Positions 1-63,613 are shown, numbered from the whole stretch's first letter. The stretch is DNA of 63,613 bases, filler included, from Candidatus Woesearchaeota archaeon (GCA_023266675.1; 4 parts of 4 records of this genome joined end to end with filler, not necessarily neighbours in it); one strand, 5' to 3'. Numbers and translations: made by a program. The notes: generated by a model not told the origin, from the letters alone.

Positions 1-392
1 TAATACATTTTTATGTCAGTATTATTCCTGTTTTGGGTAATTAGGGATTTGTCAATCCTAAATTTGATAACTATATCTCTTATTGAGTCATCTGATATGC
101 CGAATTTCCCAATTGTTATGTATTGAAAGGCATTGTCAATTTTGGGAATTGATACCGGATTTGTTTTTTGTGACTCAATTATTAGTTTGGCATTATTAAG
201 TTCAATATTGGTTTCAAAATTTATTTGCGTTATGGATGTTTCAATGCTTGATAGAAAAAAAATGTGCTCACCCGCAGGTTCATTTGACCACAGTTTAGTT
301 GAACGAGAAATTGGATTGTCTAAAGAATATACTAAAGATGACACTAGAGCAGTGATTACTATAAATAGTAAAAGCTTCCACCTCTCTTTCAT
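1..392 (-). CDS. Secreted protein, possibly PGF-pre-PGF-like (3' end runs off the window)
   Basis: Read by hand from ATG at 392: MKERWKLLLFIVITALVSSLVYSLDNPISRSTKLW...AFQYITIGKFGISDDSIRDIVIKFRIDKS; signal peptide, open to window edge; not in the ORF track. Confidence 0.6.
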   Translation of the reverse strand, partial: MKERWKLLLFIVITALVSSLVYSLDNPISRSTKLWSNEPAGEHIFFLSSIETSITQINFETNIELNNAKLIIESQKTNPVSIPKIDNAFQYITIGKFGISDDSIRDIVIKFRIDKSLITQNRNNTDIKMY

Positions 393-436
393 AAATGTTA
401 AGTTGTATTCATATTATTTAAAAGTTGCTATAATCT

Positions 437-597
437 GGCTTTGTAGAAATGTTATATTTGCCGTAAATTTTACGAGCGATGTAATCAATTTTAGAAGTAA
501 TTGTGGATAGGGATGTTCCTTACGGGAGGGAATGCAATAAGAGAACACATCAAAAGAGCGAGTTTTACGCAAAAAATGAAAACATTTCTACAAAGCA
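437..597. mobile_element. MITE (non-autonomous IS derivative)
   Basis: 16-bp perfect TIR GCTTTGTAGAAATGTT (438-453) / AACATTTCTACAAAGC (581-596), flanked by 8-bp direct repeat TATAATCT (429-436, 598-605). Confidence 0.7.
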
Positions 598-831
598 TAT
601 AATCTATTTTTTGAAGAATTAGTCATGTGCAATAAGCATATCTGAATCGTTACATATTATGGTTTCAATAAAGATGCTGCTAATTAATAATGGAGAAACC
701 AAGTTAATTTTGTTATCCTTAGTATAGATTAAGATGATTATTTCATATTTTTAATCACATTATGGCAATATTTATAAAGGAATTCCTATTAATTGAGTGT
801 ATAATTAGAGATAATAGACAATGGGGCATTA

Positions 832-2190
832 ATGGCTATACAATATATTCAGCAAATAATCACAAATATAATCCTGTTTTATGAACAATTAGGAACTATT
901 GTTTATAATTATTTCATAAACTATTCACGATTAATATTGGATGTGATACACCTTGTTTTTTATAGAGGTTTCTATGTTTTGCTTGTCTTTACAATATTTT
1001 TAACAACATTGTTTTTGTTAATTGCCCTGTATGTGTTCTTTAAAAAAAAGGAAAAAGAAGGAAAAAGCGATAACAAAGAATTCCCGTTTATAACAGTGCA
1101 GATACCAACGTATAATGAGATTGCTGCATTAAACTGTGCAGAAAGATGCTTAAGATTTGATTATCCAAAGGACAAGTACCAGATAATTATTGGAGATGAC
1201 AGTTCAGATAAGGATGTGTCAGAAAAAATAGATAGCTTCGCATTAAGATATAAAGAGAATGTGATTGTTACAAGAAGAGGTTCAAATGTAGGATTTAAGC
1301 CTGGAAATTTAAATTATATGCTAAAATTCACAAAAGGCGAATATATAGTTATATTTGATTCTGATTTTTTACCTAATGAAAATTTTTTAAGGGAAATAAT
1401 CATTCCTTTTTTAAAAAATAAAGACGTTGCTGCAGTTCAGGCAAGGTGGATAATTAAGAATTTTTCACAGAATATGTATTCAGTTGTTGGTGGTATAATC
1501 CCTATGTTATCACACCAATTGGCGCTTCCTTTCCTAAAATATTTTAAAAGCAACGGATTTATTGCCGGTTCAGCTGAAGCTATAAGAAAAAAAGATCTGA
1601 TAGAACTTGGCGGCTGGCAGGAAGGGTCGCTGACAGAGGATATAGATTATTCATTAAGACTAACAGCTGCAAATAAGAAGATTGTATATCTGGAAAATCT
1701 GCATTGTGAATGTGAAGCGCCATTTACGCTAAAAGACGTTTCAAGACAGCAAATGAGATGGGCATATGGAGTTATTAAAGCATTTAAAAAACATTTAAAT
1801 TCAATAGTTTTCAATAATAATGTTTCATTTAAAACCTCATTGAATGCTTATCTTCTGGTTTTAGGATATGCTGTAACTTTACTGTTTTTTTCATTATCTG
1901 TTTTCGGTGTATTTTCAATAATAAGTGCAAAGCCAGAACCAATTCTGTGGGGGAAATTATTTTTTGAGATGGGAAGAAACTTTTTATGGACATCAGGATT
2001 TCTTATTTCAAGTGTTATAACCATTTCTTTATCAAAAAACATTAAAGAGATTCCAAGGACCGTGTTTGCTTCACTAACTGTAGGGTTGGTTGTTATTTTT
2101 AAGGTAACTCTTGGAATATTCAAAGCATTATTTAACAGGCCAATGAATTGGTATATGCTTGAGAAGAACGGAAATAAAACAGACGTATGA
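832..2190 (+). CDS. Processive GT2 glycosyltransferase (cellulose synthase-like)
   Basis: QIPTYNE, DDS, DSD, TED, QQMRW motifs; TM helices. Confidence 0.9.
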   Translation: MAIQYIQQIITNIILFYEQLGTIVYNYFINYSRLILDVIHLVFYRGFYVLLVFTIFLTTLFLLIALYVFFKKKEKEGKSDNKEFPFITVQIPTYNEIAALNCAERCLRFDYPKDKYQIIIGDDSSDKDVSEKIDSFALRYKENVIVTRRGSNVGFKPGNLNYMLKFTKGEYIVIFDSDFLPNENFLREIIIPFLKNKDVAAVQARWIIKNFSQNMYSVVGGIIPMLSHQLALPFLKYFKSNGFIAGSAEAIRKKDLIELGGWQEGSLTEDIDYSLRLTAANKKIVYLENLHCECEAPFTLKDVSRQQMRWAYGVIKAFKKHLNSIVFNNNVSFKTSLNAYLLVLGYAVTLLFFSLSVFGVFSIISAKPEPILWGKLFFEMGRNFLWTSGFLISSVITISLSKNIKEIPRTVFASLTVGLVVIFKVTLGIFKALFNRPMNWYMLEKNGNKTDV

Positions 2191-2501
2191 TTTTAATGGC
2201 GAAACATGAAAATAAGAACAAGATAGCTGAAAAGAAGGATAAGTTTGATGCAAAGTTATCATTTATATTAAGTCTTGGGTTTGTTATACCTTTGTTTAAT
2301 ATTGGGCTGTGCATTGTTTCTCTGGTTCTTGCAATAAACTCGATAAGATATATGCGCAAATACCCGGAAAAGTATGAAGGTCTTGGTTATGCAATAACTG
2401 CTATAGTAATTAGCCTGTCTACGCTGATTTTATCCATAATCTTTATTATAATATACATATATAGAAAAATGACTTGTGACATGATTCCAAAGATAATTTA
2501 A
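2187..2501 (+). CDS. Small membrane protein (DUF4190-like)
   Basis: Two TM segments with G-G-AI-A pattern. Confidence 0.6.
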   Translation: MILMAKHENKNKIAEKKDKFDAKLSFILSLGFVIPLFNIGLCIVSLVLAINSIRYMRKYPEKYEGLGYAITAIVISLSTLILSIIFIIIYIYRKMTCDMIPKII

Positions 2502-2509
2502 TCCTAAAA

Positions 2510-3787
2510 CTATTTCTTAAAATACTTTTTTTCAAAGATAATGTAGTCTATAACTCCGATAATGACTATAAGATTAATGAGGATTGTGTATGGGAAGTAG
2601 AATATAAGCGCTAATAATTTTTTGAGGTTCATTTTTTCCCCGAATAGATAAATGGAATATATGATGATGAATACTGATATTATTCCTGCAAGGACCCCAA
2701 AAAGGCTCACAAATGATATTCCCCAAACAGGAACCATATAAAGGACTTTAATTGCCCCAAATATGCTAAACCAATTAAATGTATACATGAAGATATTAAA
2801 AAAAGAGTCATTATTGAAAGGAAGCCAGTAAAAGAACTGATAGGCGATTAATGGAAGTGAGAGGACGGCATAAATGCTCCACCATATCTGATTTATGAAG
2901 AGATAATTTATTGAAAAATTTGTTTTTACTGAAAATTTTGTTCTATGCTTTTTTAAGACCTGTAGTACCCCTACATACCATCTTAATCTTTGTTTTATAT
3001 AACCAAGTATTGTTAAAGGGACAGTTGTATAAGCGTATGCGTCTGAGACATTTAGAGAGTTGAATCCTTCACCGTATATTTCAAGCGAGATATCAATATC
3101 TTCGCTTTGTGTGTCTTTTTTAAACCCGCCAATTTTGTTTAATACATCTTTTCTGTAACATGAAAAGGCGCCAAGAAACCAGCTGACATTTGAGAAAACA
3201 TCAGAAAAGCTTTTTCTTATAATATTTATATAAGGATATTCAACATCTTGAAAAGCGCCAAGTATGCCTTTTTTGTTTTTAACAAGACATGATCCTGTTG
3301 TTGCGCCAATTGAATTATTGTAGAACGGGGCTATTATTTTTGAGATGGAATCATTTTTTAGTACAGTATCTGCATCGACAAGCAAGATATAGTCATGTTT
3401 TGATATTTTTAGGCCAAGATTAAGGCTTGCAGATTTACCTTTGTGATTTCCATTTATTACAATCAGTTCTTCATGTTTTTTTTTAAGATTTTTTAGAAGT
3501 TTTGAAGTATCGTCTGTACTGCCATCATCAATTACTATTACTTCATATTTTGATTTTGGGTAAGATGATGAGAAAATTGATGTTAAGCAATCTTCAATAT
3601 TCTTCTCTTCATTATATGCAGGAACAAGAATGCTTATGTTTGGTTCGTATTTTTTATACTTCCTTTTTTTGAATAGTCCTATAATTATTATAATTGTCAT
3701 GAACATTATCATTGAAAACATGATAAAGAATGTTATTATGCTTATGTTTAGTATGATGTCTTTCGAATAAAGTTCTATATTAACCAT
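2510..3787 (-). CDS. Processive GT2 glycosyltransferase (PgaC/IcaA-like)
   Basis: PAYNEE, DDGSTD, DAD, SED, QRLRW motifs; C-terminal TMs. Confidence 0.9.
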   Translation of the reverse strand: MVNIELYSKDIILNISIITFFIMFSMIMFMTIIIIIGLFKKRKYKKYEPNISILVPAYNEEKNIEDCLTSIFSSSYPKSKYEVIVIDDGSTDDTSKLLKNLKKKHEELIVINGNHKGKSASLNLGLKISKHDYILLVDADTVLKNDSISKIIAPFYNNSIGATTGSCLVKNKKGILGAFQDVEYPYINIIRKSFSDVFSNVSWFLGAFSCYRKDVLNKIGGFKKDTQSEDIDISLEIYGEGFNSLNVSDAYAYTTVPLTILGYIKQRLRWYVGVLQVLKKHRTKFSVKTNFSINYLFINQIWWSIYAVLSLPLIAYQFFYWLPFNNDSFFNIFMYTFNWFSIFGAIKVLYMVPVWGISFVSLFGVLAGIISVFIIIYSIYLFGEKMNLKKLLALIFYFPYTILINLIVIIGVIDYIIFEKKYFKK

Positions 3788-3963
3788 ATCTTATTAAAAA
3801 TTGTATGTCTCATTTAAACTTTGCTGTTATACCTAGTTATGGTATCATATAAGGTATCATATTAATAATTCTAAAAAGATACATGAAGATTCGTGTTTAA
3901 AATGATTCAAATTAGGCATATACCAAAACATTTATTAAGCAAAATCTTTCTCAAAGGTATATT

Positions 3964-5754
3964 ATGGGTGAACAGACAGTTAATTTAAATAACTTTTCAG
4001 GTACTGATAAGACTGTAAGTAAAGGAGTAAGTAAAGAGGATAATGATAAGAAAGAAGTAAAGCCGATTGCTGCCAAAAACGACACTGTTTCAAAGGCTCA
4101 TGAGATGGCTAAAGGGCAGCGTGATATTTCTGTTGCCGAGTTTTTTGAGAAAAACAGGCATTTACTTGGGTTTGATAATAAGAGAAAAGCTCTTTTGACA
4201 ACTATTAAAGAAGCTGTTGATAACTCACTAGACGCATGCGAAGAAGCAGGAATATTACCTGAAGTTCATGTTGACATTGTTGATATGGGTAATGACAGGT
4301 TCATGATTAAAGTTGAGGATAATGGCCCTGGAATCGTAAAAAAACAGATTCCAAGCATTTTCGCAAAGCTTCTTTACGGCTCAAAGTTTCATTCATTAAA
4401 GCAGTCCAGAGGACAGCAGGGTATTGGTATCTCTGCAGCAGCGCTTTATGGACAGCTTACAACAGGTAAACCAATTAGAATACTTTCTAAGATTGGACCG
4501 ATGGAGCCTGCGCATTACATGGAGCTTCATATTGACACTTCAAAAAATAAGCCAGAGATAATAAAGGAAGAAGTCCGCGACTGGTATAAGGAGCACGGAA
4601 CAAAGCTAGAGCTTGATATTGAAGGAATCTATCAGAAGGGCGGTCAGTCTGTTGATGAGTATATGAAGCAGACAGCAATTGCTAACCCTCACGTGACACT
4701 TGTTTACACTAATCCTAAAGCTGAGCAGATAATTTTTCCAAGAGCAACTGATGAGCTTCCAAAAGAGGCAAAGAACATCAAACCTCACCCTTATGGAATT
4801 GAGCTTGGTATATTGATAAGAATGCTTGCGCAGACTGAAACAAAGACTCTCCAGCAGTTTTTAACAAGTGAATTCTCAAGGGTTTCGCCTAACAACGCAA
4901 AGCAAATATGTGAAGAGGCATCAGTTCTTCCGAATACATCTCCTTCAAAGGTTTCAAGAGAAATGGCTGAAAAGCTTATTGAGGGAATAAAGAAAACAAA
5001 GATTATAGCGCCGTCAACGGACTGCATCTCACCAATTGGCGCAGAACAACTTAAGAAGGGTCTTAAAAAAGAGATTAACGCAGAATTTTATACTGCTGTA
5101 ACACGTTCACCTGAAATTTATCGAGGAAACCCGTTTGTCATTGAAGCAGGAATCGCTTATGGCGGAGACCAAAAAGCTGATGGTTCAATCAATATTTACA
5201 GATATGCTAACAGAGTGCCATTATTATATCAGCAGGGAGCATGCGCTATCACTGATGCTATTCAATCAACCAACTGGAAGCCTTACGGACTTCAGCAATC
5301 AGGAAATTCAACACCACAGGGCCCAATGACTATAACTGTTCATATGGCGTCTGTCTGGGTGCCTTTTACCAGTGAAGCAAAGGAAGCTCTAGCTCATTAT
5401 CCTGAGATAATCAAAGAGATTAAACTAGCTATACAAGAATGCGGCCGAGACCTTGCAAGCTATGTGATGAAGAAAAGAAGAGTAAAAGATGAGTTTAAAA
5501 AACGAAGTTATATTGAAAAATATATCCCTCACGTTGGACAAGCTTTGCAGGAGATGCTAAAGCTTAGTGATATTGAAGAAAAGAGAGTTGAAGGAAACCT
5601 AAAAGAGCTTCTTGAAAAAAGCAGAGGAAAACTTGATGATGTTGACTTTGACCCAGACAAGAATGAAGAGTATGATGAAAATTTTGCTAATATAGGAAAA
5701 GAAGAAACAGAAAAAGAAAGCAATGAAGAAGAGAAAGAAAAGAGTGATGAATAA
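3964..5754 (+). CDS. top6B: DNA topoisomerase VI subunit B
   Basis: GHKL motifs EAVDNSLDA, DNGPGI, SRGQQGIG; RYANRVPLL. Confidence 0.97.
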   Translation: MGEQTVNLNNFSGTDKTVSKGVSKEDNDKKEVKPIAAKNDTVSKAHEMAKGQRDISVAEFFEKNRHLLGFDNKRKALLTTIKEAVDNSLDACEEAGILPEVHVDIVDMGNDRFMIKVEDNGPGIVKKQIPSIFAKLLYGSKFHSLKQSRGQQGIGISAAALYGQLTTGKPIRILSKIGPMEPAHYMELHIDTSKNKPEIIKEEVRDWYKEHGTKLELDIEGIYQKGGQSVDEYMKQTAIANPHVTLVYTNPKAEQIIFPRATDELPKEAKNIKPHPYGIELGILIRMLAQTETKTLQQFLTSEFSRVSPNNAKQICEEASVLPNTSPSKVSREMAEKLIEGIKKTKIIAPSTDCISPIGAEQLKKGLKKEINAEFYTAVTRSPEIYRGNPFVIEAGIAYGGDQKADGSINIYRYANRVPLLYQQGACAITDAIQSTNWKPYGLQQSGNSTPQGPMTITVHMASVWVPFTSEAKEALAHYPEIIKEIKLAIQECGRDLASYVMKKRRVKDEFKKRSYIEKYIPHVGQALQEMLKLSDIEEKRVEGNLKELLEKSRGKLDDVDFDPDKNEEYDENFANIGKEETEKESNEEEKEKSDE

Positions 5755-5756
5755 AG

Positions 5757-6878
5757 ATGCCTAAAGAGAAAGATAAGAAAGAGAAAATTATGATTGAAAA
5801 TGAAGTTACTGATAAAATAAGAAGTAAAGCCAGAGGAGTATTTGATGACATTATCTCTTTAAAGCTTCCTAAGATGGAAATCCCTATTCGAAGCCTTCAA
5901 AACGTTGAGTATAATGAAGACAAGGGACACTTTGTCCAGATGGGTAAGATGAAGGAACGAAATTTAACTGCATCAACAATCAAAACATTTGCGCAGACAC
6001 TTAGAATGATGAATCTTTCACGGGAAATCGTTGGAAACGATGACATCGCTACAAAGAGAGAAGCGTATTACGTCTCCAAGAACTGGGGAGAAGCAAGGTT
6101 TAACGAGCAGCCTGAATCTGACGCTGTTATGGATGATATTGAAGCTATGATGGAAGTTAACCGAGAGCAGATTGGTTTCATCCCTGAAGAGAAGGGAGGC
6201 GAGATTGCCGGCGAATTAATCATTGTTGACAGAGACCCTGAAACTAAAAAAGAGTTAAAGATTGACTGCACAAAGATGGGTTCAGGCGCTTACGCTGCAC
6301 CTAGCTCATGCGAACACTTAAAGTTTGAAACAAAAGCAGATTTTATTTTAGCAATAGAAACAGCAGGTATGTTTCAGCGACTAGTAAAACACAGATACTG
6401 GAAAAAAGCAAACTGCATATTAATCTCAATGGGAGGAGTCCCAACACGAGCTTGCAGAAGATTTATAAGACGCCTTAGTGACGAGAAGAAACTTCCTGTT
6501 TACGCATTCACAGATGGAGACTTTTACGGATTCATGAATATTTATAGGACTCTAAAAGTTGGTTCAGGAAACGCTTCGCATATTAATGAATTTTTTTGTG
6601 TTCCAGAAGCAAAGTTTATTGGCGTAACCCCTCAGGACATAATTGATTATAATCTTCCTACGCATCCGCTTAAAGAAGTTGACATTAAAAGAGGAAAAGA
6701 CGCAATTAAAAACGACCCTTTCGTTCATGCGCATAAAGAATGGCAAAAAGCAATTGAACTGCAATTAAAACTTGGCAAAAGGGCAGAGCAGCAGGCGTTC
6801 GCAGCTTATGACTTGAACTATGTTATGGATAAATATTTGCCTGATAAACTCAAAGACAGAAAGACATGGCTTCCTTAA
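5757..6878 (+). CDS. top6A: DNA topoisomerase VI subunit A
   Basis: Spo11-like TKREAYY, AIETAGMF, TDGD toprim motifs; follows top6B. Confidence 0.97.
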   Translation: MPKEKDKKEKIMIENEVTDKIRSKARGVFDDIISLKLPKMEIPIRSLQNVEYNEDKGHFVQMGKMKERNLTASTIKTFAQTLRMMNLSREIVGNDDIATKREAYYVSKNWGEARFNEQPESDAVMDDIEAMMEVNREQIGFIPEEKGGEIAGELIIVDRDPETKKELKIDCTKMGSGAYAAPSSCEHLKFETKADFILAIETAGMFQRLVKHRYWKKANCILISMGGVPTRACRRFIRRLSDEKKLPVYAFTDGDFYGFMNIYRTLKVGSGNASHINEFFCVPEAKFIGVTPQDIIDYNLPTHPLKEVDIKRGKDAIKNDPFVHAHKEWQKAIELQLKLGKRAEQQAFAAYDLNYVMDKYLPDKLKDRKTWLP

Positions 6879-7678
6879 TCTAGCGGACTTTTTATATTCT
6901 CAAATCTTCTTGTGTCCATATTTATGTATGCTTTTCTTGTTGTCTCAATATTTGAATGTCCTAAAAGCGCTGATATATCATGTAGAGGAACGCCGTTATT
7001 TAGAAGGTGAGTTGCGTAGCTTGCGCGAAGCATATGAGGATAAACATTTTTTTCTACACCTGCCTTTTTTGCTGCATTTATGATTATTAATTCTGCCGTC
7101 CTTATTGATATGTGTTTTCCTTTGTTATAGGATGATTCAAAGAGATAATCAGATACCTGATAATCTGAATAATCATTCAAAAACCTGTCTGAGAGTTTGA
7201 CAAACCTGTCTTTTTTTCCTTTTCCCTGCCGAATTATTGCTCCATTTTCTTTTTCTAAAATATCCTCTTTTCTTATCCTGACTGCTTCGCCGACTCGCAG
7301 GCCTGCAGAGTATATTAACTCAATCAAAAGCCGATGCTTAGAATTGGTAGTAACTTCAATCATCTTTATTATTTCTTCTCGCTTAAGTGTTTTTACGATC
7401 TTTTTTGGAAGACGCGATCGTGAAAAGTCTTTCATGATGTTTCTTTTCATTATTTTCCTGTAATATTTTGTAAGCGCGCTTATCGCAAGCCTTATTGTTG
7501 TTGGCTTTGCAGAATTCATATTAAGATGCAGAAGATATTTTCTCACATCTTCATTTGTCACCTGATGTGGCTTTTTTTTAGCAAACTCCAAGAATTTTTT
7601 GTTGTGATAAACATATGCATCAATTGATTTTTTACTGTCATTTTCTAAAATCATCTCTTCTCTTAACACTTCAAACAT
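6875..7678 (-). CDS. Tyrosine recombinase, integron-integrase-like
   Basis: Likely ATG 7678 after GGTGA RBS; SAM-like N-domain; catalytic R (GLRVGE), K (GKGKK), HMLR, LGH, Y; ends IKSPLD; adjoins a cassette array. Confidence 0.9.
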   Translation of the reverse strand: MFEVLREEMILENDSKKSIDAYVYHNKKFLEFAKKKPHQVTNEDVRKYLLHLNMNSAKPTTIRLAISALTKYYRKIMKRNIMKDFSRSRLPKKIVKTLKREEIIKMIEVTTNSKHRLLIELIYSAGLRVGEAVRIRKEDILEKENGAIIRQGKGKKDRFVKLSDRFLNDYSDYQVSDYLFESSYNKGKHISIRTAELIIINAAKKAGVEKNVYPHMLRASYATHLLNNGVPLHDISALLGHSNIETTRKAYINMDTRRFENIKSPLD

Positions 7679-7703
7679 TTTGTTTTCACCTTTTTTAAAT
7701 AGC

Positions 7704-7818
7704 GCTGCGGCCGGGATTTTCACCCAGGCAACAAGTATTGCGAGTAATTTGAACCCAGATACCCTTGTCGGGCAGTGGCGTATCAAACCACCGCGCTACC
7801 AGGTTACGCTACCGCAGC
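7704..7818 (-). tRNA. tRNA-like element (GAU/Ile anticodon) with 47-nt variable region
   Basis: Acceptor GCTGCGG/CCGCAGC, D-arm GCGT-AACCTGGTA-GCGC, anticodon arm GTGGT-TTGATAC-GCCAC, T-arm CTGGG-TGAAAAT-CCCGG; atypical T-loop and insert. Confidence 0.6.
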
Positions 7819-7904
7819 ATAATAATGAAAATATAATTTTCAAACTTTACTTTTCGGCAAAGTATCGACATAAGTTTTATATATTTGATAACACTAATAT
7901 GTAT

Positions 7905-7942
7905 TGGCGTATCAAACCATTGCATTACCGGTTATGTTACCG
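7905..7942 (-). repeat. Degenerate copy of the 5' half of the tRNA-like element
   Basis: TGGCGTATCAAACCA identical at 7776-7790 and 7905-7919; similarity continues through the D-arm. Confidence 0.65.
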
Positions 7943-8194
7943 GCTTTTTCTTTTTTTAATTCTGAAGAATCCATTTATATATCTCACGCGAGCATGTCCA
8001 GTGTCCAGTGAAGCACTTTGTCGTCGATAACTAGCTGTCCAGTGGATTAACATTTCTTCTGTTCTTATTCATTTTAGCCTCAAATTTCAAAGACTTTTGC
8101 AAAAAGCGTTCATTGTTTGTTCTGATTGAGAATCATAAACCAACATGAGCCCTTTGCAAAGTATGAGTTATAGAAAAAATTTGAGGTTATAAAA

Positions 8195-8413
8195 ATGAAT
8201 AAAGAAAAGATAAAAGGATTAATATCAATGTATGACATGTTATTTGACGACTATTCAAGGCAGATGCTTTGGGTATGCAATAAAGAGTTCTCACAAAGAA
8301 AAAAACGCGCTATATCGGCAGATATCACAGTAAGAATGTTCTTTAAGCTTCTCTATGCACACACCTACCTTATGGAAGAGGCGGAAGAAACAAAAACCCC
8401 AAAAGAAGTTTAG
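8195..8413 (+). CDS. Hypothetical 72-aa protein
   Basis: GAGGT RBS and ATG; no recognisable family. Confidence 0.5.
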   Translation: MNKEKIKGLISMYDMLFDDYSRQMLWVCNKEFSQRKKRAISADITVRMFFKLLYAHTYLMEEAEETKTPKEV

Positions 8414-8485
8414 GGCAGTTTTTATTTATAAAACTTGCGCACGCAGTAATTCACGACAAACATCAAAAACCTTCGTCTAATAGAT

Positions 8486-8492
8486 GTTAAGT
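8486..8492 (+). other. First crossover core site GTTAAGT (attI-like or half attC)
   Basis: Preceded by CTTCG...GA-TGTT like the right arms of downstream sites, but no matching left arm seen. Confidence 0.55.
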
Positions 8493-8513
8493 TCAATATT
8501 ACTCGGGGGCGAT

Positions 8514-8762
8514 TTAGAATTCACCACGAAATGTTGGTCCATGACATTTGGGGCATTTTACATCTCTATGTATATCTGCAGCGATGTTACAAAAAGGACA
8601 ATATCTTCCATCATCTTTTGTTAAATCTCCCAAAGATTCTCTAAGTTCTGATAACTTTGCGCAATCTTCTAATATCTGTTCTTTTGTACGATTTTTATCT
8701 CCAACATTTATTACCTCAAACCATGTAACACCATATGCAACGATTTCGTTTTGATTATTCAT
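8514..8762 (-). CDS. Cassette 1 gene: small Zn-ribbon protein
   Basis: CPFC...CPKC; TTTATATA box upstream. Confidence 0.75.
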   Translation of the reverse strand: MNNQNEIVAYGVTWFEVINVGDKNRTKEQILEDCAKLSELRESLGDLTKDDGRYCPFCNIAADIHRDVKCPKCHGPTFRGEF

Positions 8763-8870
8763 GAATTATAGAATGATTAAATATTATATAAAAAGATTAC
8801 TATTCTGCCCCCTGCGTCATACTCTGCGTCGCCTTCGGCTCCTTGTCTCGCCCACTTTGTAGGCTCAAGA

Positions 8871-8990
8871 ATATAACACGAATTTAGCGGTTCACTTCGG
8901 CTCGCCACTTTGAAGCTTCGCCTCCGTTCTCCCAAATCCTTTAATGTTGCTTCGCAACTTAAATGACATCGCTAAATTCGTATGTTTCTC
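8871..8990 (+). repeat. attC-like site 1
   Basis: AACA-CGAATTTAGCG ... CGCTAAATTCG-TA-TGTT; CCCAAAT at 8931. Confidence 0.8.
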
Positions 8991-9268
8991 AAAATTTTTC
9001 GTCTCCTTTACAGCTTCGCAAAAATTATTTTATTCCGCCACCTTCGTTAAATCTACCGACGAGAAGACAAACTAAGAAATTCCTTGCACTTCTTATAACA
9101 ATGATTTAACGGCTCGCTACGCTCAACCTAAATTTTTTCTTATCAACACGGAAATCAGGGGTAAACTTAATAAAGTACTATTTTTGAACATAACCTTTAT
9201 ATACCAGTATTACATTCCCATAATAAGGGAATAGTGGAGTACTATACCTTATACAAATTATAAGCAAG

Positions 9269-10033
9269 GTGAATGATATGGATGGCTCTGTAATGCTCAA
9301 CAAACTGGATGAATTTATGTCTACACAGGTTAGAAAGGATGTGCTTAAATGTTATGTTATAAAAGATTCTTCCCAATCAGATGTAGTCACCTGCCTAGAT
9401 AAAATGAAACCCCAATATGGTTCAACTTCTACTGTAGATAGAATTACTTCCAGCTTAAATTATATAGGTATAATTGACAAAGAAGATATAAAAGAAAATA
9501 AGCAATATTACCGCGTTAATTGGCATATTTGGATACAAGAAACATTAAAATCACTTGGATTAAAAAATGTTTCTGAAGAAAAGGTTGCAGAGATTGAGAA
9601 ATTAGTTTCAGACAAAAAAATGATTGCCTTCTATTTTGCATTAACTTCTGAAGACGTATTAAAAACTATATGGCAGGAAAAACTGGATAAGGTTACCCTT
9701 AAAGAGCTTAAAAAAGAAGGGATACAACCGGAGATATTTTTGAATTATATGATTAAACAGGGACCTGGCATCAGTCACTTACCATTTTTCTTCATTTTAT
9801 CAGGGAATCCAATGGCAAAATTATGGGCTAAGGATATGAAAGATACCAAAAAAACTAAAGAAAAATCGTTTATTAAAGCTTTAAATGATGCTATTTTGAA
9901 AGATCCTGCAAAAGAAGTCCTTGAAAAATTCGATGACAAAGTCCTGAAAGAGATAATTGATAATATGAGAAAAATAGAGGAGGCAACAAAAAAACTATTT
10001 ATTGAACAGCTAAAAGAACAAATGAAATCATAA
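9269..10033 (+). CDS. Cassette 2 gene: hypothetical protein, possible N-terminal winged helix
   Basis: Long ORF; TVDRITSSLNYIGII...YYRVN resembles wHTH. Confidence 0.65.
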   Translation: MNDMDGSVMLNKLDEFMSTQVRKDVLKCYVIKDSSQSDVVTCLDKMKPQYGSTSTVDRITSSLNYIGIIDKEDIKENKQYYRVNWHIWIQETLKSLGLKNVSEEKVAEIEKLVSDKKMIAFYFALTSEDVLKTIWQEKLDKVTLKELKKEGIQPEIFLNYMIKQGPGISHLPFFFILSGNPMAKLWAKDMKDTKKTKEKSFIKALNDAILKDPAKEVLEKFDDKVLKEIIDNMRKIEEATKKLFIEQLKEQMKS

Positions 10034-10159
10034 TTAAGTACTTAGCACGGAACAATTCCCATAAGAAGAACTGCCCCGCGTAAGCGTGTTACAACTTTTC
10101 TTTTTATTAGGGAGTATTTAAACTTTTTTGTTCTGCGCTAGTAACTTTAAAAAAATAAG

Positions 10160-10747
10160 GTGAAAGCAATGGAAAAACAAAAAATACAAGAAGTATTTTC
10201 CGAGCAGATAAAGCCGCAACTCGGAAGGATACATAAAGAAGAAAAATATCTGAATATAGTGTGGCAGTTAGCTGAAAATGCTTCAGCTAATGATGGAAAA
10301 GGATTGAGAGAAGCGCAACTCACAGATGAAGTAAAACCTGCGTCACAAGCTTTGAATCGGCTTGCAGATAAAGGATTTGTTGAAATTACTCTTCCTGTTG
10401 GAAACGGAACCTTACTTATTGACCCTATAAACAATAAAAGAGAACTTTTCAAAAAGCAGGAGATGATTGAAAGATATTTTACGAAGTTTAGACTGCATCT
10501 CGATAGTAGTCAAGAAGTACAACAAATAGCTATGGAAGTGCTACATCTTAATTCCGAACGCGAATTAAACCGATGGGCAGAGTCACTTGAAGAGCAAGAT
10601 AACTTTGAGCGATATAACCTTGTCGTTTTCAAATTACTTGAAAGAGGAATTGAAGTCGGAAAGCAATTTTATGGTCCAATGCACTGGCGGAAGATGAGTA
10701 AATTTTACAACATTTCTGAAAAGACAAAAACAATTCTTGAGGGATGA
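10160..10747 (+). CDS. Cassette 2 gene: hypothetical protein, possible winged helix
   Basis: SQALNRLADKGFVEI. Confidence 0.65.
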   Translation: MKAMEKQKIQEVFSEQIKPQLGRIHKEEKYLNIVWQLAENASANDGKGLREAQLTDEVKPASQALNRLADKGFVEITLPVGNGTLLIDPINNKRELFKKQEMIERYFTKFRLHLDSSQEVQQIAMEVLHLNSERELNRWAESLEEQDNFERYNLVVFKLLERGIEVGKQFYGPMHWRKMSKFYNISEKTKTILEG

Positions 10748-10938
10748 ACATGACAAAATTTATCTCACGAAGAAATACAAATGTCGATTTTAGCTTTATT
10801 GCAAAAAATCCTGCAACAATCTTAATTGCAGGAGGCGTTCTTTTTTTGTTGATTGGCAAAGAATTATGGGGAGTATTACTCATTATATTAGGAGTAGTGC
10901 TTCACTTAATATGGTTAAAAGGAAAAGGGAGGATATAA
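10744..10938 (+). CDS. Cassette 2 gene: small 2-TM membrane protein
   Basis: Hydrophobic hairpin; ATGA overlap with upstream gene. Confidence 0.65.
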   Translation: MNMTKFISRRNTNVDFSFIAKNPATILIAGGVLFLLIGKELWGVLLIILGVVLHLIWLKGKGRI

Positions 10939-10939
10939 A

Positions 10940-11263
10940 ATGTTAAGCCTAATAGACACATGGATAAAAGCGACGGTTGAACATAGAATACTGAATATTG
11001 AGTATTTTAGCCACACAAAACAAGAGTATACTAAAAGAGATATTGAACCTGATTTTATAGGACCTTCCAGAGATGGAAGAAATAATGGAATATGGGCTAC
11101 ATTTTGTCATCTAAGAAACGAAGGCCCAAGATGTTTTCAACCACATTCTGTAAAGCATTTTTCCATTACTGAAAAAAGCTTTTCTCCTTCACCATTAGGA
11201 AGATGGAAAGAACTGTTGCCATTGTATGAACAAAAAGGACTTAAAGAAAAAGAGTTTGGGTGA
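10940..11263 (+). CDS. Cassette 2 gene: stand-alone WYL-domain protein
   Basis: LNIEY...TKRDIEP...ATFCHLRNEGPRCF matches the WYL pattern. Confidence 0.7.
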   Translation: MLSLIDTWIKATVEHRILNIEYFSHTKQEYTKRDIEPDFIGPSRDGRNNGIWATFCHLRNEGPRCFQPHSVKHFSITEKSFSPSPLGRWKELLPLYEQKGLKEKEFG

Positions 11264-11269
11264 ATTAAA

Positions 11270-11974
11270 ATGAAACTCAAACCCCTCTTTTTATGCTTCT
11301 TGTTAATGAGCACAGTATTGTTTAGTGCATGTACACAACAACAAATTACAGATACAACTGGACAAGTAATTGCATCCGGAAAGAAAATGCTTGATGACAC
11401 CAAGAATTTCGTGTCTAACGAAAGTGCAAGAGATGAAACAAAGATAAGTATGGCTAGTGGAATTGCCGAGTTTGCGACTAACTCCAATATAAAAAAAATA
11501 GAAAAAATTGAAACTTATCAACAATATATTGCAATGGCAGATAACTTAAATTTCGTAATTGATGTTATCAATAAAAAAACAGATGCGAACATAAAACAAA
11601 TATCCAAAGGAGTAGAGGACTGGAACAAATTTAATATGGAAGCTACGCGTTACGCACCTCTTTTTGAAAACTATAATAGTTTAGTGGACAGTTGTTACGC
11701 ATTTGATAAAAACAATGAAAAATCTGCTAACCTAGTATTAATAAAGTCAAGCAGCTTTACTGCAGAAGCGTTATTAATTTTAGGAACTGCATTTTATAAA
11801 ACTGCATTTTTTGCCACAGGGAAAATTGCTGAAGCCACAGGGATAACAAAACTGGCATCCGTATGTGATTCCTGTGTATCTTCAGCTATGAGTGCAGGCC
11901 ATTGGACTATACGTAATGGAATGATTGAAAAAACCACTGAATTTGCTGAAAATATTACATTAGCAAATACTTGA
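11270..11974 (+). CDS. Cassette 2 gene: lipoprotein
   Basis: Signal peptide with FSAC lipobox. Confidence 0.7.
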   Translation: MKLKPLFLCFLLMSTVLFSACTQQQITDTTGQVIASGKKMLDDTKNFVSNESARDETKISMASGIAEFATNSNIKKIEKIETYQQYIAMADNLNFVIDVINKKTDANIKQISKGVEDWNKFNMEATRYAPLFENYNSLVDSCYAFDKNNEKSANLVLIKSSSFTAEALLILGTAFYKTAFFATGKIAEATGITKLASVCDSCVSSAMSAGHWTIRNGMIEKTTEFAENITLANT

Positions 11975-12111
11975 ATTATTATAACTACCCCTGATTTCCT
12001 ATACAATGCTTCGCATGATATTTTTTATGGTTGATAAGAAAAAACTACGGCGGCGGAATAATTTTTGGAGACGAAAAACTCAAGCCCTCGCCACTTACGT
12101 AGCTTCGGGTC

Positions 12112-12250
12112 GAGAAACAAGCGTTAAGCGGTTCGTTTCGCTTGTCCACTTCGTAGCCTTCGCTTCACTCACCCAAATTTGATTTCAACTCTGAATTGCG
12201 GTGTACCTCAATTCGAGGAAATCAAACTTCGCTTAACGCTGATGTTAAAT
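12112..12250 (+). repeat. attC-like site 2
   Basis: AACA-AGCGTTAAGCG ... CGCTTAACGCT-GA-TGTT; CCCAAAT at 12172. Confidence 0.85.
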
Positions 12251-12266
12251 ACAATAAATGCATTTC

Positions 12267-12599
12267 CTATTTACGTGGCTTGGCAACATCAAAAGATCCC
12301 ATAATCTGCTCACGAGTTTTTTCCCATGTCCCATATTTTCTGAGAATTAGATGTGCACATTCTTTTGTAAATATAATATATGCATAAATATCTGATTTTA
12401 CAAATCCGTCTGGGGAATCACTCGAATCAATCACTAAATAATAGTCCATTAAATCGTTATATTTATGGAATTTACGACCAGAATCTTCAAGTGCAAAAAT
12501 TCGGTATAGCTCATTAGCAGTCTGGATTTCAGCTTTAAATTTAAACCAAATAGAATCTTCACTAGAACTAATTCCTTTAATCAATGGTTTTGATGTCAT
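12267..12599 (-). CDS. Cassette 3 gene: hypothetical protein
   Basis: 110-aa ORF filling the cassette. Confidence 0.7.
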   Translation of the reverse strand: MTSKPLIKGISSSEDSIWFKFKAEIQTANELYRIFALEDSGRKFHKYNDLMDYYLVIDSSDSPDGFVKSDIYAYIIFTKECAHLILRKYGTWEKTREQIMGSFDVAKPRK

Positions 12600-12719
12600 A
12601 ATAAGCCAAGTAAATGTTTTAATTTATGTATTTTACGGAAATGCATTTACTTCTCCGCTCCTCGACTGCGGTCTGTGGTGCTCGACCACGTTGCACTCTC
12701 AGCCTGCGGGCTTCGGGGT

Positions 12720-12830
12720 ATTTAACAGCGATTACACGGCTCACTCCTTGCAGTCGTTCGACCCAAATTCCTCGCCTATCTTATAACTGAAATTTTGTGC
12801 GAGGAACTTCGTGTAATCGCGATGTTATGT
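12720..12830 (+). repeat. attC-like site 3
   Basis: AACA-GCGATTACACG ... CGTGTAATCGC-GA-TGTT; CCCAAAT at 12762. Confidence 0.85.
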
Positions 12831-12899
12831 GCAATATTACTCAGGGACAAATAAAATAATTTAGTAAACCTTTTATAGAAACTAATCTAAGTATAGATA

Positions 12900-13322
12900 A
12901 TGGAGAAGACAATCATGGGAATATTTTCTGATGGATGGTGGATATTCTCTCAAGGATTAGATGGATTGATTTATTTTTGGTATGTAACATTAATATTAGT
13001 TCTCATGCTTTGTCTTTCAATTTATTTGATGTATAGAAAAAAAATAAAATTTCCTAAAAAGAGATTATACTTTTTGTTATATCCACTTTTTTTACCAGTT
13101 ATCATTTCTTTATTAGGTTCGATATTTTATGATACTCAATATGCTGGTATTGGGTATTTACCTGTTTTTTTATTTTTTTCAGATTTTATTTATTCAGCTA
13201 TTCTAATATACAAATTCAAGGATTATAGATTATTTCTATTTTCATTTTTTGGTTTACTTATTTGGTTAACTTTCTGGGTTCTTTTTGTTGCTGGAATGTC
13301 AATTGCTAATGATTGGATGTAA
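12900..13322 (+). CDS. Cassette 4 gene: 4-TM membrane protein
   Basis: Hydrophobic ORF ending GMSIANDWM. Confidence 0.75.
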   Translation: MEKTIMGIFSDGWWIFSQGLDGLIYFWYVTLILVLMLCLSIYLMYRKKIKFPKKRLYFLLYPLFLPVIISLLGSIFYDTQYAGIGYLPVFLFFSDFIYSAILIYKFKDYRLFLFSFFGLLIWLTFWVLFVAGMSIANDWM

Positions 13323-13376
13323 TTTTATTTGTCCCTTGCGTCATACTACCCTCGCTCACGTTGTAAGCTTCGGTGC

Positions 13377-13517
13377 ACATAACAGCGATTAACTGGTTCG
13401 GCACTTCGTGGTTCCCACTCTAAAGGTCTCCGCCCACGAAATGCCTCTCCCAAATTGCGAACACTATTTGATAACTAAACTTTTGGTTCGCAACTCCAGT
13501 TAATCGCGTTGTTATAC
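13377..13517 (+). repeat. attC-like site 4 (end of array)
   Basis: AACA-GCGATTAACTGG ... CCAGTTAATCGC-GT-TGTT; CCCAAAT at 13449. Confidence 0.85.
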
Positions 13518-13585
13518 GAAGTAATTGTAACCGCTCATTCTCAACACGCAAAATATAAAAACCCCTTCTTTGATAATAGAGTATT

Positions 13586-14668
13586 ATGAAGATTTATCAG
13601 AAAGTTGATATGAATAAGATTAAGCGTCATCATCTTGAAGTTCTTAAGAGTTTGCAGTACAAAAGCGGTTTATTCGCAGCGTCAAAGAAAAGCGTATCAA
13701 CCGGCTACGATAAAGCGTGGCTTAGAGACAACTTCTATGAGTGCCTGGCGTTTGAGACAGTTGGTGATTATGACACTGTGAAAAAGACTTATAGGGCGAT
13801 TCTTGACATTTTTTTAAAGCATGAGGAAAAGATTGACTGGGCGATTAAGCAAAAGCCTGATGCTGATTGGAAATACATCCACCCGAGGTATAATCCGGAC
13901 ACTTTTGAGGAATTCTGGGAAGAGTGGGGTTTTAAGCAGCATGACTGCATCGGCGCAATTCTTTTTAAGATAGGTGAGCTTGAAGTTGACAGGAAGATAA
14001 AGATATTAAAAAATGAGAAAGATTACAGGATTGTGCAAAAATTAGTTGATTATCTTTCAAGCATTGAATACTGGCACGACCCAGACTCAGGGATGTGGGA
14101 GGAGAACCAGGAAATACACGCGTCATCAGTTGGCGCCTGTGTTGCAGGACTTCAAAAGGTTTCACAGATAAGAAAGATAAATGTGAATCCTGAACTTGTC
14201 GTTAAAGGTTTTGGTGTTTTGTTAAACATTCTTCCAAGAGAGTCTGAGAAGAAATTTGTTGACTTGGCATTATTGTCACTTATTTATCCTTATGATATTG
14301 TCAACAAAGAGCAGAGAAATGATATTTTAAAAAACGTTGAATACCACCTTGAGAAGAACATGGGAGTTATAAGGTATAAGAATGACCATTATTACAATAA
14401 AAATCCTGACGGGCATTCTGAGGAAGCTGAGTGGACAATGGGTCTGTCATGGCTTGCAATAATCTATGAAAAGCTTGGAAAACAGAATATGGCCAAACAC
14501 TACATTGAAAAGACATTAAATACAATAACTGACACTGGTGAAATCCCTGAGATCTATTATTCAAACACGAAAAAACCAAACCCAAACACTCCGCTTGGAT
14601 GGGCTGAAAGCCTTTTCATAGTTGCTTTGCACAAGTTCCAAAATGAGTTTTCTGAAAAAGTGAAATAA
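13586..14668 (+). CDS. Glycoside hydrolase family 15 protein (glucoamylase-like)
   Basis: AWLRD, DSGMWEE, GVIRY, PLGWA motifs. Confidence 0.85.
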   Translation: MKIYQKVDMNKIKRHHLEVLKSLQYKSGLFAASKKSVSTGYDKAWLRDNFYECLAFETVGDYDTVKKTYRAILDIFLKHEEKIDWAIKQKPDADWKYIHPRYNPDTFEEFWEEWGFKQHDCIGAILFKIGELEVDRKIKILKNEKDYRIVQKLVDYLSSIEYWHDPDSGMWEENQEIHASSVGACVAGLQKVSQIRKINVNPELVVKGFGVLLNILPRESEKKFVDLALLSLIYPYDIVNKEQRNDILKNVEYHLEKNMGVIRYKNDHYYNKNPDGHSEEAEWTMGLSWLAIIYEKLGKQNMAKHYIEKTLNTITDTGEIPEIYYSNTKKPNPNTPLGWAESLFIVALHKFQNEFSEKVK

Positions 14669-14724
14669 CCTTTTATTTAGAGTATAAACACATCTTTTTT
14701 AAATAAATAATAATTCTTGTAGTT

Positions 14725-16086
14725 ATGAAGAATATTTTGCTTGTTTACCCTCCTTTTTGCACGCCTGCAAGCCCGCCTTACTCGCTTGCTAACCTGTATG
14801 CATTCTTAAAAAAGAATCTTGATGATAAATACGCTGTTGATGTTTTGGATTTAAACGTATTATTCCATAAACTAAAATTCCCAAAATTCCAAGAGTATTA
14901 CAAAAGTATAAACAAAGATATGGATTTTGAAGAGTACAACTCTAAAACAAAAGAGTTTCAGGGATTAACTAAAGATGTTTATGCAAAAAATAACAAGCTC
15001 GTTGTTAATGGCGAAAATCCTGAACTTTTCAAAGAATTAGTTGATAAGATTAAAGAAATGAAGCCCGACATTGTTGCAATAAGCGTTGTCTACTCAAGCC
15101 AGGTTTTCTACACGTATTCAATTATTAAGGAACTAAAAAAGCACGGAATAAAAACAGTTATCGGCGGTCCGGCAGTGAATCCAAAAATAATTGATGCATG
15201 CGACGCACACTTGAAGAATGAGATGGAGCTTATAGGATTCATAAATGGCAAAAAACATGATGAATTAGATTTTGACTACTACCCATTGTATGATAAATTT
15301 AAGTTAGATGATTATTTTGTAGGCTCGCCAGTTATACCTATTAGAACCTGCACATCATGCTACTACAAGAAATGCGCATTTTGCTCGCATCACCAAAACA
15401 GTTTGTATTTTGAGTTCACGCTGGACAGGATAAAAGACAGCATCGTCAATTCAGGGAAAAAGCATATTTTTATTGTTGATGACATGATTCATAAGAAGAG
15501 GCTGCTTGAAATTGCCGACGCATTGAAGCCATTAAATGTTTTTTGGCAGTGCCAGCTAAAGCCGACAATAGACCTTGATTATAAAACTCTTAAGATATTG
15601 CATGATTCAGGTTTAAGAATAGTTGTCTGGGGTGTTGAATCCGCATGCGACAGGGTTCTTGGGTTGATAGAGAAAGGCACAAACAGTAAAGACATAGAGA
15701 AAGTACTTGAAGGCTCAAAGAAAGCAGGCATAAAAAACGGCGTTTACATAATGGCAGGATTCCCCGGCGAGACAAAAGAAGAGTTTATTGAGACAATTGA
15801 TTTTTTAAAAACAAACTCCGCAAACATAGACCTAGTATCAGTATCTATATTTGGACTTCAAAAAGGCACGCCGATTTACAATAATCCTGAGAAATTTGGA
15901 ATAAAGATTATCGAGCAGAAAAGAACAATTCTTGAGCCAAAGATAAGTTACACACTAAAATCCGGGCTAACGCAGGAAGAAGCCTCTGGCATGAAAAAGA
16001 AGTACAAAAAAACTTTGGAAAAATTAAACAAGTATCCAAAAGAAATGAATTTCTTTCGTGAGCATATGCTTTCACTGGAAGAATAA
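14725..16086 (+). CDS. B12-binding radical SAM protein
   Basis: CYYKKCAFC, GVES, GFPGET; N-terminal cobalamin-binding-like domain. Confidence 0.85.
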   Translation: MKNILLVYPPFCTPASPPYSLANLYAFLKKNLDDKYAVDVLDLNVLFHKLKFPKFQEYYKSINKDMDFEEYNSKTKEFQGLTKDVYAKNNKLVVNGENPELFKELVDKIKEMKPDIVAISVVYSSQVFYTYSIIKELKKHGIKTVIGGPAVNPKIIDACDAHLKNEMELIGFINGKKHDELDFDYYPLYDKFKLDDYFVGSPVIPIRTCTSCYYKKCAFCSHHQNSLYFEFTLDRIKDSIVNSGKKHIFIVDDMIHKKRLLEIADALKPLNVFWQCQLKPTIDLDYKTLKILHDSGLRIVVWGVESACDRVLGLIEKGTNSKDIEKVLEGSKKAGIKNGVYIMAGFPGETKEEFIETIDFLKTNSANIDLVSVSIFGLQKGTPIYNNPEKFGIKIIEQKRTILEPKISYTLKSGLTQEEASGMKKKYKKTLEKLNKYPKEMNFFREHMLSLEE

Positions 16087-16102
16087 TAAAAAATTAATTT
16101 TT

Positions 16103-16234
16103 TTATTTCGGATTCGCTTTCGCGTAAATCTTCTGGCAGTCTTCGCAATAGTAAGACCTTGATACTTCGCTTGTAACAAAAAATTTCTTTTTGCATGTTC
16201 TGCAGTATTTTATAATTTTATAAAGTTTAGCCAT
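16103..16234 (-). CDS. 43-aa zinc-finger microprotein
   Basis: MAKLYKIIKYCRTCKKKFFVTSEVSRSYYCEDCQKIYAKANPK; GGTGA RBS; below ORF-track cutoff. Confidence 0.65.
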   Translation of the reverse strand: MAKLYKIIKYCRTCKKKFFVTSEVSRSYYCEDCQKIYAKANPK

Positions 16235-16459
16235 TTTAAAATTCACCCACTAGTTTTATGTAAAATTAATTAAATGATTCAGAAAGTATGACAGAGCATA
16301 AAAGATGTTGTTTCAAGCTTTCAGATATTGAATAATGAAAGAGTGTTTATAAAGATAGAGGTAACCAGCAATATGACTGCTGATTAGAAATATTTTATAA
16401 GTTAATTTTAATTTCATAAGGACAACATATTAAAATATAACCAGATTAAATCATGTAAA

Positions 16460-16792
16460 ATGCCACTACTGCAATACCACTTAATTGCTGATGTACTTCT
16501 GATTTTTTTAATTTATATGTTTGATAAGGAAGTACAAAAGAATAAAAAATTATTCTTAAATGTATCAGCTGCTGTTATTCTCTCAAATTTGATTGACGTT
16601 GACCATTTACTGGCAACACCAATTTATGACTCACTGCGATGCAGCATTAATTTTCACCCGCTTCACAGCTGGTATTTTATGCCGTTATGGATAATTGGTG
16701 TGTTTAATAAAAACAAGTACATCAAATATTTTTGCAGTGGAGTGTTGCTACATTTATTGCTTGATTGGATTCAATGTTTATATTTTATGTGA
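16460..16792 (+). CDS. DUF6122-like membrane protein
   Basis: [25 protein letters not shown] signature. Confidence 0.7.
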   Translation: [110 protein letters not shown]

Positions 16793-16837
16793 TTGAAAAG
16801 AGGTATATTTATAAATAATAAAAAATAGGAAATAGTT

Positions 16838-17095
16838 ATGGATGATTCAACAACACTTCCAATAATATTTTTTATTGCTGCAACAATACAAGTGTATATT
16901 TCTATAAAAGCATTAACAAATAAAGCTTATATCTCGAACTATGTTAAGAAAAGCCATAAAGCGTGGGTGTGGAGAAAAATGTTTGGTGAAGAAAAGACGA
17001 TTATATTAATTAAAAGAGTATTCGCACCATTAGGAATAATTATGGCAATAGGATATGTTATATTGGGCATCTTATTTTTCTTTAAATATATTTAA
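16838..17095 (+). CDS. Small membrane protein
   Basis: Two TM segments. Confidence 0.6.
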   Translation: MDDSTTLPIIFFIAATIQVYISIKALTNKAYISNYVKKSHKAWVWRKMFGEEKTIILIKRVFAPLGIIMAIGYVILGILFFFKYI

Positions 17096-17117
17096 AATTA
17101 AGAAAATATTAAAGTGT

Positions 17118-18848
17118 TTACAGATAATAAAGCTTGTTCTCTGCTTTTTGCTCTCTGTCTTTTTGGCTTTCAGGCTTGTTTGCTCGCGGCCTGTTTGACT
17201 CTGGGTCACGCCTAAAAGTCATGTTGAGGTCTTTAAGGAATTTATTCATGCCGTCCTGCATGCTCATTGGTTCATTTGCAACCCCTTTAACTGCAGGTAT
17301 TCCGTCAAAAACCATGATTTTCTCAGAGAAATAATCAATGAAAAGCAAATCGTGGTCAACTATTATTGCCGCTTTTTCAAGCATAAACATAAAATCCTTT
17401 ATCACTTTTGAGACTAGAAGCCTTTGCTCAACATCAAGATAAGCTGATGGCTCGTCAAGCAGGAATATGTCAGCGTCCTCACTAAGGCATTTTACAATTT
17501 CAACTCGCTGATGTTCACCGCCTGATAATTCATCCAGATTCTTGTCAAGCAATGGCTCAATATTTAATGGATTAATAAGCTGTGACTTGTATTTTCCTAT
17601 TGCATTCTTTAGATAAAGTATCACAGGCTCGTCACTTTTATTAAGATACTGCGGTTTATAAGATATTTTTACAGGAATTTTTCCGTATGTTAACTCTTTT
17701 ACAAAAGTTGTTTTTCCTATTCCATTTTCGCCAAGAACGCCGATGACTTCATTTTTGAATATTTTGCCTTTGACAGCATTTAATGTAAAACTCCCTTGGG
17801 TTTTTTCAAAGTCATCCCAGCTAGTTAAAACAACATGCCGTTTAAGCTGTATTGGAGGCTTTGAGTCAAATTTAATCTCGTTATCCCTAAATCGCATGTT
17901 TTCTTCCCTCAAGTATCCTGAGAGGTAAGTGTTTATCCCAACCCTTGCGGTTTTTGGGAGTGAAACTATGCCGTAAACTGTTTCACGCCCATACATGAGG
18001 TGAACTAGATCAGTCATGTAATCAAGGATTATAAGATCGTGCTCAATGACAAGCACGCTTGTGTTTTCGTCCGCAAGTTTTCGTATGAATTTTGAAACTT
18101 TAATCCTCTGCTTTATATCAAGGTATGATGTCGGCTCGTCAAACATGTAAAGGTTTGCTTTTTTTAGAACAGTTGCAGCTATTGCAACCCTTTGTAATTC
18201 GCCACCAGAAATGCTTTCTATGTTTGACTCAAGTATCCGCTCTATTTCAAGCTCTTTGCAGATTTCCAAGAGCTGATTTTTTTCGTCAACTTTTTTTAGA
18301 AGGTCAATGACTTTTCCGTTGAAGCTTTTAGGTATAGAATCAACTTCCTGAGGCTTGTATGATATCTTTATTTTTCCGTCCCGAAGTTTTTCAAAAAAGC
18401 TCTGCGCTTCAGAACCCTTGAATCTGTCAATAAGGTCGCTGTAGCTTGCCTCTTTTCCAATCTGTCCAAGATTAGGCTTAAGAATACCTGCAATAATTTT
18501 TAGCGCTGTAGACTTCCCAATACCATTTCTGCCAACTATGCCTACAACTTTTCCAAACATTGGAGTAGGTAGTGAGAATAATTCAAATCCGTTTACGCCG
18601 TGCCTGTGAATTGGCTCGGCATTTAATTCCTCTGGAAGATTGATTATCTGAATGCATTTTGTCGGACATTTCTTGACGCAGATACCGCAGCCTATGCAAA
18701 GGTTTTCAACTATCTCAGCCTTGTTGTTAGCGCCTGTCTTTACGCATTCAATACCCTGCCTGTTGACTGGGCACACTTTTTCGCATAAAAGCTCGCAACC
18801 TTTGCCGTTAATGCATTTTGCTTTTTCAATAACTGCTATTCTTGACAT
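17118..18848 (-). CDS. rli: Ribosome recycling ATPase ABCE1/RLI
   Basis: N-terminal Fe-S Cys motifs, two ABC domains (GRNGIGKST, GENGIGKTT); start MSRIAV at 18848. Confidence 0.95.
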   Translation of the reverse strand: MSRIAVIEKAKCINGKGCELLCEKVCPVNRQGIECVKTGANNKAEIVENLCIGCGICVKKCPTKCIQIINLPEELNAEPIHRHGVNGFELFSLPTPMFGKVVGIVGRNGIGKSTALKIIAGILKPNLGQIGKEASYSDLIDRFKGSEAQSFFEKLRDGKIKISYKPQEVDSIPKSFNGKVIDLLKKVDEKNQLLEICKELEIERILESNIESISGGELQRVAIAATVLKKANLYMFDEPTSYLDIKQRIKVSKFIRKLADENTSVLVIEHDLIILDYMTDLVHLMYGRETVYGIVSLPKTARVGINTYLSGYLREENMRFRDNEIKFDSKPPIQLKRHVVLTSWDDFEKTQGSFTLNAVKGKIFKNEVIGVLGENGIGKTTFVKELTYGKIPVKISYKPQYLNKSDEPVILYLKNAIGKYKSQLINPLNIEPLLDKNLDELSGGEHQRVEIVKCLSEDADIFLLDEPSAYLDVEQRLLVSKVIKDFMFMLEKAAIIVDHDLLFIDYFSEKIMVFDGIPAVKGVANEPMSMQDGMNKFLKDLNMTFRRDPESNRPRANKPESQKDREQKAENKLYYL

Positions 18849-18969
18849 AATGCTTAAGAAAATATCAGAGTTTAAAAGGTTTATTCTATAAACGTGAGAA
18901 TTATGCGGAAATTGAGAATATAACAAGCTTTAAAAATAATAATTTTTAATACCCAAGTAAGGTGAGACA

Positions 18970-19224
18970 ATGGCTATTTTAAAGACAGATGCGAAAGAAA
19001 TTACGCTTAATGACGGCGCAGCAGTTATTGATGCTGCAGAGGAGCTTGGTGTGCCTTTTGGATGCAGGCAGGGAATATGCGGTGCATGCAAGACAGAAGT
19101 AGTTGAAGGTATGGAAAATCTTGGCGAGAAAAATGCAGAAGAAAATGACATGGCGCTTGAACCAAACGAAAGACTAATGTGTCAATGCAAGATAGTAAAA
19201 GGCACTGTTAAGATTAAAGTTTAA
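18970..19224 (+). CDS. 2Fe-2S ferredoxin
   Basis: CRQGICGAC...RLMCQC. Confidence 0.9.
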   Translation: MAILKTDAKEITLNDGAAVIDAAEELGVPFGCRQGICGACKTEVVEGMENLGEKNAEENDMALEPNERLMCQCKIVKGTVKIKV

Positions 19225-19227
19225 TAT

Positions 19228-20465
19228 TTACTTTTTATCCTCTTGTTTTCCTGGTTTTACAGGAATTTCCCATTTATCAAATTTTATCCTATCCTCGTTA
19301 ATGCCAATTTCTGACAATATTTTTCTGATAGATGTCATCATGCTTGGTGAGCCACAGATGTAGTATACATATTCACTTGGACGCTTTACATATTTAAGTA
19401 TCATTTCTTTTGTAATATATCCTTTTTCTCCTCGCCATGAGTCATCATACTTTCCAAGAGTGTTCATAATATATATGTTATCATGGCTTAGATAATCAAG
19501 TTCTTCCCTAAATATTATGTCTTCATATTTGAAATTTCCATTAAGCAGTATCACATTATTCTTCATACCTTTTTCGTTTATAAAGCGAAGAATACTGATA
19601 AAGGGTGTTATGCCTGAGCCTCCTGAGAGAAATACCATGTTTTCTTTACGGCTTTCGTCAAAATTAAATATGTCGCCAAGTGGACCTTTTATTTTCAATG
19701 AGTCACCTTGTTTTAATGTGAATAACTCTGTTGTGAAGCTTCCGGTTTTTTTTATTGTAAGCTTTAAATCCTGCTCAAGTGGCGAACTACTAAGTGTTAT
19801 TGGAATGCTGTTTTTTTTGTCAATAACACGGCCATCATTAAACTGAAGCATGACATACTGTCCTGCAAAGTATTTGAATCCTTCTGGCCTTTCAAGGACA
19901 AAAGTTTTGACGTCATGAGTTTCATCATGTACTCTTTTTATTGAGCATGAAAATTTGTTTGATAAAGTATTTTTGATGACTGCAGTGTTGAGTTGAGGTG
20001 TTTCAATTAACCCAAGTTCAACATGTTTTTGGTGAATTTGTTCTGCAAAATTTCTAACATCATTATAGTGGTCTTCTTTTATCAGGCCTTTTACAAGCAG
20101 AGATTCAATGTATTCTGAGTGGAAATTGTTGGTGCTTTGGGCAATTTTATCTTTAACCTGACTTCCCCACTCATATGAACCTATATATCCAATAATTCTT
20201 GTTTTTGGATGAAGAGCGTTTAAAAAGCCGATTGCGGATGAAACCCGCGGATGCATTCCTCCAAGAAATGAAGGCGAACCAATAATTAAAGTTGATGCAT
20301 CAACTAATTCCATTGCTATTCGCCCAGTGTCTGCGTCAATAAGGTTGTATTCCTGTACTTTGAAGCCTTTTTCTATAAGGCATGAGATTAAGTATTCAAC
20401 AAGTCTTTTTGTGCTTCCATGCATGGAGATATATGCGATTACAACTTTTGGACTTACTTTCTTTG
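19228..20465 (-). CDS. FprA-type flavodoxin domain fused to FNR-like FAD/NAD(P) oxidoreductase (5' truncated by contig end)
   Basis: YISMHGST/GSYEWG flavodoxin, then AGQY, GPLG, GGSGITPF, YICGS. Confidence 0.8.
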
Positions 20466-20565
20466 NNNNNNNNNNNNNNNNNNNNNNNNNNNNNNNNNNN
20501 NNNNNNNNNTTAATTAATTAANNNNNNNNNNNNNNNNNNNNNNNNNNNNNNNNNNNNNNNNNNNN
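20466..20565. other. Artificial contig linker
   Basis: N-run with TTAATTAATTAA (stops in six frames). Confidence 0.97.
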
Positions 20566-20694
20566 ATAAAATTTTCTTGCTCAAAAAATTTATAATCTTT
20601 AAGAGCCATAGTGACTATATAACTTACTATAGTTTATAAATTTTTTGTTTTTTTAAGCATTAACTTATTAAATTCTATTATTTTTTTTTAACTT

Positions 20695-21075
20695 ATGCAG
20701 CCAACAATTAAAATCCCGTCTGACGTTGTTGAGGAGATTATAGAGTTCTCTAGGGAAGTTTATCCTAATGAGTTCTTGGCATTTTTGGAAGGGAAGGTAA
20801 AGACTGACGGAGTTGTCATCAAAAACCTTGCATATTATCCTCATGAAGCTTCAGAGAACAGCGTTACCACTATATATCATATGGGAACGCACACTACAGA
20901 TTTTATTGGAACAGTTCATTCTCATCCTAATGGAGATAACCGTCCTTCAAAACAGGATTTAAGAACGTTCAACCACGACGGAGTTGTGCATTTCATTATC
21001 AACAATCCTTTTAGAAAAGAAAGTTTGAGATGTTTTGGCAATGATGGTAAAGAACTTGAATTTGAAATTGTTTAA
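20695..21075 (+). CDS. JAMM/MPN (Mov34) metalloprotease
   Basis: E...HSHPNGDNRPSKQD. Confidence 0.9.
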   Translation: MQPTIKIPSDVVEEIIEFSREVYPNEFLAFLEGKVKTDGVVIKNLAYYPHEASENSVTTIYHMGTHTTDFIGTVHSHPNGDNRPSKQDLRTFNHDGVVHFIINNPFRKESLRCFGNDGKELEFEIV

Positions 21076-21190
21076 CATTTTTTAGTGAAGACCATTCAAC
21101 GTTTTTGGTTGAATAGGCTGAGTTTTGATTAACCTTTTTTTAAAATGTTATTGGGAAAGAACTTGAATTTGAAATTGTTTAACATTTTTT
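21049..21190 (+). repeat. REP-like hairpin element flanked by a 35-bp direct repeat
   Basis: AAAGAACTTGAATTTGAAATTGTTTAACATTTTTT at 21049-21083 and 21156-21190. Confidence 0.75.
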
Positions 21191-21198
21191 TTAAAAGG

Positions 21199-21501
21199 TT
21201 ATATGAGTTCATTTAATTCATCCTGTCTGTAAATTTCTAAAAATCTTACTTTATCTGTTTGATTTGGTTTTGGCATTTTGTAGCCGAATTTTGAGGTTTC
21301 TCGTCCTATATCAAGGCCTTCTCCTCTTAGATCAAGCACGTAATCAAGTAAAATGGAAGTGTCTGATATATCATCAGGCCTAAACTGTTTCTTATATGCT
21401 TCCCCGGGTTTAAACGTTTGCAAAAGCCTAACTGCAGATGAAATAGACATCTCAGCTTCTATGCTCTCTGAAATGTCATCACTCAATTCGCGAAACTCCA
21501 T
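21199..21501 (-). CDS. Hypothetical protein
   Basis: 100-aa ORF. Confidence 0.55.
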   Translation of the reverse strand: MEFRELSDDISESIEAEMSISSAVRLLQTFKPGEAYKKQFRPDDISDTSILLDYVLDLRGEGLDIGRETSKFGYKMPKPNQTDKVRFLEIYRQDELNELI

Positions 21502-21584
21502 TTTTTCAGGAAGAATATGTTTCTATTTATATTTTTTTAAAATTAACCTAACATTTTTATAAAACCTATTTCATTTCTTTTATT

Positions 21585-22472
21585 ATGGTTGAATTATTCG
21601 CTTTTTTAATTGTGCTTTTCGCGCTGTTAATCGGCTCCTACACAGATATCAAGGTGAGAGAGGTTCCTGATTGGCTTAGTTTTTTTCTAATAGCCGCAGG
21701 ATTTGGAATTGGCATAATCAAGTCAGTTATTGATTTGAGTTTCTCGCCATTAATCAGCTCGTCAATTGGGTTTGGAATCGCGTTTGGAATTTCGCTATTA
21801 ATGTTTTACACAGGGCAGTGGGGTGGAGGGGATGCTAAGATTCTCATGGGAGTTGGCGCAGTAATTGGAGTAACTTTTGATTTTCAAAACATCATTCCAT
21901 CACTGCTCACGAATTTTTTCCTTTCATTCATATTCAACACAATAATAGTCGGCGCTTTTTACGGGCTACTCTGGGGTATTGGTCTGGGGATAGTGAATCG
22001 AAAAAAACTTTTCTTGGAAATTGAACAAATATTCTTTTCTGAGAAGATAAAAAAATTGAGATACTTCACTGCAATAGCTTGTGCTATTCTTGTAATTGTG
22101 ATATTCTCGCTTCCATTTAGGGCAGTCAGGTTTTCGCTAATTACTCTTGTATTAATCATATTCTCAACTTTGTATCTTTGGATTTATGTCAAGGCTGTTG
22201 AAAAAGTCTGCATGGTAAAAAAAGTAACGCCTAGTGAATTAACAGAAGGCGACTGGATAATTGAAGACATCATAATCAATAAAAAATTTATTGCAGGAAA
22301 AAAAGATTTGGGCGTTTCAAAAGAGCAGATAAAAGAGTTAACTTCTTTTTTTAAAGAGGGAAAAATAAAACATGTAACAATAAAAACAGGCATTCCCTTT
22401 ATCCCAAGTTTTTTGATTAGTCTTCTAATCACTTATTTTGCTGGCAATATATTCTTATTGTTTGTCCATTAA
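21585..22472 (+). CDS. Prepilin/class III signal peptidase (A24; PibD/FlaK-like)
   Basis: SYTD-REVPD, GGGDAK, C-terminal PFIP; multi-TM. Confidence 0.9.
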   Translation: MVELFAFLIVLFALLIGSYTDIKVREVPDWLSFFLIAAGFGIGIIKSVIDLSFSPLISSSIGFGIAFGISLLMFYTGQWGGGDAKILMGVGAVIGVTFDFQNIIPSLLTNFFLSFIFNTIIVGAFYGLLWGIGLGIVNRKKLFLEIEQIFFSEKIKKLRYFTAIACAILVIVIFSLPFRAVRFSLITLVLIIFSTLYLWIYVKAVEKVCMVKKVTPSELTEGDWIIEDIIINKKFIAGKKDLGVSKEQIKELTSFFKEGKIKHVTIKTGIPFIPSFLISLLITYFAGNIFLLFVH

Positions 22473-22478
22473 TAATTA

Positions 22479-22518
22479 ATGAAAGACAAAAATCACACAT
22501 ATTTGTTTTGTCTTTCAT
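22479..22518. terminator. 13-bp stem hairpin after the peptidase
   Basis: ATGAAAGACAAAA / TTTTGTCTTTCAT. Confidence 0.45.
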
Positions 22519-22653
22519 AAACTTATTTAACGAAGTTCTAATATGCGATACTAATGTCGCTAACTAAATAACCGAAACGTATTTATAGGTGTTATATCAG
22601 ATTAGACTTATTAGATTACTAAATCAACTTATCAATTAGAGGTGCGCATTCAA

Positions 22654-23187
22654 ATGTTTAAGTATTTTAACAAAAAGGGTATTTCTCCTATAATCGCTAC
22701 AGTGCTTCTAGTTGTGATTACAATTGCAATCGGTGCCACAACCATGGCTTTTATACGAAGCTTAACAGATACAAATTTTGAGACAGCAAAAGAACAGACT
22801 GCAAAAATTGCATGCGGCAGTCAGATACAGTTTGAGATTCCTATTGTAAGCAAAAAATACAAGATTTGCTATTACAATGATACGGGGACAATAAACTTGC
22901 TTTTGCATAATACTGGCTCAGTTGATATCAAGGGATTCTCGCTTACAACTATATTGACAAATGGTTCAGTATACACAACCGATTTTACAGGGGATTCAAA
23001 TATAATAGTCAAGAATGAATATAAGACATACAATCTCACGCCATCACCAACAGTTGATTATACAACGACTTCAGTCAGTCAGTGGAGAGTTGAACCTGAG
23101 ATTCAGGGAGACCCAGGTAAGGAATTGACTGTATGTACTGACTCAGCTATTGTAAGGGATGACGTTCAGATAGCTGTTTGTGACTAA
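22654..23187 (+). CDS. Archaeal type IV pilin
   Basis: KKG/ISPIIATVLLVV class III signal; GAGGTG RBS favours ATG 22654. Confidence 0.9.
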   Translation: MFKYFNKKGISPIIATVLLVVITIAIGATTMAFIRSLTDTNFETAKEQTAKIACGSQIQFEIPIVSKKYKICYYNDTGTINLLLHNTGSVDIKGFSLTTILTNGSVYTTDFTGDSNIIVKNEYKTYNLTPSPTVDYTTTSVSQWRVEPEIQGDPGKELTVCTDSAIVRDDVQIAVCD

Positions 23188-23216
23188 ATTTTTTTATAAA
23201 TTTCTTTTTATAAGAA

Positions 23217-23747
23217 TTAGGGCATTCTGTGAAACTGTTTAACCATATAATCATCTTTGTCATTTTCAACAAGCTTTTCTACATGAGTGATTTTTTTTGG
23301 TTCATCAAAATCTCCAAGAATTGCTTTCTCAACATATGTTTTCAGGAAATGATGCGTGTTTTCAAGTTTTAAATTGTCAGCTTTTACTGGTGGCCATTCC
23401 ATATTTATACCGTCAGTGTCAGTCCGCGGGATTATATTTACTATGAAATGCGCAAATTTCTGTCCTGCTTCAGGTCCATTGTTAATAAGTATATTTGTAC
23501 CATGAATATTTAGGCTTTCAAAAAGCGCTGTTGAGATATTGTTTGAAATATTAAACATGTTTGAAAATATTTTTTCAGGAACTTCTTCAATTATTCTGAA
23601 ATGCTCTTTTGGTATCAAAAGCGTATGTCCAAGAAACGCTGGAGCTTCATGAAGCATGGCTATCATCTCATCATCTTCATAAACCACTTTAAATGAATCC
23701 TTTTTCATAATCATTTCACATATGTCGCACTGCGGTTTATCAGTCAT
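23217..23747 (-). CDS. HIT-family protein (degenerate triad)
   Basis: CDIC, GHTLLIPKEH, AHFIVNIIPR. Confidence 0.8.
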   Translation of the reverse strand: MTDKPQCDICEMIMKKDSFKVVYEDDEMIAMLHEAPAFLGHTLLIPKEHFRIIEEVPEKIFSNMFNISNNISTALFESLNIHGTNILINNGPEAGQKFAHFIVNIIPRTDTDGINMEWPPVKADNLKLENTHHFLKTYVEKAILGDFDEPKKITHVEKLVENDKDDYMVKQFHRMP

Positions 23748-24673
23748 ATTCTTCCACCAAGAAGCAATCGGGATATGTCATCAAGATTAGATCTTGATGT
23801 ACTTTCATCAGATTTATCTGATGATGTGTTATCAAGGTTTGTGTTTGAATTATTATCTTCTGATATATCTTCATCAGAATTTTTATTGTTATCTACTTCA
23901 TTATTTTGTGATTCTGTATTCTCTTTTTCATTTATCTTCACTTTTTCGCTTTTTCTCTGCTTCTTTCCCCCTCTTGCCATTGGCACCCTTGCAACGTCTC
24001 CATCCGCGTCAATGTAATATAAGTATCCTTTCTCTTTTTTTATTCCTACCCTGGATATCTTTCTAGGATGTGTAAATAGTGGTTTAATTTCCTGGATTTT
24101 TTCTTCTGCAACTTCCATAGGGATTATTTCTTCTTTTCTTTGATAATTAACCTGATGAACTGGTAATGGCGCTTCTTGAATTATTTGTTGAGGTGACGAG
24201 TGAATCTTTTTTCCAGTGATATTTTCAATTTTTTTTATTATAATATTCTTGACTTTATCAAGGTCATCTGCATTGATGGTAGTTGATTGTATATCAAAGA
24301 ACTCCTTCTCGGATTTACGAGGGATTATATGCACCATGAAGTGCGGAGCTTTTTGTCCGGCTACTGCGCCGTTTGCAACAAAAATGCTTGTTGATTTACC
24401 AAGGGTTGAAATTAATAGCGCCTTTGATATTTTTTTTGAAACTATTCCAAGATGCATTATAACCTCTTTTGGAACCTGCGGCATTATCTGATAATGCTCT
24501 TTTGGCAAAAGTATCACATGCCCTTCATTTGCAGGATTTATGTCAAGAATTGCTACGCATATTTTGTCTTCATGAACTTTTTTTGATGGAATCTCATCCT
24601 TTATTATCTTGCAGAATATACAATTTTGTTTTTGTAGCGCCGCAGCCTGTTCTGCTGATTGTGTTTCTGACAT
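23744..24673 (-). CDS. HIT-family protein with C-terminal extension
   Basis: CIFCKI, GHVILLPKEH, PHFMVHIIPR. Confidence 0.85.
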   Translation of the reverse strand: MSETQSAEQAAALQKQNCIFCKIIKDEIPSKKVHEDKICVAILDINPANEGHVILLPKEHYQIMPQVPKEVIMHLGIVSKKISKALLISTLGKSTSIFVANGAVAGQKAPHFMVHIIPRKSEKEFFDIQSTTINADDLDKVKNIIIKKIENITGKKIHSSPQQIIQEAPLPVHQVNYQRKEEIIPMEVAEEKIQEIKPLFTHPRKISRVGIKKEKGYLYYIDADGDVARVPMARGGKKQRKSEKVKINEKENTESQNNEVDNNKNSDEDISEDNNSNTNLDNTSSDKSDESTSRSNLDDISRLLLGGRI

Positions 24674-24762
24674 AATCTTTTCTGTTGCTACTATTCTTTA
24701 AAAAAGTATCGAAAGACAAAACAAAGTATCAGCGTTATTGAAAAGTTAAACGTCTGTGCCAC

Positions 24763-24990
24763 AACCCTTTAAGAAAGCGTTGACGGAAACAAGGTCTATT
24801 CAAACAAGTTTGAATAACCAATATTTTGATTAAACACAAGAAAATGCAAAAAACGCATTTTCTGCGCACAGAAAAGTTTTTTTTCTTGTGCTTTTATAAA
24901 AGTTTAGGCCAGACGGAATCGAGTGAACCAACCTTTTAAAAAAGCTTGAGTAAAACAGTTCGGACTATTTCAAAAAAAGAAATAGTCCTT
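24763..24990. repeat. Cluster of REP-like hairpin elements in both orientations
   Basis: AAGGTCTATTCAAAC-GTTTGAATA...TTTTGATTAAAC at 24791; inverted copy 24930-24990. Confidence 0.7.
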
Positions 24991-25138
24991 AGTATTGCGC
25001 GTCAACCGAGCATAACCGGTTGTTTTAAGCGAGCGAGATGAAGTAGGGTAACTTTTCAATAACATAGAAAGAGAAAACATTGTATCGATACTTTTATATA
25101 TCCACTCAACAGATAATTATTAGCGTGGGTGAATTTAT

Positions 25139-26680
25139 TTGAAAAAGAGCGTTGTAATCTTATTGGCATTGTTGCTTTTAGTTGGGACAGCGTTTGCATC
25201 TAATCAGCTGATTTCTTATCAGGGAAGAGTTGGTCAAAACGGTCAGTCTCTTTTGACAGGAAATGTTACTGTGTATATTTATACGGCGAGTAGCGGTGGA
25301 AGTCTTGTTTGGAGTGATACGTTCACTGATTCAATAAACAAGGGATATTTTGATTTGGTTCTTGGTTCAAATACTCCTCTTAGTCTTACTTTTGGTCGTC
25401 ATTATTTTGTTGACATGGATGTTAATGGTCAAAACATCAATTGGTCTAATGGCGCTGACAGAATAGAGTTTGAGTCAAGCGTCGGTTCAATAACAACTTA
25501 TGTGCAAAACCAGTCAGGCTGGAATAAAACCGGAAGTTATATTTACCTTTTTGACACAAATGACAATGTGGGTATAGGAACAACAACTCCTCTTGTAAAG
25601 CTTCATATCAATTCCACTGATGGCATTGTTATTCCTGTTGGTACAACTTTGCAGCGTTCTATAAATGTTACTGGCATGATTCGCTATAACTCTGAAACCT
25701 CCCAGTTTGAAGGCTATGGTATGACATCATGGGGTTCGCTTGGAGGAGTAATTGACGTTAATCAGGATACAAAGATTACTGCTGAGGATTCTGCCGGCGC
25801 AAATAATGATGAGTTAAAGTTTTTCACAAATGGAAGTGAAAGAATGAGAATTTATTCAAATGGAAACGTTGGAATAGGTCTTTCAAATCCTTTAGCAAAA
25901 CTTGATGTGAATGATTCTATAAGACTTCTTGGAAACACGACTCTTCAGGGTGTCTTAAATCTTTTTTTAAACAAAATAATCAATGTCTCAGACCCGACAA
26001 ATCCACAGGACGTCGCAACAAAAAAATATGTTGATGACAATATAATCTCTTTAAATTCTTCATCTATCTCAGATTTGCAGACATTAAATAATTCATTGAA
26101 TAATAGAATAACATCTGTTCAATCAAACGCTGCAGGATGGATTAATACTTCATCAACAACGTCAACAAGTCTTGATGTTAATGTTGATAGTGGAACTCTC
26201 TTTATCAATTCAACTAGTAACAATGTTGGAATTGGAACAATAAATCCGGGTGTAGTTAATGGTGTTGCAGAAGCAGGTGTCAATTTAATTATTAAGAATA
26301 CTGTAAATTCTGCTCGACTTGGAATAGAAGGTTTAGGTTCAGGAATTCTTGATATAGTTGCAACAGGAGCTTCTGCAAATCAAAAATGGTTTAGTATTCA
26401 ATCAGTTGGTGGTAATCTTATAACCTATTCTGTTAATGATGCAGGAAATGTTGTAGCAACAGCAATGGCAATAAATGCAACTTCAGGTAACGTTGGTATA
26501 GGCACTACATCACCAAACGCAACTTTATCTGTTAACGGACTAATTCAGTTAGTTCCAAGAACATCAGCCACATGCAATTCATCTGTTGAAGGCGCAATGT
26601 TTTATAATAGCTCAAATAAACATTTTTACGGATGCAATGGCGCCGCTTGGATTAAGCTTGATACAACTTACGAAGACTGA
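25139..26680 (+). CDS. Secreted adhesin/tail-fibre-like protein with GNVGIG repeats
   Basis: Signal peptide; four (G/D/N)NVGIG repeats; DPTNPQDVATKKYVD. Confidence 0.75.
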   Translation: MKKSVVILLALLLLVGTAFASNQLISYQGRVGQNGQSLLTGNVTVYIYTASSGGSLVWSDTFTDSINKGYFDLVLGSNTPLSLTFGRHYFVDMDVNGQNINWSNGADRIEFESSVGSITTYVQNQSGWNKTGSYIYLFDTNDNVGIGTTTPLVKLHINSTDGIVIPVGTTLQRSINVTGMIRYNSETSQFEGYGMTSWGSLGGVIDVNQDTKITAEDSAGANNDELKFFTNGSERMRIYSNGNVGIGLSNPLAKLDVNDSIRLLGNTTLQGVLNLFLNKIINVSDPTNPQDVATKKYVDDNIISLNSSSISDLQTLNNSLNNRITSVQSNAAGWINTSSTTSTSLDVNVDSGTLFINSTSNNVGIGTINPGVVNGVAEAGVNLIIKNTVNSARLGIEGLGSGILDIVATGASANQKWFSIQSVGGNLITYSVNDAGNVVATAMAINATSGNVGIGTTSPNATLSVNGLIQLVPRTSATCNSSVEGAMFYNSSNKHFYGCNGAAWIKLDTTYED

Positions 26681-26752
26681 TTTACTGATAATTTAAATAT
26701 ATAATATCTTTCCACATACAAGGGGTTAAGTTAAATAGCTTATTAAATAAAA

Positions 26753-29029
26753 ATGAAATTTATAAAAATACTACTTCCTGTCATAATACTCCTATTTATA
26801 CTCACAACTATCTATGCATGGACTGACAATCAAATAACCAGTAATACATCAATTAAAAAATCCCAGGTTAACGAGTTAAGAGCGGCTATTGATGATGCCA
26901 GACGAGATGTCGGCCTAGCCAACTATTCATGGACTGACCCAGTACTTAATACCTCAAGTTATGTCAGGGTAGCGCATTTTAACGAAACAAGAACCGCAAT
27001 TGAACAGATATATTCACGAGTAGGGGTTGGAATTCCAATTTGGAATGGAATTTTAAATTCTAGCAGTATAATAAGGATAATAGATATTGTTGGTCCGCGA
27101 GATAATCTAACTTTTATTAATAACACAATCACTTCTTATTCATGTTGTGGAAAATACGGAGGCGTTAATACCGGCAGTGCAGGTGCATGTCCCGGAACAG
27201 ATGACTCTGTATGTGGAACAATAGGATGCTCCGGGTGGTATACCTCTTCTGGAAGAACATGTTACCCTAAACAGGATTTTACTTCAAGCAGGTGTGAAGG
27301 GATAAATAATTGCAAGGATGCAAACACTGCAGATTGTGCTACACAGCCAAATGCAGGAGCGCAAATTTCCTGCGGCACGTGTACAGATTTATCAGGATGC
27401 TCAGGTACAACCCCTGGGTCATGTCCTAATATTGGAAGCGGATTAGATACTTATGGTGACTGCTCAGGAGCATATACTTGTGTAGGGCAGGCAATTTACA
27501 AAAACACCTGCAATGGTGCAGGAGCATGTGCCGCGGTTTATACTGGAACTACCTGTGCAGGCACTTGTGACAGTGCATGCAGTCCTGGAAGCGGAAGCTG
27601 TTATGATACTTCTAACGGCGCAGACCCTCTTGGACTTTGCAATGGTTATGATGGTGTTAATAATTATCGATGCAGCGGGAGTAATGTTGAGGCGTATACT
27701 GCTGATTACAGTTGTAGCGGCGCAGGCTGTGCAGAATTCAGCGGGTCATGGTCATTTGACCATAGCTGCGGCGGAGGAACGCCTTATTGTGATAGTGGTT
27801 CATGTGTGGAATGCACGTCTGACGCTCATTGTAATGATGGTAATGCTTGCACTTCAGACACGTGTAGCGGCGGTAGTTGCTCTCATGGTAACATAGCTGA
27901 TGGTACAACTGCAGGAAGTTGTACTGGTGGGGCTTCTTGTTCTGGTCAGCAACCAACCACTTTAAAGTGTAATGGTGCAGGCTCTTGTACTGCACATAAC
28001 AATGGAGCAGCTTGTTCAGGTGATTGTAATAGTGCATGTTCAGGTGGTACTTGTGTTGATACTTCAGGTGGTTCATCCGCTCCGGCATCAATTGTTGGTA
28101 CTCATGGTTGCACAGGGTCAACTAGTTATTCTTGTAACGGTCAGCAAATTGAAGATATGTCTAAATGCAGTTTAGGAGCTGATTGCATGTGGGCTGTCGG
28201 CATTGCATGCAGTGGTATTTGTAATTACTGTCAGAGTGGTGAAGGTTCATGTCATAATGTACCTAACCTAAACTCAGTTCCTGGGTGTACTGATGGTAAT
28301 GGGTGTTCTGGGCAAAATGTTCTTATGAATGCATGTGATGGATCCGGTAATTGTAATGGGAATATTGTTTGGGGAACTTGTGGTGGTGGGGAGAATGATA
28401 GATGCGGTCTTCAAATACCAGGTAATCCTGCATCATCAACGTGTATAAATTATTGTTCAGATGGTATTGATAATGATGGTGATGGATACACTGATGGACA
28501 GGATTCTAATTGTGGTGGATGTCAGCAATGCAGTTCAGGTTCATGTTGTAATACTGCAACTGGATGTTATATATCTGCCGGAACATCTTGTCGAGCTTCT
28601 GCAGGTGCTTGTGATGTAGCAGAAACTTGTTCTGGATCTAGCAGTTCTTGTCCTTCTGATTCATATTTATCTGGTAAACAGAGTTGCGGTCAATGTTATA
28701 CTTGTGATGGAAGTGGAAGCAGTTGTGTAGCTATGGATGGCGTATCTGATGGAGCTTGGTGCGGTGGAAACTGGTGTAATGGTGCAGCAGAAGTAAGAAC
28801 TAATTATTGCAGCAGTGGCTCTTGCACTTCCTATCAATCATCAGATTGTAATGATGGTAATGATTGCACAAATGACGGTTGTAGTTCTGCATCATGTACA
28901 CATTCAAATGTAGCAATATATGGACAAGCTGGAAGTTGCTCTGGTTGTAGTGGTTGCGGCGGAGATGGTTTTTGTTATGATACTACAGGTATACATCCTT
29001 TTTGTGAACATTTTGTGGGATGTTGTTAA
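26753..29029 (+). CDS. Secreted Cys/Gly/Ser-rich surface protein
   Basis: Signal peptide; CNDGNACTSDTC repeats, CSDGIDNDGDGYTD, disintegrin-like CRASAGACDVAETC. Confidence 0.8.
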   Translation: MKFIKILLPVIILLFILTTIYAWTDNQITSNTSIKKSQVNELRAAIDDARRDVGLANYSWTDPVLNTSSYVRVAHFNETRTAIEQIYSRVGVGIPIWNGILNSSSIIRIIDIVGPRDNLTFINNTITSYSCCGKYGGVNTGSAGACPGTDDSVCGTIGCSGWYTSSGRTCYPKQDFTSSRCEGINNCKDANTADCATQPNAGAQISCGTCTDLSGCSGTTPGSCPNIGSGLDTYGDCSGAYTCVGQAIYKNTCNGAGACAAVYTGTTCAGTCDSACSPGSGSCYDTSNGADPLGLCNGYDGVNNYRCSGSNVEAYTADYSCSGAGCAEFSGSWSFDHSCGGGTPYCDSGSCVECTSDAHCNDGNACTSDTCSGGSCSHGNIADGTTAGSCTGGASCSGQQPTTLKCNGAGSCTAHNNGAACSGDCNSACSGGTCVDTSGGSSAPASIVGTHGCTGSTSYSCNGQQIEDMSKCSLGADCMWAVGIACSGICNYCQSGEGSCHNVPNLNSVPGCTDGNGCSGQNVLMNACDGSGNCNGNIVWGTCGGGENDRCGLQIPGNPASSTCINYCSDGIDNDGDGYTDGQDSNCGGCQQCSSGSCCNTATGCYISAGTSCRASAGACDVAETCSGSSSSCPSDSYLSGKQSCGQCYTCDGSGSSCVAMDGVSDGAWCGGNWCNGAAEVRTNYCSSGSCTSYQSSDCNDGNDCTNDGCSSASCTHSNVAIYGQAGSCSGCSGCGGDGFCYDTTGIHPFCEHFVGCC

Positions 29030-29045
29030 AATATAACTGTAATAA

Positions 29046-29846
29046 TCATTTAATACCTGGATATTTATTTGAATTTATGCATCTTTCTCTTAAAATATCT
29101 TCTTGAATCTGATTGCACATATTAGAATCATTCATTTTTTTTGAATTATAATAATAAAAAATATCAAAACAATGATTTCTTGAATTATTATCTATTATAT
29201 TTAAACATTCAGATATATTCAAATTATTTATAACTTTATTCATAATAATGCTGTTAACGCATTGTGACTTATCTTCCTCATTTGTAAATTTATTGCAGTT
29301 AACAATTTTACCTGTTTTAACTATATTATCTATTTCTAGCAGATTAATACATTTATCTCTTGAAACGTTTTTTAAATAATCACATAATTTTAGGTTTAGC
29401 GGATTATTATAATTATATGTTCTAATCATCAGTATTTTGCATTCATCTATTCTACTGCTATTAACTAAGTTATCACATGTTTTAATTTGTATATCAATCT
29501 CTGATATGTTTATTGCAAAAGGAGCATTATCATTTTTACCAATATATTTATGAATATAAAATTCATAAGTTAAAAATGTAAAAACAGTTAAAATTAATAT
29601 GAGGGATATGATTATCTTAAATTTATTTACTGGATTTATTTCTTTAATTTGTTGTTTAGTCTGACTGTTATTTTCTTGTTTTATTTGAGTATTCTCATTT
29701 TTATTTGGTATTTGTTTATTTTCAGTAGTTTTAACTTCTTCCTGTTTAGTTGAAGAGTTTGTTTTCGGAGTTTCAAACTCTTTAAGCGAATCAACTAATT
29801 TCTTGATAGAAGGATGTTTCTTAATGCTCTTTTTTGATTTCATCAT
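29046..29846 (-). CDS. Membrane-anchored protein with Cys-pair repeats
   Basis: Single TM then repeated C-x10-11-C units. Confidence 0.65.
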   Translation of the reverse strand: MMKSKKSIKKHPSIKKLVDSLKEFETPKTNSSTKQEEVKTTENKQIPNKNENTQIKQENNSQTKQQIKEINPVNKFKIIISLILILTVFTFLTYEFYIHKYIGKNDNAPFAINISEIDIQIKTCDNLVNSSRIDECKILMIRTYNYNNPLNLKLCDYLKNVSRDKCINLLEIDNIVKTGKIVNCNKFTNEEDKSQCVNSIIMNKVINNLNISECLNIIDNNSRNHCFDIFYYYNSKKMNDSNMCNQIQEDILRERCINSNKYPGIK

Positions 29847-29974
29847 TAAACTTAAGAAATATGTCTATATAAAATTATCTTTTCAATAAACCTGTTTTCT
29901 ATAGTTGTTTTACTCTGTTTATCATCTATAAAAATCATAACATATATTAAGGGATAAACTCAAGGATGGATTGA

Positions 29975-32926
29975 ATGGGTAAAAAGGAGGAAGGTTTAGT
30001 TTTGTTAGTCTTAATTCTCTCATTAGTTATACCAATCTCAAACGCTTACCAAGGAAATTCATCTTCATATAACGTCGTGATAACTGACTTTGGAGTTGCA
30101 GGGTTTGAAGAGACAACTTCGCCAAATGAAAGCACTGAATTTTTTATGGGGCAAAATCCGGACAGCAATGGAACATCAGACAATTACAATGTAACTCTTG
30201 GTCTTCCAAAACTTTTAGGACCAATAGCATTTAACATCTCTCTATCTCCTAACATGGCAAGAAACAGTTCCATAATAAACTGTACAGGAATTAATGCATT
30301 CTCTGATAGTAAAATTGAGATGCCAAAACACCTTTACAAATTCACCGATGGCGTAAGCGTGATAAACACAGATTGGGATGAATCTGGATTACTCGACTGC
30401 TTATCTGTTGGAGGATGCAGTGAGCCAAACATAACATGCCATTTCAAGGTTGACGACAGCCACATGAATAGCACAGAAATAGTCAAAACAATAATTGTTG
30501 ATACTCACAATCCTATAATAACCTTAATATCTCCTCTAAACGATACAAACTCATACACAAATCAGACATGGACATTTTTATACAACATATCAGACGAACA
30601 CATAGTATTATCATGTAAACTTATAATCAATGACGAGACAGTACAATCCACAAATTTACCTCTGCAAAATACAACTTTAAACTTCACGTATTACCTTACA
30701 AAAGATATTTTTAAATGGAGCGTCAACTGCACAGATGAGGCGGAAAATGAAGGGCGTTCAGAAGACTGGATTTTGAAAACATACAATGAAAGCATGAACA
30801 TAGAAAACATAGGAATCACTGGCTTTGAAAACATTAGCGCAAACTATACAAACTCAAGAGAAGTCATGGTGAAAGTAAATTACTCATTCAACGCAAACAA
30901 TTGCAGGCTAAAAAATGAAAATCTAACATGGAGCAATTGGGATACATGCCAGCCTGCTATGCACTGGTTTTTGTCTGAAGGAGACGGACTCAAAACTGTT
31001 TACATGGAAATAAACCACACAGCAAACATCATCACAAATTTCTCAGACACTATAATCTTGGAATCAAACGCTTCACACCTTGACTTAACTGCGCCATCAA
31101 ACTTCACAGTTTATAATGACGCATTATACACAAATAACAATTACTCACTTCATTTCAGATGGGACGCTGCACGCGACTCAGAAGTTGAATTATTAAATCA
31201 GCAGATAACCTACACCTACACATTAAAGGATTCAAATGGGACATTCATATCAGCTCCACTAAGTACAACAAGCTTAAACATAACGCTAACAAATCTTACA
31301 ATTTATGAAAACCACACATATTCGCTTGTTGTCAACGCAACTAACCCTGCGGGACTTTCAACAATATCGGAGTCAAACGGCACAACAATAGATATAACTG
31401 CACCATCAATGCTATCAATAACAGCACTTCCGGATAATTCTTCATGGACAGCAAACAACACGATATTCTTTAACTGGACAGCATTTGATTCACTCTCAGG
31501 CGTTGCAGGGTACAGCATGATTCTTGACAATATAAATGACACGATAGCAGACAATATTCCTGAAACAGATTACACAAATAATAGGACATACCAGAATAAA
31601 ACTGACGGAAGATATTACTTCCATATAAGAGCTTATGACAATGCAGGAAATTATGGTGAAACTTTAACTTATGGTGAAATAAAAATAGATTCAACACCTC
31701 CAAGCAGACCAGTGCCAACAAACACTGTTGTCCTTGCATCTTCAACCCAGATAATATTTTATTGGACTGCGTCAACAGACAGCTTAAGCGGTGTAATGGT
31801 TTATAACTTGACAATAACTGACAATAACACCGGGGCAACTTACTCCGCAAACTCTACCGAGCCGAATTATACCTTTACATCAGCAACAATAAATGACCAA
31901 TACATAATTTCTGTTACAGCAATTGATTATGCAGGAAACTCCAATTCTTCAGAGACTGAAAGCGTATCTGCGCTTATTATAACAAGCGCAAGACCAGACA
32001 ACAATGTCTTGGTTGCACAATCGCCAATAATAAGCGTACAGACAAACAAGGTTGCAACATGCACGCAGGATTACACAAACAAAAAATTTATTTACACAGA
32101 TTCAAAATACCATGAGACAAAATTAACTGCAGAAAGCGGCTCTCATCCAATAAAAATCACATGCATAGACAAAGACGGATATTCTGCGAGTGTAACAATA
32201 AACTACGTAGTCGAGTTGTCTCCAACAATACTTGCAGGAGACATATCTATTGGCAGCATAAATGATACCTTCATCGGAAAAACAGTCAACGTTCCTTTAA
32301 TGATAAGCGGAATTTCACAGGTTAAAAAGGATGAGTTCAAAGTATACATAGACAATATTGAATTAAACGACTTCACAGTATTAAGCTCAAGCGACTTGGG
32401 TGACTACTCAATTAATTTCATAGCCAATGAAGCAGGAACTTTCACAATAAAAATATTAATCGGTGAAAATGAAAAAACTGAAACGTTCAAAGTTATACCT
32501 CTTAACCTTGCAGTTGAATACACAGGCGCAACTTTGGCATCATCAAAAAGCAATATGATATACTCTGATGTACAGGGAAAAAAAGTAGGCATAGCGTCAG
32601 ATTCAACAGATGTTGGAACGTCAGTAAGCGATGACAAGATAACACTCAATTCAAGTTCTGATGGGAAAACATACCTGTTTTTTACAAACAGCAACCTTAA
32701 CACAAATACAAAAAACAAGGAATTAACCTCAAACTCATTCCAAAAAACAACAAATTCATTCGGATATCCGCAAGACAACACTTACAGATTAAAGGCAAGC
32801 GTCACTTATGACTCATTGACAATGAATGGAATAACTGAGATTTCAAAAGGCACCCATTCACTTTTTGTAAGAAACCTTGGCCAGGATAAAAACAATAAGA
32901 CTGTGATAAGGATAGAAATTGAATAA
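29975..32926 (+). CDS. Large secreted Ig/FN3-repeat protein
   Basis: Signal peptide; DxTxP...A-D-AGN repeats; many N-glycosylation sequons. Confidence 0.8.
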   Translation: MGKKEEGLVLLVLILSLVIPISNAYQGNSSSYNVVITDFGVAGFEETTSPNESTEFFMGQNPDSNGTSDNYNVTLGLPKLLGPIAFNISLSPNMARNSSIINCTGINAFSDSKIEMPKHLYKFTDGVSVINTDWDESGLLDCLSVGGCSEPNITCHFKVDDSHMNSTEIVKTIIVDTHNPIITLISPLNDTNSYTNQTWTFLYNISDEHIVLSCKLIINDETVQSTNLPLQNTTLNFTYYLTKDIFKWSVNCTDEAENEGRSEDWILKTYNESMNIENIGITGFENISANYTNSREVMVKVNYSFNANNCRLKNENLTWSNWDTCQPAMHWFLSEGDGLKTVYMEINHTANIITNFSDTIILESNASHLDLTAPSNFTVYNDALYTNNNYSLHFRWDAARDSEVELLNQQITYTYTLKDSNGTFISAPLSTTSLNITLTNLTIYENHTYSLVVNATNPAGLSTISESNGTTIDITAPSMLSITALPDNSSWTANNTIFFNWTAFDSLSGVAGYSMILDNINDTIADNIPETDYTNNRTYQNKTDGRYYFHIRAYDNAGNYGETLTYGEIKIDSTPPSRPVPTNTVVLASSTQIIFYWTASTDSLSGVMVYNLTITDNNTGATYSANSTEPNYTFTSATINDQYIISVTAIDYAGNSNSSETESVSALIITSARPDNNVLVAQSPIISVQTNKVATCTQDYTNKKFIYTDSKYHETKLTAESGSHPIKITCIDKDGYSASVTINYVVELSPTILAGDISIGSINDTFIGKTVNVPLMISGISQVKKDEFKVYIDNIELNDFTVLSSSDLGDYSINFIANEAGTFTIKILIGENEKTETFKVIPLNLAVEYTGATLASSKSNMIYSDVQGKKVGIASDSTDVGTSVSDDKITLNSSSDGKTYLFFTNSNLNTNTKNKELTSNSFQKTTNSFGYPQDNTYRLKASVTYDSLTMNGITEISKGTHSLFVRNLGQDKNNKTVIRIEIE

Positions 32927-33052
32927 TCAACTAATACCAACACAAGAATTAATATCAAAACCAGACTTAATACCGAAACTAATTTAATATAATCAACTTT
33001 AATAAAAATCAGAAAAGAGTAAATAATTTTAAGAATAAAAAAGAGGAGAAAG

Positions 33053-35368
33053 ATGAAGAACACTAATTTCAATGAGTTTTCAAAATTTCCATTACTCTTT
33101 ATCTCTTTAGCATTATCGCTTACTATGCTCCCTACTGCATTCTCTGAAAACATTCAGATTAAAAACGTTGGCCAAATAGGTTTTAGCAGCACAAATCAGG
33201 AATTTACATCAATAAGAACTGTAATACTTGAAGTTAATTTTACAGAGAATTCTTCGTGCAGATTCAGCAATGACAACGTAACATTTGGACAGTTTGAACT
33301 TTGCGATTACCAAACATACTGGCTTTTAAGCGACGGTCCGGGTATGAAGACTGTTTACCTGGATATAAACCTTACAAATAATTCAAGATACTTGCTTTCT
33401 GACACAATATTCTACAATTATACAGGAGCAGGCCTAGACACAACGCCGCCTACAAGTGTAGTAATATTAAATGATGAGTTCTCAAATAATAACTCCTCAA
33501 TAGCATTTTCATGGAGTGATTCAATTGATGCAGAGTCCGAACTTTTAAGAATACCGATAATCTATTCCTACAGAATATTAATCAATGGTTCTGCAATAAT
33601 ACCTTGGACAAATAACGGAATAAATAAAGAGGTCGTCTATGATTTGGCATCAAACAACATAAGCCTAAACAATAACGACAATATCACACTACTTGTCAAC
33701 GCAACAAACTCAGCATCTTTAACGTCTCAAAACTCATCATCAATAATAATTGACCTTGTATCGCCAACAGGCGTGTCAGTAAGTTCAGATTTAAATCAAA
33801 CAAGCTGGCACAACCATAACTCTGTATTTTTTAATTGGTCAGCATCTGACACATTGTCAGGAATTGGAGGATACAGTTACACATTCTCAACAGATACATC
33901 AATTATGCCGGACGATGTCATTGAAGCCGATGACAGCAACAACTTTCAAAATCATGCGAATAAGACATTCACCTCACTTACAACAGGAGAATACGCTTTT
34001 AAGATAAAACCAAAAGACAACGCAGGCAATTTTGGAAACATCACCTCTTACACAGTTCTTATTGACACAACATCACCTTCAAAACCAACCATAATCTCCT
34101 CTGAAAAAATTTATGGAGCAAACACAATCAATGTTGTATGGAGCGAAAGCTATGATGAAAACTCAGGCGTAAATAATTATGTAATAGAATTATGGAATAA
34201 TTCATACTTTAATGAAACACTCATTGGAAATTATACAACGCAGGATTCCAACGCATCAAATCACGTATTTGGCGCAATTCCAGAGAATGACGGAACATAT
34301 TATGCACGAGTAAAAGCGATTGATGCAGCAGGAAATCCAAGCATATGGTCAAACCAGGAATCGAACTATGACATAACTCCGCCGTCGCTTACAATAATAA
34401 AACCAGACACACTGGTTGATACTGGAAGCTTTCCAATCATTGCTTTAACAACAAATGAGAAAGCAAAGTGCTATTACTCAAATCAGTCAGGCGGATTTTC
34501 AGAATTTCAATTTACAGACAGACTATATCATGAGACAAAACCAAATGACGGTCAAACAACATATACAATAAACTGCACTGACGAATCAGGAAACTTTGCA
34601 GATTCACAGATAAGTTTTGGATATGATTCAAACACGGTTGCAGGCGTGTCAATAACCCCAAATCCAGAAGGATATTCAGGACAAATAGTCACAATCAAAG
34701 CAGATATACTTCCGGCGAAAGGGGAGCTTCAAAAAAATAGGTTTAAACTTTTAATAAATGGAACAGAATCAGACTTTGCTGTTTTTGACAACGGAAAAGG
34801 AAAATATAACCTTAGTTTTGTTGCACCAAAAAGCGTAGGAGCATATTCACTTGAAGTTATTTCAGACAGCGCATCTTCTCAAACAACACTCACAGTAAAT
34901 CCATTGACCCTGACCGCTACATATTCAGACACGTTTAGTTCATACACTAACAGCAACATGATAACATATTATGACACATCAGGAATGCAGATAGGATTAA
35001 CATCTGATTCATCAGACGTAAGCTTAAACACAAATAACAACCTTCTTGAGATATCTTCACTATATGATGGAAAAATATATTTTTTTGCAACAACAAAGAT
35101 TCAAAACATAAACTCAAAAAACCAGATGTTAAGGGAAAAAACTTTCCTATCACAAAAGAGGGCATCATTTGGCTACACTCAAAGCGCATACAATGACATA
35201 AAAGTGACATTGAATTATCCAACTATTCTGATTAGCGGAAGTGAGACACTCAGCGTTGGCGAATATAATCTTGTTATAAAAAGAATAAGCAATTCAGAAA
35301 AAAAAGAGGTAATGGTAACAACAAAAGCCTCAAATTACAATAAGAAAGGAGTAGTCCAATATGATTAA
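33053..35368 (+). CDS. Large secreted Ig/FN3-repeat protein (paralog of upstream gene)
   Basis: Shares W-LS-G-G-KTVY, DNAGN and YHETK motifs with 29975-32926. Confidence 0.8.
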   Translation: MKNTNFNEFSKFPLLFISLALSLTMLPTAFSENIQIKNVGQIGFSSTNQEFTSIRTVILEVNFTENSSCRFSNDNVTFGQFELCDYQTYWLLSDGPGMKTVYLDINLTNNSRYLLSDTIFYNYTGAGLDTTPPTSVVILNDEFSNNNSSIAFSWSDSIDAESELLRIPIIYSYRILINGSAIIPWTNNGINKEVVYDLASNNISLNNNDNITLLVNATNSASLTSQNSSSIIIDLVSPTGVSVSSDLNQTSWHNHNSVFFNWSASDTLSGIGGYSYTFSTDTSIMPDDVIEADDSNNFQNHANKTFTSLTTGEYAFKIKPKDNAGNFGNITSYTVLIDTTSPSKPTIISSEKIYGANTINVVWSESYDENSGVNNYVIELWNNSYFNETLIGNYTTQDSNASNHVFGAIPENDGTYYARVKAIDAAGNPSIWSNQESNYDITPPSLTIIKPDTLVDTGSFPIIALTTNEKAKCYYSNQSGGFSEFQFTDRLYHETKPNDGQTTYTINCTDESGNFADSQISFGYDSNTVAGVSITPNPEGYSGQIVTIKADILPAKGELQKNRFKLLINGTESDFAVFDNGKGKYNLSFVAPKSVGAYSLEVISDSASSQTTLTVNPLTLTATYSDTFSSYTNSNMITYYDTSGMQIGLTSDSSDVSLNTNNNLLEISSLYDGKIYFFATTKIQNINSKNQMLREKTFLSQKRASFGYTQSAYNDIKVTLNYPTILISGSETLSVGEYNLVIKRISNSEKKEVMVTTKASNYNKKGVVQYD

Positions 35369-35858
35369 TTCAATCAAAAGCATATTTCAAAAAAACAAGA
35401 AGGCGCAATTTTACCTGTTTGTAGCCGTAGTATTGTGCATAATATCATACGGATTATTCTCATCATCAAGCAGCTTGAAAAAAGTTGACAGTAATGAAGG
35501 GATTATCTCATCAAATTACCTTTTTGAGGCAAAAACTGTTGTCAACAATGCGCTTTATAAAAAAACTGACCCATCTGTTGAATTAAATGAATTTACTTCA
35601 ACATTCATAAACTATGCAAAAACAAAGAACATAAACCTCCAGATTGCATATCTATTAAAAGTCAACAATTCCACGAAAGTGGTTAATTATTTAAAAGATG
35701 AACTTAATGTCACAACTTACAATAGAACATTAAAAAAATATGAAACCTTAACAATTTCACAAGTAAACATTATTACTTTAAAATACGAAGGAATGGATTA
35801 CACATATACCTTCACAAATGATACAGTTGAACTAAAAGCGCTTATTATAACTAACTAA
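35361..35858 (+). CDS. Pilin-like protein (class III signal)
   Basis: KKA/QFYLFVAVV. Confidence 0.7.
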   Translation: MINSIKSIFQKNKKAQFYLFVAVVLCIISYGLFSSSSSLKKVDSNEGIISSNYLFEAKTVVNNALYKKTDPSVELNEFTSTFINYAKTKNINLQIAYLLKVNNSTKVVNYLKDELNVTTYNRTLKKYETLTISQVNIITLKYEGMDYTYTFTNDTVELKALIITN

Positions 35859-35874
35859 CTATATTAACACTAAA

Positions 35875-36357
35875 ATGAAAAAAACAAATAATCCAAGCAG
35901 GATGCTTAAAGGTAAAAAAGCCATTGAAGCATACATCGGGTGGATATTTTTAATAGGATTTAGCATTGTAGTTTCAACCTTCATGTATTCATGGATAAAT
36001 TCGCAAGTCCAAAATTCAGTTCAGGGAATAGAGCAAAGAGCCGACACATCTGAATGCGACTCGGTCGGACTGACCTTAAACGCCATATGCCAGGATACGC
36101 AAACTTTAAATATGAATATTACAAATATTAAGCTATTAACAATAAGTGGGATGAATTTCAGATTTTTTGACCTTTATGACAATCAGGACAGCAGGTCAAT
36201 AAACATAACAATAAGTCCTGTAGATACAAAAAAGATTAATATAATAAAACAGGGAACATTAAAACAAGTTGAGATAATTCCGATAATAAAACAGAATAAT
36301 AAGATAATAACATGCAGAAAAAGCATGATAACATCAGAAAACATAAATATTTGTTAA
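35875..36357 (+). CDS. Pilin-like protein
   Basis: KKA/IEAYIGWIFLIG. Confidence 0.75.
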   Translation: MKKTNNPSRMLKGKKAIEAYIGWIFLIGFSIVVSTFMYSWINSQVQNSVQGIEQRADTSECDSVGLTLNAICQDTQTLNMNITNIKLLTISGMNFRFFDLYDNQDSRSINITISPVDTKKINIIKQGTLKQVEIIPIIKQNNKIITCRKSMITSENINIC

Positions 36358-36392
36358 ACTAACTTAAATAATCAATAAAAAGAGGTGTGTAA

Positions 36393-36914
36393 GTGATATT
36401 TAGTAGTAAAGGAGGAGTTTCCCCTATAATAGCTACGGTCTTATTAATAGCGTTTGCAGTTGCCCTTGGCGCAGTTGTTATGAATTGGGGCAAAGGATTT
36501 GTTGAAACAACAGCAAAAGACGCCCAGGACCGGTCAAGTCTTGATATGGCATGTCAGCAGAATATAGAACTAAGTGTCAAGGAAATCAGCAATACTCCAA
36601 AAATTTGCTATAACAACACTGCAACTCCCGCATATATAGAGGCAATACTTGAGAATTCAGGAACAGATGATATAACTGGAATGCAGTTTGTAATATTTGA
36701 TTCATCAGATAACATGAATATTTCTCAAAACTCAAGTGTATCAATAGTTGCCGGCGGCGTGTCAAATAAACTTCACATTGAACATAATCTGGGAGCAGGT
36801 GTAATCCAACAGATAAAATTCATCCCAATGGTCAAGCCAAGAGGTTCATCAATATCACAGTTATGCTCTAAAAACGGACTAGTAATTGATGATATCTCAG
36901 AATGCTCAAACTGA
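36393..36914 (+). CDS. Archaeal type IV pilin
   Basis: KGG/VSPIIATVLLIAFAVALG; GAGGTG RBS. Confidence 0.9.
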   Translation: MIFSSKGGVSPIIATVLLIAFAVALGAVVMNWGKGFVETTAKDAQDRSSLDMACQQNIELSVKEISNTPKICYNNTATPAYIEAILENSGTDDITGMQFVIFDSSDNMNISQNSSVSIVAGGVSNKLHIEHNLGAGVIQQIKFIPMVKPRGSSISQLCSKNGLVIDDISECSN

Positions 36915-36994
36915 CAAACTAACAGTTTAATGTGATAAAATGCTAAAAAAAGTTTTTCCTTTTTAGTATATTAAGAACAGGAGGCTTTAAATAA

Positions 36995-37414
36995 ATGCAG
37001 GACGAAAGGAAAGAAGGAATAAAAGTAAAAATATTTTTGGCAGCATTTCTCATCTTCATATGCATAATCTTGGTTGTATACACTTACAGTTTCATAAATT
37101 TAAATAATGCATACATCAAAGAGGAGTCTAAAACCTCAAATAACTGCCTTAATCTTAATTTTGACGTACTCAAAATAACAAATTCAAAAAATAATATAAT
37201 ACTTACAATAAGAAACAACCCCTTAAGCACATATGAAATTACACAAATGAATTTAAAATTAGAGAATAATACCATTACAAAAGAGATAAAAATTGCGCCA
37301 TCAAAAATAAACGAAGTATTATTTGAAAATGCGCCAGTAGATAAAGATAACATTTTCATATATCCTAATAATTGTGAAATATTCGGCAAACTAGTATATC
37401 TGCAGAAAATATAG
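36995..37414 (+). CDS. Membrane-anchored pilus-associated protein
   Basis: N-terminal TM; lies within the pilin operon. Confidence 0.55.
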   Translation: MQDERKEGIKVKIFLAAFLIFICIILVVYTYSFINLNNAYIKEESKTSNNCLNLNFDVLKITNSKNNIILTIRNNPLSTYEITQMNLKLENNTITKEIKIAPSKINEVLFENAPVDKDNIFIYPNNCEIFGKLVYLQKI

Positions 37415-37444
37415 GAAATGCAATAAAACAGCACAACATAAAAA

Positions 37445-38176
37445 ATGAAAAGATTAAACAATAAAAAAGGAGACATATGGATATCAGCGATTCTTTACAT
37501 ACTAATAATCTCGCTAGCAATAGTTCTTGTAATAAATGTTGGCGCTCCAATAATAGATAAAATGAAAGACAGCCAAAGTCTTTCAAAATCAAAGGAGACT
37601 ATGCTTACAATTGACAAAACAATAAATGAAGTTGCAAATGAAGGCGAAGGCTCACAAAGAATACTACCAATCACCATAAAAGATGGGAGGATTGTCATAG
37701 CAAACAATGAAATATCATGGGAACTTAACACTAAAACACAGGTTCTTGATGAACGCTCAGATATCCAGTTTGGAAATATGAAAGTAAGCTCTAACGCAAA
37801 CGTGGAAACAACAGATACAGATACAGATTATGTCATGCAGACAAGCATTAATGGAGATATATTCAATGTCAGCATAAAAAAGATAGGAAGCGAATCAAGC
37901 TTTTCAGACATAAACACAACAAACCTGATCGATTCAGTCTATTATAAAGGAGAAAAACTTGGAGGATCATTCAACTTCCTTGTAAATGGCGATGCGACGT
38001 CAGCAACTGGCAACGGATACACAAAAATTGACCCTGAAGGCAATAACACAGGAGTTGGACGCGCAAAAGTAACAGCGCATATAAACAGTACATCATATGA
38101 ATATGACCTTGAAATAACACTCGAAAGCTTTGCAGACTTTTTATCAGTAGAGCTAAAAAACGTGGTGGCAAAGTAA
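37445..38176 (+). CDS. Pilin-like protein
   Basis: KKG/DIWISAILYILI. Confidence 0.75.
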   Translation: MKRLNNKKGDIWISAILYILIISLAIVLVINVGAPIIDKMKDSQSLSKSKETMLTIDKTINEVANEGEGSQRILPITIKDGRIVIANNEISWELNTKTQVLDERSDIQFGNMKVSSNANVETTDTDTDYVMQTSINGDIFNVSIKKIGSESSFSDINTTNLIDSVYYKGEKLGGSFNFLVNGDATSATGNGYTKIDPEGNNTGVGRAKVTAHINSTSYEYDLEITLESFADFLSVELKNVVAK

Positions 38177-38251
38177 TCCAATAACTTACCACATAAGTAT
38201 TAAAAAACATACTTAAAAAATAAAAAATATCATATTTCAAAATGAGAAAAC

Positions 38252-39805
38252 ATGGCAGAAAAAAAACCTTTATTCCAAATCGATACAAGACCAAGAGTAA
38301 TCACGCTTCCGGACATAAAAGACAGAACATCAATTAACATAAGATACCCGCTAATACCTCCTTACGCATATGCGCATATATTCTGGAATGAAATCACTGG
38401 AGAACTATTATACAATCTTGAAGAGCCGGTTCTTGACGAAACAGAAAAAGAAGTTCTGCATCTACTAATGCTTGGACTTGAGGAAATGATAAACATAAGC
38501 TATGTTAACGCATCAAAAAAAGGAGCGCTAATACAGTATCTTGAAAAAAATGTCCAGTCAATACTTCTTGAACTTGGAACAAAAGTATCAGAAACAACCT
38601 ATCTAAAACTCATGTATTACATCTACAGGGATTCGATAGGATTAAACAAGATTGAACCGCTTCTCCATGACTATTTCATAGAGGACATAGAATGCAACGG
38701 AAAAACATTTCCACTCTACATTGTTCACCGAAAATATGAGAATTTAAAAACGAATATTATATACGCAGATAACAATGAGCTCATGGATTTTGTTGAAAAA
38801 CTTGCACAGAAAAGCAACAGATACATCTCTTACGCAAAACCACTTCTTGATGGTACCTTGCCAGACGGCTCAAGAGTCAACGCAACATACACTGAGGACA
38901 TAACAACAAGAGGCCCTACTTTTACAATAAGAAAATTCACACAAGACCCATGGACTCCAACGCACCTTATCAATTTCAACACATCAACACCAGAAATATT
39001 TGCATACCTGTGGATTGCGATAGAACACAAACTTAACATGATGATAATTGGAGAGACTGCAAGCGGAAAAACTACTTTTCTAAACAGCATAATGCATTTC
39101 ATACCGCCAGAAGCAAGAGTGTGCTCCATTGAAGATACAAGAGAACTTAATCTTGCGCATGACAACTGGCTCCCCTCAGTCACACGAGTAGGTATGGGCA
39201 TGCCAAATCAGGACGGAACAGAATACGGAGAAATAACGCTCTTTGACTTGCTTCGCGAGTCATTCAGGCAGAATCCTGATTATGTAATAGTTGGTGAGAT
39301 AAGAGGCAAAGAAGCTTATGTGCTTTTTCAAGGCATGGCATCAGGACATCCTTCCTTTGGAACTTTTCACGCTGGAAGTGTAGAAACATTGACACGGCGA
39401 CTTCAGACACCACCAATAAGCCTTCCAGCATCACTTGTTGAGTCACTTAACATTGTTTGCGTTGCAAGTCACATAAAGGAGAAAGACAGAAACATAAGAA
39501 GAATAAGGGAAGTATGCGAGATACAGCAGGTTGGCGCCGAAGGGCAGGTAAAATACAAAAAACTCTTTGAGTGGGATGCACAAAAAGATATGATTATACG
39601 AAACGGCGCATCAGTGCTGTTTGAAAAAATAGCCAAAGCATCAGGCCTAAGCGTGGATTATCTTGAAACAGAATTAAAAAAAAGAGCAGAACTTTTGAAA
39701 ACTCTTGAAGAGAGAAAAATCTTTGATTTTAAACTAATAAACAAGATAATAAATGACTATTATCAAAATCCATCAAAAGTCATGGCCGAATATAACATCA
39801 AATAA
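38252..39805 (+). CDS. Type II/IV secretion (pilus assembly) ATPase, FlaI/TadA family
   Basis: GETASGKTT, SIEDTRE, RQNPDYVIVGEIRG. Confidence 0.93.
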   Translation: MAEKKPLFQIDTRPRVITLPDIKDRTSINIRYPLIPPYAYAHIFWNEITGELLYNLEEPVLDETEKEVLHLLMLGLEEMINISYVNASKKGALIQYLEKNVQSILLELGTKVSETTYLKLMYYIYRDSIGLNKIEPLLHDYFIEDIECNGKTFPLYIVHRKYENLKTNIIYADNNELMDFVEKLAQKSNRYISYAKPLLDGTLPDGSRVNATYTEDITTRGPTFTIRKFTQDPWTPTHLINFNTSTPEIFAYLWIAIEHKLNMMIIGETASGKTTFLNSIMHFIPPEARVCSIEDTRELNLAHDNWLPSVTRVGMGMPNQDGTEYGEITLFDLLRESFRQNPDYVIVGEIRGKEAYVLFQGMASGHPSFGTFHAGSVETLTRRLQTPPISLPASLVESLNIVCVASHIKEKDRNIRRIREVCEIQQVGAEGQVKYKKLFEWDAQKDMIIRNGASVLFEKIAKASGLSVDYLETELKKRAELLKTLEERKIFDFKLINKIINDYYQNPSKVMAEYNIK

Positions 39806-39871
39806 TAATCAATACCTTACTAAATCAAAATCATAATTCCCGCTGTTAGCAAGTAAAAAGAAGAGGTAACT

Positions 39872-40075
39872 TTGAGCACCGAAAAAATAAGAGAGGAACT
39901 TGAAAAAATAAAAACACTGTCTTCGCTCCAGAAGAATCTTCTAAAAATTGAAAGTGCAAGCAGCGAAAAAGAACTTGAAGTGATAAAGACTAAACTTGTA
40001 ATAACGCGTGAAGAGATGCTGAAATCCACGTATTCAATAAACAAAATTTTAAAACAGCTTGAAGAAAAGGTCTGA
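39872..40075 (+). CDS. Small coiled-coil hypothetical protein
   Basis: GAGGT RBS, TTG start. Confidence 0.5.
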   Translation: MSTEKIREELEKIKTLSSLQKNLLKIESASSEKELEVIKTKLVITREEMLKSTYSINKILKQLEEKV

Positions 40076-40079
40076 CAAC

Positions 40080-40393
40080 ATGCATGAAGACCTAAAAACA
40101 TATATCGATGAAACAGAGCTGATATTAAAAGAAATTGACAGGTACAAAACTTTTAAAAAAGAACTCCTTTCTGACTTAAAGAGACTTAACAAGGAATATG
40201 ATTCTGAATTGATTGATTATAAAACATACCTAAAATTAAAGGAAAAACTCTTTAGCGGCAAAACAAAGGAAGAAAACATAGAATACTATAACTCATACAT
40301 TCTTTCACTTGTAAAAAAAATTGAATACATAAATACGCAGATATTCTCGTTAATCTACAACTATGTACCTGAGAATTCCATCAAGCTGCAAGC
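40080..40393 (+). CDS. Hypothetical protein, 3' truncated (possibly N-terminus of a TadC-like platform protein)
   Basis: Open to the gap; position after the pilus ATPase. Confidence 0.45.
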
Positions 40394-40493
40394 NNNNNNN
40401 NNNNNNNNNNNNNNNNNNNNNNNNNNNNNNNNNNNNNTTAATTAATTAANNNNNNNNNNNNNNNNNNNNNNNNNNNNNNNNNNNNNNNNNNNN
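40394..40493. other. Artificial contig linker
   Basis: N-run with TTAATTAATTAA. Confidence 0.97.
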
Positions 40494-41010
40494 AATAATT
40501 GATTTTCATATCTCCAAACCTTTCAGAATGAGTGAATGTGAAGCCTACTTTTTTCCATTCATACAATTTTTCTTTTGAGTATTCCCCTGTCTTCTTATAT
40601 GGAAAAACTGATACAGGTGATATCAAGACAATTGAATCTACATGTTTATTCTTTGATGCAACCTGAAGCGTTACAATTCCTCCAAGCGAGTTTCCTATCA
40701 GAAAAATACGGTAGGTATACCTAGAGATTAATTTTATGCATGATTTTAAGTCATCAATATACTGTGATATTGTTGTATCCTCAAATTTTCCGTCGCTTTC
40801 CCCGCGTCCTGAGAAGTCAAAAGCAAATAATCCAACTCCTTTCTCTGTAAGAACTTTGCTCAATGCTACTACTTTTGAGGTTTCCTTTGTGCTTCGATAA
40901 CCATGGCAATATATTGCTATCGGGAAATCAGCATTTTTTTTTGGAGCATAAAGAACTCCTATAAGTTTTTGTCCTCTGGAGTTATTAAACCATAATTTTC
41001 CTTTTCTCAT
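40494..41010 (-). CDS. Alpha/beta hydrolase (3' truncated)
   Basis: HGY, FDFSGRGES, GNSLGG nucleophile elbow. Confidence 0.85.
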
Positions 41011-42119
41011 TTGTCTTCAATTTCAATTGTTATCTTTGATTCTTTCTCGTTGATGTCTTTTACGACTTTGTGGTCTTTTAGTTTCTCTTTGATTTCCTTC
41101 CATGAGTGCTTTTTGCGCGCTTTTTTTAGCGTGTCAATAACCTCTTTGATAAGCGTGTAGTTCTCATAAATAATTTCGCCGCTGCGCTTGTTTTCATTGT
41201 ATCCTTTCTCAAATGTTTCAGCCTGTTTTTGCTGCATCCTTATTATATCTTTGACTTTACCAATCTTTTTCTCGTGCTTTGAAGTCTCTTCTTTTTTCTT
41301 TCCAGAAATTACGCTTGGCGTGACAACATAATCTATTGCAGAGTTAAAACTTTCAAATGTTTTATTCTCTTTTCCAGTCGCATAAGTTGAAAAAGGGAAT
41401 ATCTCCTCTTTGTCAGTCACGATAGCTTCAATCTTTTTCTTAACTATTGATTTTAGCACATCATGAAGCTTTCTTATTTCGCTTTCAGTTAACTTTTTCT
41501 TCCCTTTGTCTATCTCTGCCTCACTGCATATCTGTTCAGCGTATATCCCGCCGATTCCTAGGTCCATTGCAAGCATTTTCACTATCGATTCTTTGTCAGA
41601 CTCGTCAACGGCTTTTTTCAAATCATCTTCACTCATGTCAATTATGCTGTACTCTTTTGTCGGAAAATCGTATTTTACGCCGCCGCGAACAGTTCTTTTT
41701 GTCATCACTTTTGTTTCAAGCGCAGACATTATTGTGTAATCATCTTTGCAGAGAATTATGTTGCCTTTTGAGAAAAGTTCAATAATCATCCTGTATTTTT
41801 CTTCTTTTGATTCAAACTCTATCTCTACTATTCTTTCAAAGCCAACTTGCCTGATGTTTTTTACTCTTGTATTTTCTAGATATTTTCGTAAAAACATGCA
41901 AAATCCGCCTGGTGTCTGCGGGAAATCAGGTTTTTTTGAAGCAAGGTAGAAATATTTTGGTGCAATTACACTCACCATCTGTTTTCCGTGAGACGTTACA
42001 TGAAACTGCAAAACCATGTTTTTTCCTTCCTGGTATATCTTGTCAACTTTGCCGCCAACTAGAAATGAAAGCTCAGAAATTATGTAGTGCAAATCAAGCG
42101 ATGATGTATCTGTTTTCAT
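41007..42119 (-). CDS. NFACT/Rqc2 (NEMF/FbpA-like) N-terminal protein
   Basis: FCMFLRKYL, IRQVGFERIV, ELFSKGNIIL. Confidence 0.85.
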   Translation of the reverse strand: MKTDTSSLDLHYIISELSFLVGGKVDKIYQEGKNMVLQFHVTSHGKQMVSVIAPKYFYLASKKPDFPQTPGGFCMFLRKYLENTRVKNIRQVGFERIVEIEFESKEEKYRMIIELFSKGNIILCKDDYTIMSALETKVMTKRTVRGGVKYDFPTKEYSIIDMSEDDLKKAVDESDKESIVKMLAMDLGIGGIYAEQICSEAEIDKGKKKLTESEIRKLHDVLKSIVKKKIEAIVTDKEEIFPFSTYATGKENKTFESFNSAIDYVVTPSVISGKKKEETSKHEKKIGKVKDIIRMQQKQAETFEKGYNENKRSGEIIYENYTLIKEVIDTLKKARKKHSWKEIKEKLKDHKVVKDINEKESKITIEIEDK

Positions 42120-42167
42120 AAATCTAATGATAGCACAGTATTCTATAAAAATGTTTGCTCAAGAAAC

Positions 42168-42557
42168 TTATATAGCATAAGTTAGTAATATTTTTAGATA
42201 ATCAATATTTTCTTTGTCTTTCAATGTCGCCTTTAACCCTTTAATGCTTGGGTCCTTATTTTTGCTTATATCGCTGTTTATTGTTGATAGAACATAATCT
42301 TTAATGATTTTCAATCCGACATATAATTCCTGTCTTACTATATCATTTAAATCTGAGGTATTTTCTGTTGTGAAACCAGAGTAGGGGTTAACATTTTTTG
42401 ATTGTTCAAGAGATGCATTCATGTGTCTTACATATGTTCCAATATTTTCAAATTGTGGTCTTCCTCTAGGTTCTATAGTACTGGACATTTCTTCTAATCT
42501 TTTCCCAGCCTCAACCAATTCGTCTATGAAGTCGTTTATAGAATATGTGCTCATCAT
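42168..42557 (-). CDS. Hypothetical protein
   Basis: 129-aa ORF with TATA upstream. Confidence 0.55.
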   Translation of the reverse strand: MMSTYSINDFIDELVEAGKRLEEMSSTIEPRGRPQFENIGTYVRHMNASLEQSKNVNPYSGFTTENTSDLNDIVRQELYVGLKIIKDYVLSTINSDISKNKDPSIKGLKATLKDKENIDYLKILLTYAI

Positions 42558-42610
42558 GTATCAATATAGACTTTATAATTTTTATATATAAATCTTTCTA
42601 TAGTTTACCA

Positions 42611-44164
42611 TTAATTAGTAGTGTAACAGACTACCTTATTTCTTCCGGTTTCCTTAGCCTTATATAATGCCTTATCTGCAAAATTTTTAAGATTAGACGC
42701 TATTTCTTTAGCCAATCCTGATTTTGGATCTGCTTTTCCGGTGTTTTCAGGATAACTTGCAACACCAATACTTACACAAAAATTATCAAATCTTGGGTCA
42801 TTAGACACGTGAGTATGTGTTTTTTTTACCTCATTCATTACTTCAACAGAATCTTCATATACCTTCTTCCTTATTCTTTCTGCTGTTATTTTTGCATCAT
42901 TTATTGAAGTATCCGTAAGAACAACCAAGAACTCTTCACCACCCCATCTTCCTATAACCTCATTTTTTCTCAGACTGTCCTTTACTATTTTTGCAAATGA
43001 TTTTAGCACAATATCACCCGTATGATGTCCAAACGTGTCATTGTACGACTTAAATTTGTCAATGTCAATCATTAGAACACTTATATATCCCTCATTTCTT
43101 ATTGCTCTGTTTGTCTCATTTTCAAGAAATTCCTCAATTTGTCTTTTATTTGATATGTTGGTTAGGAAATCAACTGACGCTAACCTTTCAAGATTTTTAA
43201 TATCTGATGTTTTACCCCTCTCAGCGTTTGTTCTTGAAACATTAAGTCTATGCAGAAATTTCAAAACTTTCTTATTCTTTGGAAAGCCGTACCTAAAAAG
43301 CTCAACTAGCCTATTATAATAATCACTGTACTCTTCTGGTTTTGAAAAAGTCTGTACATCTCTTTTTATAGCGTTGATAATTTTCTCAGATTTACCATAA
43401 CTAACTATTCTTTTCCAGAATGTATCACCCCAGTATTCGGAAAATAGCTTTTCAGATAACTCTCTTGAACGATATGTTTTTTGAAATAACAGTTCAAATG
43501 GTTCATGTATTGTTTTTTTCTCATATTTTAGCAGCGCATCAATCTGTTCAACATAACTTAACATTTTTTCATTCCATTCTCTAATCAAACTTTCATAATT
43601 GGAAACATGCATCATAGAATCATTCTTCGCATAATCCTTTATATCCAATATAGTTCTAATCTCATCTTCAATATTTTTCTTCTGCTCTGTATAACCTAGT
43701 CTGAATATGGCAATTCTTTTTTTGAATTGCATTATTGCCGATTCTGTTTCATTGTCTATCATAACCTGCTCTTTTATTTTCTTTAGAAGTTCTGATGGAA
43801 ATTCCTTCTCTTTGAATCTTAGTATGTTATGATAAACCCTTGTTTCATACGCAACATCGTCCCTTAATATCTTTTCTTCATTCTCACTTATCTGTTCAGC
43901 AGGCAGCAATGTGATTGTATTTAAATCAAATGAAATAAAAGCTCTTTGAAGCATTTTTAATATATCTTCACATAATATAATTATCCTATCTTCCTTCTTT
44001 CCATCACTCCATCTGTTGTTTATCTCAGAAAGAAGCATTCTTACCTTTATTTTGTGGTCATAAAGAACTTTCATCCGTAGTTCAAAGCTTGCAAGAATAT
44101 TCTTTTCTTTCTCTTCAAGATTATCAATTACGTCAAAAATGTGCCCTAGCTCTTTAACATCCAT
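42611..44164 (-). CDS. GGDEF-domain diguanylate cyclase
   Basis: DFLT, DIDKFKSYNDTFGHHTGD, RWGGEEF, SIGVA, ADKALYKAK-GRN. Confidence 0.92.
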   Translation of the reverse strand: MDVKELGHIFDVIDNLEEKEKNILASFELRMKVLYDHKIKVRMLLSEINNRWSDGKKEDRIIILCEDILKMLQRAFISFDLNTITLLPAEQISENEEKILRDDVAYETRVYHNILRFKEKEFPSELLKKIKEQVMIDNETESAIMQFKKRIAIFRLGYTEQKKNIEDEIRTILDIKDYAKNDSMMHVSNYESLIREWNEKMLSYVEQIDALLKYEKKTIHEPFELLFQKTYRSRELSEKLFSEYWGDTFWKRIVSYGKSEKIINAIKRDVQTFSKPEEYSDYYNRLVELFRYGFPKNKKVLKFLHRLNVSRTNAERGKTSDIKNLERLASVDFLTNISNKRQIEEFLENETNRAIRNEGYISVLMIDIDKFKSYNDTFGHHTGDIVLKSFAKIVKDSLRKNEVIGRWGGEEFLVVLTDTSINDAKITAERIRKKVYEDSVEVMNEVKKTHTHVSNDPRFDNFCVSIGVASYPENTGKADPKSGLAKEIASNLKNFADKALYKAKETGRNKVVCYTTN

Positions 44165-44293
44165 TAATTAGACATATTATCTCCACTATATAAACTTTTT
44201 TTTAAAACATAGCTTCAATTCAGCTTAAAGTCAACCCAAAGCATATATATACGCTTGATATAACAAACATTATCATCAATTGGAGGAAATAAT

Positions 44294-45639
44294 ATGAGCT
44301 TAAAAAAAACTATTCAGATTTTGTCAATTTTAATCTTAGTATTTACTTTAGTATTATCCGGATGCACAAAAGTGCCAGGGAAATTAGAACAAAAACAAAC
44401 AACATTTAGCCAAAATACGTTTGACCCTAAACTTAATATTGAAGCAAAAAGCTTCGCGAGTGATGCAGAGTTTCAGAGTTTTGTAAAGCAAAACCAGATT
44501 GAATCTGGCGGATACAATGGTGGCATATTAATGAGGACATTAAGCTCTGCGGCACCAGCCATGGCGGAAAAAGCAGCAGATTCTTCATCGGGTTCTGGAG
44601 TGTCACAAAACAGCTATTCACAGACAAACAATCAAGTTGCTTCAGTTGACGAGGCTGATATAATAAAGACTGACGGAGAATACATTTATACAATAAGCCA
44701 GAACACGCTTTTCATAGCAAAAGCGTACCCGGGAATCGAGTCAAAAATCGTTTCAACAATAAAATTTAATTCTACTCCACAGGGGATTTTTCTAAAGGAT
44801 GGAAAACTTACAGTATTTGGAAACTTTTATGACACAGCATATTTTAAAAAAATGAATTTTATTCCACGTAGCGGAATGACCTTTTTTGATATTTATGATA
44901 TTTCAGACAAAGAAAAACCTGTGCTTGTCAAGGATTACAAGTTTGAAGGAAATTATTTTCAGGCAAGAATGACAGGGGACTATGTGTACTTTGTAATAAC
45001 ATCAGGACTTGAAAAAAGAACTGATTACCCAACACCTTTAATTTTTGATGGAGACGTCAAAAGCTCAATGTCTGCAAAAAACATTTTCTATTATCCAATG
45101 CCATACATTTATCCTGAGCTTGTAACTGTTCACGCAGTAAACATGGCAGCAACTGACGCAGCAATCAATTCAAAAAGCGTAGTTGTTGAAAGTGCATCCA
45201 ATATGTACATGTCAGAAAAGAATATCTTCATAACAAATACTGAGTACATAAATGAATGGGAAATCAGGCAGAAAATAACAATGGATTTTATGATAGACAA
45301 ACTGTCAGATTCTGACAAAACACTTGTAGAAAAAATAAAGAACGTAGATAATGATGTACTTTCAAAGTCTGAAAAAGATTCAAAAATAATGCAAGTAATC
45401 TATGAATCGATAAGCTATATGACACAGGATGAACAGGATAAAATAAATGAGGAAATTGATAATCGGACTGCAGATAAGATGCAGGAATACGAGTACATGG
45501 AGTATACAGTTATTAACAAACTCTCAGTTGAGAATGGAATCGTTGATGTAAGTGCTCAGGGAAAAGTGCCTGGTCACGTAATAAACCAGTTCTCGCTTGA
45601 CGAAAACAATGACGTGTTAAGGATAGCAACAACAATAAG
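44294..45639 (+). CDS. Secreted beta-propeller domain lipoprotein (3' truncated)
   Basis: LSGC lipobox; TNNQVASVDEADIIKTDG, NQFSLDE, LRIATT. Confidence 0.85.
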
Positions 45640-45739
45640 NNNNNNNNNNNNNNNNNNNNNNNNNNNNNNNNNNNNNNNNNNNNTTAATTAATTAANNNNN
45701 NNNNNNNNNNNNNNNNNNNNNNNNNNNNNNNNNNNNNNN
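45640..45739. other. Artificial contig linker
   Basis: N-run with TTAATTAATTAA. Confidence 0.97.
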
Positions 45740-46057
45740 TTTCATCTCTGTCTTGAAGTTTATCACCACATATGTTTTCCACTTTATGGAATTAAGCTTC
45801 TTAGAATAACAAATTATGTAAAAATGGACAGGTATAAATTAAAATACCTAAGTCTTTTTGATAGAGTGAACTGCAATTACTGCGGTTACGCAAACGGTGT
45901 TATGCATTATGCAAAGGATATAGCCGCGGAGACTGAGAAATACTGGTGCGGGATTAAGCATCAGGATTCAAAAGGATATGTAAGGCCTGAGCACCACAAA
46001 AATTTTGTTGATTATGGTGATGAAAAAGCATTACATAAAAAATATAGTCACAAATGA
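45740..46057 (+). CDS. Conserved hypothetical protein (5' truncated)
   Basis: NCNYCGYANG...EKYWCGIKH. Confidence 0.6.
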   Translation, partial: FHLCLEVYHHICFPLYGIKLLRITNYVKMDRYKLKYLSLFDRVNCNYCGYANGVMHYAKDIAAETEKYWCGIKHQDSKGYVRPEHHKNFVDYGDEKALHKKYSHK

Positions 46058-46110
46058 AACTTATTATTCTTTTATATTCTAACAACAACAGATTTTAGAT
46101 ATACTCACTT

Positions 46111-47721
46111 TCATTCAAAATTTTCAGGATACTCAAAAGGCACGTCTATTATTACTGCTCCTTTTGTCTTTAATGCCTGCTTTATTGTTTCATCAAGCGC
46201 TGACGCATCTTCAAGTCTTACTCCTTTTGCCCCGAAGCTTTCTGCAAGCTTTACAAAATCAGGATTAATCAGGTCAAGCCCAAACTCTGTTAATCCCTGC
46301 TGTTTTTGCTTTATCTTAATCATACCGTATGAACTGTTGTTTACAACTATAACCACAATATTAATTCCAAGTCTCACTGTGGTTTCAAGATCGCCAAGGT
46401 TCATAATCAAGCCACCGTCACCAGTGATTACGACAGTTTTGCTTTCAGGGTTAAGATATTTTGCTATTGTTCCTGATGCAAGGCCTGCACCCATTGTTGC
46501 AAATGTATTGTCAAGCAGCAGTGTGTTTGGATGATAAACATGATAATTTCTTGCAAACCATATTTTGTACCATCCATTGTCAAGTGCTACAATGTCATTT
46601 TCATCAAGCGAGTTTCGAAGAGTATTTATCAATAGCTGAGGTGTTGTGAGTTTGCTGTTTATTTTTTTTAAATTGTATCCTTTTATTTTCTCTTTTGATT
46701 TTAAGGCAGTTTCATACATTAAGTCATGATTCCACTTAGCATTTATCTTCGCTTTGCAAAGGCGCCAGAAAAGATTTCCTATATCTCCAATTATCTCCAT
46801 GTCAGGATGGTATACTTCGTCTGTTTTGGACTCATAGTAATTTATGTGTATAAGTTTTGTTTTGTTATCTTGGCTATGTATAAAATTTGTAGGCTTTTCA
46901 AGTGTGTCATGACCAACTGCAAGTATCAGGTCAGCCTGATCGATTACTTTATGGACGTCATCACCGCTGCTAAGCGCCGCTGTCCCCACATATTGCGGCA
47001 GTCTTTCGTCAACAACTCCCTTTCCCATCTGTGATTCAAAGAAGGGTATATTATATTGTTTGACAAACTCTGTAAGGTACTTTGAAATTCGTTTTCTGTT
47101 TGCACCAGCGCCTATTAGTACAATTGGTGTTTTGGATTTCTCAAGCGCATCAACAAGTTTTGAAAATGCTTTATCCTCTACAACAGGTCTTCTAATATCC
47201 TCCTGTATAATTGGTACTTCATCCACTTCCTCTCTTGCAATGTCTTCTGGGAGCTCTAGATGCACAGCACCAGGTCTTTCTGATATAGCAGTCTTAAACG
47301 CCTGGCGTATATGCGCAGGAATTCTGCTAGCGCTTTGAATCTGTCTTGCGCTTTTTGTTAAAGGCTTCATCATTGAAACAATGTCTATTATCTGAAACTC
47401 TCCCTGCTTTGATTTTTTTATTGGTTTTTGCCCTGTGATAAGTATTACGGGCAGACCATTAAGCTGCGCGTATCCAACTCCTGTCACTAGGTTTGTTGCA
47501 CCAGGCCCAAGTGTGCTTATTGCTATTCCTGGTTTTCCCGTGAAACGCCCGTAGTTTGCAGCCATGAACACTGCTGTCTGTTCGTTACGTGTAAGAATTA
47601 GTTTTATCTCAGATTTTCTAAGAGATTCAAGAAGATCAAGATTTTCTTCGCCAGGTATTCCAAAAATATATCTGACACCTTCAGTTTCAAGACATTTGAC
47701 AAATAAATCTGATGCTTTCAT
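46111..47721 (-). CDS. Acetolactate synthase large subunit-like ThDP enzyme
   Basis: FGIPGEEN, TLGPGATN, GDGG...NN ThDP motif. Confidence 0.9.
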   Translation of the reverse strand: MKASDLFVKCLETEGVRYIFGIPGEENLDLLESLRKSEIKLILTRNEQTAVFMAANYGRFTGKPGIAISTLGPGATNLVTGVGYAQLNGLPVILITGQKPIKKSKQGEFQIIDIVSMMKPLTKSARQIQSASRIPAHIRQAFKTAISERPGAVHLELPEDIAREEVDEVPIIQEDIRRPVVEDKAFSKLVDALEKSKTPIVLIGAGANRKRISKYLTEFVKQYNIPFFESQMGKGVVDERLPQYVGTAALSSGDDVHKVIDQADLILAVGHDTLEKPTNFIHSQDNKTKLIHINYYESKTDEVYHPDMEIIGDIGNLFWRLCKAKINAKWNHDLMYETALKSKEKIKGYNLKKINSKLTTPQLLINTLRNSLDENDIVALDNGWYKIWFARNYHVYHPNTLLLDNTFATMGAGLASGTIAKYLNPESKTVVITGDGGLIMNLGDLETTVRLGINIVVIVVNNSSYGMIKIKQKQQGLTEFGLDLINPDFVKLAESFGAKGVRLEDASALDETIKQALKTKGAVIIDVPFEYPENFE

Positions 47722-47749
47722 TCTTGTTCCATTTTTTATTTTTTATCTT

Positions 47750-49114
47750 CTATTTATATACACTTATCTGTTTGATATTCATGAATTCCTTTATTCCTAT
47801 ATGAGAGAGTTCCCGTCCGTAGCCTGACATCTTTATTCCGCCAAGCGGGAGCAGTGGGTGTGATGCAGAGATATGGTTGATAAAAACTCCGCCGCATTCA
47901 AGTTTTCTTGCCAACTCTTCTCCTTTACTTAAATTATTGGTCCATATGGTTGCGCTAAGTCCGAATATTGATTTATTTGCAACTCTTACTGCTTCATCGT
48001 CATCTTTTACAATAATAATAGGCACAACTGGTCCAAAAACTTCCTCATTTATAATACTCATATCTTTTGTTGTCTGTGATATGACAGTTGGTTTATAGTA
48101 GCACCCTTCATTTCCAAATCTTTCGCCGCCAGTCAATATCTTTGCTCCTTTGCTTTTTGCATCTTTGACAAATTCTTCCATATCATTTAATGAGTCTAAA
48201 TCAACAACAGGACCAATATCAGTTTTTGGGTCCATTGGGTCTCCTTGTTTTAACTGAGTTACAAGTTCAGCGTATCTTTTTGAGAATTTTTCTGCAATGC
48301 TTTCATTAACAATTATTCTTTTTGCGCCAACGCATACCTGACCGCAGTTTCCCATTCGTCCCATAACGGCGCCTATTGCTGCCTTCTCAATATCTGCATC
48401 TTCAAGAATAATAAATGGGTCTGAACCGCCAAGCTCAAGCACTGACTTTTTTATGTTTTTTGCAGCGCGTGACGCAACTTTGGCGCCAGAGGAAACACTT
48501 CCGGTCAAAGAGACCCCCTGCACAAACTCTGAATCTATCAGCAAATCGCTTGTATCATGGTCTATAATGAGTGTTTTAAAAACATTTTCTGGAAATCCTG
48601 ATTTCCTGAATGCTTCTTCTACAAGAATTGCTGAGCCTGTAACGTTTTTTGCATGCTTTAATATAATCGTATTTCCTGCAAACAAAGGAAGAAGCGCTAC
48701 TTTGAATGGCTGCCAGAAAGGATAATTCCAAGGCATTATAAGGTAAATTGTGCCAAGCGGCTCGTAGGTTATTATGTGCTTTTCTCCGCCGGCATTCACA
48801 AGCTCTTCATCAAGCCACTTCTCACCGTGCTCTGCCAAAGTCTCAGCAAGGACTGCGCATTTCTCAACTTCTAAAAGTGATTCACGTATTATTTTTCCCA
48901 TCTCGCATGTTATCATCTCTGCATATCGCTTTTTGTTGTCTCTTAATATTTTTGCAAGCTGAATAAATAATTTTTTTCTTTCAAAGAATTTCGTTTTTCT
49001 CCAACTGAAACTTTCATTAAAAACTTTTTCTGCAGATGAAAGCGCCTCATCAGAACTCATAACGCTGTATTCTGTCAAAATTTTTCCTGTTGCCGGATTT
49101 TTTGTAGTTATCAT
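47750..49114 (-). CDS. NAD(P)-dependent aldehyde dehydrogenase (SSADH-like)
   Basis: PWNYP, LELGGSDP, GQVC, EEVFGP; start MITTKNPATG. Confidence 0.9.
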   Translation of the reverse strand: MITTKNPATGKILTEYSVMSSDEALSSAEKVFNESFSWRKTKFFERKKLFIQLAKILRDNKKRYAEMITCEMGKIIRESLLEVEKCAVLAETLAEHGEKWLDEELVNAGGEKHIITYEPLGTIYLIMPWNYPFWQPFKVALLPLFAGNTIILKHAKNVTGSAILVEEAFRKSGFPENVFKTLIIDHDTSDLLIDSEFVQGVSLTGSVSSGAKVASRAAKNIKKSVLELGGSDPFIILEDADIEKAAIGAVMGRMGNCGQVCVGAKRIIVNESIAEKFSKRYAELVTQLKQGDPMDPKTDIGPVVDLDSLNDMEEFVKDAKSKGAKILTGGERFGNEGCYYKPTVISQTTKDMSIINEEVFGPVVPIIIVKDDDEAVRVANKSIFGLSATIWTNNLSKGEELARKLECGGVFINHISASHPLLPLGGIKMSGYGRELSHIGIKEFMNIKQISVYK

Positions 49115-49234
49115 TTTAAAAATTATTAATGTTATTTTCTGAAATCTAATCATCTTTATGATATAAATAAATTATGTTTATCCCTTTAATAAAACTTATG
49201 ATTGTTCATCTAGAAAAAATATAAAAAAATAATT

Positions 49235-49435
49235 TTATTCTTCATCATTAAATTTTATTCTTGAGTGTGCTCCATCGCAAAATGGCTTTTTTGCCGATTT
49301 CCCGCATCTGCACAGGTAATAAGTTTCTGAAGCTTTGACACCTGAAACTCCTTCAAGAGGAATTCCTCCGTTTACTACTAATGGTCCATTTTTTACAACT
49401 GTTATCTTCGCGACTGTTTCATTATGTTTGTCCAT
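49235..49435 (-). CDS. CDGSH iron-sulfur domain protein
   Basis: LCRCGKSAKKPFCDGAH. Confidence 0.9.
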   Translation of the reverse strand: MDKHNETVAKITVVKNGPLVVNGGIPLEGVSGVKASETYYLCRCGKSAKKPFCDGAHSRIKFNDEE

Positions 49436-49570
49436 TTTTTCACCTTATCATCTATATTTTAATTAAATTTTTATCTTATTATTCTAAAAGATATATGTCA
49501 CTATTGTTTATTAAGTTATCTCTCTTTAAACATATGATATCTGTTTAAAATATTAAAAAAATAAAATAAA

Positions 49571-50185
49571 TTAAAAGTTATGTGCAAGTTCCTTTATCTT
49601 TGGCAGAAGGTCATTTACTTTGGTGTCTGCACCAGGCATTGCACTTCCTTCAATTACAAGGCTTTTCTGGTCTTTGATTCCTATGAATCCAAATACGTTT
49701 TCAAGGTATTTTATCTGCATCTCCATCTTTGACATTGGGCCGTCATATCCCATGCCGCCGCGTGCTCCAAAGAAAATTATCTTTTTTCCTTTAACAAGCC
49801 CTTCAACTCCGTCTTTAGTGTATGCAAAAGTTCGTCCAGGTATTATTATCATATCAATGTATGCCTTTAATACTGCTGGTATGCTGAAATTCCACATAGG
49901 AGCTACAAGAACTATCTTGTCTGCACTCATGAACTGGTCTACTAGCGCGTTTCTTTCTTTGCTTTTAGCAGCTTCTTCTTTATTTAGGTCTTTTCCGCCT
50001 TTGATGTAAACTGCAGAATGATCATCCATATCATAAAACCTTATTTTATGTGTGTTTAAATCAAGAGTTTCAACAGTGTCCTTTGGATTCTTTTTTTTAT
50101 ATTCGTCAACAAAAGAGTTTCCAAGCTTTAAGCTAAAACTTCCGCTGTAATTTAATCCTGATATAATAAATAAAACTTTTTTCAT
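49571..50185 (-). CDS. azoR: FMN-dependent NADH-azoreductase
   Basis: PMWNFSIPAVLKAYID, GRTFAYT-G-EGL. Confidence 0.85.
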   Translation of the reverse strand: MKKVLFIISGLNYSGSFSLKLGNSFVDEYKKKNPKDTVETLDLNTHKIRFYDMDDHSAVYIKGGKDLNKEEAAKSKERNALVDQFMSADKIVLVAPMWNFSIPAVLKAYIDMIIIPGRTFAYTKDGVEGLVKGKKIIFFGARGGMGYDGPMSKMEMQIKYLENVFGFIGIKDQKSLVIEGSAMPGADTKVNDLLPKIKELAHNF

Positions 50186-50256
50186 AGTATCACCTAATCT
50201 GGGAGATTTGTCCACTATTTTTAAAGATGCTCTTTAATAAGTATTAATCTTCTTTT

Positions 50257-50598
50257 CTAACTCTTTCTGCTTCTTTTTGCTTTTGGGTTAAATTCAAGGC
50301 AAAGGTTTATCCAGTGCTCTAAATCCTTATCTAGGTCAACTGCGAAAGCTTCAACAAAAAAGAATCCTATCATGGGTTTTCCTGTTATATTCAATTCGCT
50401 ACAACCTTTGATTTTAAGGGATTTCTCATGAAGATTTGGGTTGATTCTTGCAAGAAGTCGGTCCTTTGAGACGCACATGCAAAGTTTATCGTCAACCATA
50501 AAGCAAAGGCCGCCCATCATTCGCTTCTTCTCAAATGAGATGTTGCTGTCTTTTAGAAATATTTCAATTCTCTCAGCCAGATATTCGTCGTATGCCAT
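50257..50598 (-). CDS. TfoX/Sxy N-terminal family protein
   Basis: MAYDE-LAERI, KRMMGGLCFMV. Confidence 0.8.
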   Translation of the reverse strand: MAYDEYLAERIEIFLKDSNISFEKKRMMGGLCFMVDDKLCMCVSKDRLLARINPNLHEKSLKIKGCSELNITGKPMIGFFFVEAFAVDLDKDLEHWINLCLEFNPKAKRSRKS

Positions 50599-50715
50599 TT
50601 TATAAAATCAAATATTGGAAAGTTTTAAATTAACTTGTTTTAAATTCATAATATTTTAACAATAAACATAAATAACATATAATCTTATCCTTATAATTAT
50701 TAATTTGGTGAAAAG

Positions 50716-50901
50716 ATGAAATGCGCCTTATGCAAAAAAACAATATCAAACTATAACGCTGATTTTAACAATCTGAAAATTAATGAAATAGATTCTGCAG
50801 ACTTTTGTCAGGAGTGTATTGACAAATTTATAAAGTGGCAACAAAACTTATTTGTTCGCCTTTTTCCAACAAAAACTTTGAAAAAGATATATAAAAAATA
50901 A
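50716..50901 (+). CDS. Small zinc-binding protein
   Basis: CALC...CQEC; GGTGA RBS. Confidence 0.6.
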   Translation: MKCALCKKTISNYNADFNNLKINEIDSADFCQECIDKFIKWQQNLFVRLFPTKTLKKIYKK

Positions 50902-50992
50902 ACAAGTTAATCTAAAAAAATTCTGTAATCCAAATTAATATAGTGCTTTTTTTTAAATACATTTAAAAATAACACAAAATTATTGTTTTATT

Positions 50993-51607
50993 ATGAAACT
51001 AATTATAATATTCGCAATGCTTTTGATATTTATCGGAGGCTGCTCAAAAGTGCAGGAATCTCAATTAGAGCCAACACCAAATGCAAGCAATAATATTTCA
51101 GGAACTCTGGCGTTAATACTTAGTGAAAAAGAAATTTCTCAGCTTGGAATGACAAGCGAAATTAATGAACAAGACCTTGTGCAGCTTGGACTGAATAACG
51201 GAACCAATTGCAGGACAGACGAAGATTATACCAACGTTGTTGATTCATCACGCGGAGCATATACTCTTTGTGTTTACAACATTAAAAGTTTGAATAATAC
51301 TCAGCTAATTATTGAATTGACAAAATTTACAAATTACGAAGCCCTAAATGGCTCATATGGGTATTCATCATCACACCTGTTTGGGGCAAAGGGACTAATA
51401 AGCGAGAATGATTTTGGAGACCAGAGCAGATTCCATGTAAGCGATCCATCTGATTACGGCGGAGAGTTCAATAAACCAAATGAATACTATTACAATCTTT
51501 ATTTCACAAAAGAATTATATCTTATCCATATCACCTCTGGTAAAGATAAGGAAGCAAAAGACTATATTTTAAAAATTGGGCGAAAGATTCTCTCAAAATT
51601 TGAATAA
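50993..51607 (+). CDS. Lipoprotein
   Basis: IGGC lipobox. Confidence 0.65.
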   Translation: MKLIIIFAMLLIFIGGCSKVQESQLEPTPNASNNISGTLALILSEKEISQLGMTSEINEQDLVQLGLNNGTNCRTDEDYTNVVDSSRGAYTLCVYNIKSLNNTQLIIELTKFTNYEALNGSYGYSSSHLFGAKGLISENDFGDQSRFHVSDPSDYGGEFNKPNEYYYNLYFTKELYLIHITSGKDKEAKDYILKIGRKILSKFE

Positions 51608-51725
51608 AATAATATATTCAAATAATTAAATAGCTAATTACGCCATCATTTATTTTAACAAACAACTGGTTAGTTATCTTATGTTTTAACACAAAAATTA
51701 TAAATTAAATCTATTTATTCTATTT

Positions 51726-52316
51726 ATGAATCATATCAAAACGTTTTCATCAATTATCTTATTATTTATTGTTATATCTATAAGTGCATGTACAAATCAA
51801 AATAATGATTCTGAGATAAATGCTAAAAAAACTATTATTGATGAAATAAACCGATTAAATTCTTTAAATTCAAATGAATCTATTAAAACAGGAGATTTCC
51901 TAAAACTAGAAGGGTTGCTTTCAAAAGATGAGAATGCTTTAGATGAGATAAATGAAATAAAAGTAATGGTAAAATATGAAGAGTATTATCATGTATATCA
52001 CGGACTCGGTTTTCTTACTGATTACATAAAATCAGGAAAAAAGACTTTATGTCCGGGGCATTCGCTTTCCCATTATTATGTATTCATAAGGCATAATGAG
52101 ACAGATTTAGCAAATGACAATTTTAAAGAAGCAAAAGATGTTTTTCAAAAGTGGATACCTTTGGCAAAAGCTTATGCTGCTAATAATAAAATTCTTAATT
52201 TTGACAATTCAGTTTTAAGAATACAAAATGATATAAACAATATTTATTCTGGAAATATTACAGGAAGTGACGAAGAGATAGAGTGGCTTTCTTCAGACGG
52301 GAGCATATGTGTTTAA
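51726..52316 (+). CDS. Lipoprotein
   Basis: ISAC lipobox. Confidence 0.65.
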   Translation: MNHIKTFSSIILLFIVISISACTNQNNDSEINAKKTIIDEINRLNSLNSNESIKTGDFLKLEGLLSKDENALDEINEIKVMVKYEEYYHVYHGLGFLTDYIKSGKKTLCPGHSLSHYYVFIRHNETDLANDNFKEAKDVFQKWIPLAKAYAANNKILNFDNSVLRIQNDINNIYSGNITGSDEEIEWLSSDGSICV

Positions 52317-52427
52317 AAATTAATAAATCATAATACTCATTATTTATACCGCTAGTATCCCATGACTACATTTTATTACAAACGTGTATAAACTGAAATT
52401 TCTAAAAGCTGAAGAATTGAATATTTA

Positions 52428-52859
52428 TCAATAAACTTTTTTCTCAACAATTTTTTGAAGCTTATCTAAAACCTGTTCGTTTGAAGGTTTGACTATGTGT
52501 GCAACATTTTTAGCAACTTCTTCGCTGTCAAACTCTTGCAGAAAAGTTACCAATGCGCCATCTTTAATGTCCTCAATTGTTATTGTCGCTGTAAAGTACG
52601 GCTGAACACTGTGACGCATGACAAGTTTACCTGGTTTTTTAATCTCCTGAAATATCATCTCATTTGGATAGTCTTTCCCGTCCGGTCCATGCATTGTAAA
52701 TACCCATTTGCCATTTTCTTTGAATTCGAATGTTCTGGATGTATTTGTGAATCCATCTGGCCCCCACCATTTATTTAAAATTGTGATATTTTCAAATGCT
52801 TTAAAAACCTCTTTAGAAGATGCTTTGATTTTTCTTTGATGTTTAAATGATTTCATCAT
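52428..52859 (-). CDS. SRPBCC/AHSA1 domain protein
   Basis: WWGPDGF, GKWVFTMHGPDG. Confidence 0.85.
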   Translation of the reverse strand: MMKSFKHQRKIKASSKEVFKAFENITILNKWWGPDGFTNTSRTFEFKENGKWVFTMHGPDGKDYPNEMIFQEIKKPGKLVMRHSVQPYFTATITIEDIKDGALVTFLQEFDSEEVAKNVAHIVKPSNEQVLDKLQKIVEKKVY

Positions 52860-53100
52860 CTTATTATACTTAATGTATTCTATAAAAATTTTTCCTTTAA
52901 TAAAATTTTATATCTTTATAATTAAATGAAACTTCATCGACATAATATCTATATATGAACTTTAAGACAATTGCGCGAAATTATCAAAGATTTAGACGAG
53001 TAAATTTTATAGTCGATAGAACTTCTCTATACATTCAAATTACAAAAAATCAAGCATGGTCCTACTAGAATTTAATAAATTCTATCGATGAGATGAGGAA

Positions 53101-53517
53101 TTACTTCTTTGGGAATTTGCTTTCATCCATATAAAATATTTCCCATTGATGTCCATCTAAATCTTCAAAACTTCTTTGATACATATACCCGTAGTCATCT
53201 GGTTTTCTATACTCTCTGCCGCCTGCTTTAATTGCAGTGTTTACTAGTTCATCCACTTTTTTTCTGCTTGTTAACATTAATGCCGTTATTACCTCTGTAT
53301 TCTTCTTTGCATTAACTAACTTCTTATCGGTAAATCTCTGGAAAAACTTCTCTACTAAAAGCATAACACAAAAATCTTTCCCAACAATCATACAAGTAGC
53401 GTTTTTATCAGTAAATTTTGGATTAAATGTAAACTTGAGTTTTGTAAAAAATTTAATGGATTTATTCAAATCCTTGACAGGTAAATTAACAAACATTTTT
53501 TTATCTGATTTTTTCAT
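53101..53517 (-). CDS. VOC/glyoxalase family protein
   Basis: FVNLPVKDL, FEDLDGHQWEI; likely ATG 53517. Confidence 0.85.
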   Translation of the reverse strand: MKKSDKKMFVNLPVKDLNKSIKFFTKLKFTFNPKFTDKNATCMIVGKDFCVMLLVEKFFQRFTDKKLVNAKKNTEVITALMLTSRKKVDELVNTAIKAGGREYRKPDDYGYMYQRSFEDLDGHQWEIFYMDESKFPKK

Positions 53518-53633
53518 TTTTGTCTCCAAACTTATAAAATAAAGGATTAAACCATTAATAAGGTTATTGTTTAAGTTAGAATATTTAAGAATAATTATAT
53601 AATAACTTAATTCTATTATAAAAATAAATAAAT

Positions 53634-54050
53634 TCAATCAACATTAACATATGGATACGTTTCAATGTATTTCTCGTCATTACATCCATAATAAGTTACG
53701 CTTCTTTTGATAAAATCAACATCATAACGAACCACGCCGGCTTGCCATGATGCTGCAAGAAACTCAGGAAACGTGGTCTTGCCTGCTTGGTCATTTCGTA
53801 AAGCTATTATTAAAGACTTAGAGTCAAACTTTGGAATCTCAACAGTTCCTGTAATAAGTGGGGTACCTTGAACCATCACATTACCTTTACTTGTTAAAAA
53901 AAGACTTTGACACGATGGTAAAAACCAGATATTTTTTGTAACACCTGCGCATCTTAAAGTTTCAGCTAGATACGGAAACCCTCCTACTTTTGGTCGCTTA
54001 GCTACACCTTTTCTTTGTGCAAGCTCAAGATTTTTAATCGCTTCACTCAT
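53634..54050 (-). CDS. DUF1398-like protein
   Basis: RPKVGGFPYLAETLR, DQAGKTTFPEF, AGVVRY. Confidence 0.75.
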   Translation of the reverse strand: MSEAIKNLELAQRKGVAKRPKVGGFPYLAETLRCAGVTKNIWFLPSCQSLFLTSKGNVMVQGTPLITGTVEIPKFDSKSLIIALRNDQAGKTTFPEFLAASWQAGVVRYDVDFIKRSVTYYGCNDEKYIETYPYVNVD

Positions 54051-54354
54051 GTATTAATTTAAATCACAAACCCTTTTTATTCTTTATGTTTTATAGAACA
54101 CTTTTCTAATTTCTCTAAATCTAAAACAAACATGTTAAACTTCTTAATTTATGAAAAAATATAAGAAAATTAATCAATTAGCTCTAATTTAAGGACATAA
54201 ATATAAAGTAGCCCCGCTCGGACGATAGCTGTTTTGTGTCCAGTGCCCTAATTTAACAAATTTTTATTGCACTTTTCTGATATCAGGAAAACAAATCTAA
54301 TATATAAAAATTACTTAAATGAATTAAAGAATTCCATTTCGTCAGAAATTATGT

Positions 54355-54501
54355 TTATTTTGTTTTTCTTCTTTTTTGGATGATTTTTGTAAAGTCTTTT
54401 TCAGTTATTCCTTTTTTCTTAAGTCTTGCTGTAGCTTCTTCTGCGATGCTATCAAGATTTGAAAAAAGCTTCTTTTTTGATGATATTCTTGTTGTTTTCA
54501 T
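54355..54501 (-). CDS. 48-aa protein resembling the antitoxin C-terminus
   Basis: MKTTRISSKKKLFSNLDSIAEEATARLKKKGITEKDFTKIIQKRRKTK; starts 2 nt after the toxin stop. Confidence 0.55.
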   Translation of the reverse strand: MKTTRISSKKKLFSNLDSIAEEATARLKKKGITEKDFTKIIQKRRKTK

Positions 54502-54503
54502 TT

Positions 54504-54917
54504 TTAATCTATTAATTTTAAAAATTCTTCAGGTTTCAATATCTTTATTCCTTCAAATTCTTTAATTTTGAGTAGATGCTTGTCATTTGATACAATATAA
54601 TCTGCTCTTCCTTCTTTTGCACATTCAAGTATCATATCGTCGTTAGGGTCGTCTTTAACAATTTGAAGTTTTACCTTTGGTTCAACAAATGACGCTATCG
54701 CTGTAATCTTTTCAACTGTCCTATTCATTTCCAAATTTTTGTTTTTAATCTTTTGTTGAATCTCGGGATAATTCAACACTTTTACAAATTCATCCATAAT
54801 ATTTTTAGATAAAACAAGATTAACTTCTTTTTTCTCTGCTTTCTCAATTATCTTGTCTGATGCTCCGTTCCAAAATGTAGCAGAAACCAAAATATTTGTG
54901 TCAACAGTGAGTTTCAT
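54504..54917 (-). CDS. PIN-domain toxin (VapC-like)
   Basis: VDTNILVSA, DDPNDD, IVSNDKHLL. Confidence 0.9.
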   Translation of the reverse strand: MKLTVDTNILVSATFWNGASDKIIEKAEKKEVNLVLSKNIMDEFVKVLNYPEIQQKIKNKNLEMNRTVEKITAIASFVEPKVKLQIVKDDPNDDMILECAKEGRADYIVSNDKHLLKIKEFEGIKILKPEEFLKLID

Positions 54918-55174
54918 TTTCTTTCTTTTCGCATTTGATGAATCATATCGGGAATATCTGATTCTTTTAGTCCGCTTTTCTTTACTGCTTCTTTTAATGG
55001 TTTTGTTATTTCTGCAAAAGTTTGCATATTAACTCTTTTAATTAAAAGTGAATCATCTGACATTACAAATAATACTTTGCTTCCTTCTTTTAGTCCCATA
55101 CCCTCTCTGATATCTGTTGGTATGACAATTTGACCTCTTGAACTCATAGTTCCCATTTCAATTAATTCTGACAT
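54914..55174 (-). CDS. AbrB/MazE/SpoVT antitoxin
   Basis: SSRGQIVIPTDIRE-GLKEG; overlaps the toxin start. Confidence 0.9.
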   Translation of the reverse strand: MSELIEMGTMSSRGQIVIPTDIREGMGLKEGSKVLFVMSDDSLLIKRVNMQTFAEITKPLKEAVKKSGLKESDIPDMIHQMRKERK

Positions 55175-55368
55175 ATTAATACCTCCAATAGCTATATCTT
55201 ATTAGTAAGTTGAATCTTATTTATAAACTTTTGTTTACAAACCTATTTTTTATGAAATTACTCTTAATTTATAAAAAAAGTAATAGCCCTAATTTGATTA
55301 GATTTGGTTTTTATTGAAAAAATTGTGTTTTTATCGTCGACAAAAGTTTTAGCCAATTTTAGAAAATA

Positions 55369-55480
55369 TAGCCCCGCTCGGATTTGAACCGAGGTCCTCG
55401 GATGTCTTTAATGGTTTATCATTTCTGACGAACCTGTTATTACCAAAGTCCGAGATGATTGGCCGCTACACTACGGGGCT
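55369..55480 (-). tRNA. tRNA-Gln(UUG) with 39-nt intron at 37/38 (55404-55442)
   Basis: AGCCCCGTAGTGTAGCGGCCAATCATCTCGGACTTTGG[intron]ATCCGAGGACCTCGGTTCAAATCCGAGCGGGGCTA. Confidence 0.93.
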
Positions 55481-55628
55481 GTGATATATACTCTAAGAAA
55501 AGGCATTCATTTAAATAAATTATGGTTGCTTTTCATCTTCACGTGCCAATGCAGTTTCTTCTCTTAAAATCGATATATTTATAATAACATGATAAACTTC
55601 CTGTCCAAAAGAGGCGGAGGGTGTTAAA

Positions 55629-55931
55629 ATGTACGAAAAAAGTGAAAAAACGTTTAAAATTGCAACAATAGTGCTTGCACTTGTTTTAGTTATTGTTCTA
55701 GGATACGTTGCATATGGTAAGTTTGAATCATACCAGACTAACAAGTTTGATGCTGTGTATAAACAGGGATTAATTGCAGGTGCAACAAATGCGGTCACTC
55801 AGATATTTCTGCTTACTGAGAATTGCGCAGTTGTACCTTTGACTCTGGCAAACAATACACGAAATATTGCGGACGCAGCATGTATACAAAAGGCTATACA
55901 GCAAGGAGCAGCTTCGCAAGCGAAAACTTAA
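55629..55931 (+). CDS. Membrane-anchored hypothetical protein
   Basis: GGAGG RBS, N-terminal TM. Confidence 0.65.
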   Translation: MYEKSEKTFKIATIVLALVLVIVLGYVAYGKFESYQTNKFDAVYKQGLIAGATNAVTQIFLLTENCAVVPLTLANNTRNIADAACIQKAIQQGAASQAKT

Positions 55932-56046
55932 ATTTTATATTTTTTCTTAAATCTTTTTTGTATTTATTTTAACCATTTTCTAGTACACACAAATATGTTC
56001 ATGATTTACCGCAATATATATAAACCATTTATAACACAATTTGGTT

Positions 56047-56544
56047 ATGGAACTTCTGTTCAAGCACAAACAAGTAACAAGTTATATGACTCCCGACGTG
56101 AGAACTCTTGAGGATAAAGAAACTGTTTTTAACGCCGTTGAGACGATGGTTCATTATAACATAAGCTGCATAGTCATAACGAGGGATAAAAAAGCTGTAG
56201 GTATAATCACTGAAAGGGATATCATCCGTCGGGTTATTCTTGAGAACAAGGATTTTAAGAGGGTAAGAATTAGGGAAGTGATGTCAAGCCCGCTTATCTC
56301 AAAGCCTTCAAATACCAGGATTAATGACGTTATTGAGCTTATGAGCAGGTACGCAATAAGGAGGCTTGTAATTGTTGATGATGACACTATAAAAGGTGTT
56401 ATAACACACACAGACATAGTAAGGATGTCAAACAAATACATTGAAATAATTGAAATAGTAAAACTTTATTTTTACGTATTGATAGGTATAGGGATTATTT
56501 CATCAACATACCTACTGCTAAGGCTATGGATTTACAAATGGTAA
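56047..56544 (+). CDS. CBS-pair protein with C-terminal TM
   Basis: VGIITERDI, GVITHTDI. Confidence 0.85.
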   Translation: MELLFKHKQVTSYMTPDVRTLEDKETVFNAVETMVHYNISCIVITRDKKAVGIITERDIIRRVILENKDFKRVRIREVMSSPLISKPSNTRINDVIELMSRYAIRRLVIVDDDTIKGVITHTDIVRMSNKYIEIIEIVKLYFYVLIGIGIISSTYLLLRLWIYKW

Positions 56545-57278
56545 AGTTCATCTTCAAACTGATACTTGAAACATTAAAACCCTTTAGATACAGGGGTTTA
56601 ACTCAGCGTTCAATCATAAAGGCTTTCTTCTTCTTTTTGTATTTGTCACTTATTTACGTGTTAATTATGGGGCTAGTCAATATTCCAAGATACTACTCAA
56701 ACTACAAGGAAATTGGCACAAACGTGTCAAGCATCAACAAGTTTTCAATAAATGTTGACATAGAGACAAACCAGCCTATTGTGGTATCAAAAACACCGTA
56801 TATACTCATAGATACCTCCGCTAATCGTTCGCTTGGCTCAAAAGAGGACTTGCTACTGACAAAAGATACAGCATACAGCAAAATAATGTTTTGGACAAAG
56901 AAAATGGACTACACGCATTATGATGTGCTTTCTAATCTTAACAGTATAAAACGAAACACGTTTTTATTAATGTTAATATTCATACCAACACTTTTAGTGA
57001 TAGCATACCTTATAACGTTGATTAAATATTTCCTGATAATCTTACTCTTTACCATAATTGCAAGCATACTTACAATAATTCGGCGTGCAAGGATAACTGT
57101 GTTTGAAGTATTTAAGTCAGCAACATACGCAATATCTGTTTATTACATAGTGAATATTGCGTGCTCGCTTTTTGGCATAAAATACCTTGGCGTCATAGCG
57201 TACGCGATATTCTTTGTAGCAACATTATTTTTGATGAAAGAGGACACGTCAATAATAGATTCAAGCCTTGGTAAATGA
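56538..57278 (+). CDS. Membrane protein (DUF1189-like)
   Basis: TM, loop, multi-TM topology. Confidence 0.55.
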   Translation: MVKFIFKLILETLKPFRYRGLTQRSIIKAFFFFLYLSLIYVLIMGLVNIPRYYSNYKEIGTNVSSINKFSINVDIETNQPIVVSKTPYILIDTSANRSLGSKEDLLLTKDTAYSKIMFWTKKMDYTHYDVLSNLNSIKRNTFLLMLIFIPTLLVIAYLITLIKYFLIILLFTIIASILTIIRRARITVFEVFKSATYAISVYYIVNIACSLFGIKYLGVIAYAIFFVATLFLMKEDTSIIDSSLGK

Positions 57279-57281
57279 ATA

Positions 57282-57788
57282 ATGTCACGCGAAATCATCT
57301 TGTTATCCAAGCCTCACCAGACTGTTCTTGTGTCATGCAAAGGAACTTTTGACATGATGGGAAAGTCTAAAAACGTTGACAACCTTATAACAGTTGACTG
57401 GCACATGCCGTCATCAATTGAACCGCCATTGTATCTGATATCTATTGGCAGGAAAAGGTTTTCATTAAATTTAATCAAACAGACAAAGGTCTTCGCTGTC
57501 AACTTCATGCCTCACGGCTTTGAAAAGCAGGTGATGTTCTGCGGAGAGAATTCCGGAATGAAGACCGACAAGTATTCTGAGACTGGGCTTACGCCTTTAG
57601 AATGCGAGTCAATAGACTGCAAGATGGTCAAGGAAGCGTCCGCCGTCATTGAGTGCGAAGTCATTAACGATTTTGAAACAGGAGATCACATAGTCTTTGT
57701 AGGAAAAGTGCTTAAAACTCACAGCTTCAAAGAAGGCAAAAGAATACTGCACATCGGCGGCAACGAGTTCACGACAACGATGAGATAG
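57282..57788 (+). CDS. Flavin reductase family protein
   Basis: SIEPP, FAVNF, GDHIVFVGKV. Confidence 0.85.
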   Translation: MSREIILLSKPHQTVLVSCKGTFDMMGKSKNVDNLITVDWHMPSSIEPPLYLISIGRKRFSLNLIKQTKVFAVNFMPHGFEKQVMFCGENSGMKTDKYSETGLTPLECESIDCKMVKEASAVIECEVINDFETGDHIVFVGKVLKTHSFKEGKRILHIGGNEFTTTMR

Positions 57789-57806
57789 ATATTAACATAT
57801 CCTTAT

Positions 57807-58256
57807 TTATTCCAATCCTCTTTTAAAAATTAATTCGGGAGATAATAAATTAAACGCATTAACCAATCCATTATCTTTAAAATATCTTAATGTTTTATTT
57901 CTTGATTCTTCATTTGGAACCCAAATTCTATTAACAGGATATTCTGTTTCCTTAGAAATAATGGCAACAATATTTCCTTTTGAGAAATATACTTTTTCAT
58001 CAAGGTCAGCTTCTATTATCACAGGCATATGTACAAATTCACCTAATGGTGTTTCCATGCTTTTTTGCCAGGTATATCCCATTAACTTACCCGCTGTTTC
58101 GCACCCATGCAACAATGCATTGATTAATTCATTGGTAGCATATGTGTCTGTCAGAGGATGATTAGGTTGTTTCCATTTTTCATAAAAAAATCTTCCTTCG
58201 TTTTCTGTTAAACAAACTTTAACATTATTAAAAGTAGTGCCAGTATATATCCCCAT
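57807..58256 (-). CDS. Hypothetical protein
   Basis: 149-aa ORF. Confidence 0.55.
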   Translation of the reverse strand: MGIYTGTTFNNVKVCLTENEGRFFYEKWKQPNHPLTDTYATNELINALLHGCETAGKLMGYTWQKSMETPLGEFVHMPVIIEADLDEKVYFSKGNIVAIISKETEYPVNRIWVPNEESRNKTLRYFKDNGLVNAFNLLSPELIFKRGLE

Positions 58257-58404
58257 ATAAAATGGTAAATTTTACGTATATATATTATTATTCCATCCGT
58301 CACATTTATAAATACTCCATAATTTCTTTTGTTTACGAATTGCTGAGGCGCCGCAGTAGCGGTTTGCGAAGGAAAATCGCATAAATGCTTCGGGAGGAAA
58401 AAAA

Positions 58405-58794
58405 ATGGCAGAATTAAAACTTGTTATAGGAAACCCAAAGACAAAGAAGAGTCATCAGAAAGTTCTAAGCGCAGACGCTTCACAGTCACTCATGGGACTA
58501 AAAGTAGGCGAAAAATTCAAAGGAGAATTAATCGACTTGACAGGATACGAATTTGAAATAACCGGCGGTTCAGACTACTGCGGCTTTCCAATGCGTAAAG
58601 ACCTTTCAGGAACATTAAGAAAAAAGATCTTAGCAGTTTCAGGAATAGGAATCACAAAAGGAAGAGATGGTATGAGACAAAGAAAAACTGTTGCAGGAAA
58701 CACAATCTTTGACAAAACAGCCCAGGTAAACGTTAAAATCCTAAAAGAAGGAAAAGTACCACTTGAAGAAAAACCAAGCGAAGCAGCTAAATAA
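58405..58794 (+). CDS. rps6e: 30S ribosomal protein S6e
   Basis: ITGGSD-GFPMR, RKTVAGN. Confidence 0.95.
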   Translation: MAELKLVIGNPKTKKSHQKVLSADASQSLMGLKVGEKFKGELIDLTGYEFEITGGSDYCGFPMRKDLSGTLRKKILAVSGIGITKGRDGMRQRKTVAGNTIFDKTAQVNVKILKEGKVPLEEKPSEAAK

Positions 58795-58825
58795 ATATTG
58801 CATTTTTTAATGAGTGATTAAATAA

Positions 58826-60145
58826 ATGGTAAAAAAAGAAACAAAAAAAAATACAAAGGAAGAACATGTTCATGATACTAAATCTGTAAAGGAATCAATT
58901 GTTCATGCTGCTAAACCTTTAAAGGAAAAACCTTCACAGCCAATGGTAAATATCGGCCTTGTAGGTCACGTTGACCACGGCAAAACAACCTTGACAGAGA
59001 AGCTTTCAGGCAAATGGACAGACACTCATTCTGAAGAAGTTAAGCGTGGAATAACAATAAGACTTGGATACGCTGACGCATCATTCTACAAATGCAAGAA
59101 ATGCGGCAGATACGGCACAAAGCCAAAGTGTAAATGCGAAGAAACAGCAGAAAAAGTTCGAACTGTATCTTTTGTTGACGCTCCAGGCCACGAATCACTT
59201 ATGGCAACAATGCTTTCAGGCGCAACAATAATCGACGGAGCATTACTTCTTGTTGCAGCAAACGAACCATGCCCGCAGCCTCAAACAAAAGAGCACGTGA
59301 TGGCGCTTGAAATTCTTGGACTGAAAAACATCATAATCGTTCAAAACAAAATTGATTTAGTCCCTGAAGATAGGGCTATTCGAAACTATAAGGAAATAAA
59401 AGAGTTTTTAAAAAACACACCTTTCAAAGATGCGCCTATAATACCAATCTCAGCGCAGTACGACGTCAACATAGACAAACTTATTGAAGGAATCGAAGAA
59501 TTCATTCCATCTCCAAACAGAGACCCAAAAAGCGAACCAGTTTTTATAATCGCAAGAAGCTTTGACATCAATAAGCCAGGTACAAAGATAAAAGACATAA
59601 AAGGCGGAGTTCTTGGCGGCGCGCTTAAATCAGGAATACTAAAAGTTGGAGACGAAATAGAAATCCGGCCAGGAAAAGTAACAGAAGAAGCACACAGACT
59701 AAAAGCAAAACCAATTATGACCAAAATTACAGGGATAGTCTCTGGCGGCGCGCACGTTGAAGAAATCGGACCAGGCGGCACGATAGGAATACTTACAACG
59801 CTTGACCCATCAATAGTCAAGTCAGACAAACTCACAGGAAACATCGCAGGACATTTAGGAAAACTTCCTCCTATATGGTATGATATCAAGCTTGAAACAA
59901 ATCTTCTTGAAAGAGTCGTTGGCGCAAAAGAAGACGTAGTTGTCGAACCATTAAAACTTGGAGAATCACTAATGCTCAACGTAAACTCAGAAGCAACTGT
60001 TGGCGTTGTAGTAAAACTCTCAAAAGACTTAATCGACTGCAAATTAAAGCTTCCAATATGCGCAAACAAAGGCGCAAGGGTAACAATCTCAAGACGAGTC
60101 GGAACACGATTCAGACTTATTGGCTACGGAATAATCAAAGCGTAA
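58826..60145 (+). CDS. eif2g: Translation initiation factor aIF2 gamma
   Basis: GHVDHGKTT, RGITIRLGY, DAPGHE, QNKID, RLIGYG. Confidence 0.97.
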   Translation: MVKKETKKNTKEEHVHDTKSVKESIVHAAKPLKEKPSQPMVNIGLVGHVDHGKTTLTEKLSGKWTDTHSEEVKRGITIRLGYADASFYKCKKCGRYGTKPKCKCEETAEKVRTVSFVDAPGHESLMATMLSGATIIDGALLLVAANEPCPQPQTKEHVMALEILGLKNIIIVQNKIDLVPEDRAIRNYKEIKEFLKNTPFKDAPIIPISAQYDVNIDKLIEGIEEFIPSPNRDPKSEPVFIIARSFDINKPGTKIKDIKGGVLGGALKSGILKVGDEIEIRPGKVTEEAHRLKAKPIMTKITGIVSGGAHVEEIGPGGTIGILTTLDPSIVKSDKLTGNIAGHLGKLPPIWYDIKLETNLLERVVGAKEDVVVEPLKLGESLMLNVNSEATVGVVVKLSKDLIDCKLKLPICANKGARVTISRRVGTRFRLIGYGIIKA

Positions 60146-60236
60146 TTCTTTTCTATAAATTATATAAATACTGCAATAATTGTTTATTCTTTTTGTGATA
60201 GATAACTATAAATAATCTGTTATTTCAAGATTGAAT

Positions 60237-60653
60237 ATGGTTGAGAAGTATTATATTGATACATCCATCTGGATGGATTTATATGAAAATAGAAAAGGCT
60301 TTAGAAATGAGCCTTTAGGAGATTATGCTTTGAAGCTTTTATCAATGATAAAATCCAAGGATAATAAACTCATTGTTACAGATCTTTTGATTAGAGAGCT
60401 TGAGATGAATTATTCTATAGCGGAGATTAATGGTATGTTCAAACCATTTGAGAAAATTAAAGAAAAAATAATGACTACTGAAAAACAATTTGATGAAGCT
60501 AAAAAGATAGCTTTAGAGAGAAATGTGCCAAAAGGTGATGCTTTACATGCGATAATTTCAAGAGACCAGAAATCCATATTAATAACACGAGATAAACATT
60601 TTAAACAATTAGAAGATATTTCCAAAAGTTACAAACCTGAAGAGCTTATCTGA
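60237..60653 (+). CDS. PIN-domain protein
   Basis: YIDTSIW, DALHA, ITRDKHF. Confidence 0.85.
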   Translation: MVEKYYIDTSIWMDLYENRKGFRNEPLGDYALKLLSMIKSKDNKLIVTDLLIRELEMNYSIAEINGMFKPFEKIKEKIMTTEKQFDEAKKIALERNVPKGDALHAIISRDQKSILITRDKHFKQLEDISKSYKPEELI

Positions 60654-60692
60654 ATCTTTCTGATATGTCAAAAATAAAATTTTTGAGCATGC

Positions 60693-60977
60693 TCAAGAAC
60701 TGGGTATTATTTCTTTTTTTAAAACAGTTCTTGATAATTCCTCAAACGCTTTCTCTCTTACCAATTCATATTTGGCTTCAGTTGTTTTTTTCTTAGAATT
60801 TCCTTTGAATTTAGAAATATCAATCATTGCCTGCTTTAGCTTTGCTTCCTCTACTTTCTCTCTTAAAGCGTTTCTAATAAATTCTGTCCTATTTTGATAG
60901 CCTTGAGTTTTTACAACTTCATCAATCTCTTTAAGAAAGGAATCATCCATCTTTACAGTTATCATATCAGTTGTCAT
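60693..60977 (-). CDS. CopG/RHH regulator (antitoxin-like)
   Basis: ITVKMDD...NRTEFIRNALR. Confidence 0.8.
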   Translation of the reverse strand: MTTDMITVKMDDSFLKEIDEVVKTQGYQNRTEFIRNALREKVEEAKLKQAMIDISKFKGNSKKKTTEAKYELVREKAFEELSRTVLKKEIIPSS

Positions 60978-61013
60978 ATAGCTAAGGTATATACAATGTA
61001 TATATAAATCTTT

Positions 61014-61562
61014 TTACTTTCTTAGCATAGTTCTAATCAAGTCGGCTTTTGTAAGAATACCAATATAATTGCCTTTGTAAGAGACTAATACTAACGGATA
61101 ATACTTTAATAGGTGTGACGCAGCATCAATATCTGCACTGCACGAAACTATCGGCGGCGCCTCAGACATTATTTCACTTATTTTTAGATTAGGGTCGTTA
61201 GTCTTTATCAAAGAGTCTAAAAGAATGCTTTCTGATATTAATCCAACAACGCTGTTGTTTTCAATAACAGGCGCCTGAGAAATCTCGTACTTTTTCATCT
61301 TCTCAATAGCTGACTTTAACGTGTCATTTGGAGAGAGGCTGATAATGTTTTTCACAATTATGCTTTCAACCTTGATGTTCTTCTTGTTGTTTAACGAGTC
61401 AATAGCACTAAATATCTTCTGCGCTTTTGTATACGCTGGGTCAAGAATGCCAGCCTCAACCTTTGCTATGAGTGACTGCGAAACGCCGGACAATTTTGCT
61501 AACTCTCCCTGCGTCAAGTTAAGCTTTTTTCTTAATGGTTTAATCTCAGATATCTCAAACAT
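61014..61562 (-). CDS. HTH (XRE) + CBS transcriptional regulator
   Basis: LTQGELAKLSGVSQSLIAKVEAG plus CBS pair. Confidence 0.9.
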   Translation of the reverse strand: MFEISEIKPLRKKLNLTQGELAKLSGVSQSLIAKVEAGILDPAYTKAQKIFSAIDSLNNKKNIKVESIIVKNIISLSPNDTLKSAIEKMKKYEISQAPVIENNSVVGLISESILLDSLIKTNDPNLKISEIMSEAPPIVSCSADIDAASHLLKYYPLVLVSYKGNYIGILTKADLIRTMLRK

Positions 61563-61594
61563 ACATAAAGAATAATTTACACTTATTTATATTC

Positions 61595-61991
61595 GTTGTG
61601 GAATAACTCTTTCACCAGTTAACAGCGAAGGTCTATTCAAACAAAAATGTTTGAATAGGCCGTGTTTTGCTCAAGCTTTTCTTAAAATGTTGTAACTTTT
61701 TCGCCAGTTCCGAAGCAATGAAATTGCTAGGAGCCAAAAACTTTGTTTTTGAGCTAACAGCGAAGGTCTATTCAAACAAAAATGTTTGAATATGCCGTGT
61801 TTTGCTCAAGCTTTTCTTAAAAGGTTGTTGGAATAACTCTTTCGCCAGTTCCGAAGCAATGAAATTGCTAGGAGCCAAAAACTTTGTTTTTGAGCTAACA
61901 GCGAGGGTCTATTCAGCGTTTTGCTGAATAGCCCTTGTTTTGATTAAACTTTTTCTAAAAGTTTAGTGGGATAACTCTTTCGCTAGTTAAC
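61595..61991. repeat. Tandem array (~3 x 135-141 bp) of REP-like hairpin units
   Basis: TAACAGCGA(A/G)GGTCTATTCA at 61620, 61755, 61896; intervening sequence also repeated. Confidence 0.85.
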
Positions 61992-62138
61992 AATTATCTT
62001 CTTCAGTTGTTTTTAACCTAACCACTATAGTTATGCTTAATATCTCCAAAACGTCTCAATCATATAGAAAAATATATAAACCATGAATCTAAGAATTAAG
62101 ATATAATACTAATTATCTAAACTTGAGGTGTTAAAAAT

Positions 62139-62693
62139 ATGAAAATATTCACAAATAAAAAAGGGGATTTAAGCCTTTCAGTAAACGCTATAGTCATACT
62201 GGTCATCGCAGTCATATTCTTAGGGCTTGCAATCGGATTCACAACAAAAATGCTTAGAACAAGCAGTGAAAGTCTTCTGCCTGCAATTGAAAATGTAGAT
62301 ATTTCTACACCCGCCGATTCAGAACATCCTATACGAATGGATGGTACTCTATCTATTAAATCAGGTTCGCAGAAACCTTTTGGTATAAGTTTTTATAACA
62401 AAAAATCTACAGATGCATCAGATGCGGTCCCTTATATCCAATGCTCATCAGATGGGACTGATAAATTTGATTCGACAACAACTAAAAAAATTAAGTTTAT
62501 AGCTCTTAAAACAACAGTTGCTCCACACGCATTACAAAATTTTAAGGCGATATTAGATGCAGGAACAACAAGTGGGTCAGCAATGGATACAAAAACTTAT
62601 TTATGTACTCTCATGATAGCTAAATCAACTACGGGTGTTCCAACAGCTGATATTTATGAATCTGTACAAATATCTTTAGAAGTATCAGGATAA
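62139..62693 (+). CDS. Pilin-like protein (class III signal)
   Basis: KKG/DLSLSVNAIVILVIAV. Confidence 0.75.
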   Translation: MKIFTNKKGDLSLSVNAIVILVIAVIFLGLAIGFTTKMLRTSSESLLPAIENVDISTPADSEHPIRMDGTLSIKSGSQKPFGISFYNKKSTDASDAVPYIQCSSDGTDKFDSTTTKKIKFIALKTTVAPHALQNFKAILDAGTTSGSAMDTKTYLCTLMIAKSTTGVPTADIYESVQISLEVSG

Positions 62694-62734
62694 GTTTATA
62701 CCTTATTTTTTAAAATTAATTTAGGTGATTACTC

Positions 62735-62956
62735 ATGAAAAAACGATTAAGTCAAAGCGAAGAATTCGAGATAATGAAACTGGTCTTAGATAAATTTCTC
62801 TGGCTTGGTTTTGGGATAATGGCTTTTGGACTCTATAAAATTATTAGCGGTGGAGTCGACTCACTTGCAAATGGTGTAGCATTCCTTTTTGGAGGAGCTG
62901 CAATACTTGTATTGTTCTTAATAATAATCATAAAAGAATTTGAGTTTATACGATAA
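62735..62956 (+). CDS. Small conserved membrane protein
   Basis: GGTGA RBS; two TMs. Confidence 0.65.
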   Translation: MKKRLSQSEEFEIMKLVLDKFLWLGFGIMAFGLYKIISGGVDSLANGVAFLFGGAAILVLFLIIIIKEFEFIR

Positions 62957-62980
62957 TCTTAATATAAATTAGATGCTAAA

Positions 62981-63556
62981 ATGAACAAAAAAGGAATGGA
63001 ACTTTCTATAAATTTTATAGTCATTCTTATAATAACTTTAATAGTATTTGGTGGATGTTTGTACATAGCTGCAAATCTTTTCAAGAATATAGACAAATTA
63101 AAAGATCAGATGGATAAACAAACCCAAGACCGGTTAGAATCAATGATTACAAGTGGAAATGAAGAAGTTGTAATTGCTTTTAACAAAAAAGAAGTTAAAA
63201 TTGGTGATGCAGCAATCTTTGGAATAGGAGTATTAAATACTTTAGGTAGTCAAGCAGAGTTTAGTATAACCATTCAACCTTCACAAGCTTTTGACATTAA
63301 AGGACAACAATTACCTAATTTTGGTCCATCAGATAAAGGAGGATGGAGATATCTAGCTTCTGACAATATCGGTTCAATAGAAAATCATGATTATAAAACA
63401 AGATCGATAGTTCTTATTACATCAGCTAATCCTGTTCAAGGCGCAACTTATATCTTTGACGGTCAGGTTTATTATAAAACCACACCAACATCTACTCCTA
63501 CTCCATATCCATTAGGGGCATCTTCAGTCAAGAAAATTCGTGTTTCAATAATTTAG
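62981..63556 (+). CDS. Pilin-like protein (class III signal)
   Basis: KKG/MELSINFIVILII. Confidence 0.75.
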   Translation: MNKKGMELSINFIVILIITLIVFGGCLYIAANLFKNIDKLKDQMDKQTQDRLESMITSGNEEVVIAFNKKEVKIGDAAIFGIGVLNTLGSQAEFSITIQPSQAFDIKGQQLPNFGPSDKGGWRYLASDNIGSIENHDYKTRSIVLITSANPVQGATYIFDGQVYYKTTPTSTPTPYPLGASSVKKIRVSII

Positions 63557-63613
63557 AAAGCGCATAAGAGTTCTTCAATAACGTATCTTAGATTCTTTGC
63601 TTTTACAACTGCG

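Follow-up and report, generated by a model that had tools for sequence, protein, structure and literature searches.

In this study, we analysed a stretch of 63,613 nt from a Candidatus Woesearchaeota archaeon (GCA_023266675.1; parts of four records joined with filler, here called the window), in which four attC-like hairpins stand in tandem with a gene for an XerA-family tyrosine recombinase adjoining them (Table 1). The best reading of the window is a chromosomal integron-like cassette array of this small-genome archaeon that is served by the XerA-family recombinase. Cassettes of this kind carry inverted repeats near their two ends, here called arms, and we show the anatomy of the cassettes, the cognate pairing of the arms and their conservation by position, though not by sequence, across 15 genomes. 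An integron cassette is defined by its attC hairpin, which extends as far as the R boxes, and both the origin of cassettes and the choice of single cassettes for excision are open questions for integrons. A cassette layout with private end arms and an additional module, as it appears here from sequence, was not found in the searched literature.

Table 1. Array features and neighbouring genes, numbered from the first nucleotide of the window (^ marks the crossover)
Feature	Position	Strand	Details
XerA-family tyrosine recombinase	6875..7702	-	Pfam Phage_integrase and SAM-like N domain; adjoins the array
tRNA gene, 116 nt	7703..7818	-	Rfam RF00005, 44.9 bits; between recombinase and array
attI-like first junction ...CTTCGTCTAATAGATG^TTAAGT	8470..8492	+	crossover G at 8486; without complementary left half
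Cassette 1	8487..8984	+	ORF 8514-8762 on minus strand; decayed arms 8505-8510 / 8807-8812
attC-like hairpin 1	8871..8990	+	R'' ATATAAC ... G^TTTCTC; fold; covariance model R2, 72.7 bits
Cassette 2, 3260 nt	8985..12244	+	five co-oriented ORFs
Cassette 2 left arm blocks	8995-9006, 9030-9039, 9133-9147, 9150-9163	+	
Cassette 2 right arm blocks	11986-11999, 12030-12044, 12052-12061, 12067-12078	+	
Cassette 2 module, 33 nt	12079..12111	+	between right arm and R''
attC-like hairpin 2	12112..12250	+	fold; covariance model R2, 36.5 bits
Cassette 3	12245..12824	+	ORF 12267-12599 on minus strand; arms 12255-12267 / 12637-12649
Cassette 3 module, 70 nt	12650..12719	+	holds CCACGTTGCACTCTC
attC-like hairpin 3	12720..12830	+	fold; covariance model R2, 61.6 bits
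Cassette 4	12825..13511	+	ORF 12900-13322; arms 12843-12857 / 13322-13336
Cassette 4 module, 40 nt	13337..13376	+	
attC-like hairpin 4, last of the array	13377..13517	+	fold; covariance model R2
Chromosomal GH15-like gene	at 13586		after last attC-like hairpin

The array and its recombinase

The recombinase aligns end to end with P. abyssi XerA (PDB 4a8e), while its match to IntI4 (2a3v) ends at residue 173. It scores 185.6 bits against the NCBIfam model XerA_Arch (cut-off 220) and matches the IntI model TIGR02249 (cut-off 265) in two pieces, at model positions 3-172 and 233-313, with 100.9 and 53.3 bits. The protein has 16 residues where TIGR02249 has 60, and is thus without the IntI-specific domain near patch III; IntI1 needs 314 codons to cover recombinase query residues 8-275. 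In a plasmid protein search XerA-like genes ranked top, with IntI1 and IntI2 records only among the spread rows of matches. The array is not a classical integron; its recombinase is XerA-like and has no IntI-specific domain. The recombinase gene is the sole XerA-like gene found in its genome (95.9% completeness), and it adjoins such arrays in the window and in nine fetched loci. In a tree with a midpoint root only, the window copy forms a clade with copies that are linked to arrays or lie at contig ends, the non-array paralogues of other genomes being placed outside it, and where genomes have two paralogues the array-linked copy is in a separate clade. The open frame extends to 7786, but overlaps the tRNA gene, whose length could hold an intron; ARAGORN called no tRNA in the window despite the Rfam match, and Rfam at gathering thresholds gave nothing but this tRNA there. 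A small ORF (8195-8413) was considered as an accessory factor and rejected, as it is not conserved in related loci. When the genome, which has about 34% G+C, was scanned for hairpins, only the four sites of the array were recovered, the rest being unrelated matches.

The attC-like fold, R''-L''...L'-R' with AAC/GTT, is found at the four window sites on both strands, with gaps of 3.1, 0.5 and 0.5 kb between them, and covariance model R2 matches 45 sites (20 loci and the window). Sites were aligned by covariance models because MAFFT misaligned their 3' arms. In the L helix, the sequence of which varies from site to site, Watson-Crick pairs fill 454 of 484 cells and wobble-type pairs 15, and such a near lack of wobble pairs fits DNA rather than RNA pairing. 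The R and L helices are separated by a bulge on the R' arm, which has 2 nt in 30 of 44 sites and otherwise 3 nt. The crossover is G^TT: in 18 of 24 consecutive pairs, cassettes 2-4 included, the first 7-mer of the cassette is the complement of its own R'' (GTTTCTC and GAGAAAC in cassette 2), and in cassette 1 the R box equals its own R'' at 5/7 positions. The attI-like junction and the junction at 12821 have GATGTTA..CAATATTACTC in common. A conserved structured module of 33-92 nt separates the right arm from R''. RNAalifold gave no consensus owing to misalignment, after which 11 modules were folded singly; ten of them take one P1(P2)+P3 shape with differing stem sequences, and in eight of the 11 the folding z is at or below -2. 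At one module-less site (locus L023) the arm nearly abuts the R box. As the crossover is internal to a long composite stem, the first ~25 nt of a cassette (TTNNNN, nCAA and left arm) partner its own R'' and right arm.

Cognate arms at the cassette ends

The preliminary description had reported that each cassette is enclosed by long, segmented and cassette-specific inverted repeats. All five coordinate pairs are exact reverse complements, the pair of cassette 4 being placed as in Table 1, and the repeats are present in cassettes 2, 3 and 4, but only in a decayed version in cassette 1. Segmentation is confined to cassette 2 and absent from cassettes 3 and 4; the arm sequence is indeed private to each cassette, but the register of the arms is fixed and their flanks are common. 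The innermost arm lies near the stop codon, as had been noticed, overlapping it by 1 nt in cassette 4 and lying 11 nt past it in cassette 2; the ORF of cassette 3 is on the minus strand, and its stop shares 1 nt with the left arm. Within the left arm of cassette 2, an attC-like remnant (9040-9132) forms a side hairpin.

For each cassette, the 200 nt after TTNNNN were compared with the 200 nt before its own R'' and with 1000 dinucleotide shuffles, a control called for by the preliminary description, which the repeats of cassettes 2-4 passed: their longest match was reached in 0, 1 and 1 of the 1000 shuffles. The longest match of cassette 2 is 15 nt and its nested chain 51 nt in four blocks, neither value occurring in any shuffle; cassette 3 has a longest match of 13 and a chain of 22 (4/1000), and cassette 4 a longest match of 15 and a chain of 23 (7/1000). 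The longest match of cassette 1 (9 nt, off position) was equalled in 159 of 1000 shuffles and is not above chance, and at the expected place there are only GGGGGC/GCCCCC (8505-8510 / 8807-8812) and ATTCT/AGAAT. Twelve non-cognate pairs in the window gave matches of 9 nt at most.

The same property is present in homologous arrays, for which 15 genomes of the same order supplied 31 cassettes. When the R-box rule alone fixed the cassette starts, 26 of these had exact cognate repeats, inverted and 10-16 nt long, and in 24 of the 31 the arms measured at least 12 nt. Cassette 1 has no exact arm of 10 nt, nor do five of the 31 in all, and a long perfect arm is hence not obligatory. Among consecutive attC pairs (n=24), cognate arms of at least 12 nt were found in 13 and of at least 15 nt in nine; the corresponding numbers for non-cognate pairs (n=1956) are 11 and 0, with 94 at 10 nt or more. 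A cassette start pairs with its own end and not with that of its neighbour, as pairs at the same attC reach at least 10 nt in only 1 of 45 cases; first cassettes at the attI-like site also bear arms. The arm begins exactly 4 nt past TTNNNN in 18 of the 31 cassettes, its flanks are constant (nCAA left, CTCT right) and its ends are sharp, the next six positions being Watson-Crick in only 34 of 152 instances. In locus L014 an ORF-less cassette contains a local hairpin with a stem of ~45 bp; that this cassette is wholly palindromic was rejected, the palindrome being the local hairpin only.

No relatives of the cassette 4 protein were found in 400 other genomes of the order, and none of the cassette 3 protein or the first cassette 2 protein in metagenome contigs. 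Orthologous cassettes suitable for a test of compensatory changes were likewise not found among the 400 genomes, the metagenome contigs and the fetched arrays, which gave only two cargo matches, both weak. In Logan contigs from one study, joints from circles or deletions, other letters and indels were all absent, at a depth (~6x) that is uninformative on circles, deletions and flips.

When junctions were circularised in silico, cognate ends gave a mean of -51.1 kcal/mol against -39.4 kcal/mol with a non-cognate start (~11.7 better), these energies being equilibrium predictions that exclude proteins. The mean for the junction fold in array context was -36.6 kcal/mol, and in 27 of the 31 cassettes the cognate energy lay below that of all 30 non-cognates. 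For the whole single-stranded cassettes 3 and 4, the predicted pairing probability of the arms is 0.94-0.98 on either strand. The idea that the arms extend the attC stem was thus partly supported, in that circularised junctions are predicted to fold better with cognate ends; the predicted structure is however a branched junction and not a continuous stem, since the module has helices of its own.

A proposed composite site and alternative explanations

The explanation that we favour, and to which we give about an even chance, is that the arms form the outer helix of a folded single-stranded recombination site, which would be complete only in the excised circle or in a single strand of the whole cassette. 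The site would be a composite fold rather than a bare attC hairpin, consisting from the inside out of a variable tip, an L helix of ~11-12 bp, the 2-nt bulge and an R helix of 7-9 bp holding G^TT, outside which a junction (nCAA on the 3' side, the structured 33-92-nt module on the 5' side) would lead to an outer helix of 10-16 bp. Upon integration, the 3' strands of the R helix and the outer helix would end up at the opposite end of the cassette, which would explain why a cassette begins with the complement of its own end. The arms would pair as single-stranded DNA, and selection would keep this pairing, as in the L and R helices with their site-to-site sequence differences. In the excised circle the complete fold might fix the register of the site for insertion. 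Another possibility is that the whole cassette folds as a single strand, which might bring the two flanking hairpins together so that exactly that cassette is excised. The arms cannot form beside an attC in the array, and a role in excision would need a single strand of 0.5-4 kb. Copying at cassette birth would be expected to give perfect, sharp-ended arms as well. That the recombination cycle itself writes the private arms, with one arm copied or repaired from the other in the single-stranded circle or a gene captured between the halves of the outer helix, seems to us unlikely.

It also seems rather improbable that the arms are just an inverted duplication of 12-16 nt, left when a module-attC unit and a gene were united, whether through insertion into the middle of a palindrome, fold-back copying or the like, and without a later role. 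Perfect arms with sharp ends and narrow lengths (12-16 nt in 24/31 cassettes) would suit such an origin, as would the ORFan nature of the cargo genes and the placement of the arms exactly between conserved scaffold and cargo, where one arm abuts the stop codon in either cargo orientation. However, perfect hairpins with a stem of at least 10 are rare (63 in 1.22 Mb), so ordinary genes would be without such ready targets, and pre-existing terminator hairpins were rejected as the source of the arms on the same grounds. Moreover, the L and R helices are also private yet paired, and are functional in attC; the arms are exact but unrelated in two toxin-antitoxin cassettes whose cargoes are homologous (50% identity over 64 aa); and a mechanism for inverted duplication at both cargo ends was not found in the searched literature. 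A switch that inverts the cargo across the arms relative to the attC scaffold would be compatible with an outer helix, and we consider it quite improbable. The cargo is randomly oriented (31 forward against 22 reverse ORFs; 9/9 for single-ORF cassettes) and a promoter-to-stop unit lies between the arms, mirrored in the two orientation classes, but a promoter of its own in each cassette explains random orientation equally well. In the fetched arrays no homologous cassette pair with opposite cargo was found, the ~6x contigs, at a depth uninformative on flips, showed no strand-changing joints, and for homologous inversion 12-16 bp is a short repeat.

We think it very improbable that the arms act at the RNA level, pairing in a cassette-spanning transcript for processing, stability or insulation. 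Archaeal rRNA precursors do have long flanking stems, and the apparent AT-rich promoter region of each cassette adjoins an arm; yet the arms are present regardless of coding strand, are perfect and unbulged with no bulge-helix-bulge motif by eye, and show no preference for T-runs over A-runs, while the site helices are nearly without G.U-type pairs. A reading of the arms as oligo-T terminators was rejected, A-runs being as frequent as T-runs. That AT-rich DNA gave rise to the matches by chance, or that they are an artefact of assembly, has next to no probability. The genome has ~34% G+C and the best match of cassette 1 is at chance level, but this reading is refuted by the shuffles (0-1 of 1000 match cassettes 2-4), by the absence of 15-nt matches among the 1956 non-cognate pairs and by the recurrence of the layout in 15 independently assembled genomes.

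With the arms as an outer helix, a concrete hypothesis is at hand, namely that the site is complete only in the excised state or upon pairing of the cassette ends. The system would pair a simpler, Xer-like recombinase with sites whose stem goes ~25 nt past the crossover and which carry an extra structured module, and private arms in a fixed register may serve as a signature of true cassette boundaries in archaeal MAGs. If the arms were written by the recombination cycle, they would amount to a record from which the making and renewal of cassettes could be read, in an Xer-type system that may resemble the ancestor of integrons; the origin of cassettes could then be tested with defined DNA and a simple recombinase.

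Comparison with known recombination systems

The array resembles the classical integron in its tandem arrangement, its divergently placed tyrosine recombinase, its imperfect AAC...GTT hairpins and its G^TT crossover, with the first 6 nt of a cassette matching its own R''. It differs in that the recombinase is without the IntI-specific domain, that the site continues beyond the R box with a structured module and an outer helix and that the cargo faces either way, as counted above. The bulge may also differ, being on the R' arm here, whereas one classical site has by eye an extra base on the other arm. In four classical cassettes inspected by eye (blaIMP-1, aac(6')-Ib4, aac(6')-Il and dfrA14), the stop is 1-10 nt away from R'', pairing extends past the R box by 0-5 nt and neither a module nor separate arms are present. 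Classical attC sites are described, in the portion of the source consulted, as recognized by structure and not by sequence (PMC5371416).

Ghaly et al. (2022) report attC clusters in archaeal MAGs including Nanoarchaeota, with cargo mostly of unknown function and toxin-antitoxin cassettes, in all of which their archaeal integrons and CALINs, as described in the parts consulted, are like the arrays studied here (PMC9668308). Their archaeal IntIs however have the IntI-specific domain and their cassettes are 'generally in the same orientation', whereas the recombinase here is without this domain and both orientations occur; the main text, in the parts consulted and without the supplements, mentions no cassette-flanking repeats, module or XerA-type recombinases (PMC9668308). 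The sites found here by fold and covariance model have the spacing (at least two attC less than 4 kb apart) that is one part of the CALIN definition in that work, the other being detection by the standard attC model.

Like TIR transposons and MITEs, the cassettes have inverted repeats that bracket the cargo, but here the arms differ from cassette to cassette and lie inside the recombination junctions, and are not common to a family. The CTX system is that of a phage genome using a host dif site and not a cassette array, and we know of no private outer helix in it. It nevertheless sets a precedent for recombination at a hairpin by an enzyme that has no IntI domain: in IMEX, according to the sections consulted, a folded single-stranded site and double-stranded DNA exchange one strand pair through an Xer-type recombinase, with replication thought to complete the integration (PMC3442271). 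The recombinase here is collinear with P. abyssi XerA of the XerA/dif system, and PaXerA, as the consulted part of a review has it, also binds stem-loops of unrelated att sites (PMC8371274). A dif site is double-stranded, with two inverted arms and a central spacer, and in its folded form the R-bulge-L stem might act as a mimic of it. The system is a candidate intermediate between Xer/dif and IntI/attC.

Inverted repeats at the cassette ends

In this analysis, we revisited the cassette-specific inverted repeats, or arms, which a preliminary description had reported as enclosing each cassette. Every repeat listed there is exact, and in cassettes 2, 3 and 4 the repeats exceed those found when 200-nt flanks are compared with 1000 dinucleotide shuffles. 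In cassette 2 the longest match is 15 nt and four nested blocks total 51 nt, neither of which was equalled in any of the 1000 shuffles, and in cassettes 3 and 4 (longest matches 13 and 15 nt) a match as long was seen in 1 of 1000 shuffles each. Non-cognate pairs within the window, that is the start of one cassette and the end of another, reach at most 9 nt. Neither shuffled nor non-cognate sequences thus produce such matches at a similar rate, and that the arms are a product of chance is hardly credible. However, the claim does not hold for cassette 1, whose best match is at chance level (159 of 1000 shuffles) and which has at the expected place only the remnants GGGGGC/GCCCCC and ATTCT/AGAAT.

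The repeats were also found in homologous arrays. A covariance model made from the sites gave matches in 21 of the 61 genomes searched, the window's own included and the relatives all belonging to the same order; 20 stretches were fetched, and 45 sites were located in all. In L014, a locus from the same family, a cognate repeat of 9-21 nt was identified by eye in 8/8 cassettes (at least 10 nt in 7/8), and a multi-gene cassette of 3.9 kb again has nested repeat blocks. The 80 nt after TTNNNN were then compared with the 160 nt before R'' in cognate pairs, in non-cognate pairs and in pairs flanking the same attC.

Pairs of flanks with inverted repeats of at least the given length
Pairs	n	>=10 nt	>=12 nt	>=15 nt
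Consecutive (cognate)	24	15	13	9
Non-cognate	1956	94	11	0
Same attC (array context)	45	1		

When only the R-box rule, which is blind to the arms, was used to assign cassette starts, 32 rows were obtained, one of which was dropped for a reused start, leaving 31 cassettes from 15 genomes. Among these, 26 have an exact arm of at least 10 nt and 24 one of at least 12 nt, and in 18 the arm starts exactly 4 nt past TTNNNN. Arms are also present in first cassettes, which are bordered on the left by the attI-like site next to the recombinase; this indicates that the left arm travels with the cassette.

Anatomy and predicted folding of the sites

According to the folding predictions, each site in the window forms on either strand an R helix (..AACA / TGTT..), a 2-nt bulge and an L helix of approximately 12 bp whose tip is variable. 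The bulge lies on the R' arm and, among 44 sites in 15 genomes, measures 2 nt in 30 (and in four weaker alignments) and 3 nt in five, and 454 of 484 cells of the L helix are Watson-Crick, yet its sequence varies from site to site. In 18 of the 24 pairs of consecutive sites, window cassettes 2, 3 and 4 among them, the first 7 nt of a cassette (G/TTNNNN, the slash marking the crossover) are the complement of its own R''; in cassette 1 the R box and R'' agree at only 5/7 positions. Such a match is the expected sequence signature of circularisation and re-insertion by crossover at G/TT, as in integrons. In L014 some attC sites (minus strand, approximately 1545-1520, 735-710 and 140-115) are collapsed to AACAGCGATGTT or similar, which looks like a deletion between the GCGAT repeats of both arms or an assembly collapse; the adjoining cassettes keep their arms.

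The cassette ends have a fixed order. At the left end TTNNNN is followed by nCAA (or nCAATATTACTC) and the arm, and at the right end the arm is followed by CTCT..., a structured module of 33-92 nt and R''. Apart from the module, the right end repeats the first ~25 nt of the cassette in reverse complement, and at a module-less site in the fetched locus L023 the arm almost touches the R box. On the cargo side the arm edges are sharp, with 34/152 complementary in the six positions beyond, about the chance level. Ten of the 11 modules examined are predicted to share one shape, in which helix P1 surrounds hairpin P2 and a conserved stretch that is unpaired (CGTTGCACT or CCACTTGCAG) and is followed by hairpin P3; the stems differ in sequence among copies, with z <= -2 in 8/11. 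The leaders of both large multi-gene cassettes (window 9040-9132; L014 ~8830-8690, minus strand) hold an attC-like remnant, consisting of an L'-like piece and then R''-L''-CCnAAAT, which folds as a side hairpin between arm blocks.

Folding of in-silico circularised junctions favoured the cognate start, with a mean of -51.1 kcal/mol as compared with -39.4 for the starts of other cassettes and -36.6 for the sequence that follows in the array, these values being equilibrium predictions for naked DNA. In 27 of 31 cassettes the cognate junction had a lower energy than each of its 30 alternatives. When cassettes 3 and 4 were folded as whole attC-cassette-attC stretches (752 and 868 nt), the arms were present in the minimum-energy structure, with a mean pair probability of 0.94-0.98 on either strand. 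The arms had been thought to lengthen the attC stem into one long stem; because the module is structured, the predicted fold of a circularised junction is instead branched, with an outer helix, P1, P3 and the attC stem.

The locus and its recombinase

The array lies on a single contig (window positions 1-20465) of an archaeal MAG of 1.22 Mb in 83 contigs; positions 20466-63613 are off this contig. A hairpin scan of this genome detected no site of the attC-like kind beyond the array's four.

Features of the array and its surroundings (window positions)
Feature	Position	Strand	Remark
Topoisomerase VI subunits B and A	3964-6878		
Tyrosine recombinase	6875-7702	minus	
tRNA	7703-7818		116 nt
Small ORF	8195-8413		unconserved
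First junction	8486		...GATG/TTAAGT; position of the crossover G; attI-like site 8470-8492
attC-like hairpins (four)	8871-8990, 12112-12250, 12720-12830, 13377-13517		
GH15-like gene	13586-14668		3' of last attC; array boundary

A GH15-like homologue also follows the last attC in L026, an array of another family, and its presence next to both arrays suggests a conserved chromosomal position for the array. The tRNA abuts the start of the recombinase, is missed by ARAGORN and has a length that allows an intron; its 5' half recurs in decayed form at a distance of 90 nt (7907-7945). Between recombinase and array, TGTCCAGTG occurs three times (7995, 8002 and 8036); it is found 38 times, in clusters, throughout the 1.22-Mb genome and also adjoins the recombinase in same-clade relatives (L001, L002, L004, L006, L013 and L014). 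It is probably the binding site of a regulator. At least nine copies of a palindrome, GGACTATTTC-loop-GAAATAGTCC, are spread over different contigs of the window's own genome (G000 contigs C8, C33, C44, C47, C52, C58, C76 and C83).

The recombinase is scored best by the archaeal XerA model, albeit under the cut-off of that model, and can be aligned with P. abyssi XerA over its full length. The IntI model matches it only on the flanks of the IntI-specific region, where 16 residues face 60 model positions, and 314 codons of IntI1 span 268 aligned recombinase residues. No second XerA-like gene was found in the window's own genome (95.9% complete), and genomes of its family have one each. A tree of 23 homologues, rooted at the midpoint only, has two well-supported array-linked groups. 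One (100/99) consists of eight array-linked copies from other families, and the other (100/100) of the window's copy, the array-linked L014 copy, a copy with a weak attC match, four contig-end copies and one without an attC match nearby. Most non-array XerA paralogues of the same genomes fall outside both.

Possible role of the arms and comparison with known systems

From the anatomy described here and its conservation, which are observations, we infer a function. In the simplest account, crossover would take place inside a long composite stem, of which the arms would form the outer helix, with pairing kept and sequence free as in the L and R helices. That this helix functions as single-stranded DNA, either within the circle after excision or by spanning a cassette in single-stranded form, has in our view about an even chance of being correct. 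The arms might instead be the footprint of cassette birth, which we consider unlikely.

Within the scope of the searches, the cargo genes are ORFans, and their orientation is random, with 31 forward and 22 reverse ORFs in the 31 cassettes from 15 genomes (9/9 in single-ORF cassettes), whereas co-orientation has been described for integrons. In both orientation classes one arm is abutted by a stop codon and the other by an AT-rich leader of ~40-70 nt. A flipping switch would be compatible with the outer-helix reading, but we regard it as less probable still than a footprint of birth, and an action of the arms at the RNA level as quite improbable.

A literature search on flanking inverted repeats, cassette origin and XerA with attC yielded nothing relevant. 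Archaeal attC arrays together with IntIs that contain the IntI domain have been described (Ghaly et al. 2022, PMC9668308), and in the available portion of that paper nothing is said of flanking repeats, a module or enzymes of the XerA type; arrays of the present kind are likewise absent from the accessible text of a review of archaeal tyrosine recombinases (PMC8371274). In the canonical attC anatomy, as set out in the part of Loot et al. 2017 (PMC5371416) available to us, pairing within the array is not required of the four variable bp of R'. In a small control of four classical cassettes from class 1 and class 2 integrons, inspected by eye, 1-10 nt separate the stop codon from R'', pairing extends 0-5 nt past the 7-bp R box, and there is neither a module nor separate arms, which sets these cassettes apart from the archaeal ones. 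For a recombinase that lacks the IntI domain and acts on a hairpin, a precedent is known in Xer enzymes, which act on folded single-stranded phage DNA according to the available text of PMC3442271.
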